From: Octopus sinensis
Lineage: Eukaryota
NCBI RefSeq assembly: GCF_006345805.1
Contig: NC_042999.1
Coordinates: 143,840,001 to 143,904,000 of the forward strand
DNA length: 64,000 bases
Reading direction: 5' to 3'
Positions 1 to 64,000 of the stretch are shown in pieces (the first letter of the stretch is position 1; the number at the start of each line of letters is the position of its first letter). The notes beneath the pieces were generated by a model. That model was not told where the DNA came from. It was given only the letters and a program-made list of their open reading frames with translations, and searched no databases. A program made the translations under genes and the position numbers.

Positions 1-1468
1 GAAGTTTTTGTTATTTGACACAGAACATGTCCCTCTCTATCCATATTTTATGGGGGGGGGTCCGTCTCCTATTTTGCCAGGCTCGCACCAGCAGTAACAT
101 TCCATAAAAATTCTGTTGTTATTTTGAGATCACCTTCTAATCTTTGCAACATTAGTTGAATAAACATTAGATCCATACTTCCGTTCAGTGGGACACTTAT
201 AATGCAACAGAAATTTACTTGAGGATTCAGTATATTAAAGTAACTATGATATAAATTTTTATCTGATATAACACTCATAAAATGAACTTTGGTGATAAGA
301 TGACCGTTGATTTTAAGGAGTCAACGTCTTCAGGACGGCTGCCAGCCATATTTAAAAGGATTCTCTTCCCCTTGAGGCAGATTCAACTCTGTTAGGAGTT
401 AACCCGGTTATTTATGGTCTCGGAGTAAGTATTATTATTGTTGTTACCAGTCATTAACCAGTAGGCCATAGTTCTAAGTTAATTATGAGCAGTAATGAGC
501 AACAACAATAATGCAAGGCCTGGAATTTTGAGGGAAGGATCTAGTTGTTTACATCAACCCCAGTGCTCAACTGGTACGTATTTAATCGACACAAAAAAGA
601 TGAAAGGCAAGATGTTTTTCGTCTGGCAGGATTTCCAAATAAGAAAAAATGTAACCAAGTACTATCCCCACAGAGTATGCTCATCATTACAATTGTCACC
701 ATCATCCACCACAATCATTATCATCATCGTCATCATAATTATCATCAACAATATCCTTATCATTATCACATGTATTCTTTAATACTTGCTAAGAAACGAA
801 GATGACAATGCCCGTCACCACGCAGTTCGATCTAACATGCATACATAAGCACACATATATACATGCACACATGCGTAGACATATATAAGCATAAACACAA
901 TCACACATACACACCAGCACATTCAACATACATATTCTTATGTATGTGAATATATTATTGTATATAAGCATGCACACTTACATACATGCATGAATACTAT
1001 ATGTATAGACATATGCATATTTGTCTATACATATATATATATATCCAAACACATACATACATATATCCAAATACATATATAAACACACATATCAGTGTGC
1101 GCTTGTGCGTGTGTGTGTGAGTTCGTATATACCTGCGCATGTAATTGTAAGTTTAGATGCATACAGGCAAAAGCGTACGTAGACAAACACACATCATCAT
1201 ATACAGATAAAATTTAAAACCGTAAAGCTCTAAAACAGTGCACATCTTTCGACATTGATTTATCGTGCAAGTCAGTCTATTCTGGTTGTGTCGGACATTT
1301 TGCAAATATGCTAGAGTACACAGCAAAACTCTTATTGTTTGGCCGTGCTCCAGTTTACTTATAATTTCTTTCTCGTTTAACGGACATGTCTGCAGTGTAT
1401 CTACTTGTGTGTATGTGTACCTATGTGCTTCTCTATTCTCTCTCTACCACACTCCCATCTCTCTCTCG

Positions 1469-1511
<43 letters not shown>

Positions 1512-1512
1512 G

Positions 1513-1564
<52 letters not shown>

Positions 1565-1854
1565 TACAGACAGACACATATGTGTGTCTGTTAATATATA
1601 TATACACATACACACACACACACACACACACTCGTATATATATATGGCTAGAAAATCTCTAGAAGAGATGAAAGTAGTAACTATACTCAGAAGTGATGTC
1701 TGTCGCCACTTCAACATGGTTGATCCGTACCAACCAACGTTACTATTATTTTTAACCCCAAGTGGGTACCTCCTCTAGCTGATTAACGATGCAATCTGCT
1801 GCCGATATATGTTGCAAGTATGGAAGAGAATCCCCTACCATCTTCTAGCGACTG

Positions 1855-1906
1855 ATCCACCAGACCAGGTTGGTTTCGGGCTATTTTCCCATCCTCAGTG
1901 GTGGAT
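1855..1906 (-). ncRNA. Type I hammerhead ribozyme motif, well formed
   Basis: Minus strand reads ATCCACCA-CTGAGGA-T-GGG-AAAATAG-CCC-GAAA-CCA-ACC-TGG-TC/TGGTGGAT: 8-bp stem I, intact CUGANGA and GAAA core, 3-bp stems II and III, GUC cleavage triplet. One extra T lies between A9 and stem II. Confidence 0.88.
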
Positions 1907-2033
1907 ACTTGTCCGACAGAGATAGCAGTAATTCGGTCCAGCTCGCAATATATAGAAAAATAAGTGTGTATGTGTGCGCGCGTGCGTGTATATATATATA
2001 TATATACATATCATATGTATATATATATATATT

Positions 2034-2084
<51 letters not shown>

Positions 2085-2086
<2 letters not shown>

Positions 2087-2389
2087 AGGCGCAATGGCCC
2101 AGTGTTTAGGGCAGCGGACTCGCGGTCGGAGGATCGCGGTTTCGATTCCCAGACCAGGCGTTGTGTGTGTTTATTGAGCGAAAACACCTAAACGCTCCAC
2201 GAGGCTCCAGCAGGGTGTGGTGGCTCATCCCTGTTGTACTCTTTCGCTACAACTTTCTCTCACTCTCTCTTCCAGTTTCTTAGTAACGCTGCGATGGACT
2301 GGCGTCCCGTGCAGCTGGGGGGGGGGAACACATACGCCCCAGAAACCGGGCCCATGAGCCTGGTTAAGTTTAAAAAAGGCGAAAGAGGA
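2085..2389 (+). mobile_element. tRNA(Arg)-like SINE with V-domain-like core
   Basis: Head GGAGGCGCAATGGCCCAGTG...GACTCGCGGTC...GGTTTCGATTCCC has A/B boxes and a TCG anticodon-like loop. Core CTGCGATGGACTGGCGTCCCGT. Ends in (TA)n. Confidence 0.8.
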
Positions 2390-2411
2390 TATATATATAT
2401 ATATATATATA

Positions 2412-2522
2412 TCCTCTTTCGCTTTTTTTAAGCCTAGCCAGGCTCATGGTCCCGGTTTCCCGGTTTCTGTGGCGTATGTGTTCCCCCCAGCTGGACAGGA
2501 CGCCAGTCCATCGCAGCGTTAC
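2412..2522 (-). mobile_element. 3' fragment of the same SINE, inverted
   Basis: Reverse complement matches 2283-2389 with a few substitutions and indels. Confidence 0.85.
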
Positions 2523-2889
2523 AATATATATATATATCTATACTCACACACACACACACATTCACATGTGCGTCTGCGCGTTTCCACACATACATGCACA
2601 CACAAGCACATAAACACATATACATGTGCATGTGAGCGTATACGTATGTGTATACGTGTATCGGTACGTTTGTGTTCATAAACTATGTATCTATATAGTT
2701 GTCTAAAATGATTGCATGCATTATATGCTTATGCATCTCTATTCGATAAATAAACGTACGTATATACACGTACATGTATGCGTATGTGAATGACTATATT
2801 TGTGCTCGTATGTATGACTGTGTGCTAGAGAGTAAGAGTGTTAAGTCTCCTGTAATAAATAATAAATGAATATATAAAAATGCATCGAT

Positions 2890-3450
2890 GGCAATTTAGG
2901 ATTTCAGAACAGCAACTAATGCCGCTGTGAATCTCACGAGCTTGTGTAGATGTAGATTAATTGGCCAAGTTGTTTGGTGCTACTGATATTTGTGCAGGAG
3001 AACAAAGGTTCGGGTCTTTAGGTCTCTGGTCCTCCATGCCCTGCTCTATAGTTATGAGACTTGGAGATGATCCGGGGCCCTTAGTAACCGCCTAAACTCC
3101 TTCTGTACCAGGACGCTTCGCAAAATTATGAGATACCATTGGTCGGGTTTTGTATCCATCAAATAAGTCTACTCAGGAACTGGGAGGCATCTTGCTAATT
3201 TTATGATTCGTGAGCGCCACTCAGACTGTTTCTTCATGCTGCTTGTTTTTCCGAGTTAGAATTGCTTACCGTTTTTCTTCACTGAGGATCCGGCCGGTTT
3301 GAAGCCTCGTGTTGATCGACCACATGTTACATGGCTAAGGAAGATTAGAAGGTATCTCACAAGATGAGGACTGACTACGATTCTGCACGACGGGTCGCCA
3401 TGTAGCAATGCGCTGCACAGCTCACGTCCCCACACTTGACCTGATTCTGA
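2890..3450 (+). mobile_element. RTE-clade LINE, decayed 3' end
   Basis: Broken frames read TKVRVFRSLVLHALLYSYETW...LNSFCTRTLRKIMRYHWSGFVS...IRERH, the post-RT region typical of RTE elements. Confidence 0.75.
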
Positions 3451-4120
3451 TGATGAACATTTTATTTATGTATGTATGTATGTATGTATGTATGTATGTA
3501 TGTATGTATGAAGGTAGGTAGGTAGGTAGGTAGGTAGGTAGGTAGGTATGCAGAGATGCAGACATGGCCGAGAGGTTAAAAAGTTCTCTTTTCAATATTG
3601 AGGTCCTGGATTCAACATCAATGGATTCGAACCAAGCTTGTGAGTTAAATTGGACTGAAGGGGAACTGTTTGATGTATATTTACTGCTCACCCCGTTATT
3701 GGGAAGGTATATTTAAATCAGAAGTGTGACTCTGCTTAAGAATAACGTTAATGCAGGTAAAAAAGTAATTTATATGCTAATTTAATGAGTATGTGGTAGT
3801 TACGTTTTCATTAACTGGAAATTTACGTTCGAAATTGGTGGAAGACCCATGTATTTGTATTCGATGTGAATGTCTTTTTAAACAGATTTTCAGGTAAACA
3901 CACACACACATAAACACACACACACAAGCATAAGCGCTCAAACACACTTTGCGTTTACTCATTTGGAAGAAACTGATGAGTCACTGCAATGCTAAACAGA
4001 TTTCCTCGCTACTTGGATCACTCATGCGATAAAAGCGTAAATATTTTGGTTGAAAGAATGACGATCCACTCCTTGCAAGTGGAGAGGAGTTAATCTTCAA
4101 GTTCTTCTAAATACCAGGGT

Positions 4121-5340
4121 TGTATCAAAAGAATGTGAAAGTGGGTATAACATTTTTATTAACTGACATAGGTCGCTCAATCTGCGCATGTCGGTGAAAT
4201 AGATTTCTATCGTAATTCTTCTTCCTGTTCTTATCCGTTGCAGGCAACTATTGCGTTCCAAACGGAAGAATCATTGAGTTTTTGATGAAAAAGGGGGTCC
4301 AGGCCATCTGACATCAACAGATACAAGTACTTTGCATAGGGTACGACACCATTAAGTAGATCAATATGTTAGATGGAAGAAGGAGTTTAAAGAAAGGAAA
4401 ACCAATATTGAAAATAAATCACACAGTAGGAGAGCTATCAATTGCGACCACATCTGAATCACCAGCGAGTGGAAGAATAAATTTGCGAGTACAGAAAAGT
4501 TGTAATGCTTTACAGAAAATCGTGGAAGACTTTCGGTATTGGAAAATATGTGCAAAATGGATATCTCAGAGGTTGACACCCAGTTTGAAAGAATGAATGG
4601 AGGAAGTCTACTATGATCAGCTGGAAATGTTTGAAGTCAATGAAGAAACGGTTTTTTTTCCGATTTGATGACAGGACGAACCGTGGCAGTATATTTATGA
4701 TCTAAAAGTCCCAGTCCATAAAATTGCTTCAGACCTCTTCTTGAAAGCCTAAGAAGTTCAAGAACCTGTGATTGGCACAAAAAGTAACGGTAATTGTTTT
4801 GTGGATTAAAAACTCGTATTTTTCTTCGATTTTCTGAAACATGGGTGTATCTTGATCAGCGATCGATTCATGGAAACACTAAAACATCTCAGAGAAGCTA
4901 TAAGGAGAAAGAGAACGACAAGAATCAGAAAACGATCTACATTCACCATGAAACGCAGGACTATGCATATTTTTGCCAACAAATCAAGCACTCAGTATAT
5001 TGGGCTAGTCAGTGATTTCCTATCTACTTTATTCTCTGGATCTGTCGCCCGCGACTTCCAGTCTTTTGGTCATCTGAAGGACAGTTTTCGGAGAAAACAA
5101 TTTCATGATATAGATGAGGTGAAAGTATTTGTAGGTGGGTACTACAGCGAACAGATGAATTTTTTAAAATAAAAGTTTTAGAGTTGCATTTATAGACGGC
5201 ACAAATGTATCATTTGTAAGGGAAGCTATGTTGAATATTATCTTTGTATAAAGAAAATGCTATCCTACTAACATCTACAGTTTGAACAACATACGTCAGT
5301 AAATAAAAAGTTATACCCACTTTTGTACACTTTTAATATA
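4121..5340 (+). mobile_element. Decayed Tc1/mariner transposon
   Basis: Imperfect TIRs (AAAGTGGGTATAACATTTTTATT near 4138; AATAAAAAGTTATACCCACTTTT near 5302). Transposase remnants RWKKEFKE and RDFQSFGHLKDSFRRKQFHDIDEVK (YSPDLAPSDF-region decay). Confidence 0.8.
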
Positions 5341-5351
5341 ACTCAAGAGCT

Positions 5352-5425
<74 letters not shown>

Positions 5426-5829
5426 CTGTGTGTAGTATACTGTTCGGTGAGTAAGTAAAGCCTCTTAGTTGGCTAGTCACGTATGGAGTTTGAAGCCCAA
5501 TGCCACATCATATGCAGTCAAGTGGAAAACAGTCAAAAAAGGTTCACACCATATGTCAACAGATAAAAAAATAAAATTGTAAGCTACGCGTAGCTGAAAG
5601 ATCACAGATCCTTTTCGGATCTCAGGACTCCACTGCACTGCTGAATTCTAGAATTTCCGTTGCTGAAGTGGAAAATGCCATCCTCTCCGAATTGAGCTGC
5701 TGAACCATAGAGTCAGCTTTATGAATTAACAGCCGAAGGAAACATAACTCCAATTTCTCCCCCTCTTTTCTGTTTTCTTTTTCGTTTTCCGGGGTTGCCG
5801 GGTATGCGAATAAGAGTACAAGAGTTAAC

Positions 5830-6065
5830 GAATGGATTAGATAAGATCCGGGTTACATGTTTTATAGCGAGCGGAACCTCGGAAGTGGCGAATATCCAAG
5901 TGAGATGTATACCACAGGCTACTCTTCAGGGCAAAGATATCTTGATTAAATCAAAGTTTACATTGTCGCAAGGAGGTGCGGTATACACCTTGCTTGGACA
6001 TTCACCACTTCTGAGGTTCCGCTCTCTACAAAACATATGCAACTCGGATCTTATCTAATCCATTC
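5830..6065. mobile_element. Fold-back / MITE-like element
   Basis: About 85-bp inverted arms (5830-5913 vs 5978-6065). A partial related copy lies near 56710-56860. Confidence 0.75.
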
Positions 6066-6077
6066 CTTACACACACA

Positions 6078-6202
<125 letters not shown>

Positions 6203-6245
6203 TGTATATGTATACATACATATATTTGTGTGTGTGTGTAAAATT

Positions 6246-6629
6246 AATATAAACAGCAGTTTGCAATGTTTCGTCAAAAATGAGAATTATAATTGTCACT
6301 AAATGTGACTTGGGTGTTAGAAACGCCTACATTGCTGGAAATAAGAGCTAAAATGTAAGCATATACACAAACAGAGACCTTAATCGTCCGAAAAATCCCG
6401 ATCGAGAATTCTTAATATTGACGTCAGTTTCGGCAATTTTCATTGCCTCATCAGTTAAGACTGGCTGGAAAGTTCGACTTTTTCCAGATTGACTTGCTTG
6501 TGCACTGACTTCAGTATTAGAGCATTTTAGCTTTCATTTCTAGCAATGTAGGTGCTTCCAACACCCTAGTCACATTTAGTGACAACTGTACTTCTGTTTG
6601 GTGAAACATTGCAAACTGCTGTTTATATT
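6246..6629 (-). mobile_element. Inverted-repeat-bounded non-autonomous element carrying a hammerhead
   Basis: About 105-bp imperfect terminal inverted repeats (6246-6353 vs 6524-6629) enclose the ribozyme motif at 6410-6460. Sits next to a TA/CA microsatellite. Confidence 0.75.
6410..6460 (-). ncRNA. Type I hammerhead ribozyme motif with near-palindromic stem III
   Basis: Minus strand reads TCTTAA-CTGATGA-GGCAA-TGAAAA-TTGCC-GAAA-CTGACGTCAA-TA/TTAAGA: 6-bp stem I, 5-bp stem II, intact core. Confidence 0.85.
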
Positions 6630-6699
6630 TTATGCATACACATTAACGAATCGCTAAATCATCCATTAATTTGGATGACGAAACACATACTAATATAGA

Positions 6700-6920
6700 A
6701 GCAAGTACGAAAAAAGTCGAACTTTCGAGTCAGTCTGACTGATGAGGCAACGGAAATTGCCGAAACTGACGTCAGTATTCAGAATTCTCGATCGGCATTT
6801 ATCGGACGATTAAGGACGCTGTTATTGTATATACTTACATTTATGTGCGTTGACAACAGCATTAAAGCATCTTAGGTCTTATTTCTAGCAATGTAGGAGC
6901 CAGATTTAGTGACAATTATA
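6700..6920 (+). mobile_element. Second, oppositely oriented partial copy of the 6246-6629 element
   Basis: Shares AAAGTCGAACTTT...GAATTCTCGATCGG...CGGACGATTAAGG and part of the terminal repeat (TTATTTCTAGCAATGTAGG...TTTAGTGACAATTATA). Confidence 0.75.
6734..6783 (+). ncRNA. Type I hammerhead ribozyme motif with a 1-nt stem I defect
   Basis: TCTGA-CTGATGA-GGCAA-CGGAAA-TTGCC-GAAA-CTGACGTCAG-TA/TTCAGA. Stem III is a perfect palindrome. The 5' strand of stem I lacks one A. Confidence 0.75.
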
Positions 6921-6940
6921 TGTATGTATATATATATATA

Positions 6941-6978
<38 letters not shown>

Positions 6979-7004
6979 ATGTGTGTGTATCATATGTATG
7001 TATG

Positions 7005-7039
<35 letters not shown>

Positions 7040-7739
7040 ATATATATATATTATATATAATATATATATATATATTACACTCAGGCGCGCGCTCATATAT
7101 GTATGTATTTATCGGCACCGATTTTTGTGGACCGTGTCCATTTTTTCTAAACCATGAACAATATATATATATATAATGGTTCACGTAGTACATTTTGGAG
7201 CTACACTCTTAGATGAGCTGATGGACTGTATCATTCTTCACCAACTTTAACCATTATTGCAGGAATTGAATTAGTATACCAGGCTACATCCACGATGTCT
7301 ACACGCAAACAATCCCATTAAGAAGTAATTAAGTGCCTATGATAAAAGACAATGTAAAATTTCTACAATAGGACAATAAATTGCAAGGGTAAATATGCAT
7401 AAAGAAATTTATAATATCCGTAGATTATTTCAAAGTCTCTCTAAGGAAGCTAATGAGTATTATAATAAATATTTATAAAATAAACATCTACTATTCCGTC
7501 ATCAATATCATTTTTAAAAATACAAACGTTAAAGAAATTAATCATTCAAGTAAATTCATAGTAAGTTTCAATGTGTGTGGTATTGTGAACAATGGGAAAT
7601 ACAATTCAACATGACATCCGTGCGTTCAAATATGCAAATTAAATAATTTTAATAAAAAATGTAAATTAATACTAGGAAAAATCAGACAGTTTCTTGCTTG
7701 CATTTGTGAGGCCGATAATACAAAATGGACATCAAGATT

Positions 7740-9120
7740 TGAGGGAGAAGAAAAGCAGTAAACTTTTCTAAATAGTTAGAATTAGTTTCTTCTGCAAGAG
7801 AAACATCATAATCTTCATCTATTGAAAAAGAACAACAGAAGTAAAAGGTTTTTAGGTCATTTTTTAAAATAAAAGAACCCAGGGAAGATTTTCGTAATCT
7901 ATTCTTCTGGTCAGTCCAAAGTTCTATAACATTATATAAGAAAACTAGTTCCTACCTGTCTGTGTGCTCATGCCGTACATTTTTCTCCTTTCTTTTGTTT
8001 TTCCTCATTTTGCTCCTCTTCGTCAAAGTTCAGTCCTTTGCGAGAATTCACTCTTCTTGGTGTAGCTCTTTCAGGTTGTCGATGCACTGTTCTCTTTGCT
8101 TCTCAACTAAATAATTTATGTCCTCTTAATTCGCCTCCAGGTGGACTATCACAGCATTCAGTTTTCTCCATCACAAGTCTTGTCTTAAACATTGAAGATA
8201 CATCAAGTGACAATGCTTTCTAAGAAATATTTGAAGTACTCAGAAGTAAGCTCTCTTCACCACTTCACAACTAAACGCAGAGTATATGCAAAAGTGAAAT
8301 GATTTTTCCGAAACACTTTTAGTGTCGTATCAGTGGGTGAAGTCGTTTCAAAACAGGTCCTGAACAGATGTTTTGTGTATAATCTTTTAAGCATGCAGTC
8401 TCTTGGTGATCTAAGTGCTATAGAAAAGAAGTAGTATTAGGATGTAATAAACAGACTTTGAGAAAATCAAATTCTTTCGACATTTTTTTCATGACTTTGA
8501 ATGGATGTAACGGAGTATTATCCATAACAGGAACAACACTTTCAATCAGAGGTAGTCATGCACAGTGGGAGCAAATACATCAGGGAACCACGCACTAAAT
8601 AGATTCTTCGTAACTCAGCCCTTCGTGTTGGAAATCTACTGAACAATAAATCTGTTCTTTATGTTTTGGAAGTTCGAGGGTATTTTGAATTACATACTAG
8701 GAGTGATTTCATATGTAATCCCCGTGAAGCATTAGTGCAAGAAAAGCAATCTTAGCTTATCCTTTCTCACTCATGATTTGACAACTTAGCCTCTTCTTGT
8801 GTGGTGTTGGTTCTTATAAGCACGTTACAGAAGAAGGGCCGGTTTCATTCTGTCAATATCTTTGCTAGGAGTTTCGCTATGCCACTCAACAATGTGAACA
8901 CTCGTATGATTGGAAGCAACACGTACTGGCTTTACACTCAACTGGTTTTCCACCAGTGACAACAGGAGCAAGTATTTCAAGCTGCCTGTAAATAAATTTA
9001 GCTTTATTCACAGGGAACCACTAGCTAATTGCTTTTATTTTATTTTATCGGTATCAATAATAAATTTTCTCATTTTATTGTGCTTGAGAAATGTTATTAA
9101 GCCTGAATATGCCTTTTGAT
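7740..9120 (-). mobile_element. Probable decayed hAT-like transposase
   Basis: Broken minus frames give ELVFLYNVIELWTDQKNRLRKSSLGSFILKN, like the hAT C-terminal dimerisation motif (ERVFS..WT..RNRL), and LFSAWFPD. Many stops. Confidence 0.45.
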
Positions 9121-9925
9121 ATCGTTGCACATTATAAGCTTTTTTTTCGTTAAAACGGTACAAATTGTACACTTGACTAATCCAAATTCCACACTAAATT
9201 CACTTAAACTGAAGCCAGTATCTCTCTCAGTAGTAAGTTCTGCTTTTCTTTAAAAATATATTGCTATACTAAAGTTTGTTCTTCGTGGCTTTGATTTTGT
9301 CATGGTGAATATTTTACTATCAAAAACGTGAACCACAGCAATCTTTTTGATTTTGAAAAATTTCCACTGATTGAAATAAAATATAAAGAAGCAAAATGAC
9401 GCTATAAATTTATCCATTTTATTCATCTAATTATTTATTTTGATATAAGAATAGCATGAACAACAGGAAGCAACTCAAGATATCATTCGTTTCCTTCGTT
9501 TGAAAAAAAATTATCTTATTTACATGGAGATTTTTTGTTGAACTGATTTTATTCATTGACAAAATGTTAAAAAAAGCATTCGTTACCAAAAGAAGCCACT
9601 GTATATGGGTAGAGCAAAGGAAATCAAGGGAGGAAGAGGGAGGAGTAGAGGTGGGGATTGGAGAAGAGAGAGAGGGAGAGATAAAGAGATAAGAGATAAT
9701 TTATCATATCAATATTAAATGGTCAAATTCAATTTCCAAATTTTTTCTTTCACTACATAAAATAAACTTTGTCTCTCTTCCCCCACCATACATATATATA
9801 TATATTATACTGACATTGCGTCTATCAATGGGTTTTGACGTTACATTATTACTCACAGTTCTTCTGAAGTTGAACTCAACTGGGTTTCCTGTTGTAAGGA
9901 ATTTTAAATATATATCTTTACATAA

Positions 9926-10016
<91 letters not shown>

Positions 10017-10062
10017 TTTCCGCTCCTCTCTCTCTCTCTATATATATATATATGTATAATAT

Positions 10063-10102
<40 letters not shown>

Positions 10103-10156
10103 ATATTGTATATATATTATTATGTTACATTGTATTACATCATATTATATATATAT

Positions 10157-10405
<249 letters not shown>

Positions 10406-12002
10406 CTATGGGTTGCTTTGAATAGACTGCATTTATGCTTTCGAGTTACCACTGGATCTATATTTATATTAATATATATTGATTCGACTATTCGTGTTCT
10501 GTCGTACATGAACGGATGATCACTCGTATTGACTATAGAAGAGAAGGAAGGAAAGTTGCGTCGTTCATGGTTTTGCCAAGATTATATAGAGAGTAAGTGA
10601 AGTGCGATAACATACGAACCATACAAGCGACAGATATTACTCCTTTAGAATTAAGACGCACCTATTGCAAATAACTTTGCGCATTTTGAACATCTCTGCC
10701 AAATTAATAAAGCATATGCTGGTTTAATATATTATTCCATGTCATATTATTTTACTCCTCTTTAATTGGCTTCAGCTACTGGTCTTCTGCGATGCAGGTA
10801 CACAGGGGCTTAATTAATTATATGAATACCAGTTCTTTGTCCGCTACCTATTTCATAATTTTCACGTTTCCAGAAGATAGCAAAATAAGCATTGACAAAA
10901 CAGTAGATAATTCAGTTAGTCACTATTGCCATAGGTTATTTTTGATCGAATGTACTGGTTCTCCCTACGTTGTTATACAAACATACCAACCAATAATAGT
11001 AAAATGCATCATAATAGTAGAATACTGCCAGCGGGATCGAATCCGGAGCACATTGATGTGAGGCAAAATTCTTAACCACACAACCATGTCTACACTCAAA
11101 TATGATCTTATTTTCGCAACTTCTTAAAATAAAAGTAACTTAAGGCCAAAATATTTAATCTAAGGAACTAACCAGAAATATGTATTGGGTGAGATTAGCG
11201 AGAGTTTAATAACATATTCAGCTGTCCTGTAAATACGAGACATGTTTCAGTTTTATTCTAACTCTATCTTTCAGGCAAAATATCCACTGCACATATCGAA
11301 GTTGTGTTCAATGAATAACGAAGTACTGGCTGAGATATGAAAATAGAATTCTTTGAAAAGTAATTCTGAGACGCCATATGCATAAATTGCCCGTAGATAA
11401 ATTAGTGTTACCATTTCTAATGCATAGAAAATAAGCCATTGGCTCTTAAACTCCTTAATGGTGTCGTAGACACGTCGTGTAACATAAGATGAGTCTTGGG
11501 CACTTATAGAGCTGGTGAAGCCCACCCCTCTCCAGATTTGACCGCAGCCGATTTATTCCAGAAGAGAAAAAAGCGCCCAGAAAGAGTTCGAAAAAGCAGA
11601 ATCCTACCTACGATAGAATTGGTACATTATTGACCCCCAAATAGGTGAAAGGTAAAATAACATCACAGGAATATGCACTCAGGGAGTAGAGAGTTAGAAT
11701 GACCGCCGCAAATCAACCTATCTGACACACAGAAGCCTCTGACAATTAACCGCCCTTAGAGCATATAAGAACCAATGAATTTATATAGCAATGATGGAGA
11801 ATAAGTATATTAGTAAGTAATACCAATTGACATGAGCTGACATTCAACGATTATGAATATACAAGGATTTCTTATTTAGCAATATGAATATAATTGTTGC
11901 CTTAAAAGACTGATATGCTATGATATCCATAGCGTCCATAGAAAACTAAACAGCGTACCGTGCTTCATAGTATTAAATATCACACACACACACACCATAC
12001 TT

Positions 12003-12037
<35 letters not shown>

Positions 12038-12329
12038 GACACACACACACGCACACATACACACACACGCACACACACTGACATAGAGAGAAATGTATAG
12101 CTATAGTGTATGAAAAATAGGTGCTCAAACCCAAAATGCAACTAAGAAATCCACATAAAATATAAATATGCAGTAGATATTTATTCCTAAAATACGCAAA
12201 GCCTCATTGAGGTGTGAAATCTGTTGAAGAGAGTTGGATGGTGGATTCGGGGGAACGCTAGATAAAAAGAACTTTTTTATCCAGCGTTCTAGCGATTCTA
12301 CAATCCAACACTTATTTAAAAATACATAT

Positions 12330-12666
12330 AACCAAGGCACAAGGTGACATGTTAGGATTTAAACATGTGTAGAATAGTGAGAGTACAGAGTAAGGCATTT
12401 AGTTTGGCGCACTACCAGTTTTGTCACTCCTCCTCATCTACTCTAATAAGTAACTCTTACCCAATTGGGTACTCATTGTCACTCGACCTGTTAGAAATAG
12501 CAGCGAAATCTCTCTCCTGTGACATTCAATAGTCTTTAAAGAAGGGAACAAACTGGACATGGTCCTTGATACATTGTGCAGGCAATGCATAATGTATCAA
12601 GGTTCGCATGCATTCGGTTATAGGGCAACTCGATCAGGGCTGACTTTATGGTTAAACAACAACAAC
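12330..12666 (+). mobile_element. SINE-like repeat with (CAA)n tail
   Basis: GACCTGTTAGAAATAGCAGCGAAATCTC core and GATCAGGGCTGAC...AAACAACAACAAC tail. A related copy lies near 36870-37225. Confidence 0.55.
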
Positions 12667-13133
12667 ACAAACTACAACTTACATAGAAACCCAAAACTCT
12701 ACTCTTCCTGACATAGAGAATAACTATTTAGTGTCTGTTTCAACACTTTGGAATCTCTACTTCTTCACCGCCCCAAAACAAAGAAAACGTTGAAGAGAAC
12801 TGAACTGCATTTTGTTGAAGTTGTTGTCGATTAGTTCTTATTCAAAATTGATCGAACATACCTAAAATCGACAGCATTGCATCCATGACAATCTCACTTT
12901 CTAATGTTTTAGCGATGTAGTTAGAATTACATTATCCAATGTGCACTTTTTATATTAACATGGTAGAATGTTATCTGAAAATAATTTTCTAGCAGGTCGG
13001 ATCAGAAGCTCTTTCATTCGATATGGAGAGTTTCTATTCACATGTACAGAGGCGCTTGATGTGTTTGTGTGTGAGCATGCGGATGTGCGTGCGTAAGCGC
13101 GCGTCATAAAAACACACTCACACACACACACAT

Positions 13134-13175
<42 letters not shown>

Positions 13176-13996
13176 CGCTATCCATCCACATACACACAAG
13201 AACACACACGCACACTCACACACACATACACATACACCACACACACACACACACTTATATGTGCTTGAACGTGCGATTAAGGCAGGATTATACATGTGGA
13301 TGTGTGCATGTGAGCATGTATGTGTTTGCTTGTTTGTGTGTATGTGCGTGTATGTGTGTGTATGTGATGGAATGCCGGGAAGATATTGTGCATGAGAGAG
13401 AGAGTGAGAGAGAGAGAATAGTGAGGGCATTTGTATATGACTGATTGTCTTAGTGATATCAGTTGTCTGCATGTGTCTGTGTGAATGTCTTATATGCGCG
13501 AATGCGTAAGTAGCCTGATCAAGATGACATCAAAGAGCATAAATCATGCGTGCTACTGAAGACTTTGGCAGTGTTAATTAACTTTTAATTAGAACTAAAC
13601 ATAGCGATGTTGGTTGCAATCTCAGAAGCTGCTCTTTCATTCCATTTCAGAGGCTATCACTGTTCGGAACTTGTTATTTGTGATATATTCATGCAATACA
13701 GCTATGTGATATGTCTATCTGATAGCAAGATATCAGCAAAATAAAATGCATTTATTAGAAATTAATTGCTCTCTCTGTGATTTGCATCTATGTATGTATG
13801 TATGTATGTATGTATGTATGTATGTATGTATGTATGTATGTATGTGTGTGTATGTATGTATGTACGCATGAACGGATGTATATGTGCGTATGGATATGCA
13901 TGTGTGTGTTTGTATGTATATGAATGTAAATTACATTTAGCTATACAGTCAGTACTCAATAACTAAAGCTGAATATATATATATATATGTGTGTGT

Positions 13997-14038
<42 letters not shown>

Positions 14039-14051
14039 ATATATATATTTT

Positions 14052-14441
14052 TAAGAAAAATAAAAACGGAAAATACGCACACTTACATGGTTATAGTATA
14101 ATTTTTAATGTATCGACTGGTTTCGCAATCGCTATTCATGATACAATGTTTAATTTATATGAAAATATATTTTTTGTTAAGAAGAAAATGGGTCCATGTT
14201 GTTTATAATGAGATTCACGAGTGAATGCTTTTACAAGAATGATTTTACTTGTCAACTTGTAAAATCATTCACTCGTGAATTTCATTATAAACAACATGGA
14301 CCCATTTTCTTCTTAAGAAAAAATATATTTTCATATAAATTAAACATTGTATCATGAATAGCGATTGCGAAACCGGTCGATGCATTAAAAATTATACTAT
14401 AACCATGTAAGTGTGCGTATTTTCCGTTTTTATTTTTCTTA
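14052..14441. mobile_element. Near-perfect fold-back element
   Basis: Arms 14052-14237 and 14256-14441 are reverse complements with few mismatches. Embedded in TA/TG microsatellite. Confidence 0.9.
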
Positions 14442-14784
14442 TATACATTACAATCCACCACGTGGGGACAACCGAAGTTCCTCTTTACTGTTACTACTAT
14501 ATACATATATATATATGTATGTATGTATGTATACATACGTACATACATACATGCATACATATATATGTATATATGTGTATGTGTATACACACACGCACAC
14601 ACACACATGTGAGAGGTTTTGCTATCCAGAAGTCCCAAAAGGCAAGTACAATTATGTAAGTGCTACGGAAGGATCACTGTTAGACTCCTGGTTCGATAAT
14701 AGTATGAGTGAGGAGTCTAACGGGGGCTGTGTAAGAAAACCGAGGCAGTGTGAAATTTCTAGGACATTTATAAAGAGAAAGGTA

Positions 14785-14832
14785 GTCTTACCGCTGTTTC
14801 AGTGTTATAAAAGATATCCCATCATCAGAGAC
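14785..14832 (-). ncRNA. Degenerate hammerhead motif
   Basis: GTCT-CTGATGA-T-GGGATATCTTTTATAACACT-GAAA-CAGCGG-TA/AGAC. Core, GUA triplet and 4-bp stem I are present; stem II is damaged. Confidence 0.55.
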
Positions 14833-15205
14833 GATATGAGAGAGTTAACTGGAAGGAAATAGTAGAGTTCAATATAAGAAGTTATTTTGGAAAGGGAGAG
14901 ACATAGGAAGTATAAAGGGAAATATGAGAATAAAAATAAAAATAAAAATATATGCAGGATGTTATAGTTGTTCCGTTATCCAAGTAATGTGTTGTGAAGA
15001 ATGGGTAAAAAAGCTTCTTGTCCATGGTATATAAATTCCGATAGGAATTCTACCATGGACAAGAAGCCTTTTTAACCATTCCACATAGTACATTGTTTGG
15101 ATAACGGAGCAGCAACTTTAAAATCCAACATATATTTTTATTTTTAAAAAGGCTTCGTTTTAGATAGACAGACAGAGAGACAGACAGACTGACAGACAGA
15201 CAGAC

Positions 15206-15260
<55 letters not shown>

Positions 15261-15349
15261 CACACAACAATATATATATATATATATATATATCTATATA
15301 TACATATATATTATACATATATATACAAACACACACACACACACGCATA

Positions 15350-15711
15350 AATTAGTGTACATTTATGCACAAAGAGGCAAGCCTTTAACAGGTTGCCTAA
15401 CATACTAGAAAGAAGAGTCAACGAGTCTAAACCACAGTTAAGAGCAATTTCGAAGGGAATAAAAAATAAAAACATTTACCATGTTTTACAGCCGGACCTC
15501 AGATTTCGAACTTTAATCAGCAAATAAAATAATTTGCAAGGCGAAGTTCTCATCAGCGGTTACACCAAAACATTAATATATAAATTAGAGACCAAATAAC
15601 ACGTATCTCATCGTTATATATTATAGTTTTTCAAATCCACCGCTATTCTTTCTAGTATGTTAGGCAACCTGCTAAAGGCTTGCCTCTTTGTGTATAAATG
15701 TACACTAAATT
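15350..15711 (-). mobile_element. Inverted-repeat-bounded non-autonomous element carrying a hammerhead
   Basis: About 64-bp TIRs (15350-15413 vs 15647-15711, few mismatches) enclose the motif at 15481-15573. Confidence 0.8.
15481..15573 (-). ncRNA. Type I hammerhead ribozyme motif with bulged stem I and extended stem II
   Basis: ATGTTTT-GGTG-TAACCG-CTGATGA-GAACTT-(GCAAAT/ATTTGC hairpin)-AAGTTC-GAAA-TC-TGA-GG-TC/CGGCTG-T-AAAACAT. Confidence 0.85.
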
Positions 15712-15783
15712 TTATATGAAAAATATGTCTATTGAGTTTGTATACATACTAGGCCACTGGCAGAAAACAATTTCTATAATTTT

Positions 15784-15815
<32 letters not shown>

Positions 15816-15840
15816 AGCAAGAAGTTAGAAAAAATTAAGG

Positions 15841-16069
15841 GGTATTATTTATTCAACATTACACATGTTCCATTTGCTAATGCGAATTACAAAGCTTTAC
15901 ATATAAGAAATTTCCTATTAGAAATTTTCAGTAGAAAATCAAATAATATTATTTGATTCTCTGTCTGAAGAATTTCTTATAGGAAATTCCTTACTTGTTG
16001 ATCCAACATGTAGAACTTTCTAATTTCTCTTAGCAAATGGAACATGTGTAATGCTGAATTAACAATACC
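15841..16069. mobile_element. Fold-back element
   Basis: Outer arms ...CATTACACATGTTCCATTTGCTAA / TTAGCAAATGGAACATGTGTAATG, plus inner self-complementary segments closing on AATCAAATA-ATAT-TATTTGATT. Confidence 0.8.
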
Positions 16070-16273
16070 TAAAAAGTGTTTCCAAATTCCTATTTTGATA
16101 CGTAATAACTCTGCAAACAGGTTCAGAATTTTCAACTCTAGTACCTATATCACATAAATACAACTACTACATAATGGATTGTAATACTGGAATACCCAGA
16201 TGTGCTTCCAGAAGACACAACTCGGCTTTCCCCCTACCTACACAGTATGCATGTATGTATGTATGTATGTATG

Positions 16274-16302
<29 letters not shown>

Positions 16303-16304
<2 letters not shown>

Positions 16305-16415
16305 GTCGTTATTCACTTTATTTCAAAATTTCTTGCCAATAGAAAAAGAACCGGCTTGTAACCTAGATCCAAGGTTCCTTCATTGGAATTTCAACATCAA
16401 CAACAGGATATTTTT
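16303..16415. repeat. Short interspersed repeat flanked by (TATG)n, copy 1
   Basis: Matches 22016-22107 (TTATTTCAA...CTTGCCAAT.GA.AAAGA.CC.G...TAACCTAG...AATTTCAACAT...TATTTTTG). Both copies adjoin TATG tracts. Confidence 0.75.
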
Positions 16416-16570
16416 GTATGTATGTATGTATGTATGTATGTATGTATGTATGTATGTATGTATGTATGTATGTATGTATGTATCTATGTATTCTCATGCA
16501 TATAGTTGCATATCTAGACATGCTCATATATATTTAAATACTGTATGTATGTATATATATATATATAGAA

Positions 16571-16610
<40 letters not shown>

Positions 16611-17144
16611 ATATGGGCTTAAAATTGTACAAGATTTGTTTAAGTAGCTACGGCTTTGTCTCGAAATCCTTTCTAACGGAAATTTTAAAAAGCTGAAATA
16701 TATATTTATAGTTTAGGCAGATCAATTGATAGAATGTTCAAGAAAAAAAAATTAATATTACATGATTGCAGTACATAAACTTGAAAATTCACTTTTATGA
16801 AAGCGAAATATAATATGTGTGTTGAAGTATTATGTTTACTTCCTTCTTTACCTATCTACCAACATACTTATATACATACATACATATAAGCATGCATACA
16901 AATAACACACACACACAAATAACTATTAACACATACACACATGCAAGTATGCATACACATACACAAAAACATACGTACATGTATGTAAGCGTACATACGC
17001 ACACATGTCTACGTATAGCGACATATGCATCATACGCATATATATATATATAAATACATACTGATACACATACATACACGCACACACACACACACACAAC
17101 ACCACACACACCCACACACCACACACACACACACACACAATACA

Positions 17145-17183
<39 letters not shown>

Positions 17184-17829
17184 GCGTATATGAAGATTAA
17201 GATTTGTGGTGACCAACATATCTTAATCTTAGTAGATACATTCTGGTTGTTATAGAACTTATGTCGACATTAACTTTGACATTGGTTTTTATGTTTCCTA
17301 CATGACATGTTGAAAATTGTACATAATAATCTTGGGGAGGCAACATCCAAACACTTTGGAAAGGTTTTAGCTGGTGTCCATGTTTTAGTTCAATACATTA
17401 CTGTTTCACTGCTGTTTCACTGCCTTAGAGGTCGATTTAGATATAGTTTCTATATTGTCATTTTTCTAGGTTCTGACAGGATATTAACATTCATAAAGCT
17501 TGAGCTATATGAGCATTAATATCCTGTCCTGAGTTAGCCAGGCTTCTAGGCTCTGGAAATCTTCCACTTTTCAGTATATATTAAATGTGTGTGTGTGCGC
17601 GTGCGTGTATATGCATATATATATTGTAGACATCATAAGAATGTTTAAATGTCGGCAAAATGTGAAATAATTCTCTTTTGGAATAGTGACTCCTAAAAGT
17701 GTCGAAGGCAGTTTTGAATTTTGTTTTATCCAAAAGGGGTTTTCAACCCAAAATTTACATTAGCTTTATTGCGTTCTTCGAGTTTGATATGTATGTACAC
17801 ATAAAAGTACATGCATACATATCCACAAG

Positions 17830-17998
17830 TTTCTTTTAACTTTTTTTATTCTCTCTCTGTTTATTTCATCGCGTTCTATTCTGTTGAAGAGCGTAAGCTC
17901 GAAACGTAAAAGACTTTCTCACCTTCCCGAGCGTCAAGCTATTACACCTGCTTGTTATTTATACACCTGTCTTCGCCTTTTGCTTTTCTGTAAATTTC

Positions 17999-18000
<2 letters not shown>
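17830..18000 (+). mobile_element. Penelope-like terminal repeat fragment
   Basis: GAAGAGCGTAAGCTCGAAACGTAAAAGACTTT...CACCTGTCTTCG. The same family occurs at about 42680-42832 (+), with a relative at about 60680-60880 (-). PLE assignment is inference. Confidence 0.5.
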
Positions 18001-18048
<48 letters not shown>

Positions 18049-18061
18049 GTGTGTGTGTATG

Positions 18062-18515
18062 TAGGCGTAGGAGTAGTAAGTAGCTTGCTTACGAACCACC
18101 TGGTCCGGTTCATCCCCCACTGCGTGGCACTTGGGCAAGTGTCTTCTACTATAGCCTCGGGCCAACCAAAGCCTTGTGAGTGGATTTGGTAGACGGAAAC
18201 TGAAATAAGCCCGTCGTATATATATAATATATATTATATATGCATATGTTGTATGTATATATATATATATTATATGTATGTGTGGTGTATGTAATGTGTG
18301 TGTGTGTGTGTGTGGTTGTGTGTTTGTGTGTCTGTGTTTGTTTGTCCCCCCACACGCTTGACAACCTATGCTGGCATGTTTACGTCCCCGTAACTTAGCG
18401 GTTCCGCAAGAGAGACCGATAGAATAAGTACTAGGCTTACAAGGAATAAGTCCTGGGTCGATTTGCTCGAGTAAAGGCGGTGCTCCAGCATGGACTCAGT
18501 CAAATGACTGAAACA
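18062..18515 (+). mobile_element. tRNA-derived SINE with internal microsatellite
   Basis: Degenerate tRNA-like head, CTTGGGCAAGTGTCTTCTACTATAGCC segment, internal TA/TG tract, then GACCGATAGAATAAGTACTAGGCTT core and GTCAAATGACTGAAAC tail. Confidence 0.75.
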
Positions 18516-18612
18516 TATATATATATCTGCATATATATATATAAATATTATATATATTGTGTGTGTGTATGTGTATGTATCATGATGTATATATACATAG
18601 CATTATGATATA

Positions 18613-18668
<56 letters not shown>

Positions 18669-19538
18669 TATATATATATATATATATATTATATATTAAA
18701 TAAGTATAATAAAAGGGACAAGAACGTAAATACACAAAGAGACGACACAAAAAACGGACGGGTCATTCGAAGCCTTTAATCTTCATCAGGAACCGGGTCA
18801 TCATAGCAAATTTCGGCTGATTAATCCTGATATTGCTCCGAAACGGCCAGCCCCAAGGAAAAATAAGCTGCGCGAGCATTAGTTTTCTTGAAAAAGGATC
18901 GAATGTAAACGAAACAAGGACAGAAAAACGGACGAAGCCACACGAATAAAAATACAAAAAACAAAAATAAAATTAAAAACAAGAATGGTAATAACAGGAC
19001 AACAGCAGGTGTCTTACGACTTTAGACAAATTTAACTTATCTAGCAGGCGTGTTTTGAAAAAATGCCTTTTCGGCGGACGAAGACAATGTTGAACCGGCA
19101 GCGGTCACCAGCGGAATGGCTAGTTGATCAGCAGGTCACGTGAGAGTAGAGAGAGAGAGAGAAAGAGAGAGAAGGAATTAAAGAGGGTGGAAGGAAGAGG
19201 GGGGAAGAAACAGAGCGCGCATATATATATGTATATGATTGTCTGTTACAGCTCATAACACAAACGAGCTACATTGCTATATTTAACTATGAACTCAAGC
19301 AAACGCTTATGTACTGCTTTTTTTAAATATTTCAAAAGCAGATTTAACAATATCCGCGTACAATATTTTATATAAATTTTGCATAAAAAATTAGTCATGA
19401 TTGCTCCAGAAGAAAAAGGTACGTAACAAGAAAAAGGAGGAAGAAGCGATAAGTAGGAAAAAGGGAGGGTAGATAACACAGGAAAGAGAAAAAATATATG
19501 TAAGTGTAGTAAGAACGCTGAATATAAGCTCGAATGTT

Positions 19539-19611
<73 letters not shown>

Positions 19612-19999
19612 GAGAGAGAGAATGAGGGGTGGGGAGAAAAATAGAGATTAAGTGACTCGTAAGAATAAGGGAGAGGTAATCGCAGGCGGATTAGCAGACA
19701 AGCATTTAGGTTGGAAAATGAGGAATAGAGAAGTGAAAAATGAAAGTAGAAGGAACAATAGCTTCAATATCTTATGATATTTGTTTTAGAAGAAATTCAT
19801 ATATAAATATGCATAAGTACAGACTGATATTTGTTTGTCATGGGCAATACAGACTACTACGTGGTTTCACAGTTAACGACATTCCAACAAACACCATACT
19901 TCATACCAGCCAAACTATATTACAGGCTAAAACAACTGACCACTGCCCCTTTTCTACGATATGGCAAATACCAGGTCCAACCGCAACGATCATAATAGT

Positions 20000-20640
20000 A
20001 ATAATCAGGGTGATATATCAGTGAACTATGCCCTAAAAAATTTTTTCAAGGAAAAATAACTGGCTTTGAAGTACTCTCTCAAAGTAGGTAAAATACCAAC
20101 AGACATGGTATTAAAAATTGTTAATGAAATTGGAGACGACTATTTAACACCTGTCTATATGCCTTGTCTACTACCGCAAAGCAATACATGAACGACACTC
20201 AAAACGTAAATAAAACCAAAACAACGAAGAAAGTGCCATCATCAGTTTTTGAAGATAGAAAAAAAGATAGCTGATTTACGGAAGACTATCAGCCATGTTA
20301 TGATACTTATTGCTTGAAAGCAAGCAAATCCCTAACAAAAAGTGAAAAGGAGAAAGAAACGATGTTTGGGGTTAGCAAAAAAAAAAATGAGAACATTCAT
20401 GTACAAACTTATCACCCTCAAACAGGAGATAAAAGTTGTCATTGAGAAACTCCATCATCTGAAGAGAATAACAGAAAGAAAAAACAATAAACAAAAAATT
20501 TAACCCGAACCAGGCAGCAGTGTCAAGAGGCATGAGAGGAGAAGCAGAAGACATCATAGAAGCTCCTTCACGAGAAGACATAGACTCCTTTTGGAGGAAA
20601 ATCTGGTGTGAAGAGATTACTTCTGCATTACACTCAAGAC
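20000..20640 (+). mobile_element. R4/Dong-clade LINE, decayed N-terminal ORF fragment
   Basis: IADLRKTISH and KTINKKFNPNQAAVSRGMRG...APSREDIDSFWRKIW parallel EQNKKFNSDPKKFYQEL...APTAEELEEFWREIW in the 33-36 kb element. Confidence 0.6.
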
Positions 20641-20789
20641 ATATAGCATTGATAGAGACATCCCACTAACTGTTCTACTTGTATATAAGTATAAACTGTG
20701 GGTATGGGTGTATGATTACCTACTACGTATACTTTCTATTTAGTACTGGGGACGTTTCTTTATGAGGACGTACTCCTGTATTTGTCTGA

Positions 20790-21800
20790 GGGCTGGTTCC
20801 TTTGGGTGCTTGGATAAAATGCAGATGTCAAGTTGTCCTAGATTGCCTCCATGTTGGTAGCATATGGAGGACTGTTTTTGTCGTCATATTGTCTCAAATA
20901 TTCGTTTAGTCTTTCCGCAATGCTCCTAGATATCTTCCCTGTGAATGTCATGTTAATGTCTTTACAAGCATCTTCTATGCATCTTATACTGTAGACTACA
21001 TTTCTAGTTCTACAGTTAATGCCAGAGCTAATCCTACTTACCATGCGGTTATCATTGGTGCATAGGGTATTCTCAAGAGAGTACGTCCTACATAGTTGTG
21101 GTCTGATGGAGTTCCCTGGTTTTTCAACAATCTTAATATTCAGTTTGGTCTCCTTCAGAGCTTTCCTAAATCTACGGCCTAGTTCTCCATAGGCTGTGGC
21201 CTTTACAAGTAGCACACCTAGATATTTGTCGGTTTTATACCACGTGTTCACCCTGTTTGCTTTGTCACAAGCTCTTTGTTTCCTATTCCAGTCATTGCTT
21301 CTATATCTAGGGCAAGTACTACTGGTTTCATTACATATGATGTTATATAACTTCTTTCTAGCACCCCCGTATACTCGAACCCTATCTTCCTGATCACATC
21401 CAGATAATTGCATGCGGTGCATGAAGTTCTGTACGTTTCTTCGTTTCATAGGGTTCGTATAGTGGGGACGCGTTGTTCATTATCCTAACTAAGTATTCTA
21501 TCAGTATGTTAATTTTCATGTTGTGTGACAAAGCTGAGTTCTTGTGAACAACATATTTCGAAGCTATAGGCTTTATGTAACAGGAGTGAAGGAGCTGCAC
21601 TCAGTTGTTTACAGTCTCTAACCAAAGTTCAGTGTCAAGGACGGGGAATCTATTGTTGGGGTGCCTAGTGGTGTAATCTATAGTTACCTTTATACTTTAG
21701 TGGATGGAGTTAGCTACTTGCTGGATATTCTCCATTATGTTCTTCTCAGTTTCTACATTACCGTTACTAGAGTTGGTCTTAACTAGGATATTAATGTCGT
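20790..21800 (-). mobile_element. Penelope-like retroelement fragment (RT end, thumb, GIY-YIG endonuclease)
   Basis: HPNNRFPVLDTELW...YIKP...SALSHNMKINILIEYLVRIMNNAS...FMHRMQLSG...RYRSNDWNRKQR...CRTRNVVYSIRC...TFTGKISRSIAERLNEY. Frameshifted. Confidence 0.85.
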
Positions 21801-22015
21801 CTATACACCGGCTGTATCTTCCAATTAGGCATGAACAGTAGAATCATATGCACATAGTTGTTCAATATAGTGATAGACAGCATATATCTCTGTACGGTGA
21901 TAATCACGTTCTCGCATACCTACCGATGCATGCACACACACACACACAAATGTGCGTATGTGTCTTTTGTATGTATGCATATATGTATGTATGTACGTAT
22001 TATGTATGTATATCA

Positions 22016-22107
22016 TTATTCAGGTTTATTTCAAGATTGCTTGCCAATTGAGAAAGAGCCAGTTTCTAACCTAGTGAAATTTCAACATTATTAACTGGGT
22101 ATTTTTG
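22016..22107. repeat. (TATG)n-flanked repeat, copy 2 (internal deletion)
   Basis: Aligns to 16303-16415 with about 19 nt missing. Confidence 0.7.
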
Positions 22108-22693
22108 CATGTATGTGTGCATGTGTGCAGTATTTGAAGTCAGTGCATGTGCAAATCTCTCCGATTTTATTGTGTGAAAAGTAGTGGAAGGTTTTATGTC
22201 TGAAGGTCGCTTGTTCTATCGGTTATCGTTGCTTAAGGCAGATCACATGATCGGATCAGTTGTAGATTTATGGATGGCAGAGTTTGTTCTTGTGATATTG
22301 CGGTATATATTACATAAGCCTGGCACAAAATGACTTTTTGAGTGTTACCTTGTGGGAACTGATATTTTCCACTTCGATATTGGAAATTAGACAATACTCC
22401 ATGCTTTCATTGTTAAGAGATGCCATAGTTGGTTTCAGGTTCTAAAACTTTTCAGTTACACAAAGTTTAAAATTCCACGGCCTGTTAAATTATTTGGTAG
22501 CTTATCAATGATGTTCCATGTTACTGGAAGGCATGCCAGTCTCTGGTTTCTGTGTTTCCTGATAAATTGTGACCGAATGTAGAAATTTCCTTGTTCTCAT
22601 ATGATTAAATGAAAATATGGAAAACGATCCTTGAAAGTGCTCATACATATTGTTCAGAGTTGCTGTGGTTGACAGGAATATGATTTTTGTTTC

Positions 22694-22793
22694 NNNNNNN
22701 NNNNNNNNNNNNNNNNNNNNNNNNNNNNNNNNNNNNNNNNNNNNNNNNNNNNNNNNNNNNNNNNNNNNNNNNNNNNNNNNNNNNNNNNNNNNN
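22694..22793. other. Assembly gap (100 N)
   Basis: Run of exactly 100 N. Confidence 1.
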
Positions 22794-24099
22794 GTGTGTA
22801 TGCGTGTGCGTGCATGCGTTTGCCTGTTTTTGCTGGCGCGTATACACACACACACACTGACTCGCGCACACACACGCTCATACATGCATGCGCAGCACAC
22901 ACACACACACACACGCACACACACACACACACACAGACTCAAACATGTGTTTGTTGTGTGCGTTTATATGTTCATATTTCCTTTTTCGTAGTCCCTATTC
23001 TTCCTCTTCCGATTAACAATTCTTTCTATTTTTCTTACTGTTTCTGATCTAGACAAAAAGTCAGTAATTTTGAGAGGATAGTTAGTCGATTGCATCGACG
23101 CAATACTTTTCTGGTATTTTGTTTTATCGATCCCGTAGAGAGTAACGACGATCCCATTAAGTTTTGACGGATGAAGCGTTCCAATGCTCTAACCAATGTT
23201 TTTAACGGTATCTAATTTAGTCACTCGGTCAGCAGTTTTTATAGGAAGTATTTAGCCGATTACAAGGATCCCATTACTTAGCTGGTTTTACTGACCACCG
23301 AATGAATGGAAAGTAAAGTTGTGCTCACGGGGATTTGAAAACAATTTGAATGACGAGAAATAATCTTTGCGGAATTTGTTCCAAGTATTTACATTCTGAT
23401 TTCATATTCTTCTGGGGCTAAATTTGCAGTTTATCCCAACGGAGTGAACCTCCGTTAAAAATTGCTGGCCTTGTGTCTGAATTAGAAACAGTTATGATTA
23501 TTAGTATTTAAAATTAACTTCATGCTAAATTAATTGGTAGGGTTGTTCTTCCTGATTTTTGATGAAAACAAGTCTTCTCAAGTGTTAATGATCTTTCTTA
23601 TGATTCTTGCAAAATATAGGATGGCGCTTTTCTTTTGATCAAAAATGCGAGCACAAATTACCACAATTTTCACCTTTGTGTTCCTATTTTGACAGGATCA
23701 CTCCTGCAGTAAGATTTTATAACAATTTTGTTGCAATCTTCGCACTACCGTCTAATCCCTGCATCAATTACCAATTGACGAATAAGCCCATCTTTACTGT
23801 ATTTTGGGACACTTACTATGCATGAGACTATTATGTAAGAATCCAGTCTTATTAACGCAATTGTGATAACGATCTTTATTTGACATTACATTCATAAGGA
23901 CGACTGTAAAGTTGTGGCATCGCAACCTCAGTTGCTTTTATCGAGACACCATTTCTAGAGGGCTTCTAGCTAAAGACACTTATCTCTTTGTGATAGGTCG
24001 ACTTTACCTTTGATCCTTAAGTCCCATTCAAGAACCGGGGTCGATCCCCTCCTCTAAGACTACAGGCCTTATGCGTATAGTAGAAAAAATTATTACTAT

Positions 24100-24935
24100 T
24101 TTATTCATTTATTTATTTTTACTTCTCAGAGTTCTCGGTCTTGCTTGCTCTGGTTGATTCTGTGAGAGTGGACAGCAACCTGTTGTCAGAAGTCTCACAA
24201 GGTTTCTTTCTGTAAATTGCAAGTTTCGGTACTTGGATGTTAAATCATCGTGGAAGACATTCAAATACTCAAGTACCAATCTCAAAATACTAACTGTCCC
24301 TAATAGGCCTTTTAGGGCCTTTTCTGCCCTCATCTCAATTCCAGTTTCTCCGTTCTTATTTCTCGAACCTGGTTGTTAGTGCTCCCAGTACTGCTGCAAA
24401 TACTGGGATAACAGTGACTCGCCGCATTGCCTACATTCTTACAATTTCATCTTTTAAAAGTCTGTATTTCCCCATATTTCCCCTTCATCTACGCGTGCAT
24501 CCCCAGGTATGCAAATATCTATGATTTGGTTGCCTTTTCTCATATATCTACTACAACAATGTCTGATCTCCAAGCATCGAAATCACTCTGGATTGTAAAA
24601 TCCCACAAGACCTTATATTCATTGTTCTCGGTGACACCCTGTGTTTCATGTTTCCGAGCTATGCCAGGCCGTACTTTTCCCACAGTCTCCAGTGAACAAA
24701 CTATGCCACGTTATTGTGACTCCTTTTGCAGTGCTTTTATGCCAGCTTGTTACATTCACTCACAATATGTGAGATTGTTTCGTTTTTGCTGTTATATACC
24801 ACAAAAGAGCGATTCACTACTGTTATCTATTTGGAACTTGATGTAATTAGTCCTCAGAGCTTGTTCTTGGTCGCTGCATATCAATGCCTCAATGCATCTG
24901 TTCAGATCACTTTTTCATAGCCATCTCTAAATGTT
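24100..24935 (-). mobile_element. R4/Dong LINE 3' fragment (CCHC and RLE region), decayed
   Basis: KYRLLKDEIVRM...RVTVIPV...LGA motif on the minus strand; ends in an A/TAA-rich tail. Confidence 0.75.
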
Positions 24936-25426
24936 GGTCTTGTCTTTCTGTTGTAAAATGGGTTCCTCCCACTGGTGTGATGTATGACTGCCGTTGTGTT
25001 GTAGTTGTTGTTTACGCTAGTAGCCACAATAGTTACTAGTCATCGGATACCGTTGTATCTCTTCATACCGGAATAGTAATACGCTAACTTCTGTCTTACC
25101 GGGAGAGGTATACGGTTTCACTATACAACACTTCCCCTTCGATTTCTCTGAGATATTTCCCATGCATTATTTTCATTTTCCGATTGTTTAGTCTTTATTC
25201 TTTATCTTGTTTCTTAAACGTTTTTGGGTGCGCCATATTTACGGTCGGTATTGTGTTATTATTTCTCACAGCGGCATGCAAGGATTCACTCAGCTGTTTG
25301 ATGTACACTCCCATACAGTCCTCGTTGGCAAACAGATCTTACATTCTATGAGGGTTCTTCCCTCCTTATTCATTATTATTATTATTATTATTATTACTAC
25401 TACTACTACTATTATTATTATTATTA

Positions 25427-25457
<31 letters not shown>

Positions 25458-25468
25458 TGTTGTTGTTG

Positions 25469-26190
25469 TTTCCTGAACTTAGTGTTGCGCATGATTTAAT
25501 TATTACGTTTCCCTTTGAGTTGCATCTTGCGTTATAAGATGAGGAACATTTTGTATTCTCTGTATAGAATTATTTCTGCTCTTCATATATTTTCTTGCTG
25601 TATATTATAGCTTTTTCGGATAATTTTTACTAAACCTAGCAGACATGTCTTCTGCACTGCACCTATTTTCAGTTTAAGATATTTTTCAATACTTTTCCCC
25701 AGATGATTTGTTACTGCTCCCAAGGCTTCAATAAGTAGCATTATAATTTTGTTGACTTCTCTGTTCCAGAACATGGAGATTTCACAATTCAAGTCGGTAT
25801 ATTACCTTTTTTCTTATTTCCGTCTTTTGACCCTGGTGTCAAATGGGTATACCGCTTCGATTACAATACCTAGTTTCATTTTGTTGGCGATCAAAATATC
25901 CGATGTGTAATGTCCTATTCTTTCGGTTTATAAGGAAAGTTTCACAACGACCTCACTTCATCGTTCTCGCGGATTGCATTTCTTTTCCTGCAAAATGTTT
26001 ATAGCTTTCTCCTGTGGATGCAAAGCTCAATTTCCTACAAAAATGACTGTGTATTGTTGCAGTAAACTTATGTCAGCACTTTTTATTTTGATTCTGAGCT
26101 ACCTGCGGACATTCCGATGGGAATGTTAGCTATAATTTCATTTAAACCATCGTACATTCTATGTTTGCGTGAGCATATCTAACATTCTCT
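25469..26190 (-). mobile_element. R4/Dong LINE 3' fragment, decayed
   Basis: ECPQVAQNQNKK (CCHC/RHD region) and IGAVQKTCLLGLVKIIRK terminus, followed by (CAA)/(TAA)n. Confidence 0.75.
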
Positions 26191-27784
26191 CGATCCAATT
26201 TACTTTCAGAGCCTGTTCCAATGCTATTTACCCTAAAATCGTTCTGCTGTTACCTATCTCTTGATTTTGTTCCTGTGCTCTTTCCTTAGGGCCTGTTCCT
26301 GTATTATTTACGGTTAAGGACTGTGACTGTGCTATTCATCCTGAAAGCCTATTCCTGTGTCGTTTACTCTTAGGGCCAGTTCTTGTGCCAATTTACTCTT
26401 AAAAATTATTTGCAGTATTTGTACCGCTTCTTTACATTCAGAGTTTAAAACCCACCCATGACAACTTCCATCCCACCATGGTCGATAAAATAAAGTATTA
26501 ATCAAGTATTGGGGTCGATATAATTTGCTAAACCTTTCCCCTCAAGATTACTGACTTCATCCTATATTAGAAACCGATGTAAAATGTCGGTGAACTGGAA
26601 AAATCGTTAGAGGATTAGAAAAAGTGCTTTCCAGTATTTCTTTTGACTCTTTAAATTATGAATTTACCACCGAAGTCAGCAGGTAAACTCTTTGCCTTCC
26701 ATTTTTCTCGGTCAATAAAATGAAGTACCTGGGATCGATGGTATCGATTATTTCCCTGTCCTGTAATTACAGGTCTTGTGTCAAAATTTGAATTCATTAG
26801 TTTTATTATTATGTTTACAAGTGAAAGACGTCGATTTGGAGGTCGTCAGTTATTTTTTTTTATTTGAACAAAATAATATTAAAATATGCTTGTTCATTCA
26901 ATAACAAAATGCTGCAACTTGTAGCATTTTGTTATTAAATCAACTAGCATCTTTTGAGACTAGTTGGTTTTATGACATTTTCGTCCGTTTGGGGCGAAGT
27001 TTGAAAGTTTAAAATGCAACGGAATATCTTCCTTTTTTAAAAAAAGCAATATGAGTTCTCAAATCGTGGGAAGAAATTGCGCTTCCAAACGGTTTCCCAG
27101 CACTAAATATTGCAGTTAACATACAAGGTCCATGCCATCTAACAGCGTCACAGGGCACTGGACTGATCGGTTAAATTTGGTGGAGTCTGGTTTCAGAACT
27201 GAAATAACGTGATGGACGGGTTTCTGAGACTCACTCGAAAGTGGGCTAAGAGGAAAGTCGGACAAAGAAGCGAACGCCTACTCCTCGTTGTGACTTGCTT
27301 CGTTTCTCAAATGGATAGACTGGAAAGTTTTCGTTTTCGCTTTCTGTAGAAAGAATGCATTCCATTTGTTAGATGTCCCATTTGCTGTCATACCTGCTGA
27401 GAAAACGGGCATGCTTTCGTTAATAATGCGTAGACAAGCGCCGAGGTAGCAACATCTCCAGCTTTTCCTTGACGGTGAACAGATGAGGACACCATCTACC
27501 AAACACGTTCTTTTTCCAAGCTCATCATCTCGTGTCTTTGATAGAGCTGTGGTCCTGCCTGGGTCTAGCGTAGACCGAGGTGGGGACCCTGGCGTATAAA
27601 GTGTCATCCGGTACTCACAGTCTCAACCAATTGTGCAGTGCAATCGCTAAAAGTTCTACCACTGACGTTCTATGCGATGAAAGTTTTGGAGATCGATAAA
27701 TTAAGTACCAGTGAAATACTGGGATCAATATGATCGATTAGTCCCCTCCCCCAAATTTCAAGCCCTGTGCCTTTAGTAGAAAGG

Positions 27785-27835
<51 letters not shown>

Positions 27836-27837
<2 letters not shown>

Positions 27838-28297
27838 GATGGGCTACAGCAAATATTCTGCTCAATACCACAGATTTGCTTGTCAGTTGTTTGACCTTAA
27901 CCAGTTGAGCATGTCCCTTAGTGGCTGACGATATGTGCATCTCTGATCACGAACAGAAGTAGTGGGGGAGCATCATAGCCATGTGTTGAGAGGGATTCTT
28001 TGGGGTTTGAATAGTTCACCTCTGGAACATGGGTGGTTCTTTCAACATCCTTAACAACCCTTATTTAGGGACCGTTTGAGCGGGATGGGCTACTCAACCT
28101 GAAGAAAATTCTAACTGGGCCCCACCTGCAAGGTCATGTGCTGTTTATCTTGATATGAGATCACCATGTCGCGCACATATGGTTGTGATGCATGTGCCTG
28201 GTGTACCTTTATCAGACGGGTAGTCATGATGGGTATATTGGGCTTCGTATATTTTACCCCAGTGTCACTTTGATGGCATGAACTGCTCTCTCACTCA
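27836..28297 (+). mobile_element. Non-coding TAA-flanked interspersed repeat, copy 1
   Basis: AGATGGGCTACAGCAAATATTCTGCTC...CTGCTCTCTCACTC between (AAT)n tracts. Four copies lie within 4 kb. Confidence 0.85.
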
Positions 28298-28302
28298 TAA
28301 TA

Positions 28303-28369
<67 letters not shown>

Positions 28370-28390
28370 TGTTATAATGTACATTATAAT

Positions 28391-28977
28391 TGTTATCATG
28401 TACATTGTTTTGTCTGGATAATGCCCTGATGCAGTACCAGACAGTGACTCTCATGGCTTCTAATCTTAACTGATTGGAAGTGTTATCATGTACATTGTTT
28501 TGTCTGGATATAAAAGATGGGCTACAGCAAATATTCTGCTCAATACCACAGATTTGCTTGTCAGTTGTTTGACCTTAAACAGTTGAGCATGTTCCTTAGT
28601 GGCTGACGATATGTGCATCTCTGATCACGAGCAGAAGTAGTGGGGGAGCATCATAGCCATGTGTTGAGAGGGATTCTTTGGGGTTTGAATAATTCACCCT
28701 TGGAAACATGGGTGTTTCATTCATCATCCTTAAACAACCCTTCTTCAGGGACCTTTTGAGCAGGGTGGGTCACTCGACCAGAAGAAAACTCTAACTGGGC
28801 TCCACCCGCAAGGTCATGCGCTGTTTATCTTGATATGAGATCACCATGTTGCGCACATATGGTTGTGATGCATGTGCCTAGTGTACCCTTATCAGATGGG
28901 TAGTCCTGATGAGTATACTGGACTTCGTATATTTTACTCCAGTGTCACTTTGATGGTATGCACTGCTCTCTTACTCA
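28391..28977 (+). mobile_element. TAA-flanked repeat, copy 2 (longer 5' end)
   Basis: Same sequence as copy 1 plus about 120 nt of 5' extension. The extension contains a 30-nt direct duplication, TGTTATCATGTACATTGTTTTGTCTGGATA (28391-28420 and 28481-28510). Confidence 0.85.
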
Positions 28978-29118
28978 ATAATAATAATAATAATGATTGT
29001 GATGATGATGACGATGATGATGATGATGATGATGATGACGATGATGATGATGATGATGATGATGATGGTGATGCTGATAATAATAATAATGATATTAATA
29101 ATGATAATAATAATGATG

Positions 29119-29206
<88 letters not shown>

Positions 29207-29278
29207 TATTATTATTATTATTATTATTATAATTTGTTGTTGTTGTTTCCTGAACTTAGTGTTGCGCATGATTTAATT

Positions 29279-29656
29279 AGCAGTGCATGCCATCAAAGTG
29301 ACACTGGGGTAAAATATACGAAGCCCAGTATACCCATCATGACCACCCGTCTGATAAGGGTACACCAGGCACATGCATCACAACCATATGTGCGCGACAT
29401 GGTGATCTCATATCAAGATAAACAGCACATGACCTTGCAGGTGGGGCCCAGTTAGAGTTTTCTTCTGGTCGAGTAACCCATCCCGCTCAAAAGGTCCCTG
29501 AAGAAAGGTCATTTAAGGATGTTGAACGAAACACTTTTTTCCAGAGGTGAATTATTCAAACCCCAAAGAATCCCTCTCAACACATGGCTATGATGCTCCC
29601 CCACTACTTCTGCTCGTGATCAGAGATGCATATATCGTCAGCCACTAAGGGCCATG
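29279..29656 (-). mobile_element. TAA-flanked repeat, copy 3 (inverted, truncated, chimeric)
   Basis: Reverse complement of copy 1, joined to Dong sequence on both sides. Confidence 0.85.
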
Positions 29657-30290
29657 ATTATCTGTTCTCAAGGGAATATTTGCATCTTGTGTTTCCTTCC
29701 AGGATTCTATTCTACTCAGATCCTGTTTTAAAGACTTCACTTAATTTTGTAGTTTCCTTTTCCACATTTTGTTTTTGGTTTTGGTTTGCAAGATTCTTTA
29801 TATGAGTTCGTGTGTTGAAGCATATTCTGTTGTGTCTGGGGTGAGTCATTTTCATTTTGTGCCTTATTATGTAACACACTCACCGGTAAAATTTCCACTT
29901 TTTTCTTATTTTTATTGTCCTAAAATTTTCGTTGCGTCTTGCAAACTTTTCAATCCACATTTGCTCTTTTTAAATCTTTCCTTGTGAGATATCTAATCCT
30001 CTAGTGACTACTACCCCTCCTGCATAGACCAATAAGTTAGAGCCTCCTATACTTTTAGTATCTATCCTACTGATAACAGAATCTATATTCCTAGTCATTT
30101 CTAGCAGCTTTCCTCTGTTGGTACCTTTTAACATTGACAATCTTTTTCTTACTTCTTTACTCATTACTTCCTAAAATCTTCTGATCTTCCTCACTTAAAT
30201 CACTTAAGATACTGGTGCCAGTTGTCCCTTCCTTGTTGGTAGCGCTTTTATTATTTTTTGCTTTAGGTTCTTCTCTGGTTTGAACTGTCT
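29657..30290 (-). mobile_element. R4/Dong LINE N-terminal ORF fragment
   Basis: RNIDSVISRIDTKSIGGSNLLVYAGGVVV resembles INNINLAVTELATE...ITELNDLIYVAATA in the 33-36 kb element. Confidence 0.6.
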
Positions 30291-30364
30291 CTTATGTTGT
30301 TGTTTGTCTTTTCTTTGTATTGTTATAATGATAATAATAATTATAATAATAATAATAATAATAT

Positions 30365-30797
30365 TGATCGACATGAGCATCCCCTGTGATCATAATATCT
30401 CAGCGAAAGAGTTTGACAAGCTCAGAAAATATAAAGACCTACTCATTGAAATTGAGAAAATGTGGCATCTCAAGGCGGTTACAATACCAGTGATCGTAGG
30501 AGCACTAGGAATGATCAAGAAGGGAACCGAAAATTATATGAGAATGATCCCTGGCTTACCATCCCTGCAAGAAGTGCAAAAGATTGTCTTAACTGGTACA
30601 TCACACGTATTGTCGATGTGAGAACTGTTGCTGCTCATGTATTTTAATTTAACTTAAAAAAAAGAAAAATTTTTTTTAAATGAACGAACTATTGAGTTTG
30701 GTTTAATGGCCTACCAATGTATACTATGAGTTTCTTTGTCCTAGGAGTCGGGAAGACACTCGGCAAGAAATGGAAGCAAATTTAAAAGAAGAAAAAA

Positions 30798-30800
<3 letters not shown>
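30365..30800 (+). mobile_element. R4/Dong LINE 3' end (RLE C-terminus and 3' UTR)
   Basis: IDMSIPCDHNISAKEFDKLRKYKDLLIEIEKMWHLKAVTIPVIVGALG...VQKIVLTGTSHVL, between (AAT)n tracts. Confidence 0.88.
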
Positions 30801-30848
<48 letters not shown>

Positions 30849-30876
30849 TATAATTATTATTATTATTATTATTGTT

Positions 30877-30907
<31 letters not shown>

Positions 30908-30974
30908 CTGTTGTTGTTGTTATCATTATTATTATTATCATTATTGTTGTTGCTTTTGTAGTAGTTGTTGTTAT

Positions 30975-31180
30975 TAAGGTGGCCAGCTAACATAATCGGT
31001 TCCATGGCAGGTGAAATGCTTAGAAGCATTTCGTCCGGCTTTACGTCCTGAGTTCTAATTCTATGGAGGTCGACTTTGCCTTTCATCTTTTCGGAGTCGA
31101 TGAAATAAGTATCAGCTGAGTACCGGGATCGATGTAATCGACTAATCCCCATTCCTAAGTTGCTGTCCTAGTGCCAAAAT
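30975..31180 (+). mobile_element. tRNA-derived SINE (abundant family)
   Basis: GAAATGCTTAG...GAGTTCTAATTC...GGTCGACTTTGCCTTTCATC...GTCGATGAAATAAGTA core. Relatives lie near 520-620, 11530-11760, 26420-26790, 27690-27790, 45520-45680 and 62770-63130. Confidence 0.8.
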
Positions 31181-31229
31181 TTGAAGCCGTCATCATCATC
31201 ATCATCATCATTATTATTATTATTATTAT

Positions 31230-31480
31230 TGAGTGAAAGAGTAGTGCAAGTAACATTGGGGTACAGATATACGAAATCCAATATAAACATCATGACTACC
31301 CGACTGATAAAGGTACACCAGGCACATGCATCACAACCATATGTGTGCGACATGGTGACCTTATATCAAGATAAACAGCGCATGGCCTTGCAGGTGGAGA
31401 CCAGTTAGAATTTTCTTCAGGTTGGGTAGCCCATCATACTCAAAAGGTCTCTGAATAAGGGTTGCTTAAGAAGGTTGAAC
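31230..31480 (-). mobile_element. TAA-flanked repeat, copy 4 (5'-truncated)
   Basis: Reverse complement of the 3' half of copy 1, ending ...CTCTTTCACTC-(AAT)n. Confidence 0.8.
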
Positions 31481-31510
31481 GATGTTATTATTATTATTAT
31501 TATTATTATT

Positions 31511-32935
31511 TTCAGTTTGACTCAGGTTCGGTCTTATTCCTGGTAAGATTTTTGTGGGTAGCAGGTTTACCTTAGGTATCCAAAAGCTCTCAGTAGTCTT
31601 TCAAGTGCTTAGAACCCTCCTGATAATCCTTGCTGTTGCTAAGAGACAGACTTTTTGAAGGAGCTCTACAGGGCATTCTATTCCAGTCTCCTTCAGCCGT
31701 TTGTCTATATATTTGCTTACTGTTCTCAATGCACCAATTATTATAGGCACGACTTTGATAGTTCTTATTACTCCAAATTCTCCCTATTTTAAATTTTAAG
31801 GGATTGTATTTTTATTGGTTTTTCGTCCTCTTTCTTTACGATCCTGGAATCAAACGTGCATGATGGGTCGATAAGTAAGCAACTTCGCCTTTCCTTATCG
31901 ATAATCGTTATGTCTGGTCTATTATTTTCTAATTTCTTGTCCGTTTGAATAGGAAAGTCCCACAATATCTTAGATTTCTCCGACTCAAGTACTTTTCTAC
32001 TCGATGATTATACCATGTGTTTCCAGCTTCAAATCCTCATTCCTGGCATAGTTTCCAATGTAAAATATTTACGACCTAGTCGTGCCTCCATTTCTTATAT
32101 TCTTCGTGTGCCATCTTAGGGCATTCTGCCACAATGTATGCCACTGTCTCGTTCCAAGTTTCACAGGTTCTACATTTTTTTGACATATTGATTCCCCCTT
32201 TTTAACCATGTGCCGGATTTTGTTCCACGTACATCTTCGGTGGCTCTTCAAAATTGACCAAGCGGAGGTTTCTCTTCAATCTGTCTGATGTGCTGTATTT
32301 GTATTTCATGTTTGTTCTTTTCTCCTATTACGCGCTTGACCACCTATTCATTATTCACTGTCTTTAATAATTTTTCTGTGCTGCTCTTTAAATACTCTAC
32401 TAGGTTCTTTCTTTCCATCTGTATACATTCTACTACTGCTACTAAACCTCTTCCACCTTAGTCTTTCCTCAAGTACAGCCGCTTGATATCAGCATTCGGT
32501 TGGTGGGCTCCATACATTGTCGGCAACTTTCCAGTTTTTTTTTGTCAAGTTTCTTTATATCGTTTTTGATCAAGTCTCTAATTCCAACTACATATCTGAT
32601 TAAGGCTACTTCAGTAAGATTTTTGAGTTCGGCTTTAACTGCAATAATTTTCTCACTCTCCTTGTGTACACCCTACTGGTAATTTGTTTCATTTCTTCAT
32701 TTTTCATTTCGTCTGCTTGCAGTATTCTCAAGTACCTATACCACTGTCCTTCTTCAACCGCTCTCATTATTTGCCTATTTGATATTTCAATTCCCTGGCT
32801 TCTTTCAAATCTTCCTCATTTCCTTTTCAAAATAGAGCACTTTTCTATCCCAAATTCCATACCTACGTCATTTGAGAAAATGTGGATAGTAGGTACAAGG
32901 CTTTCAAATTCTTTCTCATTTTTCACATAAACCTT
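31511..32935 (-). mobile_element. R4/Dong LINE 3' fragment (RT end, CCHC, RLE), decayed
   Basis: YRYLRIL...RLYLRKD.GGRGL...LWDFPIQTDKKLENNRPDI...VPIIIGAL...QKVCLLATARIIRRVL remnants, flanked by (TAA)n. Confidence 0.8.
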
Positions 32936-32954
32936 TATATATCATTATTATCAC

Positions 32955-32995
<41 letters not shown>

Positions 32996-33000
<5 letters not shown>

Positions 33001-33322
33001 TAGTTTTATTTTTATAGCGTGCTTTCACTTCACTACCGAGCACAGCTCTGTGTGCCTGGGTATGTGCTGTGATTTGTTGTGATGCTCTGATGGTTATTGT
33101 ATGGAAAGTGTTCTGCGTAGGTAGGATGTGTGCAGTGCCTAGTAGTGCAATTTTCTGTATGTTATACGTGTTTGTAAGTCCTGGTGGTTTTGTTATGTAT
33201 TTGTCTGAATATTTTTTTATCATGCCTAAGCACCTACTATGATAGGAATTGTTTCTGTTTTCAGATTCCACATTCTAGTTACCTCTATTTCCAGGTCTTT
33301 GTATTTTGAGAGTTTCTCCATT
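32996..33322 (-). mobile_element. 5'-truncated 3' end of the same Dong family as 33391-36787
   Basis: Near-identical to 33391-33715, separated from it by a TAA-rich tract. Confidence 0.9.
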
Positions 33323-33390
33323 TATTATTATTATTTTATTATTATTATTATTATATTCATTATTATATTATTTATTATTATTATATTTTA

Positions 33391-36300
33391 TTCAGTAGCT
33401 TTATTTTTATAGCGTGCTTTCACTTCACTACCGAGCGCAGCTCTGTGTGCCTTGGGTTGGTATGTGCTGTGATTTGTTGTGATGCTCTGATGGTTATTGT
33501 ATGGAAAGTGTTCTGTAGTAGGATGTGTGCAGTGCCTAGTAGTGCAATTTTCTGTATGTTTATGTGTTTGTAAGTCCTGGTGTTTTTGTTATGTATTTGT
33601 CTGAATATTTTTTTATCATGCCTAATGCACCTACTATGATAGGAATTGTTTCTGTTTCCAGGTCCACATTCTAGTTATCTCTATTTCCAGGTCTTTGTAT
33701 TTTGAGAGTTTCTCCATTTCTTTTAGAGACACGTTGTCATCTGCCGGTATTGATACATCAATTAGAAAGCATTTTTTTTCTTCATGATCTCTGACAACTA
33801 TATCTGGTCTGTTGGCCTTAATTTCTCTATCTGTGTGTATCGGCATATCCCAGAGTATGGTTGCTTTCCTCGTTTTCTGTGACCTTTTCTGGTGTGTGCC
33901 TATACCATCTTTTTTCTGTTGTTATTCCATAATGTTGGCATAGCTTCCAATGTATGTAGGTTCCAACTCTGTCATGTCTGTGAATATATTCCTTCTTAGC
34001 CAGGACTGGGCAGCTAGAGATAATATGATTTATTGTTTCTTGTCCATCTCCACATATTCTGCAGTTACTTGTAATATTTCTTTTCATTACATGTTTTTGG
34101 TATTTCTGGTGGGGAGGCTTTGGTCTTGTGCTGCAATTAAAAATCCCTCTGTTTCTGCTTTGAGTCCTGAGCTTCTCAACCATTGCTGGGATTTTTCTTT
34201 GTCTATTTCTTTTGCGTTTAGTTTAGTGCAGTATTTACCATGAAGGGGCTTTTCTTGCCATCGTTTTATCATGGCTCGTTGCTGTTCTATTTTTAGTTTG
34301 GATTTCATTTGTTTTATAGCTTTTGTTGTTTCTTCATCATCTTCTTCTTCTTCTTTGTGTTTATTAGGTGGTATGATTTCTTGTTTGTATTTGTCAGCTT
34401 CCTTAAATACTGAGAACAGTTTTTTGTTTTGCTCGTGTTTTGCTGCTATCTGGATCAGTTTTCCTTCCTTCTGAAGTAGGTATTTTTGCAGTCCTATGGT
34501 GGTTATTTTATAGTAGTTTTCCAGCTGTATAAGGCCTCTACCACCTTCTATACGTGTGTATATATAGTCTTTCTATGTCAGATTTTGGGTGATGCATCCT
34601 AGATCCTGTCATTATTTTCTTGTTTTCCTATCTATTTTGGACAGTTCATTTCGTGTCCAGTTAAGGATATTGAAGCTGTAACTTATAACTAGGACAGCTA
34701 AAGTGTTGATACCTATTATCTTGTTTTTAGCATTGAGCTCTGTGTTTAGTATTGATCTAACTCGTCTATAATATCTTCTTTTTATTTTCTCTTTCATTTG
34801 TGTGTGTTGTTTGTCTCTTTCTAGTTCATGGATTCCTAGTATTTGTAAGTTTGGCTTTGGTCTAATTCTTTTATTTCATTGGTTTTATCTAGTGTGATGT
34901 TGTTACTCTTAACTAGTTTTCCTCTTTTCATGGTTACTTTGGCGCATTTTTCTAATCCAAATTTCATATCTATTTCTTTGGTAAATCCATGAACTGTCTT
35001 TAATAGTGTTTCCAGCTGTTTGTCATTTGCAGCGTATAGTTTTAGGTCATCCATATATAAAAGGTGGCTGATCGTTTTGCCGTAACATTTATATCCGCAT
35101 CCAGTTCTATTTAGCATATCAGATAGAGGTGACAGTGCCAAGCAGAAAAGGAGTGGAGAGAGCGTGTCTCCCTGGAATATTCCTCTTCTAATGGGGATGT
35201 CTTTGGTTTTCATGAGTCCCTCTTTTGTTTGGAGGTGTAGGACTGTTTGCCATTTATTCATAGAGTGCTCTATGAATTTTATGATTGTTGGTGCTACTTT
35301 GTTAATGGCTAGTGTTTCGAGGATCCATGTGTGGGGGATGCTATCAAACGCCTTTTTGTAGTCAATCCAGGCCATACTGAGGCCTTTCTTCTTTCTGTGG
35401 CTGTCTTCAGTTACGGCTTTATTAATCATTAGTTGATCTTTACAGCCATATGAGCCCTTGCGGCATCCTTTCTGCTCTTCTGGGAACAGTGTGTTTTCGT
35501 CTAGGTGCTTGTTCAGCCTTTGCGATATCACTGCAGTAAATGCCTTGAACATAGTAGGGAGGCAGGTTATAGGTCTGTAGTTTTCTGGTTTTGTTGTTTC
35601 ATTTGATTTGGGAATGAAGATGGTTTACCCCTTCGTGAGCCATTCAGGCATTGTCTCTGGCTCTGCTAGTATGCTATTAAAGTTTTCAGCCAGCTTTTTG
35701 TGCATTCCTGTTAGATATTTCAACCAGAAGTTGGGGATCTTGTCATGCCCAGGTGCCTTCCAGTTGCTTAGTTTTTGCAGTGCCTGGGTGACCTCTTCAG
35801 TTGTTATGGGGGTCCAAAGTTGTTCAGATGCCGAGTTTGTTATTTTCATACTCCTTTTCTTTGGCTGTTCGTTCGCCGACCATATTTCTCTCCAGAATTC
35901 TTCCAATTCTTCTGCCGTTGGTGCTGCAGTGACTTCTATTCTATTTTTGCCCAGTTCTTGGTAGAACTTTTTGGGGTCGGAGTTGAACTTTTTGTTCTGT
36001 TCAAAGAAGCGTTGGCGTTTCTCGTACCGGCGGATCCTTTGAGCTTTGGCAAGGATATCTTGCTTCAGCTTTCTTTTATCTCCGGCAAATCTTTTTCTGT
36101 GATGTATATTTGCGGAGCATTTTTGTTCTCTTTTTGTTGCTTAGTAGCGTTGCTTGTTTGCTGATTTCATTAAGAATCGACAGGCCTTTTCTAATTTTTT
36201 TAATTTTGTTTTGGATGTTATTTATCCACAGGTTTGTTTGGGTGGTGGTACTCCTGTTTGGGCGGGTTTGGGTGAGTATCCAGCTTCTTTTGTGCCTGCA

Positions 36301-36785
36301 GTGGCTGCTACGTATATCAAGTCATTTAGTTCAGTGATATCACTTTTTTTGTTTCAGTGGCTAGTTCAGTGACGGCTAGGTTTATGTTGTTTATAATTGG
36401 TGTTGTTATTGCGTTTATTTTTATTCTTGGGAGGTATGGTCGGTGGTCCATTTTGGGCTCTGTGGTTTTCAGTTCTTTGATTATTTTATTTTTTATATTA
36501 TCATAATCATTAGGCTCCCCTTCGTTGTTTACATCGTGTTTGTTGGGAATGTTGCGTTTGTCTTCGTGTTTTACAGTTTCAGTGTTTATATTATTGGGCA
36601 TTGTTGTGTGGCTTCTATCTACATTTTCCTGGTGTATTTTTTCTTTTAAATGTTCTATTTCTATTTCTGATATTTTTTTGGCTTTGAGAATGTATCTTCG
36701 TACGTTAGCTAATTTATTAGGGTTCATTGCTGTATCCAAGTCTATATCTCTATTATTTTCCTTCCATATTTTATATGTATGTGTC

Positions 36786-36787
<2 letters not shown>
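33391..36787 (-). mobile_element. R4/Dong-clade non-LTR retrotransposon (RT, CCHC knuckle, RLE endonuclease), young, with frameshifts
   Basis: RT motifs AWIDYKKAFDS, GIFQGDTLSP, HLLYMDDLKLY; CRICGDGQETINHIISSC and RHDRV; NRPDIVV...IDVSIP...EKLSKYKDL. (TAA)n on both sides. Confidence 0.95.
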
Positions 36788-36839
<52 letters not shown>

Positions 36840-38819
36840 TATTTATTTATTTTGTTAGTAAAGTCCGGACGTCTACCTCATGGTCGTCAAACGTGAGATG
36901 TCTCAAACTTATATGTGTCTTTAATAACATTTCTTCTGCAGGTCTTCGAAACATTTTTTCTTTGAAATATTTTTTACTGCCCCAAACTAGTTTCTTCCTT
37001 TAAAGCACAAACAATTTTACAAGCCAAATTTAGAGGCCAAATCTCTCTTAAATCACACCCTGGCATTTTTTAAAACGGTAGGAAAGTGTCACTGAACAAT
37101 ATAATCCTTTAAGCAACATAAATTATCTGAATACGATAGGATAGTCAAAAATGAAATGTATTTGATGATAGGTCTGCTCAACTAAGGATAATCCAAGGTT
37201 AGAACACAGTAACAAAATAACATTCTAGTTCTTATCGACAAAACCTACCATCCTAGCGTACATGCACTCAAACCTTTAGTGAACACTACGGCAGAAAGTT
37301 GCCTACATTTGCCAATCAGTCTTTTCTACTGCTACTGCAGAAATTTCTGTTACTATGTATTAGCAAGCTATCTACTAACTGATTCAATCTAGTTCATACT
37401 AGGTCTCATCGTAAGACCCACATATCCCACTTCAAGAGCCAAGGGATAAATAATTTTTCCCAATCCCAGAAGCAAAACTTTGCACATATTGACCTTCAGA
37501 AGATCGCCTCTAATGTGGTCATTTGAAATATCACCCAAATCTCCATCAATCACACACAGCGGTGAAGTGTTAAATGAAGAAGAAAAACTATTGCATGATG
37601 AAATCTGGGATAGTTTTCCCTAAGTGACGGTTGGTCACATTTAGAATACATTTAATCATGAGTCTTTTTGGCCAGGTTGTGTCTGAAAGTAAATAACAAT
37701 CACAACGAAATATGGCGGAATTGGAAATAAAAATTATTCCCATTGATCACACTGTTGTGTAAGGAACTTCAAAGAATTTAAGAGTGCTGTTGTTCTTCGG
37801 ATTTCATGATAAAAATTCCTGCTTAAATCCTCGCCAAAAGAAATTTGCTTTCCATTTAATATTTTAGACAACGCTTCTCATCGAAATGTAACTGGTTTCC
37901 CTCCAATATTCTCACATTCAAGCGATAACAGTTTACATTGAGCATTACCCGCATTATTTTCTTATTGTTATCCGCCGTGTTCAGCATAAGTAGCGATATA
38001 AATTTAAGAAAGAGAAGCTCTTATCAATACTTCTGCATAAACTGATTTCATATATTGGCACGGAGATTCAAATATGTTGGACAAGGATATATCGGTCAAA
38101 TGGAGGACTCGTTTTATCAAGATAGGTCTGCCACCACTACGCCACATGGGAAACTAAGTAGTGTTAAGCATTCAATAAGATGCCAATCTGATATCTCTAT
38201 TTTAAAATAATAAAAATTCTATGCAAATGTTAGTTACACATCAATATATTCATTGTTATGATTAATGATTAGCGTAAACGTCATTAATTGAAATCAGAAC
38301 TTTTCATCTTCTTGTCTCCATCGCAAAGAATATTATTAGTGTTATGCTACACTCGGGGATACAAATGTGAACAGTAGAAATTAAGGAACTGAAGTCAGCA
38401 CCAAAAGATTTACAAATGGAGCTCTCGTCGATTTTACAATGCTGTTACTTCTACCAGCGATAAACAAGGTGAACTGGAGGACAGCGATCTATGTATTTGG
38501 TCATGACAATGCAGTTGTTCATAATACTGTGACCACCACCACCACGCTAGTCACAATGTATGAATTAATTATTGGCCTTCTCCTATTGATTCCACCATAT
38601 GTAATTCTACACTAATACTTTTAGAAAGTGATTTAACATTATAACTTTGGAATTATGAAAGTTCAGATTTTTACACTTAAACTTTTAGTGTAACTGGCAA
38701 GAGCAATACATGTATATAGTTCTTCTGAAATAGATGTAAGGCATGACATTTTTAAAAAGATGTATGACTGGACATTGTGTTGATGCAAGTGTGTTATTTG
38801 AATTCAAGTGCAATTCCTT

Positions 38820-39600
38820 ATAGCTGACTATCGAAACCAAATAACAAACTCAGCTTGCCAAGTTCTAGTTTTCTTTTAAAAGTAATTGTGTTTAATTGGG
38901 CGCATTTATTAGATCTTTTTGATAAAGAATCGTGGGCATACTCCAGATTAATACCACTATGATAAGTTAAGCAGAAAAACAAAAAAGAAAATGCTTTTAC
39001 ACTTATTTTCTTAGAAGATGAATACATTACTACCGATTGAAAGGTCTGGTAACGAATTTGGCATTTGTAAAATGACTGTAGACGTATACTGTGGTACTAA
39101 GTGTAATGAAGTGGTTGTTGTAGAAACACTGTGTTAGTAGAGAGATAGGTCTTTTCATTGCAGCGAAATAGTATTGAGTTCGAGTAACTTCGTAGGGACT
39201 GCTCGTCGGCTCGTGTAACTGGTTGGTGTTGATATTGATTGAAATATGTAGTAGTTGGTACAATAACTGTGTCAATAGAAGTATCTATAGTGGTATAGTG
39301 GTTTAACGGTATCTATTTTCACTGCTACAGAGTTGTAAGTTGAACGCAGCATTCAGTCCTTCTTGCTACTTGCTTAGTAGTTTAAATAGTAGAACGGAAG
39401 GATATCTAGACATTTTCGAATTTCTCGATGCCACTTGATAATCTCTTGAATGTCTTGTTTAATTTCGCTGTTCCACGTATTAATATTTTTCAGAAACTAC
39501 AATAAATATATTTTAGACTCCAACTCTTAACGAGTTGTATTGATAATTGTCAGTATAAATTTAAAGTATAATGGTTGGGGGTTATGAAGAGAACTGTCTG
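38820..39600 (-). mobile_element. Possible highly decayed Penelope-like GIY-YIG region
   Basis: Weak remnants LQLCSSENRY, HISININTNQL, YSHFTNAKFVTRPFN in the expected order. Many stops. Confidence 0.3.
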
Positions 39601-40071
39601 TAAAAGTTTTCCTTGCTCTGTGATGGGCTGAGAACTTTATGTTTACTGAGTAATTAACCTTTTTGACACGCATGTTTTCAATTTTATAAATCCAGAGGAT
39701 TATATTTAGTTTATTGATTTAGAATTTGATTGACGATTGATATGTTCTATCAACAATGTGCGTATATTCTGTATCTGTTATGTTAGTTATGTTGTTGACG
39801 TTAACATCAATCATATTGTTGATATTAACACCTTCTGAGAGGCGTTTACATTCCATTAATATTTTGTAGTAAAGATGTTGTACCTACCGAAAGATGGTGT
39901 AATATAATGGTCATTGACAGAATAAAACTACAAACTTCTAATATTAATATCGTTTTTCAATTTACAAATGCACATCTTTAAGGATACACATGTTGATATA
40001 AAGAACGTTTCTGCCCCACGATCCTATGTAATAGGTTCTTCCAACAAGTTCTAACGTCTTAAGTATTCTTT

Positions 40072-40282
40072 TCTACTCTAGGCACAAGGCCCAAAGTTTT
40101 GGGGGAGGGGGCCAGTCAATTAGATCGACCCCAGTATGCAACTGGTACTTAATTCATCGACCCCGAAAGGATGAAAGGCAAAGTCAACCTCGGCGGAATT
40201 TGAACTCAGAACTTAGCGGCAGACGAAATACCACAAAGCATTTCACCCGGCGTGCTAACGTTTCTGCTAGCTCGCCGCCTTC
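40072..40282 (-). mobile_element. tRNA-derived SINE, well preserved
   Basis: Minus strand GGCGGCGAGCTAGCAGAAACGTTAGCACGCCGGG...GAGTTCAAATTCCGCCGAGGTTGACTTTGCCTTTCATCC...GGGCCTTGTGCCTAGAGTAG. Confidence 0.88.
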
Positions 40283-40504
40283 TAATATCCAAAGTATGAT
40301 CATTATTTACTGTCTCTTACAAATTTTCGTCTCACTTCACAATATACTGCTTTGCGCGTCTGAATATCTGTAACAGCCAAAGTCAGTTTACACTGATTTA
40401 AAATTTTTGTTTTAGTTTTTTTTTTTTCCGGATAGAATTTGGAAATACCTAAACTTTAGTTAATCATACGATATTTCAGATTTTGATTGGAAATTGTAGT
40501 TGTG

Positions 40505-40760
40505 ATACCCGTGCCGGTGGCACGTAAAAAGTACCAACCGATCGTGGCCGTTACCAGCCTTCCCTGGCACCTGTTCCGGTGGCACGTAAAAAGCACCCAC
40601 TACACTCACGGAGTGGTTGGCATTAGGAAGGGCATCAGCTGTAGAAAAACTGCCAGACCAGACTGGAGCCTGGTGCAGCCTCCTGGCTTCCCAGACCCCG
40701 GTCAAACCGTCCAACCCATGCTAGCATAGAAAACGGACGTTAAATGATGATGATGATGAT
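40505..40760 (+). mobile_element. SINE 3' part with CORE-like segment and (GAT)n tail
   Basis: GAGTGGTTGGCATTAGGAAGGGCATC...CCAACCCATGCTAGCATAGAAAACGGACGTTAAATGATGATG. Confidence 0.7.
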
Positions 40761-41387
40761 ACTGTGTCCACTGCTTAATCAAGTAAACTGAATTTTGCTA
40801 TCAATACTGGAACTAAAATGACAAAGTGGGACACCGATTTCTTGCAATGAAAAAATATTTTTGGAGTATAATATCCTGTACATTCTTTAGATTTATTGAC
40901 ATCCATAAAAAAAATCAAGAACTGTTCTTGATATTTGTTGCTGTTTTTATCTAGATATTACACACCTTCCGGTGTGTAATGTCTAGAGTAAGCTTTTCTG
41001 TCTAGTATTTTTACCCCTTTTTTACTACTGCGCGTTAACTTCGTTCTCTTGCATTCATTCGATAAGAATATAAGCACACTATCAGATACGCGCGCGTACA
41101 CACACACACGCACATATACATACACACATGCTCTCACACACACACACACACACAAACACATGCACACTTGTGTTTCTTTTCCGAGTATTAATGTATTTAT
41201 GTTTATGCTTATATAATTGAACGTGCATAGACATCAAAACATCATGACTGCTTGTATTCCCGTGTATGTGTGCTTATATGTCAGTATACATTCATATCAG
41301 TGCATACTTGTAACTTGCGCCTAGGCAGATACATCTCGACATTCGTTCTTCACTCGTTTATTATTGTTCTTATCTTAACTCATGTCC

Positions 41388-41436
41388 ATTGTCAGGAAAT
41401 CTTTCGTCACACATCTATGACCTCTTCAGCGACAAT
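41388..41436 (-). ncRNA. Degenerate hammerhead motif
   Basis: ATTGTCG-CTGAAGA-G-GTCATA-GATG-TGTGAC-GAAA-GATTTCC-TGACAAT. 7-bp stem I, 6-bp stem II and intact core; the stem III / cleavage-site region is irregular. Confidence 0.6.
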
Positions 41437-41520
41437 TTGAGTCCTCCTAGTGCTGCTGTTCCGCTTAGTCTATTCACATCAGAAATCTTGCAACACAAAT
41501 TCATAAACATATATACATAC

Positions 41521-41560
<40 letters not shown>

Positions 41561-41565
<5 letters not shown>

Positions 41566-42016
41566 TTACAGATATAGGGTGAAATATAATTAATTTAATA
41601 AAATCAACACATTTCACCTAGTAGTATTTCGGTATGGAAAAGGACCATATTCGGTAAAAATTATATAATTATAATAATAAGGGTTTTTTGCAACAAGTTG
41701 CTTAAACCACATACCGAAAATTTTAGAAATAGCAGCCAAAAGACTACTATTTCCTTTTACTACAAAAATAAGTCTCTACAGACAACAATATTTGTAACTC
41801 ACATATGGAAAAAAAAGAAGAAAAATAATGAAATCACAAAGTCTTCGGTTAATTCTTCTTTTTTTGCCATATGTGAGTTACAAATATTGTTGTCTGTGGA
41901 GAATTATTTTTGTAGTAGAAGGAAATAGTAGTCTTTTGGCTGCTATTTCTAAAATTTTCAGTATGTGGTTTAAGCAACTTGTTGCAAAAAAACCTTATTA
42001 TTATAAATATATATAT

Positions 42017-42108
<92 letters not shown>

Positions 42109-42558
42109 TTACAGATATAGGGTGAAATATAATTAATTTAATAAAATCAACACATTTCACCTAGTAGTATTTCGGTATGGAAAAGGACCATATTCGGTAA
42201 AAATTATATAATTATAATAATAAGGGTTTTTTGCAACAAGTTGCCTAAACCACATACCGAAAATTTTAGAAATAGCAGCCAAAAGACTACTATTTCCTTT
42301 TACTACAAAAATAAGTCTCTACAGACAACAATATTTGTAACTCACATATGGAAAAAAAAGAAGAAAAATAATGAAATCACAAAGTCTTCGGTTAATTCTT
42401 CTTTTTTTGCCATATGTGAGTTACAAATATTGTTGTCTGTGGAGAATATTTTTGTAGTAGAAGGAAATAGTAGTCTTTTGGCTGCTATTTCTAAAATTTT
42501 CAGTATGTGGTTTAAGCAACTTGTTGCAAAAAAACCTTATTATTATAAATATATATAT

Positions 42559-42620
<62 letters not shown>
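41561..42620. repeat. Tandem duplication (543-bp period) of a unit containing a ~150-bp-arm hairpin
   Basis: Units start at 41561 and 42104 and differ at about 2 sites plus TA length. Hairpins at 41670-42005 and about 42213-42545. Confidence 0.92.
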
Positions 42621-42631
<11 letters not shown>

Positions 42632-42818
42632 TACATACATACATATACACACACACACACACATATATATATATATTCTCTCCTTGTTTCTTTCTGTGTT
42701 CCTTTCTGTGGTAGAGCGTAGGCTCGAAACGTTAAAGACTTTTTCCCTTCCCGAGCGTTATTCTAATACATCTGTTTGTTGTCTACACCACCTGTCTTCG
42801 TCTTTTGGTTTTTTTTCT

Positions 42819-43364
42819 GTGAATTCTCCCTATATATATATATACATATACATATACACGTAAATTAAAAGGGTAAAGACCCCCTTCGGTCATGAATGAC
42901 CATGGGTTTGCACCTAGAGAGTTACCCTCTGAGGCACAAGTCTGGGCAAGGTTGTTTTATGGAAGACCAGTAGTCGCCCATGCATACCAGCCTCCCCTCT
43001 CCACGCCACCAGTGTTATCCAAGGGAAAGACAAAGGTCGATACAGCTTGGCACCTGTGACGTCGCAACTCATTTCTACAGCTGAGTGAACTGGAGCAACG
43101 TGAAATAAAGTGCTCCAGTTCACTCAGCTGTAGAAATGAGTTGCGACGTCACAGGTGCCAAGCTGTATCGACCTTTGTCTTTCCCTTGGATAACACTGGT
43201 GGCGTGGAGAGGGGAGGCTGGTATGCATGGGCGACTACTGGTCTTCCATAAAACAACCTTGCCCAGACTTGTGCCTCAGAGGGTAACTCTCTAGGTGCAA
43301 ACCCATGGTCATTCATGACCGAAGGGGGTCTTTACCCTTTTAATTTACGTGTATATGTATATAT

Positions 43365-43439
<75 letters not shown>

Positions 43440-43475
43440 TATATATATATATATTATATATATATATATATATAC

Positions 43476-43532
<57 letters not shown>

Positions 43533-43588
43533 CATACATATATATATATATATAATATATATATATATACACATATATATATATATAC

Positions 43589-43630
<42 letters not shown>

Positions 43631-43664
43631 CATATATATATATATATATATAGGGAGAATTCAC
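42819..43664. repeat. Perfect inverted duplication of a SINE fragment plus flank
   Basis: Arms 42848-43097 and 43111-43360 appear identical, with a 13-nt loop. Symmetry resumes beyond the TA tracts (GTGAATTCTCCCTA at 42819; TAGGGAGAATTCAC at 43651). Confidence 0.95.
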
Positions 43665-43830
43665 TACATGCATATATATGCAAATCCTTTACCCGCTATA
43701 AAAAACCCATGCACAGGCGTCACTCGAAAAGCAGTAAGACCTTTCACAAAAGGGCTGGTCATAGCCTTCGCATGTGTGGGACTTTCGATCAGGCGATGGC
43801 AATACTCGAACACGAGTTTGCAGCCATCAT

Positions 43831-43885
<55 letters not shown>

Positions 43886-44200
43886 TCTACAAGTAAATGT
43901 AAGGATAAACAAATTAGATCTATATATAAAGTATATTAAATACATGAAATGCAAAAAATGTATGTGTATACACAAAAGGTCCAACTTACTCAGATTATAA
44001 ATGATATAAAGAATTAAAAGGGTGGAAGAAAAGTATTACAAATTCGACAGATGTTTCTGGGGGATCAGCTGTCCATAATAATGTTTGTAGATTGATTCCA
44101 TTATAGGAAGAAACGAGCCTCCATCTTCAGTGAAGAAATCTTACATTTGAGATGTTAAAGGAGAGAAGTTCAAATATGGAATGATTAAATGTGTGTGTGT

Positions 44201-44235
<35 letters not shown>

Positions 44236-44324
44236 ATGCGTGCGCGTGTGTGTGTGTGCGTGCGTGTGTGTGTGTGTTGTGAGTGTGTGTGTGTGTGTGT
44301 GTGTGTAGACATTGGCATGGTGGT

Positions 44325-44455
44325 GTAGCAAGAAGTTTGCTTCTTAGACACATGGTCCCACTACGTAGCACCTTGGGCAAGTGTCTTCTACCATAGTTCC
44401 AGGTTGACCAAAGCTTTATGAGTGGATATGGTGAGTGGAAACTGAAAATCCGTTG

Positions 44456-44460
<5 letters not shown>
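44325..44460 (+). mobile_element. SINE 5' fragment
   Basis: CCTTGGGCAAGTGTCTTCTACCATAG...GACCAAAGCTTTATGAGTGGAT...GGAAACTGAA, same family as 18062. Confidence 0.7.
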
Positions 44461-44497
<37 letters not shown>

Positions 44498-47199
44498 AAT
44501 GATAAGAAAATAAAGAAAATTGTTTAACACATCTTTAATGTTTCGTTACAATTGTTTCTGTGTCAAATCTATTAGCAATGCCAGTTTAGGCATTCTTAGT
44601 GAAAATTTACGTAATGTTTGAGGTTTTAGACATTAGAGATGTACGTTATCAGACTTGCGACTTGCATCAAATGTTTGCGTATATATACGGTCAAGCCTAT
44701 ATTTGATATCTCCTCCAATTTCGAAATACAAAATTAAAAGTTTCAAATTATTGTTCATATATTTCGATGAATTCATCTTGACACGATGTAGTCATTGATT
44801 CTACTTTAGTTTTGTTTAGCCTCAGGCCAGCAGTGTTAATTCAACCTTTAACCATCTTGTCTTTTTTTTGTTCACTCAATGTACATGCTACTACATTATC
44901 TAAGAATGTTTTCTTTAACTCTACGCCAAATAGGATAGATTAGAAATATACTAGAAGGCTGTGACCATCTGTTTTCCCAGGATTATGTAGGACGATGTTA
45001 CCTTTCTTCCTTCGCTTATTTAAGAGGTAGAGTGCAATTTGAAGGAGAAGTGTTTCATATTTCATGCGGATCGAGTGCTGCATCGAGGCCTCTTCTTCTC
45101 TCGAAGGAGTTCTTATATCGTGGTTGCTTCTATAGTAAAAACAAAGCCCTATTATAGTATGACGGTGTCAGTTACAAGGCTCACTGTGCCTTCTTCAATA
45201 GAGGTTGCCTTTGAAAATAGCTTTCTTTCATTCCTCTGAGATAACTAAAATTTAGAAGTAGTATAACTTCTAATTTAAGTACGAAGTGGGCAATTTTGTG
45301 GAAGGGACGTGGTTGCTACTTTATTTTATCGCCCTGAAAGGTGAAAGTCAAAGCTGACCTTGGTTGGATAGGATTCAGAACGAACAAAATCGGTTAAATA
45401 TAGCAAAGCGCTCATCTCGATAACACTGCTAGTTCGAGGGCTTGAGAACTTGTTAGCTCGCTTTTATAACCCTGCTAGTTCGCTGCCTTGTGAACCAGTA
45501 TAATAATGATTTAAATTTTAGCACAAAGTCAGCATTTCGGGGGTGATGGGATACGGATTAGATCGACTCCAGTGTCCAAGTCGACCTAAGCAGAATTTGA
45601 ACTCAGTACGTGAAGACGGATGAAATGCCACTAAGCATTTTGCCCTGCGTGCTAACGATTCGGTCGGCTCGCTGCCTTGAGAACCAGTGTAGCAATGAGG
45701 CTGGTGAACCTTAGAGAGCATTATTATGTATTACTTGTTTTCATATTCATTTTGTAAGATTCAACTAATTGACCTCAAAATGTTACCCCAATTAATTTCT
45801 TGACTACATGCAACATCGCTGTGCACATGGTTGTTCAACACTTTACCGATTGAACCAATTTAACTAGATACAACAACAGTGTTTTTCTTAAATACACAAG
45901 GCTTTATCTTCATATATTGTATTTCCTGATTATTGGCTACGGCAGGTGATGAAATGTACATTGGGTTCCAGGAATCAAACCTATTTATTATTCTCAGAAT
46001 ACTTGGAACTTACTTGGAACAAGTCTTATTGTATAGGTACTCCTATTCATAAAAACATTATGATCAACAAAGAGAAAAATATTAAATACTCCAGTTTTTC
46101 ATCTGAATTGTCGCTTGGGTATTACTAATTCATGTCGTCTCTGTCATGAATATTTCGTTATTTTTCATTCTTCCTGCATCTATGTCTGTTCAGTCCCGAC
46201 TGGTGAATGGATGCATGGGAAGTTGGAGAAAGAAAAGGAAACGCGAAGAGTTGAAAAAAGGACGAAGGAAAGGAAATTAAGATTGTAAAGAAAACAGTAA
46301 GAAAGAACGAACGGAACAAAACAAAATTCAAAAGCATAAAGAAACGAAGCAGGAATAATAACAGGCAGAAAATTAATTGAGAATCAAAAAGTGAAGGCAG
46401 TTTTATAAATCTTGTGTACGTGTGTGCGTGTATGCGTTCATGTATGTATATCTTGATATCTATTATATAATACTATTTTCTTGATAATACTATTTTCTTG
46501 CTAATAAATGATTTATCATGTTTGTGTTCTCCCAGTCAACAGCCTTATCATTACTGGTACTTTAAACTCTTCGGTTCCATATTTGTGTGAATAAAATTGT
46601 TTTGCTTTGGAATAGAAAAACAGTCTATCGTTATTTCTTTTTTTTGCTGGTGTCTCAAATTTAGGTTAAATCAGTGTTTCTCAAAGGGGAGGCCTATGGG
46701 ACGGTCGGACAAGTTGTTTTGAGAAAAATTGGTTTAAATGTTTGACAACTCAGCACCGTCCATTGGACGGTGGGGGCGTTTGGTTCGCATATATATATAT
46801 ATATATTACATGATTTATCAAACGATAGAAAAATAATGCTCATTATGTTTTCTCACGCCCCTGAGACTAATAGCAGAAAGGGAGAAAGTTAACCTCAGAT
46901 CGGACCAAGTGTACGAGTTAATCTGGGCGAGGAATTAAGTCTATTAACCAAATATAGGACGCCTCTTCCGACGGGCTTCCACTCAATTTCCATTTATCAT
47001 GTTTCACTTAGTAACTGAGACAATCGCACAACCATATGACTCAATGAGAAGAGTAGAACGGAAGAAAGATTTAAAGAATTAGAAATGGAAGAAGTGCCGC
47101 GTAACTGAAAGAGTTTGCTCTTACTGAAAAGGTAAAATCAGAAGCAGTCTCTGCTACTTTATATATAGAAAGGTTGCAGTGACTTGTCTGAATTTTAAA

Positions 47200-47800
47200 G
47201 ATAGTGCTTTTCTAGAGAACTTCATCTTCATATTACAAAATGTGTTTTTCAAAATGAGAGACACTCGTCTGCACCTTTTTCTTCATCCAAATATTGTTAT
47301 CTAGAGCTGCAATTTTCATAATAAAGTTCCTAATGCCTTAAGATTATGCTTTCAGTAGTTTTTGAAAGACAGCTAGAATATTTCTAATGGATTTTTGTCT
47401 CTTTAGTGCGCTATAAAGAAAGTCTTTGGGAAAATAGTATTTATCCATTCGAGAGACATATCTAAACCAACACCAATGCCTTTGCTTCAATAATGACACT
47501 ATTAGGATTTTAGCTTAATCGTGTCAGCCTTTAGACTTTTAATGCACAGAATGGCTCTGGCATCAGCTTGAATTTTTTTCAAGGTTAACCGGAATTAAGT
47601 AATTTCAAAATATACCTAGAAGGGAGATGCCTGAATAATTCTTTACAATCAAGTGTACCCTTTTCTGTTGAGGCTCGTCTATTCACTTTCCGGAAGAAAG
47701 ATATTGGATGAAGTGAATTTATCTGTAACCTATCCTGTTTCTTGCCTTCAAAAATTTTACAAATGCCACTGTTTTATGCAAGCTGAGAAGCCAATTATTA
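47200..47800 (-). mobile_element. Probable RTE LINE 3' remnant
   Basis: WFRYVSRMDKYYFPKDFLYSALK resembles the RTE W.GHV.RM...R.PK..LY motif. Confidence 0.5.
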
Positions 47801-48199
47801 ATATCTTTTATTCCAATTGCTCCGCTTAAGAGTCCTGATAAATGTTTGTCATATATTGTTCAGAATTACATATTCGTCATTTCTAGCTTTGGACACAAAC
47901 ATATGCAAATTGAACAAAGCCAGACAACACTACTTTAGCTTGGGGATTTACAGATTACCATGTGTGTGTACAAGCGTGACTGTCTGTATTTATAAGTGTG
48001 TCTGTTTTGTATGTTGTGCTCATATCGGAATTTATTTAAAGAGAGCTCAAAAAGTAGAAAAAGAACAATTGAAAGACAACACAAAAAGATTTTGTCGTCT
48101 GAAGAAATGTTTATATTCATGTGAACATTTTGTGTATATCTGTATTTTACGTTGATACTGAACGCATTGTATTTTTTTTTTAGTTTTACTTGCTGGGTA

Positions 48200-48600
48200 T
48201 GGAGAAAAGGAACAGTCCCCATGACCTTGGCATACCCTCCGAGACATTGATATTGATGTCGTTAATTTTCTTTTTTAACCATTGCAAATCAACAGCAACA
48301 GGAAAGATATTAGCAGAAAGAGATGTCTGGATAGCCGACTTTCTCGGAAGGAAAGTCTGGTCGTAGGGATTGATGTGAAGCCTGGGTTGTTGGGCACGAT
48401 AAAAGTGATGAATGGTGGAAAGAAAAGTAAGTTGGAAAGATTTGAGTTGAGATGGCATGATCCCAGGCAGGTCTGAGGTGCATAGCCCAATATTGTAGCG
48501 GTAGAAAAAGCAGAGATAAGACACCGTGCCCATTGGCCAAAGCTGGATCACGTCTGTGAGTGACTTCATAGCAATATGTTTTGTGGCTCTTTTCTAGGTG
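48200..48600 (-). mobile_element. CR1-like LINE 3' remnant
   Basis: SYLCFFYRYNIGLCTSDLPGIMP...NIFPVAVDLQWLKKKIN. Confidence 0.7.
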
Positions 48601-49128
48601 CGGTCTAGGAAGTCAGTGTGTACAGCAGTAGTACCACCCAGATGTGATGGTGATGTTTTATTATGAGCCTCACCAAAGCTTTGTGGAATGTTAGTTATTG
48701 GTGGAAGGTAAGGTTACGTCGATCTAGTCGATTTACTCCTCTGAAATCGCTTGCCTTGCGCCAAAATTCGAGTATTATACACATACATACGCTTTTTTTA
48801 TATGAGTGTGAGTGTGTATGTGTCTATGTTCATGTATAATCACACTCGCACACACACATATTAATTTACTCGCACAGATATACATTCATGTAAATCACCA
48901 TTATTTTCAGCTCTAGGTAATGCAACTCGATTACAAGTCAATATGGACACATGTAAATATTCACCGATATGCTCGTGTGCTCGTATGTGTGTACTTTATC
49001 GTTTTAATATTGGATTTTTAGGCAATTTACAGTTATTTTATTTTTCTTCTGTTTACCGTTATAGGGTTTAAACGAATCTTGTGAATTCAGCTATTATTTT
49101 ATCTCATTATTCTTTTGTTTTCATCAAT

Positions 49129-49130
49129 AG
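49129..49130 (+). other. Predicted splice acceptor for the first coding exon
   Basis: Polypyrimidine tract TTCTTTTGTTTTCATCAATAG|G. An in-frame TGA at 49148 precedes the ATG, so no upstream coding exon is needed. Confidence 0.65.
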
Positions 49131-49156
49131 GATTTAAACGCACCTTGTGAAAAGCA

Positions 49157-49947
49157 ATGAAGGAAAATATGGATATGACAGCCGGTGGTGAATTGAATGG
49201 AATCCAGCCAAGCCAAACTGGCAACGTAACAAATCCTCCAAATGATGGTTTGGTCAAAACTCACAACACAATGGTGAGCATTCAGCCAGAACGAGGTAAT
49301 CAGGCGGGCGCTGGATGTTACGTCACTAGGCTACAGGTCGGTTTGTTTCTATTCCTGATCCTACTGACAACTATTTTCATTGCTCTTATAGCTGCTTTCG
49401 TTGGAAGAAACACGCGCTGCGATTGCCAAAATTCTCAACAGAATGCTTCTATTAACAGAGACAATAAGAATAGTCTGGAAAAAACGATAGCTGGAGAATT
49501 TGGCAAGAATGAATCAGGCGTATCTTTAAAGCCAGGTCGCGGACGAGGAAATAAATTATGGAACAGACTACGTTTACCGAGAAGCTTGATCCCTTCTCAC
49601 TACTCTCTTGAATTAAAGATTGATATGGATGCGTTTATATTCACTGGTAAAGTAAATATCACAGTTCACGTCGATCAGCCGACACACTATGTAATATTCC
49701 ACACAAAAGAACTCGATGTTGACAAAAAAGCTGTTTCTGTTCACCTAAATGGTAATATTTCCGATACTGTTCCCATCGGTAAACAGTTCTACGTCAAAGA
49801 CAATAAATATCAAGTCTTGGATTTGAACCAGGCCTTAAAAGAAGGAAAAGATTATGTAATAAGCATCGGTAATTTTTGGGGTAAAATAGCCCCTGACTTG
49901 AAAGGCCTTTATAAGGGATCCTATGTAACAAAAAGTGGTGAAATAAG
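49157..49947 (+). CDS. First coding exon of a type II membrane M1 zinc aminopeptidase (aminopeptidase N / glutamyl aminopeptidase-like)
   Basis: Short cytoplasmic N-terminus, signal-anchor helix LQVGLFLFLILLTTIFIALIAAFVG, stalk, then RLRLPRSLIPSHYSLEL, FTGKVNITV, VIFHTKEL, DLKGLYKGSY. Ends at AG|GTAAG (phase 2). The exact paralogue cannot be assigned from this exon alone. Confidence 0.93.
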
Positions 49948-50599
49948 GTAAGAAAATCGTTTAATTACACTATTGTTTTATGAATTTTCAACCAATTTTC
50001 CTTTTTATTTTCTAACAAAAATAATTATCTGAAAACATCTCATGAAAAAATTCTTTATAGCAATTTCGGTACTGTAGCAGAAGAAAAGAGATTTTTAAAA
50101 ATGGAATATCATTTATTGAATATATAGACTTTCGTGGGGAAAGGATATACTGAATGCCATACGTAAAAAAAATAATAATAATAAAATAAAGTAGAACATT
50201 TTTTTTTTTTTTTAATTGAATGAAATTTCTTTTTTTAGTCGGAGAAATAAAACAGATGTCAAGCAACAATTGTAATATATCAACAATTCTTGTGCGTTGA
50301 TACATTATCCAATATTGGTTACACAGGTGAAACGACTTGAACTAAGAGTTCAAAATATGTGACTTTTAGAAACAAAATCTGAACTATATTGTTGTCAACT
50401 AATAAAAAAAAATGCAATAATTATAATAATCACAGCCATGATAATGGATTTTTACTTTGACACATTTTACGGGGGATGGAATAGTCGATCGATTAATACT
50501 CGATGTTAAAATGCTAAAAGTTTAAGTCAAGGGCGATGCGATCAAATAAGTACTATCAGTCAAGTAAATATAACAATGATTTATAACATTAACATACGA

Positions 50600-53250
50600 T
50601 CGTAACTTTTAGTTGCACCTCTTCTACTCGGGCATATCGAACAGCCTTCGTTCCTTCGTGTCTCAGGGCACGCACCTTAGTTCTGACAGCAGAACCTTCA
50701 TGCTTCCTGTTGAAGAATTAGTTGGGGGTCAATCTCGCCGCAAATACGTCGGTTGTGCTGCCTTTCCAAAACACCTGTTTTAAATTTCTTACCAGATCTC
50801 TCTGTAATCTAGTTTTCTTTATCGCTAGTCCCTTACTAAACAATATCAATTCTGTTCTAATTGCTCTTTTGTAGACGAAGCATTGTTTGTTGTTGGCCAT
50901 TTCTCTTAACATCTGCTTAACTATTTTAATACTCTAGTCCCTATAAGCTTTTCGCGCCAGTAATGACGTTTCCAGATTCCAGTAACTATGTCTTTGCCTA
51001 TCAAACTTATCTCGGTTGTAGTCTGTTTATCTGATGATTATAATTTGCGATCAACCTATACATATCTACTGGCCTACAGAATACCCTATCTAGATACCTT
51101 TTGGATGATCGAACACATTTTGTCCAAGCCACATTGGCACAGTCATAAAATTCAGTCTGTAACTGTCAAACAAATTGAAACATCTGAGTAGATTTATGAG
51201 ACTTTTGCAATCCCTTCTCTTATAAGCTAACCATCTCTAAGTTCCATCTAGCATCTAAAATGCTGTTCCGATGAACCACTAGTACTAAATAGAGAGACCT
51301 TCTCAAGACACCTAAGACTACTAACCTGCTTCTAAGGTGAACCTAGATCATATTCATAATATTCTGAGTAAGACAATGGATCAAAGACGAAAATAAGAGG
51401 GACCACTTATCTTATTCATGTGAAAAACTGACGATCCGCCCTTCTAGCTAATTTTGGATGTTTCTACTTTTAAAGTTTTGTAAATTCTTTTTTTTTTAAG
51501 TCCCGCTGAAAACTTCTCGATGGGGGGTTTGTTTTTAGTTTGCTATAATTTTCTAATGTTGCTTTTAGGATCTGTTTAGTCCTCGCTGTGTTATTTGCTG
51601 GCGTGATTAAATGAAGGCTTGTTCAAAGTACTGCTACAGCTGCCTCCTTCAATCTGGAATTTAAAAGAATTGCCGGTCAGCTTATTAGATACACTGTAAT
51701 GATATATTAAAATTAATATATCATCTAGGAGTTATAAATGCCACTCCTATAAATATCTCAAACCTCCTGGAATGCACCACGTAGTTCGAAGCGAGGATTT
51801 ATATGTGTTGGAGTGGGAGTTGTTTTGTTATGCTGTTCTTTTTATGCTAAGTTAGGTCTTTCTGTTGTCGCTTTTGTCGGTGATGCAGTAGCTCTTGAGG
51901 TTGTATTACTTTTGTTATTTTTAATACTGTTGCTTCAATTTTGATTTTGTTCTTTCAGTTGTTATTGTTCCTGCTTCTGTAGTTGCTGCTGCTATCTCTG
52001 CTTCTGTTCCGACTGTTACTGTGGCTTATGAGACTGCTGACTTAAAGTTTGCAATTGTCATTGTTGCTGTTGCTTATGTTATGCTTGTATGATGTTATTG
52101 TCCATGTTGCTGTTTTTGCTGTTACTGTTGTAGCACTGATTCCGACAACAACGGAGATCTTTCTCCTCTCTTTTTCTGTGGACAGAAATCCTTTAGATAG
52201 TTTGAGCTTCTGCATAAGTGACAACTTTGTTTTCTGTCCTCAACCGCAAAGAACAATTGCAAACCTCCAAACAAATTGATCAGTCCGAGATGCAATCCAT
52301 ACTCCTGTGATCTTTTTGGGTCAATAGTTCCAACATTCTGCCAGGCCAATATTGTTTTCTTTTCCAGCCTCTGGGCTTCTAATATGATCGTTGATATCGA
52401 GCAAAACTGCCACTACTGGCCAGCAGCTGTTTATTTCTAGTGGCACATCGACCGCCGAGATTTCTACTCTTCGCCCGAGATAGATCGATATTAGGACCAG
52501 TTTGTCACTTTTTAAAGGCGTTGTAGAGTACATCTAGGCCTCTTCCTTTGTTGGAAATTTCACCTTTTCCAGGTGGAAGCTTTTTTCTTCAAGCGATTTA
52601 CTTTTGAGAGCTCCGGGTAGTTTTAAAACACTTTTCAATTTGATTTTGTGTCGTTTTACTCCACTTTTGTGGATCTCACTCCTACACATCTATGTATAGT
52701 ACTTGACTTTGCGCATTTCACAAAGTTAAGTCCCGGAAGTTAGCGCTTTATCTTTCGATGACCCGGTGTGCTTTCTCCTTGTTCACACTAGGGTTTTTGG
52801 AAATTCCTTTCGGTCGCTGACACATAGTTGGAACTAATCAGGCTTGCCAAATTTTACACACTTTGTCTCATCGATTAAATTCCCACAAACCAGATGAGCG
52901 TCAAAAAGGCGCTTCTAAACGCATGAAGAAATCCGGCTACCTTGTGCCACTATTTTGAGGTTGCTCTCATCAGATCCAAACCATTCCTACACAACTCTGC
53001 CAAATCTAGGCCGAGAGATGCATATACCTCGTAGTAGTTCAGCATAGATATTCTGGTCTTGCAGATTGCTAGCACAAGTCTATTAAGCGACCTGAGAGGT
53101 TAAGCAAGCTACCTTGCTTCCAAATCGATACAAGACTATGCATATTAATATATCTCATTCAATATTTTGCCGAGTTGGGTGGTAAAAATGGAAAGGTAAG
53201 GGAGAATATTTTAGACTTCTAGAAAGATGGATGATCCTGTCTTCTCGTCG
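50600..53250 (-). mobile_element. Decayed L1/Tx1-clade LINE (ORF1 and the endonuclease part of ORF2)
   Basis: ORF1 VEDRKQSCHLCRSSNYLKDFCP knuckle; ORF2 remnants RYLDRVFCR, DRQRHSYWNLETSLLA, GSAVRTKVRALRHEG. Confidence 0.7.
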
Positions 53251-53799
53251 ATGCCGGCTCCTTGGCTGACTCCTGCGAAAGTCTCGTCTTTTGCTACTGT
53301 TGTTGATACTGTGGTGTTCAATTGCAGTGTTGCTGCCATTAATATCTTTCTATGTTCGTCCTCAGCATTTTTATTGACATTGTTTTTATTGCCATAGTTG
53401 GTGGTGTTGATACTAACTGTTATGCTATTACTGCTTAATGGTTATTGCTGATATTCCACCGGCTTCTGCTGCTTAGGCTTTCGTAATTTCCAGTACCCTA
53501 AAAAATGAGAATTTGTCTGAAGTTACTTTTAACCTCGTCACTGCCTTCTTTCAGGCTGGCTTTCAAAGCTGCCACCTTCATTAATATTGTGAAAACGATT
53601 CTTCAAAGAAAACATTTTAAATGTAAGTATTAAAAAATTGATGAGTTCTTGGCCAGATAGGAAAGTGCGTATATTCTAACCTTTCAGACGGGTCCACTGC
53701 ACGGCCTCTTAAACCACAGTCACTCTGCAGAGAAAGCTCTGCCTTCTTCCCTTTCTAAAGGAAGGTACTACGTCGATCTTCATTATACACTCAGTAGAC

Positions 53800-54570
53800 A
53801 ACAAAATTCGACCTTACATGAGACAGCAGCTGATCTACACAATCCCATAACTCTCTCATGCACAGACACTGAACGATTGCAAGCATCTCGAGCAGATTCG
53901 GCTGTGAGAACTTCCATATCATTCGATCGCTGAGGAATAATGATGGATACAAGTACTTAGGAGTACTGCAAGACGATAGGATAATGAAAAGAGAAATAAG
54001 AGAGAAGCTATTAAGAGCACACAAGAAAAATTAGGAAGGTGCTCAGAACAAAATTAAATAGCGGGAACATCATTAAAATCATAAATACATGGGTAATGCT
54101 AGTATTCAGATACCCTGCTCTTTTACTGAAGTAGACAAAGATCAAGCTGCAGAAATTAGATAGAGGACCAGAAAGCTGCTAACAATGCATAATGTACTCT
54201 ATCCTAGAAGTAATACCGACCACGTCTCTACCCAGAAGAGAAGGTGGTAGAGGATTACTAAACGATACTGGGACTGCAATACTGAGGCTGAAAAATTATA
54301 TTGTACAGAATAGAGAAAGAATACTTTCGGCAGCCAGAAATACCCTAAAAGTGACTGTAACAGTAGGAGAATTCAAAAAGAAAACAAACAACAAAATGAA
54401 CAAATAAAAAGAAAAGGAAACGCACAGCCAATTCATACAACGAACCGAAAATGTTGCAAGTGAAGCCTGCCGGCTTTCATTGACGGACGGGAACTTGAAG
54501 CGAGAGAGAAACGTTAATTATAGCCGCTCGAGAACAAGACCTTAGAACAAAACTCAGTCAGACAGTAAAT
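53800..54570 (+). mobile_element. R4/Dong RT-end fragment
   Basis: YKYLGVLQDD...KLNSGNIIKIINTW...RTRKLLTMHN...LPRREGGRGLL...IIAAREQDL. Confidence 0.8.
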
Positions 54571-54599
54571 TTAGAATCTGCATGTATTTTATCTTGAAT

Positions 54600-55070
54600 A
54601 TTGGTGACAAGTCTCTGCAAATTTTAAGAAATTTTGATAGGATTCTTGCAGAATACAGGATAGCACTTTTCTAAAGACAGACAATGCGAGTTTCAATTCC
54701 AACTTCTTTCAGTCTTTTAGGTAGCATGTTGGGTGTTGTGCCAAATGCACCTACTACTTCAGAAATAATTGTTGTCTTGGTCTTCCACAGCCTTCTCAGC
54801 TCTCTGGTTAGATCTTGGTATTTCTTAATTTTTTTCAACTTCTTTGGTATCAACTCTGCTAAATTAGGAAATTACAAAATCTATCATCTTACACTTTATT
54901 TTTTCGTCTATAATCATGTCGGGTCGTCTTGCTTCAATAGTATGGTTAGTCTTTATGGGGAAATCCCACAAGATCTTGTAAATCTCATCTTCTATCATAG
55001 CCTGTGTTTCATATTCATACCACTTTTCTAATGTTTAGAAACGACATACGCTGCGAGGTATAGCACTTAC
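54600..55070 (-). mobile_element. R4/Dong RLE 3' fragment
   Basis: EKWYEY...ILWDFPIKTNHTIEARRPDM...KKYQDLTRELRRLWK...VVGAFG...KSAILYSARIL. Confidence 0.82.
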
Positions 55071-55374
55071 CGTGAGAGAGACCTTTACTCGAGGAATGGG
55101 TCCTATGAACGCAATTGTAATGGTTTTTATGTGACATTACCTTAATACAGGGGCTATATTAGTGAAGTGTTATAACTGCCAGTGTTTTTATCGGGGGTTG
55201 TCAGCTAATACTCGACGGAACCGCCTCTCTCGGTGATAGATTTATTGCCACGAAGACATTCTTTGCTGTTTTTGTTCTCGGTATATTCATCATCATCATC
55301 ATCATTATTATTATTATTATTATTATTATATTATTATTATTATTATCATCATCATTATTATTATTATTATCTCT

Positions 55375-55870
55375 TTATCACAGGTTTTGTTGCAGCTCCT
55401 AGTGTCTTGCATACGTAACGGGTTTACTTCCTGCAGCTTACGGTACCATGATATCCTCTCTTTTCAGTTATCTAATACTTTCCTGATTATTCTGGCCGTG
55501 CCAAGGAGGCAAACATTTTGTAACAGTTCTACTGAGCACTCTATTCTAATTTCATTTATATTCTTCTTGATCCCTTCTAATACTCTTCCACAGGAAACAA
55601 CAATAATTGGCACTATCTTCACCTACTTCACTTTCCATACCCAGGCTATTTCGTACTTAAGATGGTTGCATCTCTCTATCTTTTTCGCTCTCCTTCTTGA
55701 CTATTCGTGGGTCAAAGGGGCTTGAAACATCAACTATATAGCATATGCGGTGCACCTTGTCCACAACCACTAGGTCCGGTCTGTTATGCTCTAGCATCTG
55801 ATCTGTTTCGATTAGAGCTCTGTATTCCCTTTCAACATTCAATTCGCAGTTCAATGATATCATTTGAGTA
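55375..55870 (-). mobile_element. R4/Dong RLE 3' fragment
   Basis: IETDQMLEHNRPDLVVVDK...IVDVSSPFD...LQNVCLLGTARIIRKVL, followed by (TAA)/(TGA)n. Confidence 0.82.
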
Positions 55871-56906
55871 TTCTTTTAGTAAAAATTGCTATAAATGACT
55901 ACAGCCATCCTATTGATACATTCTTCTTTCAAAATTACAAGAGATACATGTCAATTTCTTTCACTTACAAAGATTGTTACAGACATCAGAATTTATCATT
56001 TTGTACCTTCCTGCTTGAACGTGCTTATGATATTACATTACAAAAATAGATTATACAACTATTACAAATAAGTGTTTTGTGTTAAACTCCTGAGCTACTT
56101 AACACATTTAATCAATGTGAAATCCAGGTATATTTAGTAGTTCAATTTCCCCTTAATTTGCCAAATTTTGTTCTTCACTCAGGTATCAGAATATCAAAAT
56201 ATCTACCCAAGTCTTCAAGTTAGGCTAATTTAGAGGTCAAAAAGAATTCCTGTCAAGATTTTAGTTAAGAAAACATGTGCCCATACGCTTACACATATCC
56301 CCTTTACTGAAGAATGCAAAATTCGACTACAAAAGTCTGAAAACGGCCTTGTGAGGTGAGAAATTCGAGGGCCGAGTAATGCATGGTAGTATCCTTTGCA
56401 TACTGGATAATAGACTTACTAGAATTTCGCTGTTAGATGAAGGTCTCCCAGTTTGGACTTATGAATGTGATTCTCTAGGTGTTTTGGGCTCTGATGAAGT
56501 TCCATGTTCCAGATCGGATTTGTTACAAAATATGACGAATATTATTCGCAGAATTTTCTTTGGCAACACTACAGAACATTGGAAGCAGAAATGGCTGTTA
56601 AATGGGATAAAGTTTTGTATTAAAATATAATAATTGTTGATCAAGAGTTCTCTATTTTCTGCTTGATATAAATTTGATTCCTGATAAACCTTTGCTTATC
56701 TTTGTTATAGCCTAGATAAAATCTGGGCTACATATGTTTCATAGCGAGCAGAATCTCGGAAGAAGTAATTATCCAAGCTAGGTGTATAGCGCAGGCTACT
56801 CTTCAGGTCAATTATATTATATGAATTTTATATTAATTCTACATTGCTGTTAGAAGGTCCATGTTAATACCCGGAGGGCACAGTTTGAATGGGGAATATA
56901 ACTGTG

Positions 56907-56979
<73 letters not shown>

Positions 56980-57031
56980 GGATGGATGGATGATGGATGG
57001 ATGGATGGATGGATGGATGGATGGATGGATG

Positions 57032-57093
<62 letters not shown>

Positions 57094-57412
57094 CAGATAG
57101 ATGTTTGTATAACTGAGGAAGATTTTGCGCTAGAGATAAAATTTCCGTTTTATCTATTGCGCAGTTATCTAAAACATGCGTATAGAGACAGTCATCATTA
57201 CTTGGTTTTATATATTTCATAAATCTATAACAATACAAACTAGCGAGTCCCAATGCAAATCACACTAATACCATAACTAGGATTTGGAGTGGCTTGTTCA
57301 TTCGACGCGAGTCGGAAATTCTGGTAATGTGCATCGCTTCTAAGCATAACGCGAAATCTGTATGTATGTATGTATGTATGTATGTATGTATGTATGTATG
57401 TATGTATGTATG

Positions 57413-57451
<39 letters not shown>

Positions 57452-57758
57452 TTAGCTTTATATGTGTGTTTGTGTGTGTTTATGCATGTGCTCGTGTGTG
57501 CACCAAACCACACGTGTGCGTATGCTTTCAATCGCCATGCAGTTTGCACGAGGACGTTTATACATCTTTTTCTGTTGACTATTATTTTTAATACTTTTCT
57601 CGCTGCATTGCGTGTACGTTTCTTTTTTGTATCTGTGATTTAATTTGATTTTTAGTCTTCTATTTATATAAAAATATAACCTTCGTTTTGCTACTTTTCT
57701 TTCTACGAAATGAGAAGATACATAGCGGAACTGTTATCTTCACAAGTTAATTCTATTT

Positions 57759-57864
57759 ATCACCTGACGAGACACATCTGCACCGACGGATGCTTCCGAA
57801 TCAGTTGTTAAGTGTCTCACCCGTATGGGATCGATGCTAGATGGGTCGAAACAAATGTCGTGAT
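57759..57864 (+). ncRNA. Type I hammerhead ribozyme motif with long stem II
   Basis: ATCAC-CTGACGA-GACACATCTGCACCGA...TCGATGCTAGATGGGTC-GAAA-CAAATG-TC/GTGAT. 5-bp stem I, about 14-bp imperfect stem II, minimal stem III, GUC site after 57859. Confidence 0.85.
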
Positions 57865-58003
57865 TAATAAAAACTCTCGTAAAATCCATCTTCCACCTTT
57901 CATTTACCGTATATATATATATATATATATATATATGAATACACACACACACGTGTGTGTGTCTATGTGTAGCTATGTATGCATGTATGCATGTATGCAT
58001 GCA

Positions 58004-58044
<41 letters not shown>

Positions 58045-58587
58045 TATATATACATGTGTGTGTTTGTGTGTAAAGACATATATAAGTTTCGTAAGAGTGT
58101 GAAGTGCTGTCTTTGTGGAATCCTGGCAGAAAATATCACCTACATAGCAATGGCACGCAAAACGCTGACTCAGAATGAGGATAAGAGAAAGAAGTATTGT
58201 ACTTTCTCAGATCATTTGTAAGAAATTATGGGTAAGTGAAGTTCTAAAGTATCTTACGATTGTTTCTATCATCAAGGACATTTTCTGGAACATACTGAAG
58301 AAATGTAACGAAATTATAATAATGATGACAATCAATTTCTCTCCTTCTTTCAAGAAATCGAAATGTATATTCATTATCAATTAATGCTATTTACCTGTGT
58401 GCTGCAAATTATTCCCCAGCATGGCCACAGCCTCTGCTGAAACCAATAAAGCAATAAAATAATATATAAAAATTGACCTCCTTTGTAGAAAACGCCTCGA
58501 CCATTTTCGTATCGGCATTTTTTTTTTCAGTTCATTTAATGAAAATTAATGGATGTAATAATAAACAAGAAACAGAAACAACAACAA

Positions 58588-58630
<43 letters not shown>

Positions 58631-59733
58631 GTTATCATTGTTGTCGTCGTCTTCAACAACAGGAAAAAAACCAACAAACTATCCAAAAGGCCAACAACAA
58701 TAACGAAAATAAATACGAAAACATACCATATAGGCAATATTTCATTTCCTCGAATAGTAAGCAATTACAAACCACTCAAAAAAGAAAATAGCGAACCATC
58801 CCCATTAAATGCAATTAAATTTTGTTTTAAATTAAAGAATAATTGAATTATTCATGTTTCATTATTGTAATTAGAATCGAAGGCACCACTTTTAAGATTA
58901 ATAATTCTCTGACTGTTCTAAACCCCACTACCACCACCACCATCCGAGAAAAACTTAAGAAAGAGAGGATGGAAGCTGAAAATCAAAAACTAACATCAAA
59001 TAAAAACACTTCGAAACAAATGTAAAAGAGGAAGAAAAAATATGGGATGTATGGAGATATCCTTTATAAAACCAGTAATGGCTAATCTTTTGTTTTCAGT
59101 TGAAATTATTGTTTTTGATAAAGCTACCATTTGTGTTGATATTGTTATTTTTGGATACTGTTGTTTTTGATTGCTTAGTAGATGCTGCTACTGGCGTTGC
59201 TGCTGTTGTTGTAGCTGCCACTGCTGCTGCTACGCAGTGTTTCTTCTGCCAAGTCTTAGTAGACTGGTGCTTAAGCAACCGTAGTCTGCCAACAGTTCCT
59301 GTTCAGCTATGTTTCTCTTTCAATTAGCTTTAAGGAAATTCAAGCAAGCTATCTAGCTAGAAGGTCGTCCACCATATTTACTTAGAACTTAGGAAAGCCG
59401 AGTAAAATAACGGGATCTTAGAAGATTAAGTAGAGAAGATGCTTTTGGTAAAAAAAAAATTTTTTTAAATAGAATCATTTATATACCCAGTAAGAAATAT
59501 ATATATATATATATACACCAGTCGCATATGAATAGATGTAACATAGATATATCCATATACTTACACGTACATATATATACACAGGTACACACACACAGGC
59601 TTACAAACATACAAAATACTCATAGATACTCTAATGTATAGCTACTTTTATATGCATGGGTTTATTTTATGTGGATGTATATATGCATGTATGTAGTGAT
59701 GACTCATATACAGATTAAATACACTTTGTAAAG

Positions 59734-59935
59734 TACGAAGGAGTACCAAAAAGGAACCGGAATTTTGCAATATCATTTTATTCATTTAGTTTTACATTTT
59801 TACACTTTTATCGCCTTCAAAGTATTCTCCATTTGAAGCAATACGTCGGTCAAAGCGCTTTTTCGACTGTTCGAAGCAATCCTGGAACTCTTGCGAAGTG
59901 ATGCGTTTTAACGACTCCGTGGTTTTTATTCTTTG
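59734..59935 (-). mobile_element. Mariner 3' end fragment
   Basis: LKRITSQEFQDCFEQSKKRFDRRIASNGEYFEGD, followed by a TACGAAGG-type terminus. Confidence 0.75.
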
Positions 59936-60248
59936 AAATATTCCTCTACAGAAATGCTTGCTTTCTAGCAAACATACAAATCTCCATCATTGGAATTCAG
60001 ACAACACTATCTGTAAAGAGTTATTTATGCATATATGTGTGTATGTATATGCGTGCGTGCTTGTTCTTGCGAGTGCATATTTGTATTCACACACTCTTTT
60101 GCATTTGTGTGTACATTATGAACGAATTTTTCGCTTGTACATCAGCTAATGTACGTATTGGCATGCAAGTATGTCATTGCAAACATGGTTATGTATGTTT
60201 AACTTATTCAAATGAGCGCGTGCATGTGCGCGCGCGCGTGCGCGTGTG

Positions 60249-60324
<76 letters not shown>

Positions 60325-60497
60325 CGTGTGTTCATATAGTAATATTTTTTACCACTGCAACGTGGCTGTTCTATGCCAAACTATGTTACTACATTTTAAG
60401 CCCAGGAAAACATTTTTCCAGCTGGTTAACGACACACAACTTGCATCTAATATATTGTGTGTAAGGGAGCGAATCACTCCCCTCCAGCTTGGCAAGA

Positions 60498-60541
60498 CCA
60501 GTAGACCAGGTTTCGGGTTCTTTACTCATCATCGGTACTGG
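60498..60541 (-). ncRNA. Minimal hammerhead motif, slightly degenerate
   Basis: CCAGTA-CCGATGA-T-GAGT-AAAGA-ACCC-GAAA-CCTGG-TC/TACTGG. 6-bp stem I, U4-to-C core change, one stem II mismatch. Confidence 0.65.
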
Positions 60542-60608
60542 ATACCTGGCTGCTAGAGATTGCTCCCACACCACACACACACACTCTCTCTCTCTCTCTC
60601 TCTCTCTC

Positions 60609-60669
<61 letters not shown>

Positions 60670-60909
60670 AGTTAATCCAAACATGAAAACACAAAGAGAA
60701 AACACAACGCGAGGACGTGGAACAAGTATAGTGTTATTTGATGCTCAGGAAAGGAAAGAAGGAAGGAGGATTTAACGTTTTGAGTGGAGCTCTTCGGTAG
60801 AAAAATAGGAAAAGGAAATATCTAAGGAAGGGAAGACGGAGGGAAAAAAATCGGCAACGATACACACGCGGTCACATATTGAATGACCGGAAGGTCATTC
60901 AATATATAT

Positions 60910-60949
<40 letters not shown>

Positions 60950-60957
60950 TATATATA

Positions 60958-61833
60958 TGAGGGTAATCTCAAAAGTAAGGTATCCAAAGCGCTGGGTACG
61001 TAGGGAAACTAAGTGCGGCTTTGTTGTGCATGCGCCTGCGCCTGTGCCTGCCCCTGCACACGCCTCGCTGCCACGCTCAATCTTGGCTTGGCAATCGTAT
61101 CTGATGGAGCTTCCAATTGTCGCTTCCGCCAAGTGTGAAATGCGCGCAGTTATTCCATTTTTTAACGCAAAAAGCATTAAACTGATTGAAATTCATCGCC
61201 AATTAACAGAAGCATATGGCGAGTCGTGCTTATGTCAAAAGCCTCCGCAAGTTGTGTAGGGAGTTTGCATCTGGTCGTATTGAAATTAATGACGAAGAAA
61301 GAAGAGGGCGACTATCAATTTCCGACGAGACAGTTGAGAAGGTTAAGCAAATCCTGCGTGCAAATCAGCGGATCACTCTGGAAGAACTCTGCATTTTGGT
61401 TACTGAGGTTTCCAGAAGCACTATTCATAGGGCTTTGAGTGTAAAGTTGCAATATTGGAAAGTGTGCGCAAGATAGGCCCCACGAATGCTCACAGAAGAC
61501 CATAAACGGCAACTCATCGAATAGTCCGGACTTGGCACCCAGTGACTACTACCTGCTCCCTAAGTTGTAAGAGCATTTGGCCGGAACGCACTTTAGCAAC
61601 GACGACGAGGTGAAAGATGAGGTTCAACGCCTCCCCAAGGACATGGCTGTGAGCTGGTATGACATGAGCATACAAAAACTGCCCCAGCGCCTACAAAAAT
61701 GCATCGACCGAAATGGCGAGTATGTAGAAAAATAGAAAAATGTTCAAACTTTAAAATGATGTAAACATCATTGACAAACGTTTCTGTGTGATTTCTAAAT
61801 ATTTTTGGAGACCTTACTTTTGAGATTACCCTC

Positions 61834-61834
<1 letters not shown>
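60958..61834 (+). mobile_element. Internally deleted mariner transposon
   Basis: 28-bp TIRs (TGAGGGTAATCTCAAAAGTAAGGTATCC / GGAGACCTTACTTTTGAGATTACCCTCG) within (TA)n. N-terminus MELPIVASAKCEMRAV...KVCAR*APRMLT is joined directly to SPDLAPSDYYL...KCIDRNGEYVEK. Confidence 0.92.
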
Positions 61835-61910
<76 letters not shown>

Positions 61911-62769
61911 CATGTGTTTAAGTAGACATACTATACGCATTTTTTTCTTTGGTATATGCAGTGATTCGAATACTCTCAATCTACTTCATTTTTATGCAGA
62001 TAACATTAGTAGGATCAACTTATTGAATGGTCTAGAGTACCGAAATATTTATGATTCTTAAGAAAACTAAAAGAAGTGCCAGTTTTCCAGTACTCATCCT
62101 TTAAAAATGAGTTTGCAGAATGGCTAGTACTAACCAAAAACCTAACTGTTTATCTGCGACAAAATTGAACTCACGATCAGTATAATGCAAACCCTCTGAA
62201 AGTTCCATTCAGTCACATTATTCTACTTTTTGTTTGTGAATCTACTCACGCACGTAACAATATGTTCCATTCAAATACATACATTTACTATGATATAGCC
62301 ACATTATTTAATCCCATTATAAAGGTATTTTTAAACTACTGCATTGTTCCTTATCTATTAAGCAATTCTGTTAGAATGACACGGTAAGTTTTGGGCGATT
62401 CTATGCAAGACCTAGTTTCAGTTCCTGGTTTCTTCACTCTCCTTACGCTTCGAATACAATATCTATTTCATATAAACTTCACAATATTTCACTTTTTCAA
62501 CATCTTATATCGAACAGTGGCATCAAGTCAAATAACACAAATAAGTACAAGGCCACAAATTTTGGAGGCGGATATAGTCAATTAGGTTAACGTGAATTTT
62601 TCACATGTATTTAATCGATTTCAGAAGGTGGAAAGGTAAATTCGACTTGATTGAGATTTGGACTCTAAAAGTAAATATGACATGAATAAAAACAGCAAGT
62701 CATTTTCTCCGACGCTCTACTGGTTTTTATATCCACTGCCTTTCTCACAATTGTGATCGTTTCAGAATT

Positions 62770-62970
62770 TGGCATAAGGTCAACAATCTTTTAGAGGGAA
62801 GCAGGTTAGTCGATTACATTCATACCAGTGTTCAACTGGTACTTATTTCATCGAATCCGAAGGGAAACAGGCTTCGGCAGAATTTGAACTCAGAACCTAA
62901 TGATATCGGAAGATAAGCCACTAAGCATTTTCTTTGATGCGCTAACGATTCTGCCATCTCACCGCCTAAA
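62770..62970 (-). mobile_element. tRNA-derived SINE
   Basis: Same family as 40072-40282; a second decayed copy follows at about 62980-63130. Confidence 0.75.
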
Positions 62971-64000
62971 TAGATACAAGGCCAGCAGTTTGGCGGGGGT
63001 GGTGGTTAGTCGATGCCATCGACTCCAGTACTGAATCAGTACTTTATCGTCTCCTGCAGAATGAAAGACAAAATTTATCTCTGCTGCGTTAGAACTAAGA
63101 ACGTACGAAACCGAAGGAAATAACGTAAGGTTGCCCGACAATTTTAATAATTACTTCTTTTAATAATTACTTCTAGCATAGGCAAAAGACCTGAAATTTA
63201 GAAGGGATTCCAATAATGAACTAATAATTTACTTTACATACCATGGAAGTGGGGGTGGGGGTAAAGGTGAAATCGGCGTGATTTGAACACCAGTTGTAAA
63301 GAGCTAGAACAAATACATCAAGGAGTTTTTTCAATGCTCTAGCAGACACATCTCAAGTCTTTAAAAGGATAATAAGGAACATAGCTCTCCCAGTACTTTA
63401 CCAACTCTCTGGCAACTATTGACCCCGGAGGATGAAAATAGAACATAGACTTTGATGTGATTTGAACCTCGAAACTAAAAAGACATAGTAAAATATAAAT
63501 TCCTGATACTCAAATTATTTGTCCACTACACCATCCCAACTCTAATAATAATAGTAATGACCAATAATCTTCCGATGCAGATAGTTTCACTGTTCTGTTC
63601 TATAAAATTAAATATATCTTATCATGTTCAATTACAATCTGTTTCAATATTTAAATAGAAATTCTGTTTTTGTTTCTTGTTTTGTTTTTTGTTTCAGTTT
63701 TTTTTTCGCAAAACGTATTTGTTTAAATAAAAAAGAAAAAATCGCAAAAACAAAAAAAGAAAGAAAGCAAGAGCTACACATTAATTGCCTTTATTCACTA
63801 ATTAAACTCGTCTTTCTTTCATTAACGGATCCTGGTTCACTGATTATATCAGCACATTAGCTATTTACGCATTTTTCTATTCATCTATATTCATAAAATT
63901 GCATTATTTAAGTTCGCGTGATATGTGAACTTAAAAATTAAGTTGAATAGTTTCAACCGTCGAGTTCATCTTACATTACACCTCCGCATGATTCTCAAAA

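What the first reader, a model, noticed from the sequence alone, without database searches (positions are those of the whole stretch)
57759..57864. Sense-strand hammerhead inside the presumed aminopeptidase intron
Seen: an intact core on the gene's strand, 7.8 kb after the donor at 49948, with no intervening exon recognised. Seven of the other eight motifs in the window are on the minus strand. Established: intronic self-cleaving ribozymes exist in animals (CPEB3 HDV-like; conserved amniote intronic hammerheads). Inference: if active it would cut the nascent pre-mRNA and could affect splicing or output; its minimal stem III may keep it slow or dimer-dependent. The strand bias rests on small numbers.
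Basis: partly seen in the sequence, partly recalled or inferred. Interest (0 to 1): 0.7.

Follow-up and report, generated by a model that had tools for sequence, protein, structure and literature searches.

The report
Lone hammerhead-like motif in octopus DNA
A complete hammerhead ribozyme core really is present at this spot in an Octopus vulgaris-type genome, but it is a single weak copy, most likely left by a retroelement next to a microsatellite, and nothing shows that it lies in the aminopeptidase transcript or regulates it.

Summary
The motif is real at 57759-57864 (+). It has a perfect type I hammerhead core (CUGACGA, GAAA, GUC^G), a 5-bp helix I, a 2-bp helix III and predicted cleavage between 57859 and 57860. 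It is sub-threshold: Rfam Hammerhead_1 gives 20.2 bits against a cut-off of 34. Helix II is a 77-nt branched domain. The hammerhead fold lies 9.3 kcal/mol above the minimum-energy fold, because a 7-bp competing helix sequesters G8 and A9. It still beats chance at window level: a strict descriptor expects 0.03 hits per shuffled window, and only 3% of long-span chance hits fold this well. No second copy was found, and only a 99%-identical assembly was available for comparison. All five hammerhead motifs in the window lie 46-224 nt upstream of a microsatellite, which fits Penelope-like elements. The window encodes the NCBI O. vulgaris model 'aminopeptidase N-like' exactly. That model's coding sequence ends at 50275, 7.5 kb before the motif, and no further M1 exon occurs up to 64000. 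Intronic placement is therefore unproven. The most likely reading is a solitary retroelement-derived hammerhead relic with little or no activity. Interest is low.

The parts
57759..57763 (+). Helix I, 5' strand (ATCAC). An imperfect A/T extension is possible at 57751-57757.
   Evidence: Pairs with 57860-57864.
57764..57770 (+). Catalytic core, first part: C3 U4 G5 A6 C7 G8 A9 (CTGACGA).
   Evidence: Read from the sequence; Rfam RF00163 alignment.
57771..57847 (+). Helix II, a 77-nt domain. The basal rod is GACACATCTGCA / TGC(T)AGATGGGTC, about 11 pairs with one A.G mismatch and one bulged U. The apical part is branched.
   Evidence: Manual pairing and constrained ViennaRNA fold. The rod form of helix II alone is -21.8 kcal/mol against an MFE of -22.2.
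57848..57850 (+). Catalytic core, second part: G12 A13 A14.
57851..57858 (+). Helix III: A15.1-U16.1 and C15.2-G16.2, 2 bp, with loop AAAU. The sequence ACAAAUGU is only partly palindromic.
57859..57860 (+). Predicted cleavage site: C17 (57859) ^ G1.1 (57860).
   Evidence: Position relative to the core. No cleavage assay was possible.
57860..57864 (+). Helix I, 3' strand (GTGAT).
57812..57818 (+). GTGTCTC, a perfect 7-nt complement of GAGACAC (57769-57775). This competing helix sequesters core residues G8 and A9 in the minimum-energy fold.
   Evidence: MFE fold -35.2 kcal/mol against hammerhead-compatible fold -25.9. The hammerhead-compatible share of the ensemble is about 2e-7.
57452..57909 (+). 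A 458-nt non-repetitive island that carries the motif near its 3' edge. The motif is 49% G+C; the rest of the island is 34%.
   Evidence: TRF blocks; G+C content; no other copy in the window, L002 or L003.
57359..57451 (.). Microsatellite flanking the island on the left.
   Evidence: TRF.
57910..58052 (.). Composite (TA)n/(CA)n/(TG)n/(TGTA)n microsatellite that starts 46 nt after the motif.
49157..49947 (+). First coding exon of an M1 (aminopeptidase N-like) gene: N-terminal tail, membrane anchor and the start of Peptidase_M1_N. The donor GT is at 49948. The public model also removes 49296-49391 as a small intron.
50239..50275 (+). Terminal coding exon of the public 243-aa model (..SRRNKTDVKQQL*). 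AATAAA lies at 50401.
   Evidence: The spliced translation equals P0001 exactly.

Best explanation
This is a solitary hammerhead of the metazoan type I, short-helix-III kind. It was most likely carried in by a retroelement, and a Penelope-like element or a non-autonomous derivative is the best candidate. It now sits as a relic at the 3' edge of a 458-nt island that abuts a (TA)n microsatellite, in transposon-rich DNA downstream of aminopeptidase exon 1. In the source element such a ribozyme is thought to trim long or tandem element transcripts at GUC^N. In this copy, RNA made across the site by intronic transcription or read-through could cut itself between C57859 and G57860, leaving a 2',3'-cyclic phosphate and a 5'-OH. 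Cleavage is expected to be slow or absent for four reasons. Helix III has only 2 bp. No second copy is nearby to form the dimeric active form. The 77-nt helix II cannot give the loop-loop contact that makes natural hammerheads fast. A 7-bp competing helix ties up G8 and A9. Shown: the motif, its statistics, its predicted folding, its genomic context and the public gene model. Inferred: the retroelement origin, the weak activity and the lack of a regulatory role.
For: The core and all three helices are present. The strict descriptor finds 1 motif against 0.0275 expected. The relaxed descriptor finds 3 in the window against 0.20 expected, with P(>=3)=0.0025. Its hammerhead fold is far closer to the MFE than in chance hits of similar span: a gap of 9.3 kcal/mol against a median of 17.1, with only 2.9% of chance hits at or below 9.3. 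The motif is a G+C-rich patch, 49% against 34% in its flanks. All five hammerhead motifs in the window have a microsatellite 46-224 nt on their 3' side, whereas random positions reach <=224 nt only about 22% of the time and <=45 nt only 5% of the time. Penelope-like elements (PLEs) carry hammerheads near their 3' ends and insert preferentially into microsatellites (PMC8557442). The pair at 6415-6455/6739-6780 has the inverted arrangement and palindromic helix III described for PLE hammerheads (PMC4209133). PLE hammerheads occur mostly as single copies from truncated elements, have a 4-5 bp helix I, an enlarged helix II and a tiny helix III, and cleave poorly in vitro (PMC4209133). PLEs are one of the six transposon orders annotated in O. 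vulgaris (PMC13282606).
Against: No other copy of the 458-nt island or of the motif was found in the window, in two paralogous loci or in JGI metagenomes. Family membership is therefore unproven. No reverse transcriptase or GIY-YIG remnant lies nearby. A 77-nt helix II is far longer than the 7-8 bp reported for PLE hammerheads. The Rfam score is below threshold. Extrapolated to a genome of about 2.7 Gb, tens of equally good motifs would arise by chance. An intact core after a long residence would be unexpected for a neutral relic, so the copy is either young or not a relic.
Confidence: 0.5

Rival explanations
1. Chance match. The 11 core nucleotides and short complementary stretches arose at random in a very large, repeat-rich genome, and the RNA has never been a ribozyme.
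For: Rfam gives 20.2 bits against a gathering score of 34. 71% of chance descriptor hits have long helix II spans like this one. The hammerhead fold is 9.3 kcal/mol above the MFE, and folding of the region is only modestly better than shuffles (z = -1.85; helix II alone z = -0.74). No relatives were found. Scaling 5e-4 to 3e-3 expected per window to about 42,000 windows predicts tens to about a hundred such motifs genome-wide.
Against: At window level the expectation is 0.03 or less, and about 0.003 or less once the quality of helix II is counted. Hammerhead motifs are about 15-fold enriched in this window. The motif shares the 3' microsatellite association of the other motifs. It is a G+C-rich patch.
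Confidence: 0.3
2. It belongs to a retroelement that is still active, or was recently, and is transcribed from its own promoter. It is used for processing that element's RNA, independently of the aminopeptidase gene.
For: The core is perfect, as expected for a young copy. O. vulgaris has 31 recently active PLE families (PMC13282606). The island is bounded by microsatellites like the other hammerhead-bearing units in the window.
Against: There is no open reading frame, no second hammerhead and no terminal or tandem repeat within the island. No copy lies elsewhere in the window. A single site cannot release a unit-length RNA.
Confidence: 0.12
3. One reading: a functional sense-strand intronic ribozyme that cuts nascent aminopeptidase pre-mRNA and tunes the output of full-length mRNA against the truncated isoform.
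For: It is on the same strand as the gene. A 243-aa product cannot be a peptidase, so a long isoform with exon 2 beyond 64000 is plausible, and the first introns of two paralogues also exceed 10 kb. Precedents exist: amniote HH9/HH10 (PMC3088659) and the CPEB3 ribozyme (PMC10919898). The competing helix could in principle act as a switch.
Against: The only public model ends 7.5 kb upstream, and no downstream exon is in the window. Two paralogous loci have no hammerhead in the first 10 kb of the corresponding intron. There are no informative conservation data. Predicted folding disfavours the active form. From my own knowledge of engineered ribozymes placed in introns, slow ones have little effect on splicing.
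Confidence: 0.05

Closest known systems
Minimal type I hammerheads of Penelope-like retroelements (Cervera & de la Pena 2014, PMC4209133)
   Same: Consensus core, a 4-5 bp open helix I, an enlarged helix II without loop-loop contacts and a 1-2 bp helix III. They occur mostly as scattered single copies and cleave poorly on their own. The elements favour microsatellite targets (PMC8557442).
   Different: Helix II is 77 nt and branched rather than 7-8 bp. [quoted passage not shown] The helix III sequence is only partly palindromic. No PLE coding remnant or pseudo-LTR was identified, and no family copies were found.
Metazoan retrozymes: tandem 170-400 nt repeats with type I hammerheads (Cervera & de la Pena 2020, PMC7229834)
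   Same: Type I hammerhead, low-G+C surroundings, short helix III, and a unit of a few hundred nt.
   Different: It is not tandemly repeated and only one ribozyme is present, so no unit-length or circular RNA can be released.
Conserved intronic hammerheads of amniotes, HH9 (RECK) and HH10 (C10orf118) (PMC3088659; Rfam RF02275, RF02277)
   Same: A hammerhead on the sense strand downstream of a splice donor of a protein-coding gene.
   Different: Those lie in annotated introns, are conserved across orders, have compact helices with stabilising tertiary contacts, and cleave efficiently. None of these features is shown here, and neither Rfam family matches.
CPEB3 HDV-like intronic ribozyme (PMC10919898)
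   Same: The proposed logic: self-scission of a nascent intron competing with co-transcriptional splicing.
   Different: It is a different ribozyme class, it is conserved in mammals, and its activity and effect on mRNA have been measured.
Discontinuous hammerhead of rodent Clec2 3'UTRs (mentioned in PMC3088659)
   Same: A hammerhead core interrupted by a very large insertion in one helix.
   Different: The insertion is in helix I rather than helix II, the motif lies in a 3'UTR, it is conserved among paralogues, and it is experimentally active.

Membership tests
Hammerhead ribozyme, type I (Rfam RF00163) | Conserved core: C3 U4 G5 A6 N7 G8 A9, G12 A13 A14, A15.1-U16.1, and H17 not G | tested here: met
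   CTGACGA at 57764-70, GAA at 57848-50, A57851-U57858 and C57859.
Hammerhead ribozyme, type I (Rfam RF00163) | Three helices around the core, helix I open-ended, G10.1-C11.1 closing helix II | tested here: met
   Helix I 5 bp. Helix II 3 bp, one mismatch, then 8 more pairs. Helix III 2 bp.
Hammerhead ribozyme, type I (Rfam RF00163) | Covariance-model score at or above the curated gathering score (34 bits) | tested here: not met
   20.2 bits. No match at gathering in the whole window.
Hammerhead ribozyme, type I (Rfam RF00163) | The active fold is the favoured or a near-favoured secondary structure | tested here: not met
   The hammerhead-compatible fold is 9.3 kcal/mol above the MFE, and G8 and A9 are paired in the MFE. 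Nearest-neighbour energies ignore tertiary stabilisation.
Hammerhead ribozyme, type I (Rfam RF00163) | Site-specific self-cleavage | not testable with these tools
   Needs an in vitro transcription and cleavage assay.
PLE-associated minimal hammerhead | Lies in the flanking repeat of a Penelope-like element, or in a recognisable truncated copy of one | tested here: inconclusive
   No reverse transcriptase or GIY-YIG remnant in the window. Truncated copies without coding sequence are the common case (PMC4209133). No PLE consensus from octopus was available to compare.
PLE-associated minimal hammerhead | Helix I 4-5 bp, helix II about 7-8 bp, helix III absent or 1-2 bp with a palindromic loop | tested here: inconclusive
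   Helix I (5 bp) and helix III (2 bp) fit. Helix II is 77 nt, and the helix III sequence ACAAAUGU is only partly palindromic.
PLE-associated minimal hammerhead | Member of a multi-copy sequence family | tested here: inconclusive
   No second copy in 64 kb plus 42 kb of other loci and JGI metagenomes. No octopus genome could be searched.
PLE-associated minimal hammerhead | Element end adjacent to a microsatellite target | tested here: met
   (TA)n starts 46 nt 3' of the motif. All five motifs in the window lie within 224 nt of one.
Metazoan retrozyme | Head-to-tail repeats of 170-400 nt, each with a hammerhead | tested here: not met
   No tandem or nearby direct copy.
Conserved intronic hammerhead (HH9/HH10-like) | Located within an intron of the host transcript, on the sense strand | tested here: inconclusive
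   The strand is the same as the gene's. The public model's coding sequence ends at 50275, and no downstream exon occurs up to 64000.
Conserved intronic hammerhead (HH9/HH10-like) | Conserved at the orthologous site across species | not testable with these tools
   Only a 98.7-99% identical O. vulgaris assembly could be fetched. The motif is identical there, with 2 differences in 471 nt around it.

The most novel reading that the evidence does not exclude
The motif is a working sense-strand intronic hammerhead with an unusually large, branched helix II. Its 7-bp competing helix acts as a folding switch, so that regulated self-cleavage of nascent RNA in a first intron longer than 14 kb helps decide between the truncated 243-aa isoform and a full-length aminopeptidase. 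This would be the first host-gene regulatory hammerhead outside amniotes.
Probability: 0.04. Interest if true: 0.65.

Novelty: new member of a known kind. Interest (0 to 1): 0.2.

Why it matters
If this is a retroelement relic, it adds one more example to the thousands of scattered type I hammerheads already described in invertebrate genomes. Its practical value is a caution: in octopus genomes, intact hammerhead cores next to microsatellites are probably transposon debris. They should not be read as gene regulators without evidence from transcripts and from conservation. It would matter only if the site proved to be transcribed within the aminopeptidase pre-mRNA, conserved among octopods and catalytically active. 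In that case it would extend host-gene intronic ribozymes beyond amniotes.

Tried and rejected
1. Rfam at gathering threshold over the whole window found nothing. A permissive scan of 1-5900 did not list the 1855-1906 motif at all, so Rfam's hammerhead models are insensitive to these minimal variants.
2. I looked for other copies by blastn of 57401-58300 and 57451-57905 against the window, L002 and L003. Only microsatellite matches came back.
3. I translated the motif region (minus frame) to fish for spurious ORFs from other copies in the 5.8-billion-protein database. No candidate was found.
4. Two exact-pattern scans of JGI metagenome contigs gave 0 hits.
5. I used the window's LINE reverse transcriptase as a hook to sample more octopus DNA. 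The hits were 45-60% identical proteins from unrelated assemblies, so this was useless for the purpose and cost the last protein search.
6. The paralogous loci L002 and L003 share no transposon families with the window and are therefore not close relatives. They contain no hammerhead motif.
7. I searched for M1 exons downstream by motif regex and by tblastn with 11 full-length relatives. None was found.
8. I searched for PLE coding remnants by motif regex and by Pfam on stop-free segments. None was found; only a LINE RVT_1 domain and transposase fragments appeared.
9. A tRNA-like SINE head near the motif was not found.
10. The supplementary files of the PLE paper are not held.
11. I considered and rejected a tandem or dimeric arrangement, because there is no second core with helices on the + strand within several kb.

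Full report
**What the window is.** The window matches chromosome OX597816.1 of Octopus vulgaris assembly GCA_951406725.2 at 98.7-99% identity over 39508-60213. Splicing 49157-49295, 49392-49947 and 50239-50275 reproduces the NCBI protein 'aminopeptidase N-like [Octopus vulgaris]' (P0001, 243 aa) residue for residue. The sequence therefore comes from O. vulgaris or a member of its species complex.

**The observation.** The + strand at 57759-57864 reads atcac-CTGACGA-(77 nt)-GAA-acaaatgt-C^gtgat.
- Every invariant hammerhead position is present: C3-A9, G12-A14, A15.1-U16.1 and C17.
- G10.1-C11.1 closes helix II, and C15.2-G16.2 follows the A-U pair of helix III.
- Helix I has 5 contiguous pairs, with further A/U pairs possible beyond a mismatch. 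Helix III has 2 pairs and loop AAAU.
- Rfam's Hammerhead_1 model aligns over its full length (1-45) with a 63-nt insertion in loop II. It is the only family matching 57700-57900 at E<=10.
- The score is 20.2 bits against a curated threshold of 34, and nothing in the window reaches any Rfam threshold.

**Is it more than chance?**
- A strict descriptor (helix I >=4 bp, II >=3 bp, III >=2 bp, helix II span <=110 nt) finds only this motif. It finds 0.0275 per dinucleotide-shuffled window.
- A relaxed descriptor finds three motifs (this one, 15492-15559 on the minus strand and 1855-1906 on the minus strand) against 0.20 expected, with P(>=3)=0.0025.
- Long helix II spans are what chance produces most often: 71% of chance hits have them. 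I therefore asked how well the hammerhead fold competes in such hits.
- For 174 chance hits with spans of 50 nt or more, the hammerhead-compatible fold lies a median 17.1 kcal/mol above the MFE. Only 2.9% are within 9.3 kcal/mol, which is the value for the real motif.
- The reason is that the 5' and 3' ends of the 77-nt segment form a long rod, GACACAUCUGCA/UGC(U)AGAUGGGUC, with one A.G mismatch and one bulge.
- The motif is also a G+C-rich patch: 49% against 34% in the rest of its island, placing it in the top 6% of 106-nt windows.
- At window level it is unlikely to be random, at roughly 0.003 expected or less. Across a genome of about 2.7 Gb, tens of equally good accidents are still expected, so statistics alone do not settle the question.

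**Would it work?**
- The minimum-energy fold does not contain the hammerhead. GAGACAC (57769-75, including G8 and A9) pairs perfectly with GUGUCUC (57812-18), and G5-C7 pair with 57859-61.
- The hammerhead-compatible fold costs 9.3 kcal/mol more, and its share of the ensemble is about 2e-7.
- The competing partner is transcribed before the true 3' strand of helix II, so co-transcriptional folding also favours the inactive form. This last point is inference.
- Fast natural hammerheads need a contact between loop II and helix I, and lengthening helix II by even one pair lowers activity (PMC3088659). A basal rod of about 12 bp cannot supply that contact.
- A 2-bp helix III is the feature that makes newt, schistosome and PLE hammerheads slow as monomers and dependent on a second copy (PMC4209133, PMC7229834).
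- No second copy or other structured core exists on the + strand nearby. I therefore predict slow or no cleavage. This is inference, not measurement.

**What it belongs to.**
- No other copy of 57401-58300 exists in the window or in two paralogous loci from other assemblies.
- A search with the translated region and two metagenome pattern scans found nothing. No octopus genome could be searched with these tools.
- The context is nevertheless informative. The motif lies near the 3' edge of a 458-nt island (57452-57909) between microsatellites, and a (TA)n tract starts 46 nt after it.
- The other hammerhead motifs in the window are placed the same way. All five have a microsatellite 46-224 nt on their 3' side. 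Random positions achieve <=224 nt about 22% of the time and <=45 nt 5% of the time.
- The pair at 6415-6455 (-) and 6739-6780 (+) sits in 105-nt inverted arms that are 90% complementary, inside a 690-nt island between (TA)n blocks. Its helix III sequence, ACTGACGTCAGT, is a perfect palindrome.
- These features match published descriptions of Penelope-like elements: hammerheads in the flanking repeats near the 3' end, inverted truncated copies, a microsatellite insertion bias, mostly solitary motifs from truncated copies and low activity (PMC4209133, PMC8557442).
- PLEs are one of the six transposon orders annotated in O. vulgaris, whose genome is 66% repeats (PMC13282606).
- The surrounding 14 kb is transposon debris. 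It contains LINE-like fragments at 53.9-55.9 kb (read by eye only; Pfam found no family in those segments) and a transposase helix-turn-helix remnant at 61207-61473 (HTH_32, E=1.2e-7).
- Points against a simple PLE assignment are the lack of any PLE coding remnant in the window and a helix II ten times longer than reported for PLE hammerheads.

**Relation to the aminopeptidase gene.**
- 49157-49947 encodes the cytoplasmic tail, membrane anchor and first ~130 residues of the Peptidase_M1_N domain. It ends at a good donor (AAG|GTAAGA) at the same point where full-length relatives continue with YLAATQ...FPCFDEP.
- tblastn with 11 full-length relatives finds only this exon in the window, and conserved M1 motifs are absent from all six frames.
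- The public model instead joins the donor to a 37-nt terminal coding exon at 50239-50275, behind a strong polypyrimidine tract and followed by AATAAA at 50401. Under that model the motif lies 7,484 nt beyond the stop codon.
- A 243-aa product cannot be a peptidase, so a long isoform with exon 2 beyond 64000 (intron >=14,053 nt) is plausible. Two paralogous loci also show no exon 2 within 10 kb. This could not be verified, and those paralogous introns contain no hammerhead.
- The motif is identical in the second assembly, but so is nearly everything around it (2 differences in 471 nt). That comparison is uninformative.

**Verdict.**
- The most likely explanation (about 0.5) is a solitary retroelement-derived type I hammerhead relic with little or no activity and no demonstrated link to the aminopeptidase transcript.
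- A chance match remains a serious rival (about 0.3).
- Use by a still-active element is less likely (about 0.12), and a true regulatory intronic ribozyme is unlikely (about 0.05).
- This is a new member of a known kind, of low interest unless genome-wide, cross-species, transcript and cleavage data say otherwise.

Noticed in passing
window 6351-6455 and 6738-6842 (cores at 6415-6455 minus strand, 6739-6780 plus strand): Two near-identical minimal hammerhead motifs (CTGATGAGGCAAYGRAAATTGCCGAAACTGACGTCAGT) lie in 105-nt inverted arms that are 90% complementary. The arms sit inside a 690-nt island flanked on both sides by (CA)n/(TA)n/(TGTA)n microsatellites. Helix III (ACTGACGTCAGT) is a perfect palindrome and helix I has only about 2 bp. 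This looks like a Penelope-like inverted insertion.
   Followed up: partly
window 1855-1906 (minus strand): A compact hammerhead motif with a perfect 8-bp helix I, a bulged U at the 5' end of a 3-bp helix II and a 4-bp helix III. Its hammerhead fold is only 3.3 kcal/mol above the MFE. It was not listed by a permissive Rfam scan.
   Followed up: partly
window 15492-15559 (minus strand): A third complete hammerhead motif, with a 6-bp helix II closing a 30-nt loop, a 3-bp helix III and a 3-bp helix I. A microsatellite lies 167 nt on its 3' side.
   Followed up: partly
window 49296-49391: The public 243-aa model removes a 96-nt GT-AG intron from inside the first coding exon. This deletes the predicted membrane anchor (GNQAGAGCYVTRLQVGLFLFLILLTTIFIALI). 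Reading through it gives an uninterrupted 264-codon frame that resembles the N-termini of full-length relatives more closely.
   Followed up: partly
protein hits to window 49157-49948: The 1.84-billion-protein library holds 1,365 relatives (E<=0.001) of this exon. Most of the top hits are 220-280 aa proteins that end exactly at the exon 1 boundary. They appear to be first exons of a large aminopeptidase N-like family called as separate genes on eukaryotic contigs filed as metagenomes.
   Followed up: no
window 34836-35549 (minus strand): An open 237-aa reverse transcriptase fragment (Pfam RVT_1, E=8.6e-26) of a LINE element. Its closest database relatives are only 45-60% identical.
   Followed up: partly
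window 61207-61473 and 61571-61732 (plus strand); also 4810-5169: Remnants of DNA transposases: HTH_32 (E=1.2e-7) at 61207-61473, and a weak Transposase_1 match (E=0.0045) at 4810-5169. Pfam found no family at 61571-61732, which I read by eye as a mariner-like C-terminal end.
   Followed up: partly
window 28603-28706 (plus strand) and 29538-29641 (minus strand): A pair of about 100-nt near-identical inverted segments roughly 830 nt apart, each containing a bare CTGACGA...GAAA core without hammerhead helices. They are probably the terminal inverted repeats of a transposon.
   Followed up: no
window 22694-22793: A run of 100 N, which is an assembly gap.
   Followed up: no
window about 48719 versus L001 9045-9562: The GCA_951406725.2 assembly carries about 517 nt here that the window lacks. 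This is an insertion/deletion difference about 440 nt upstream of the aminopeptidase start codon.
   Followed up: no
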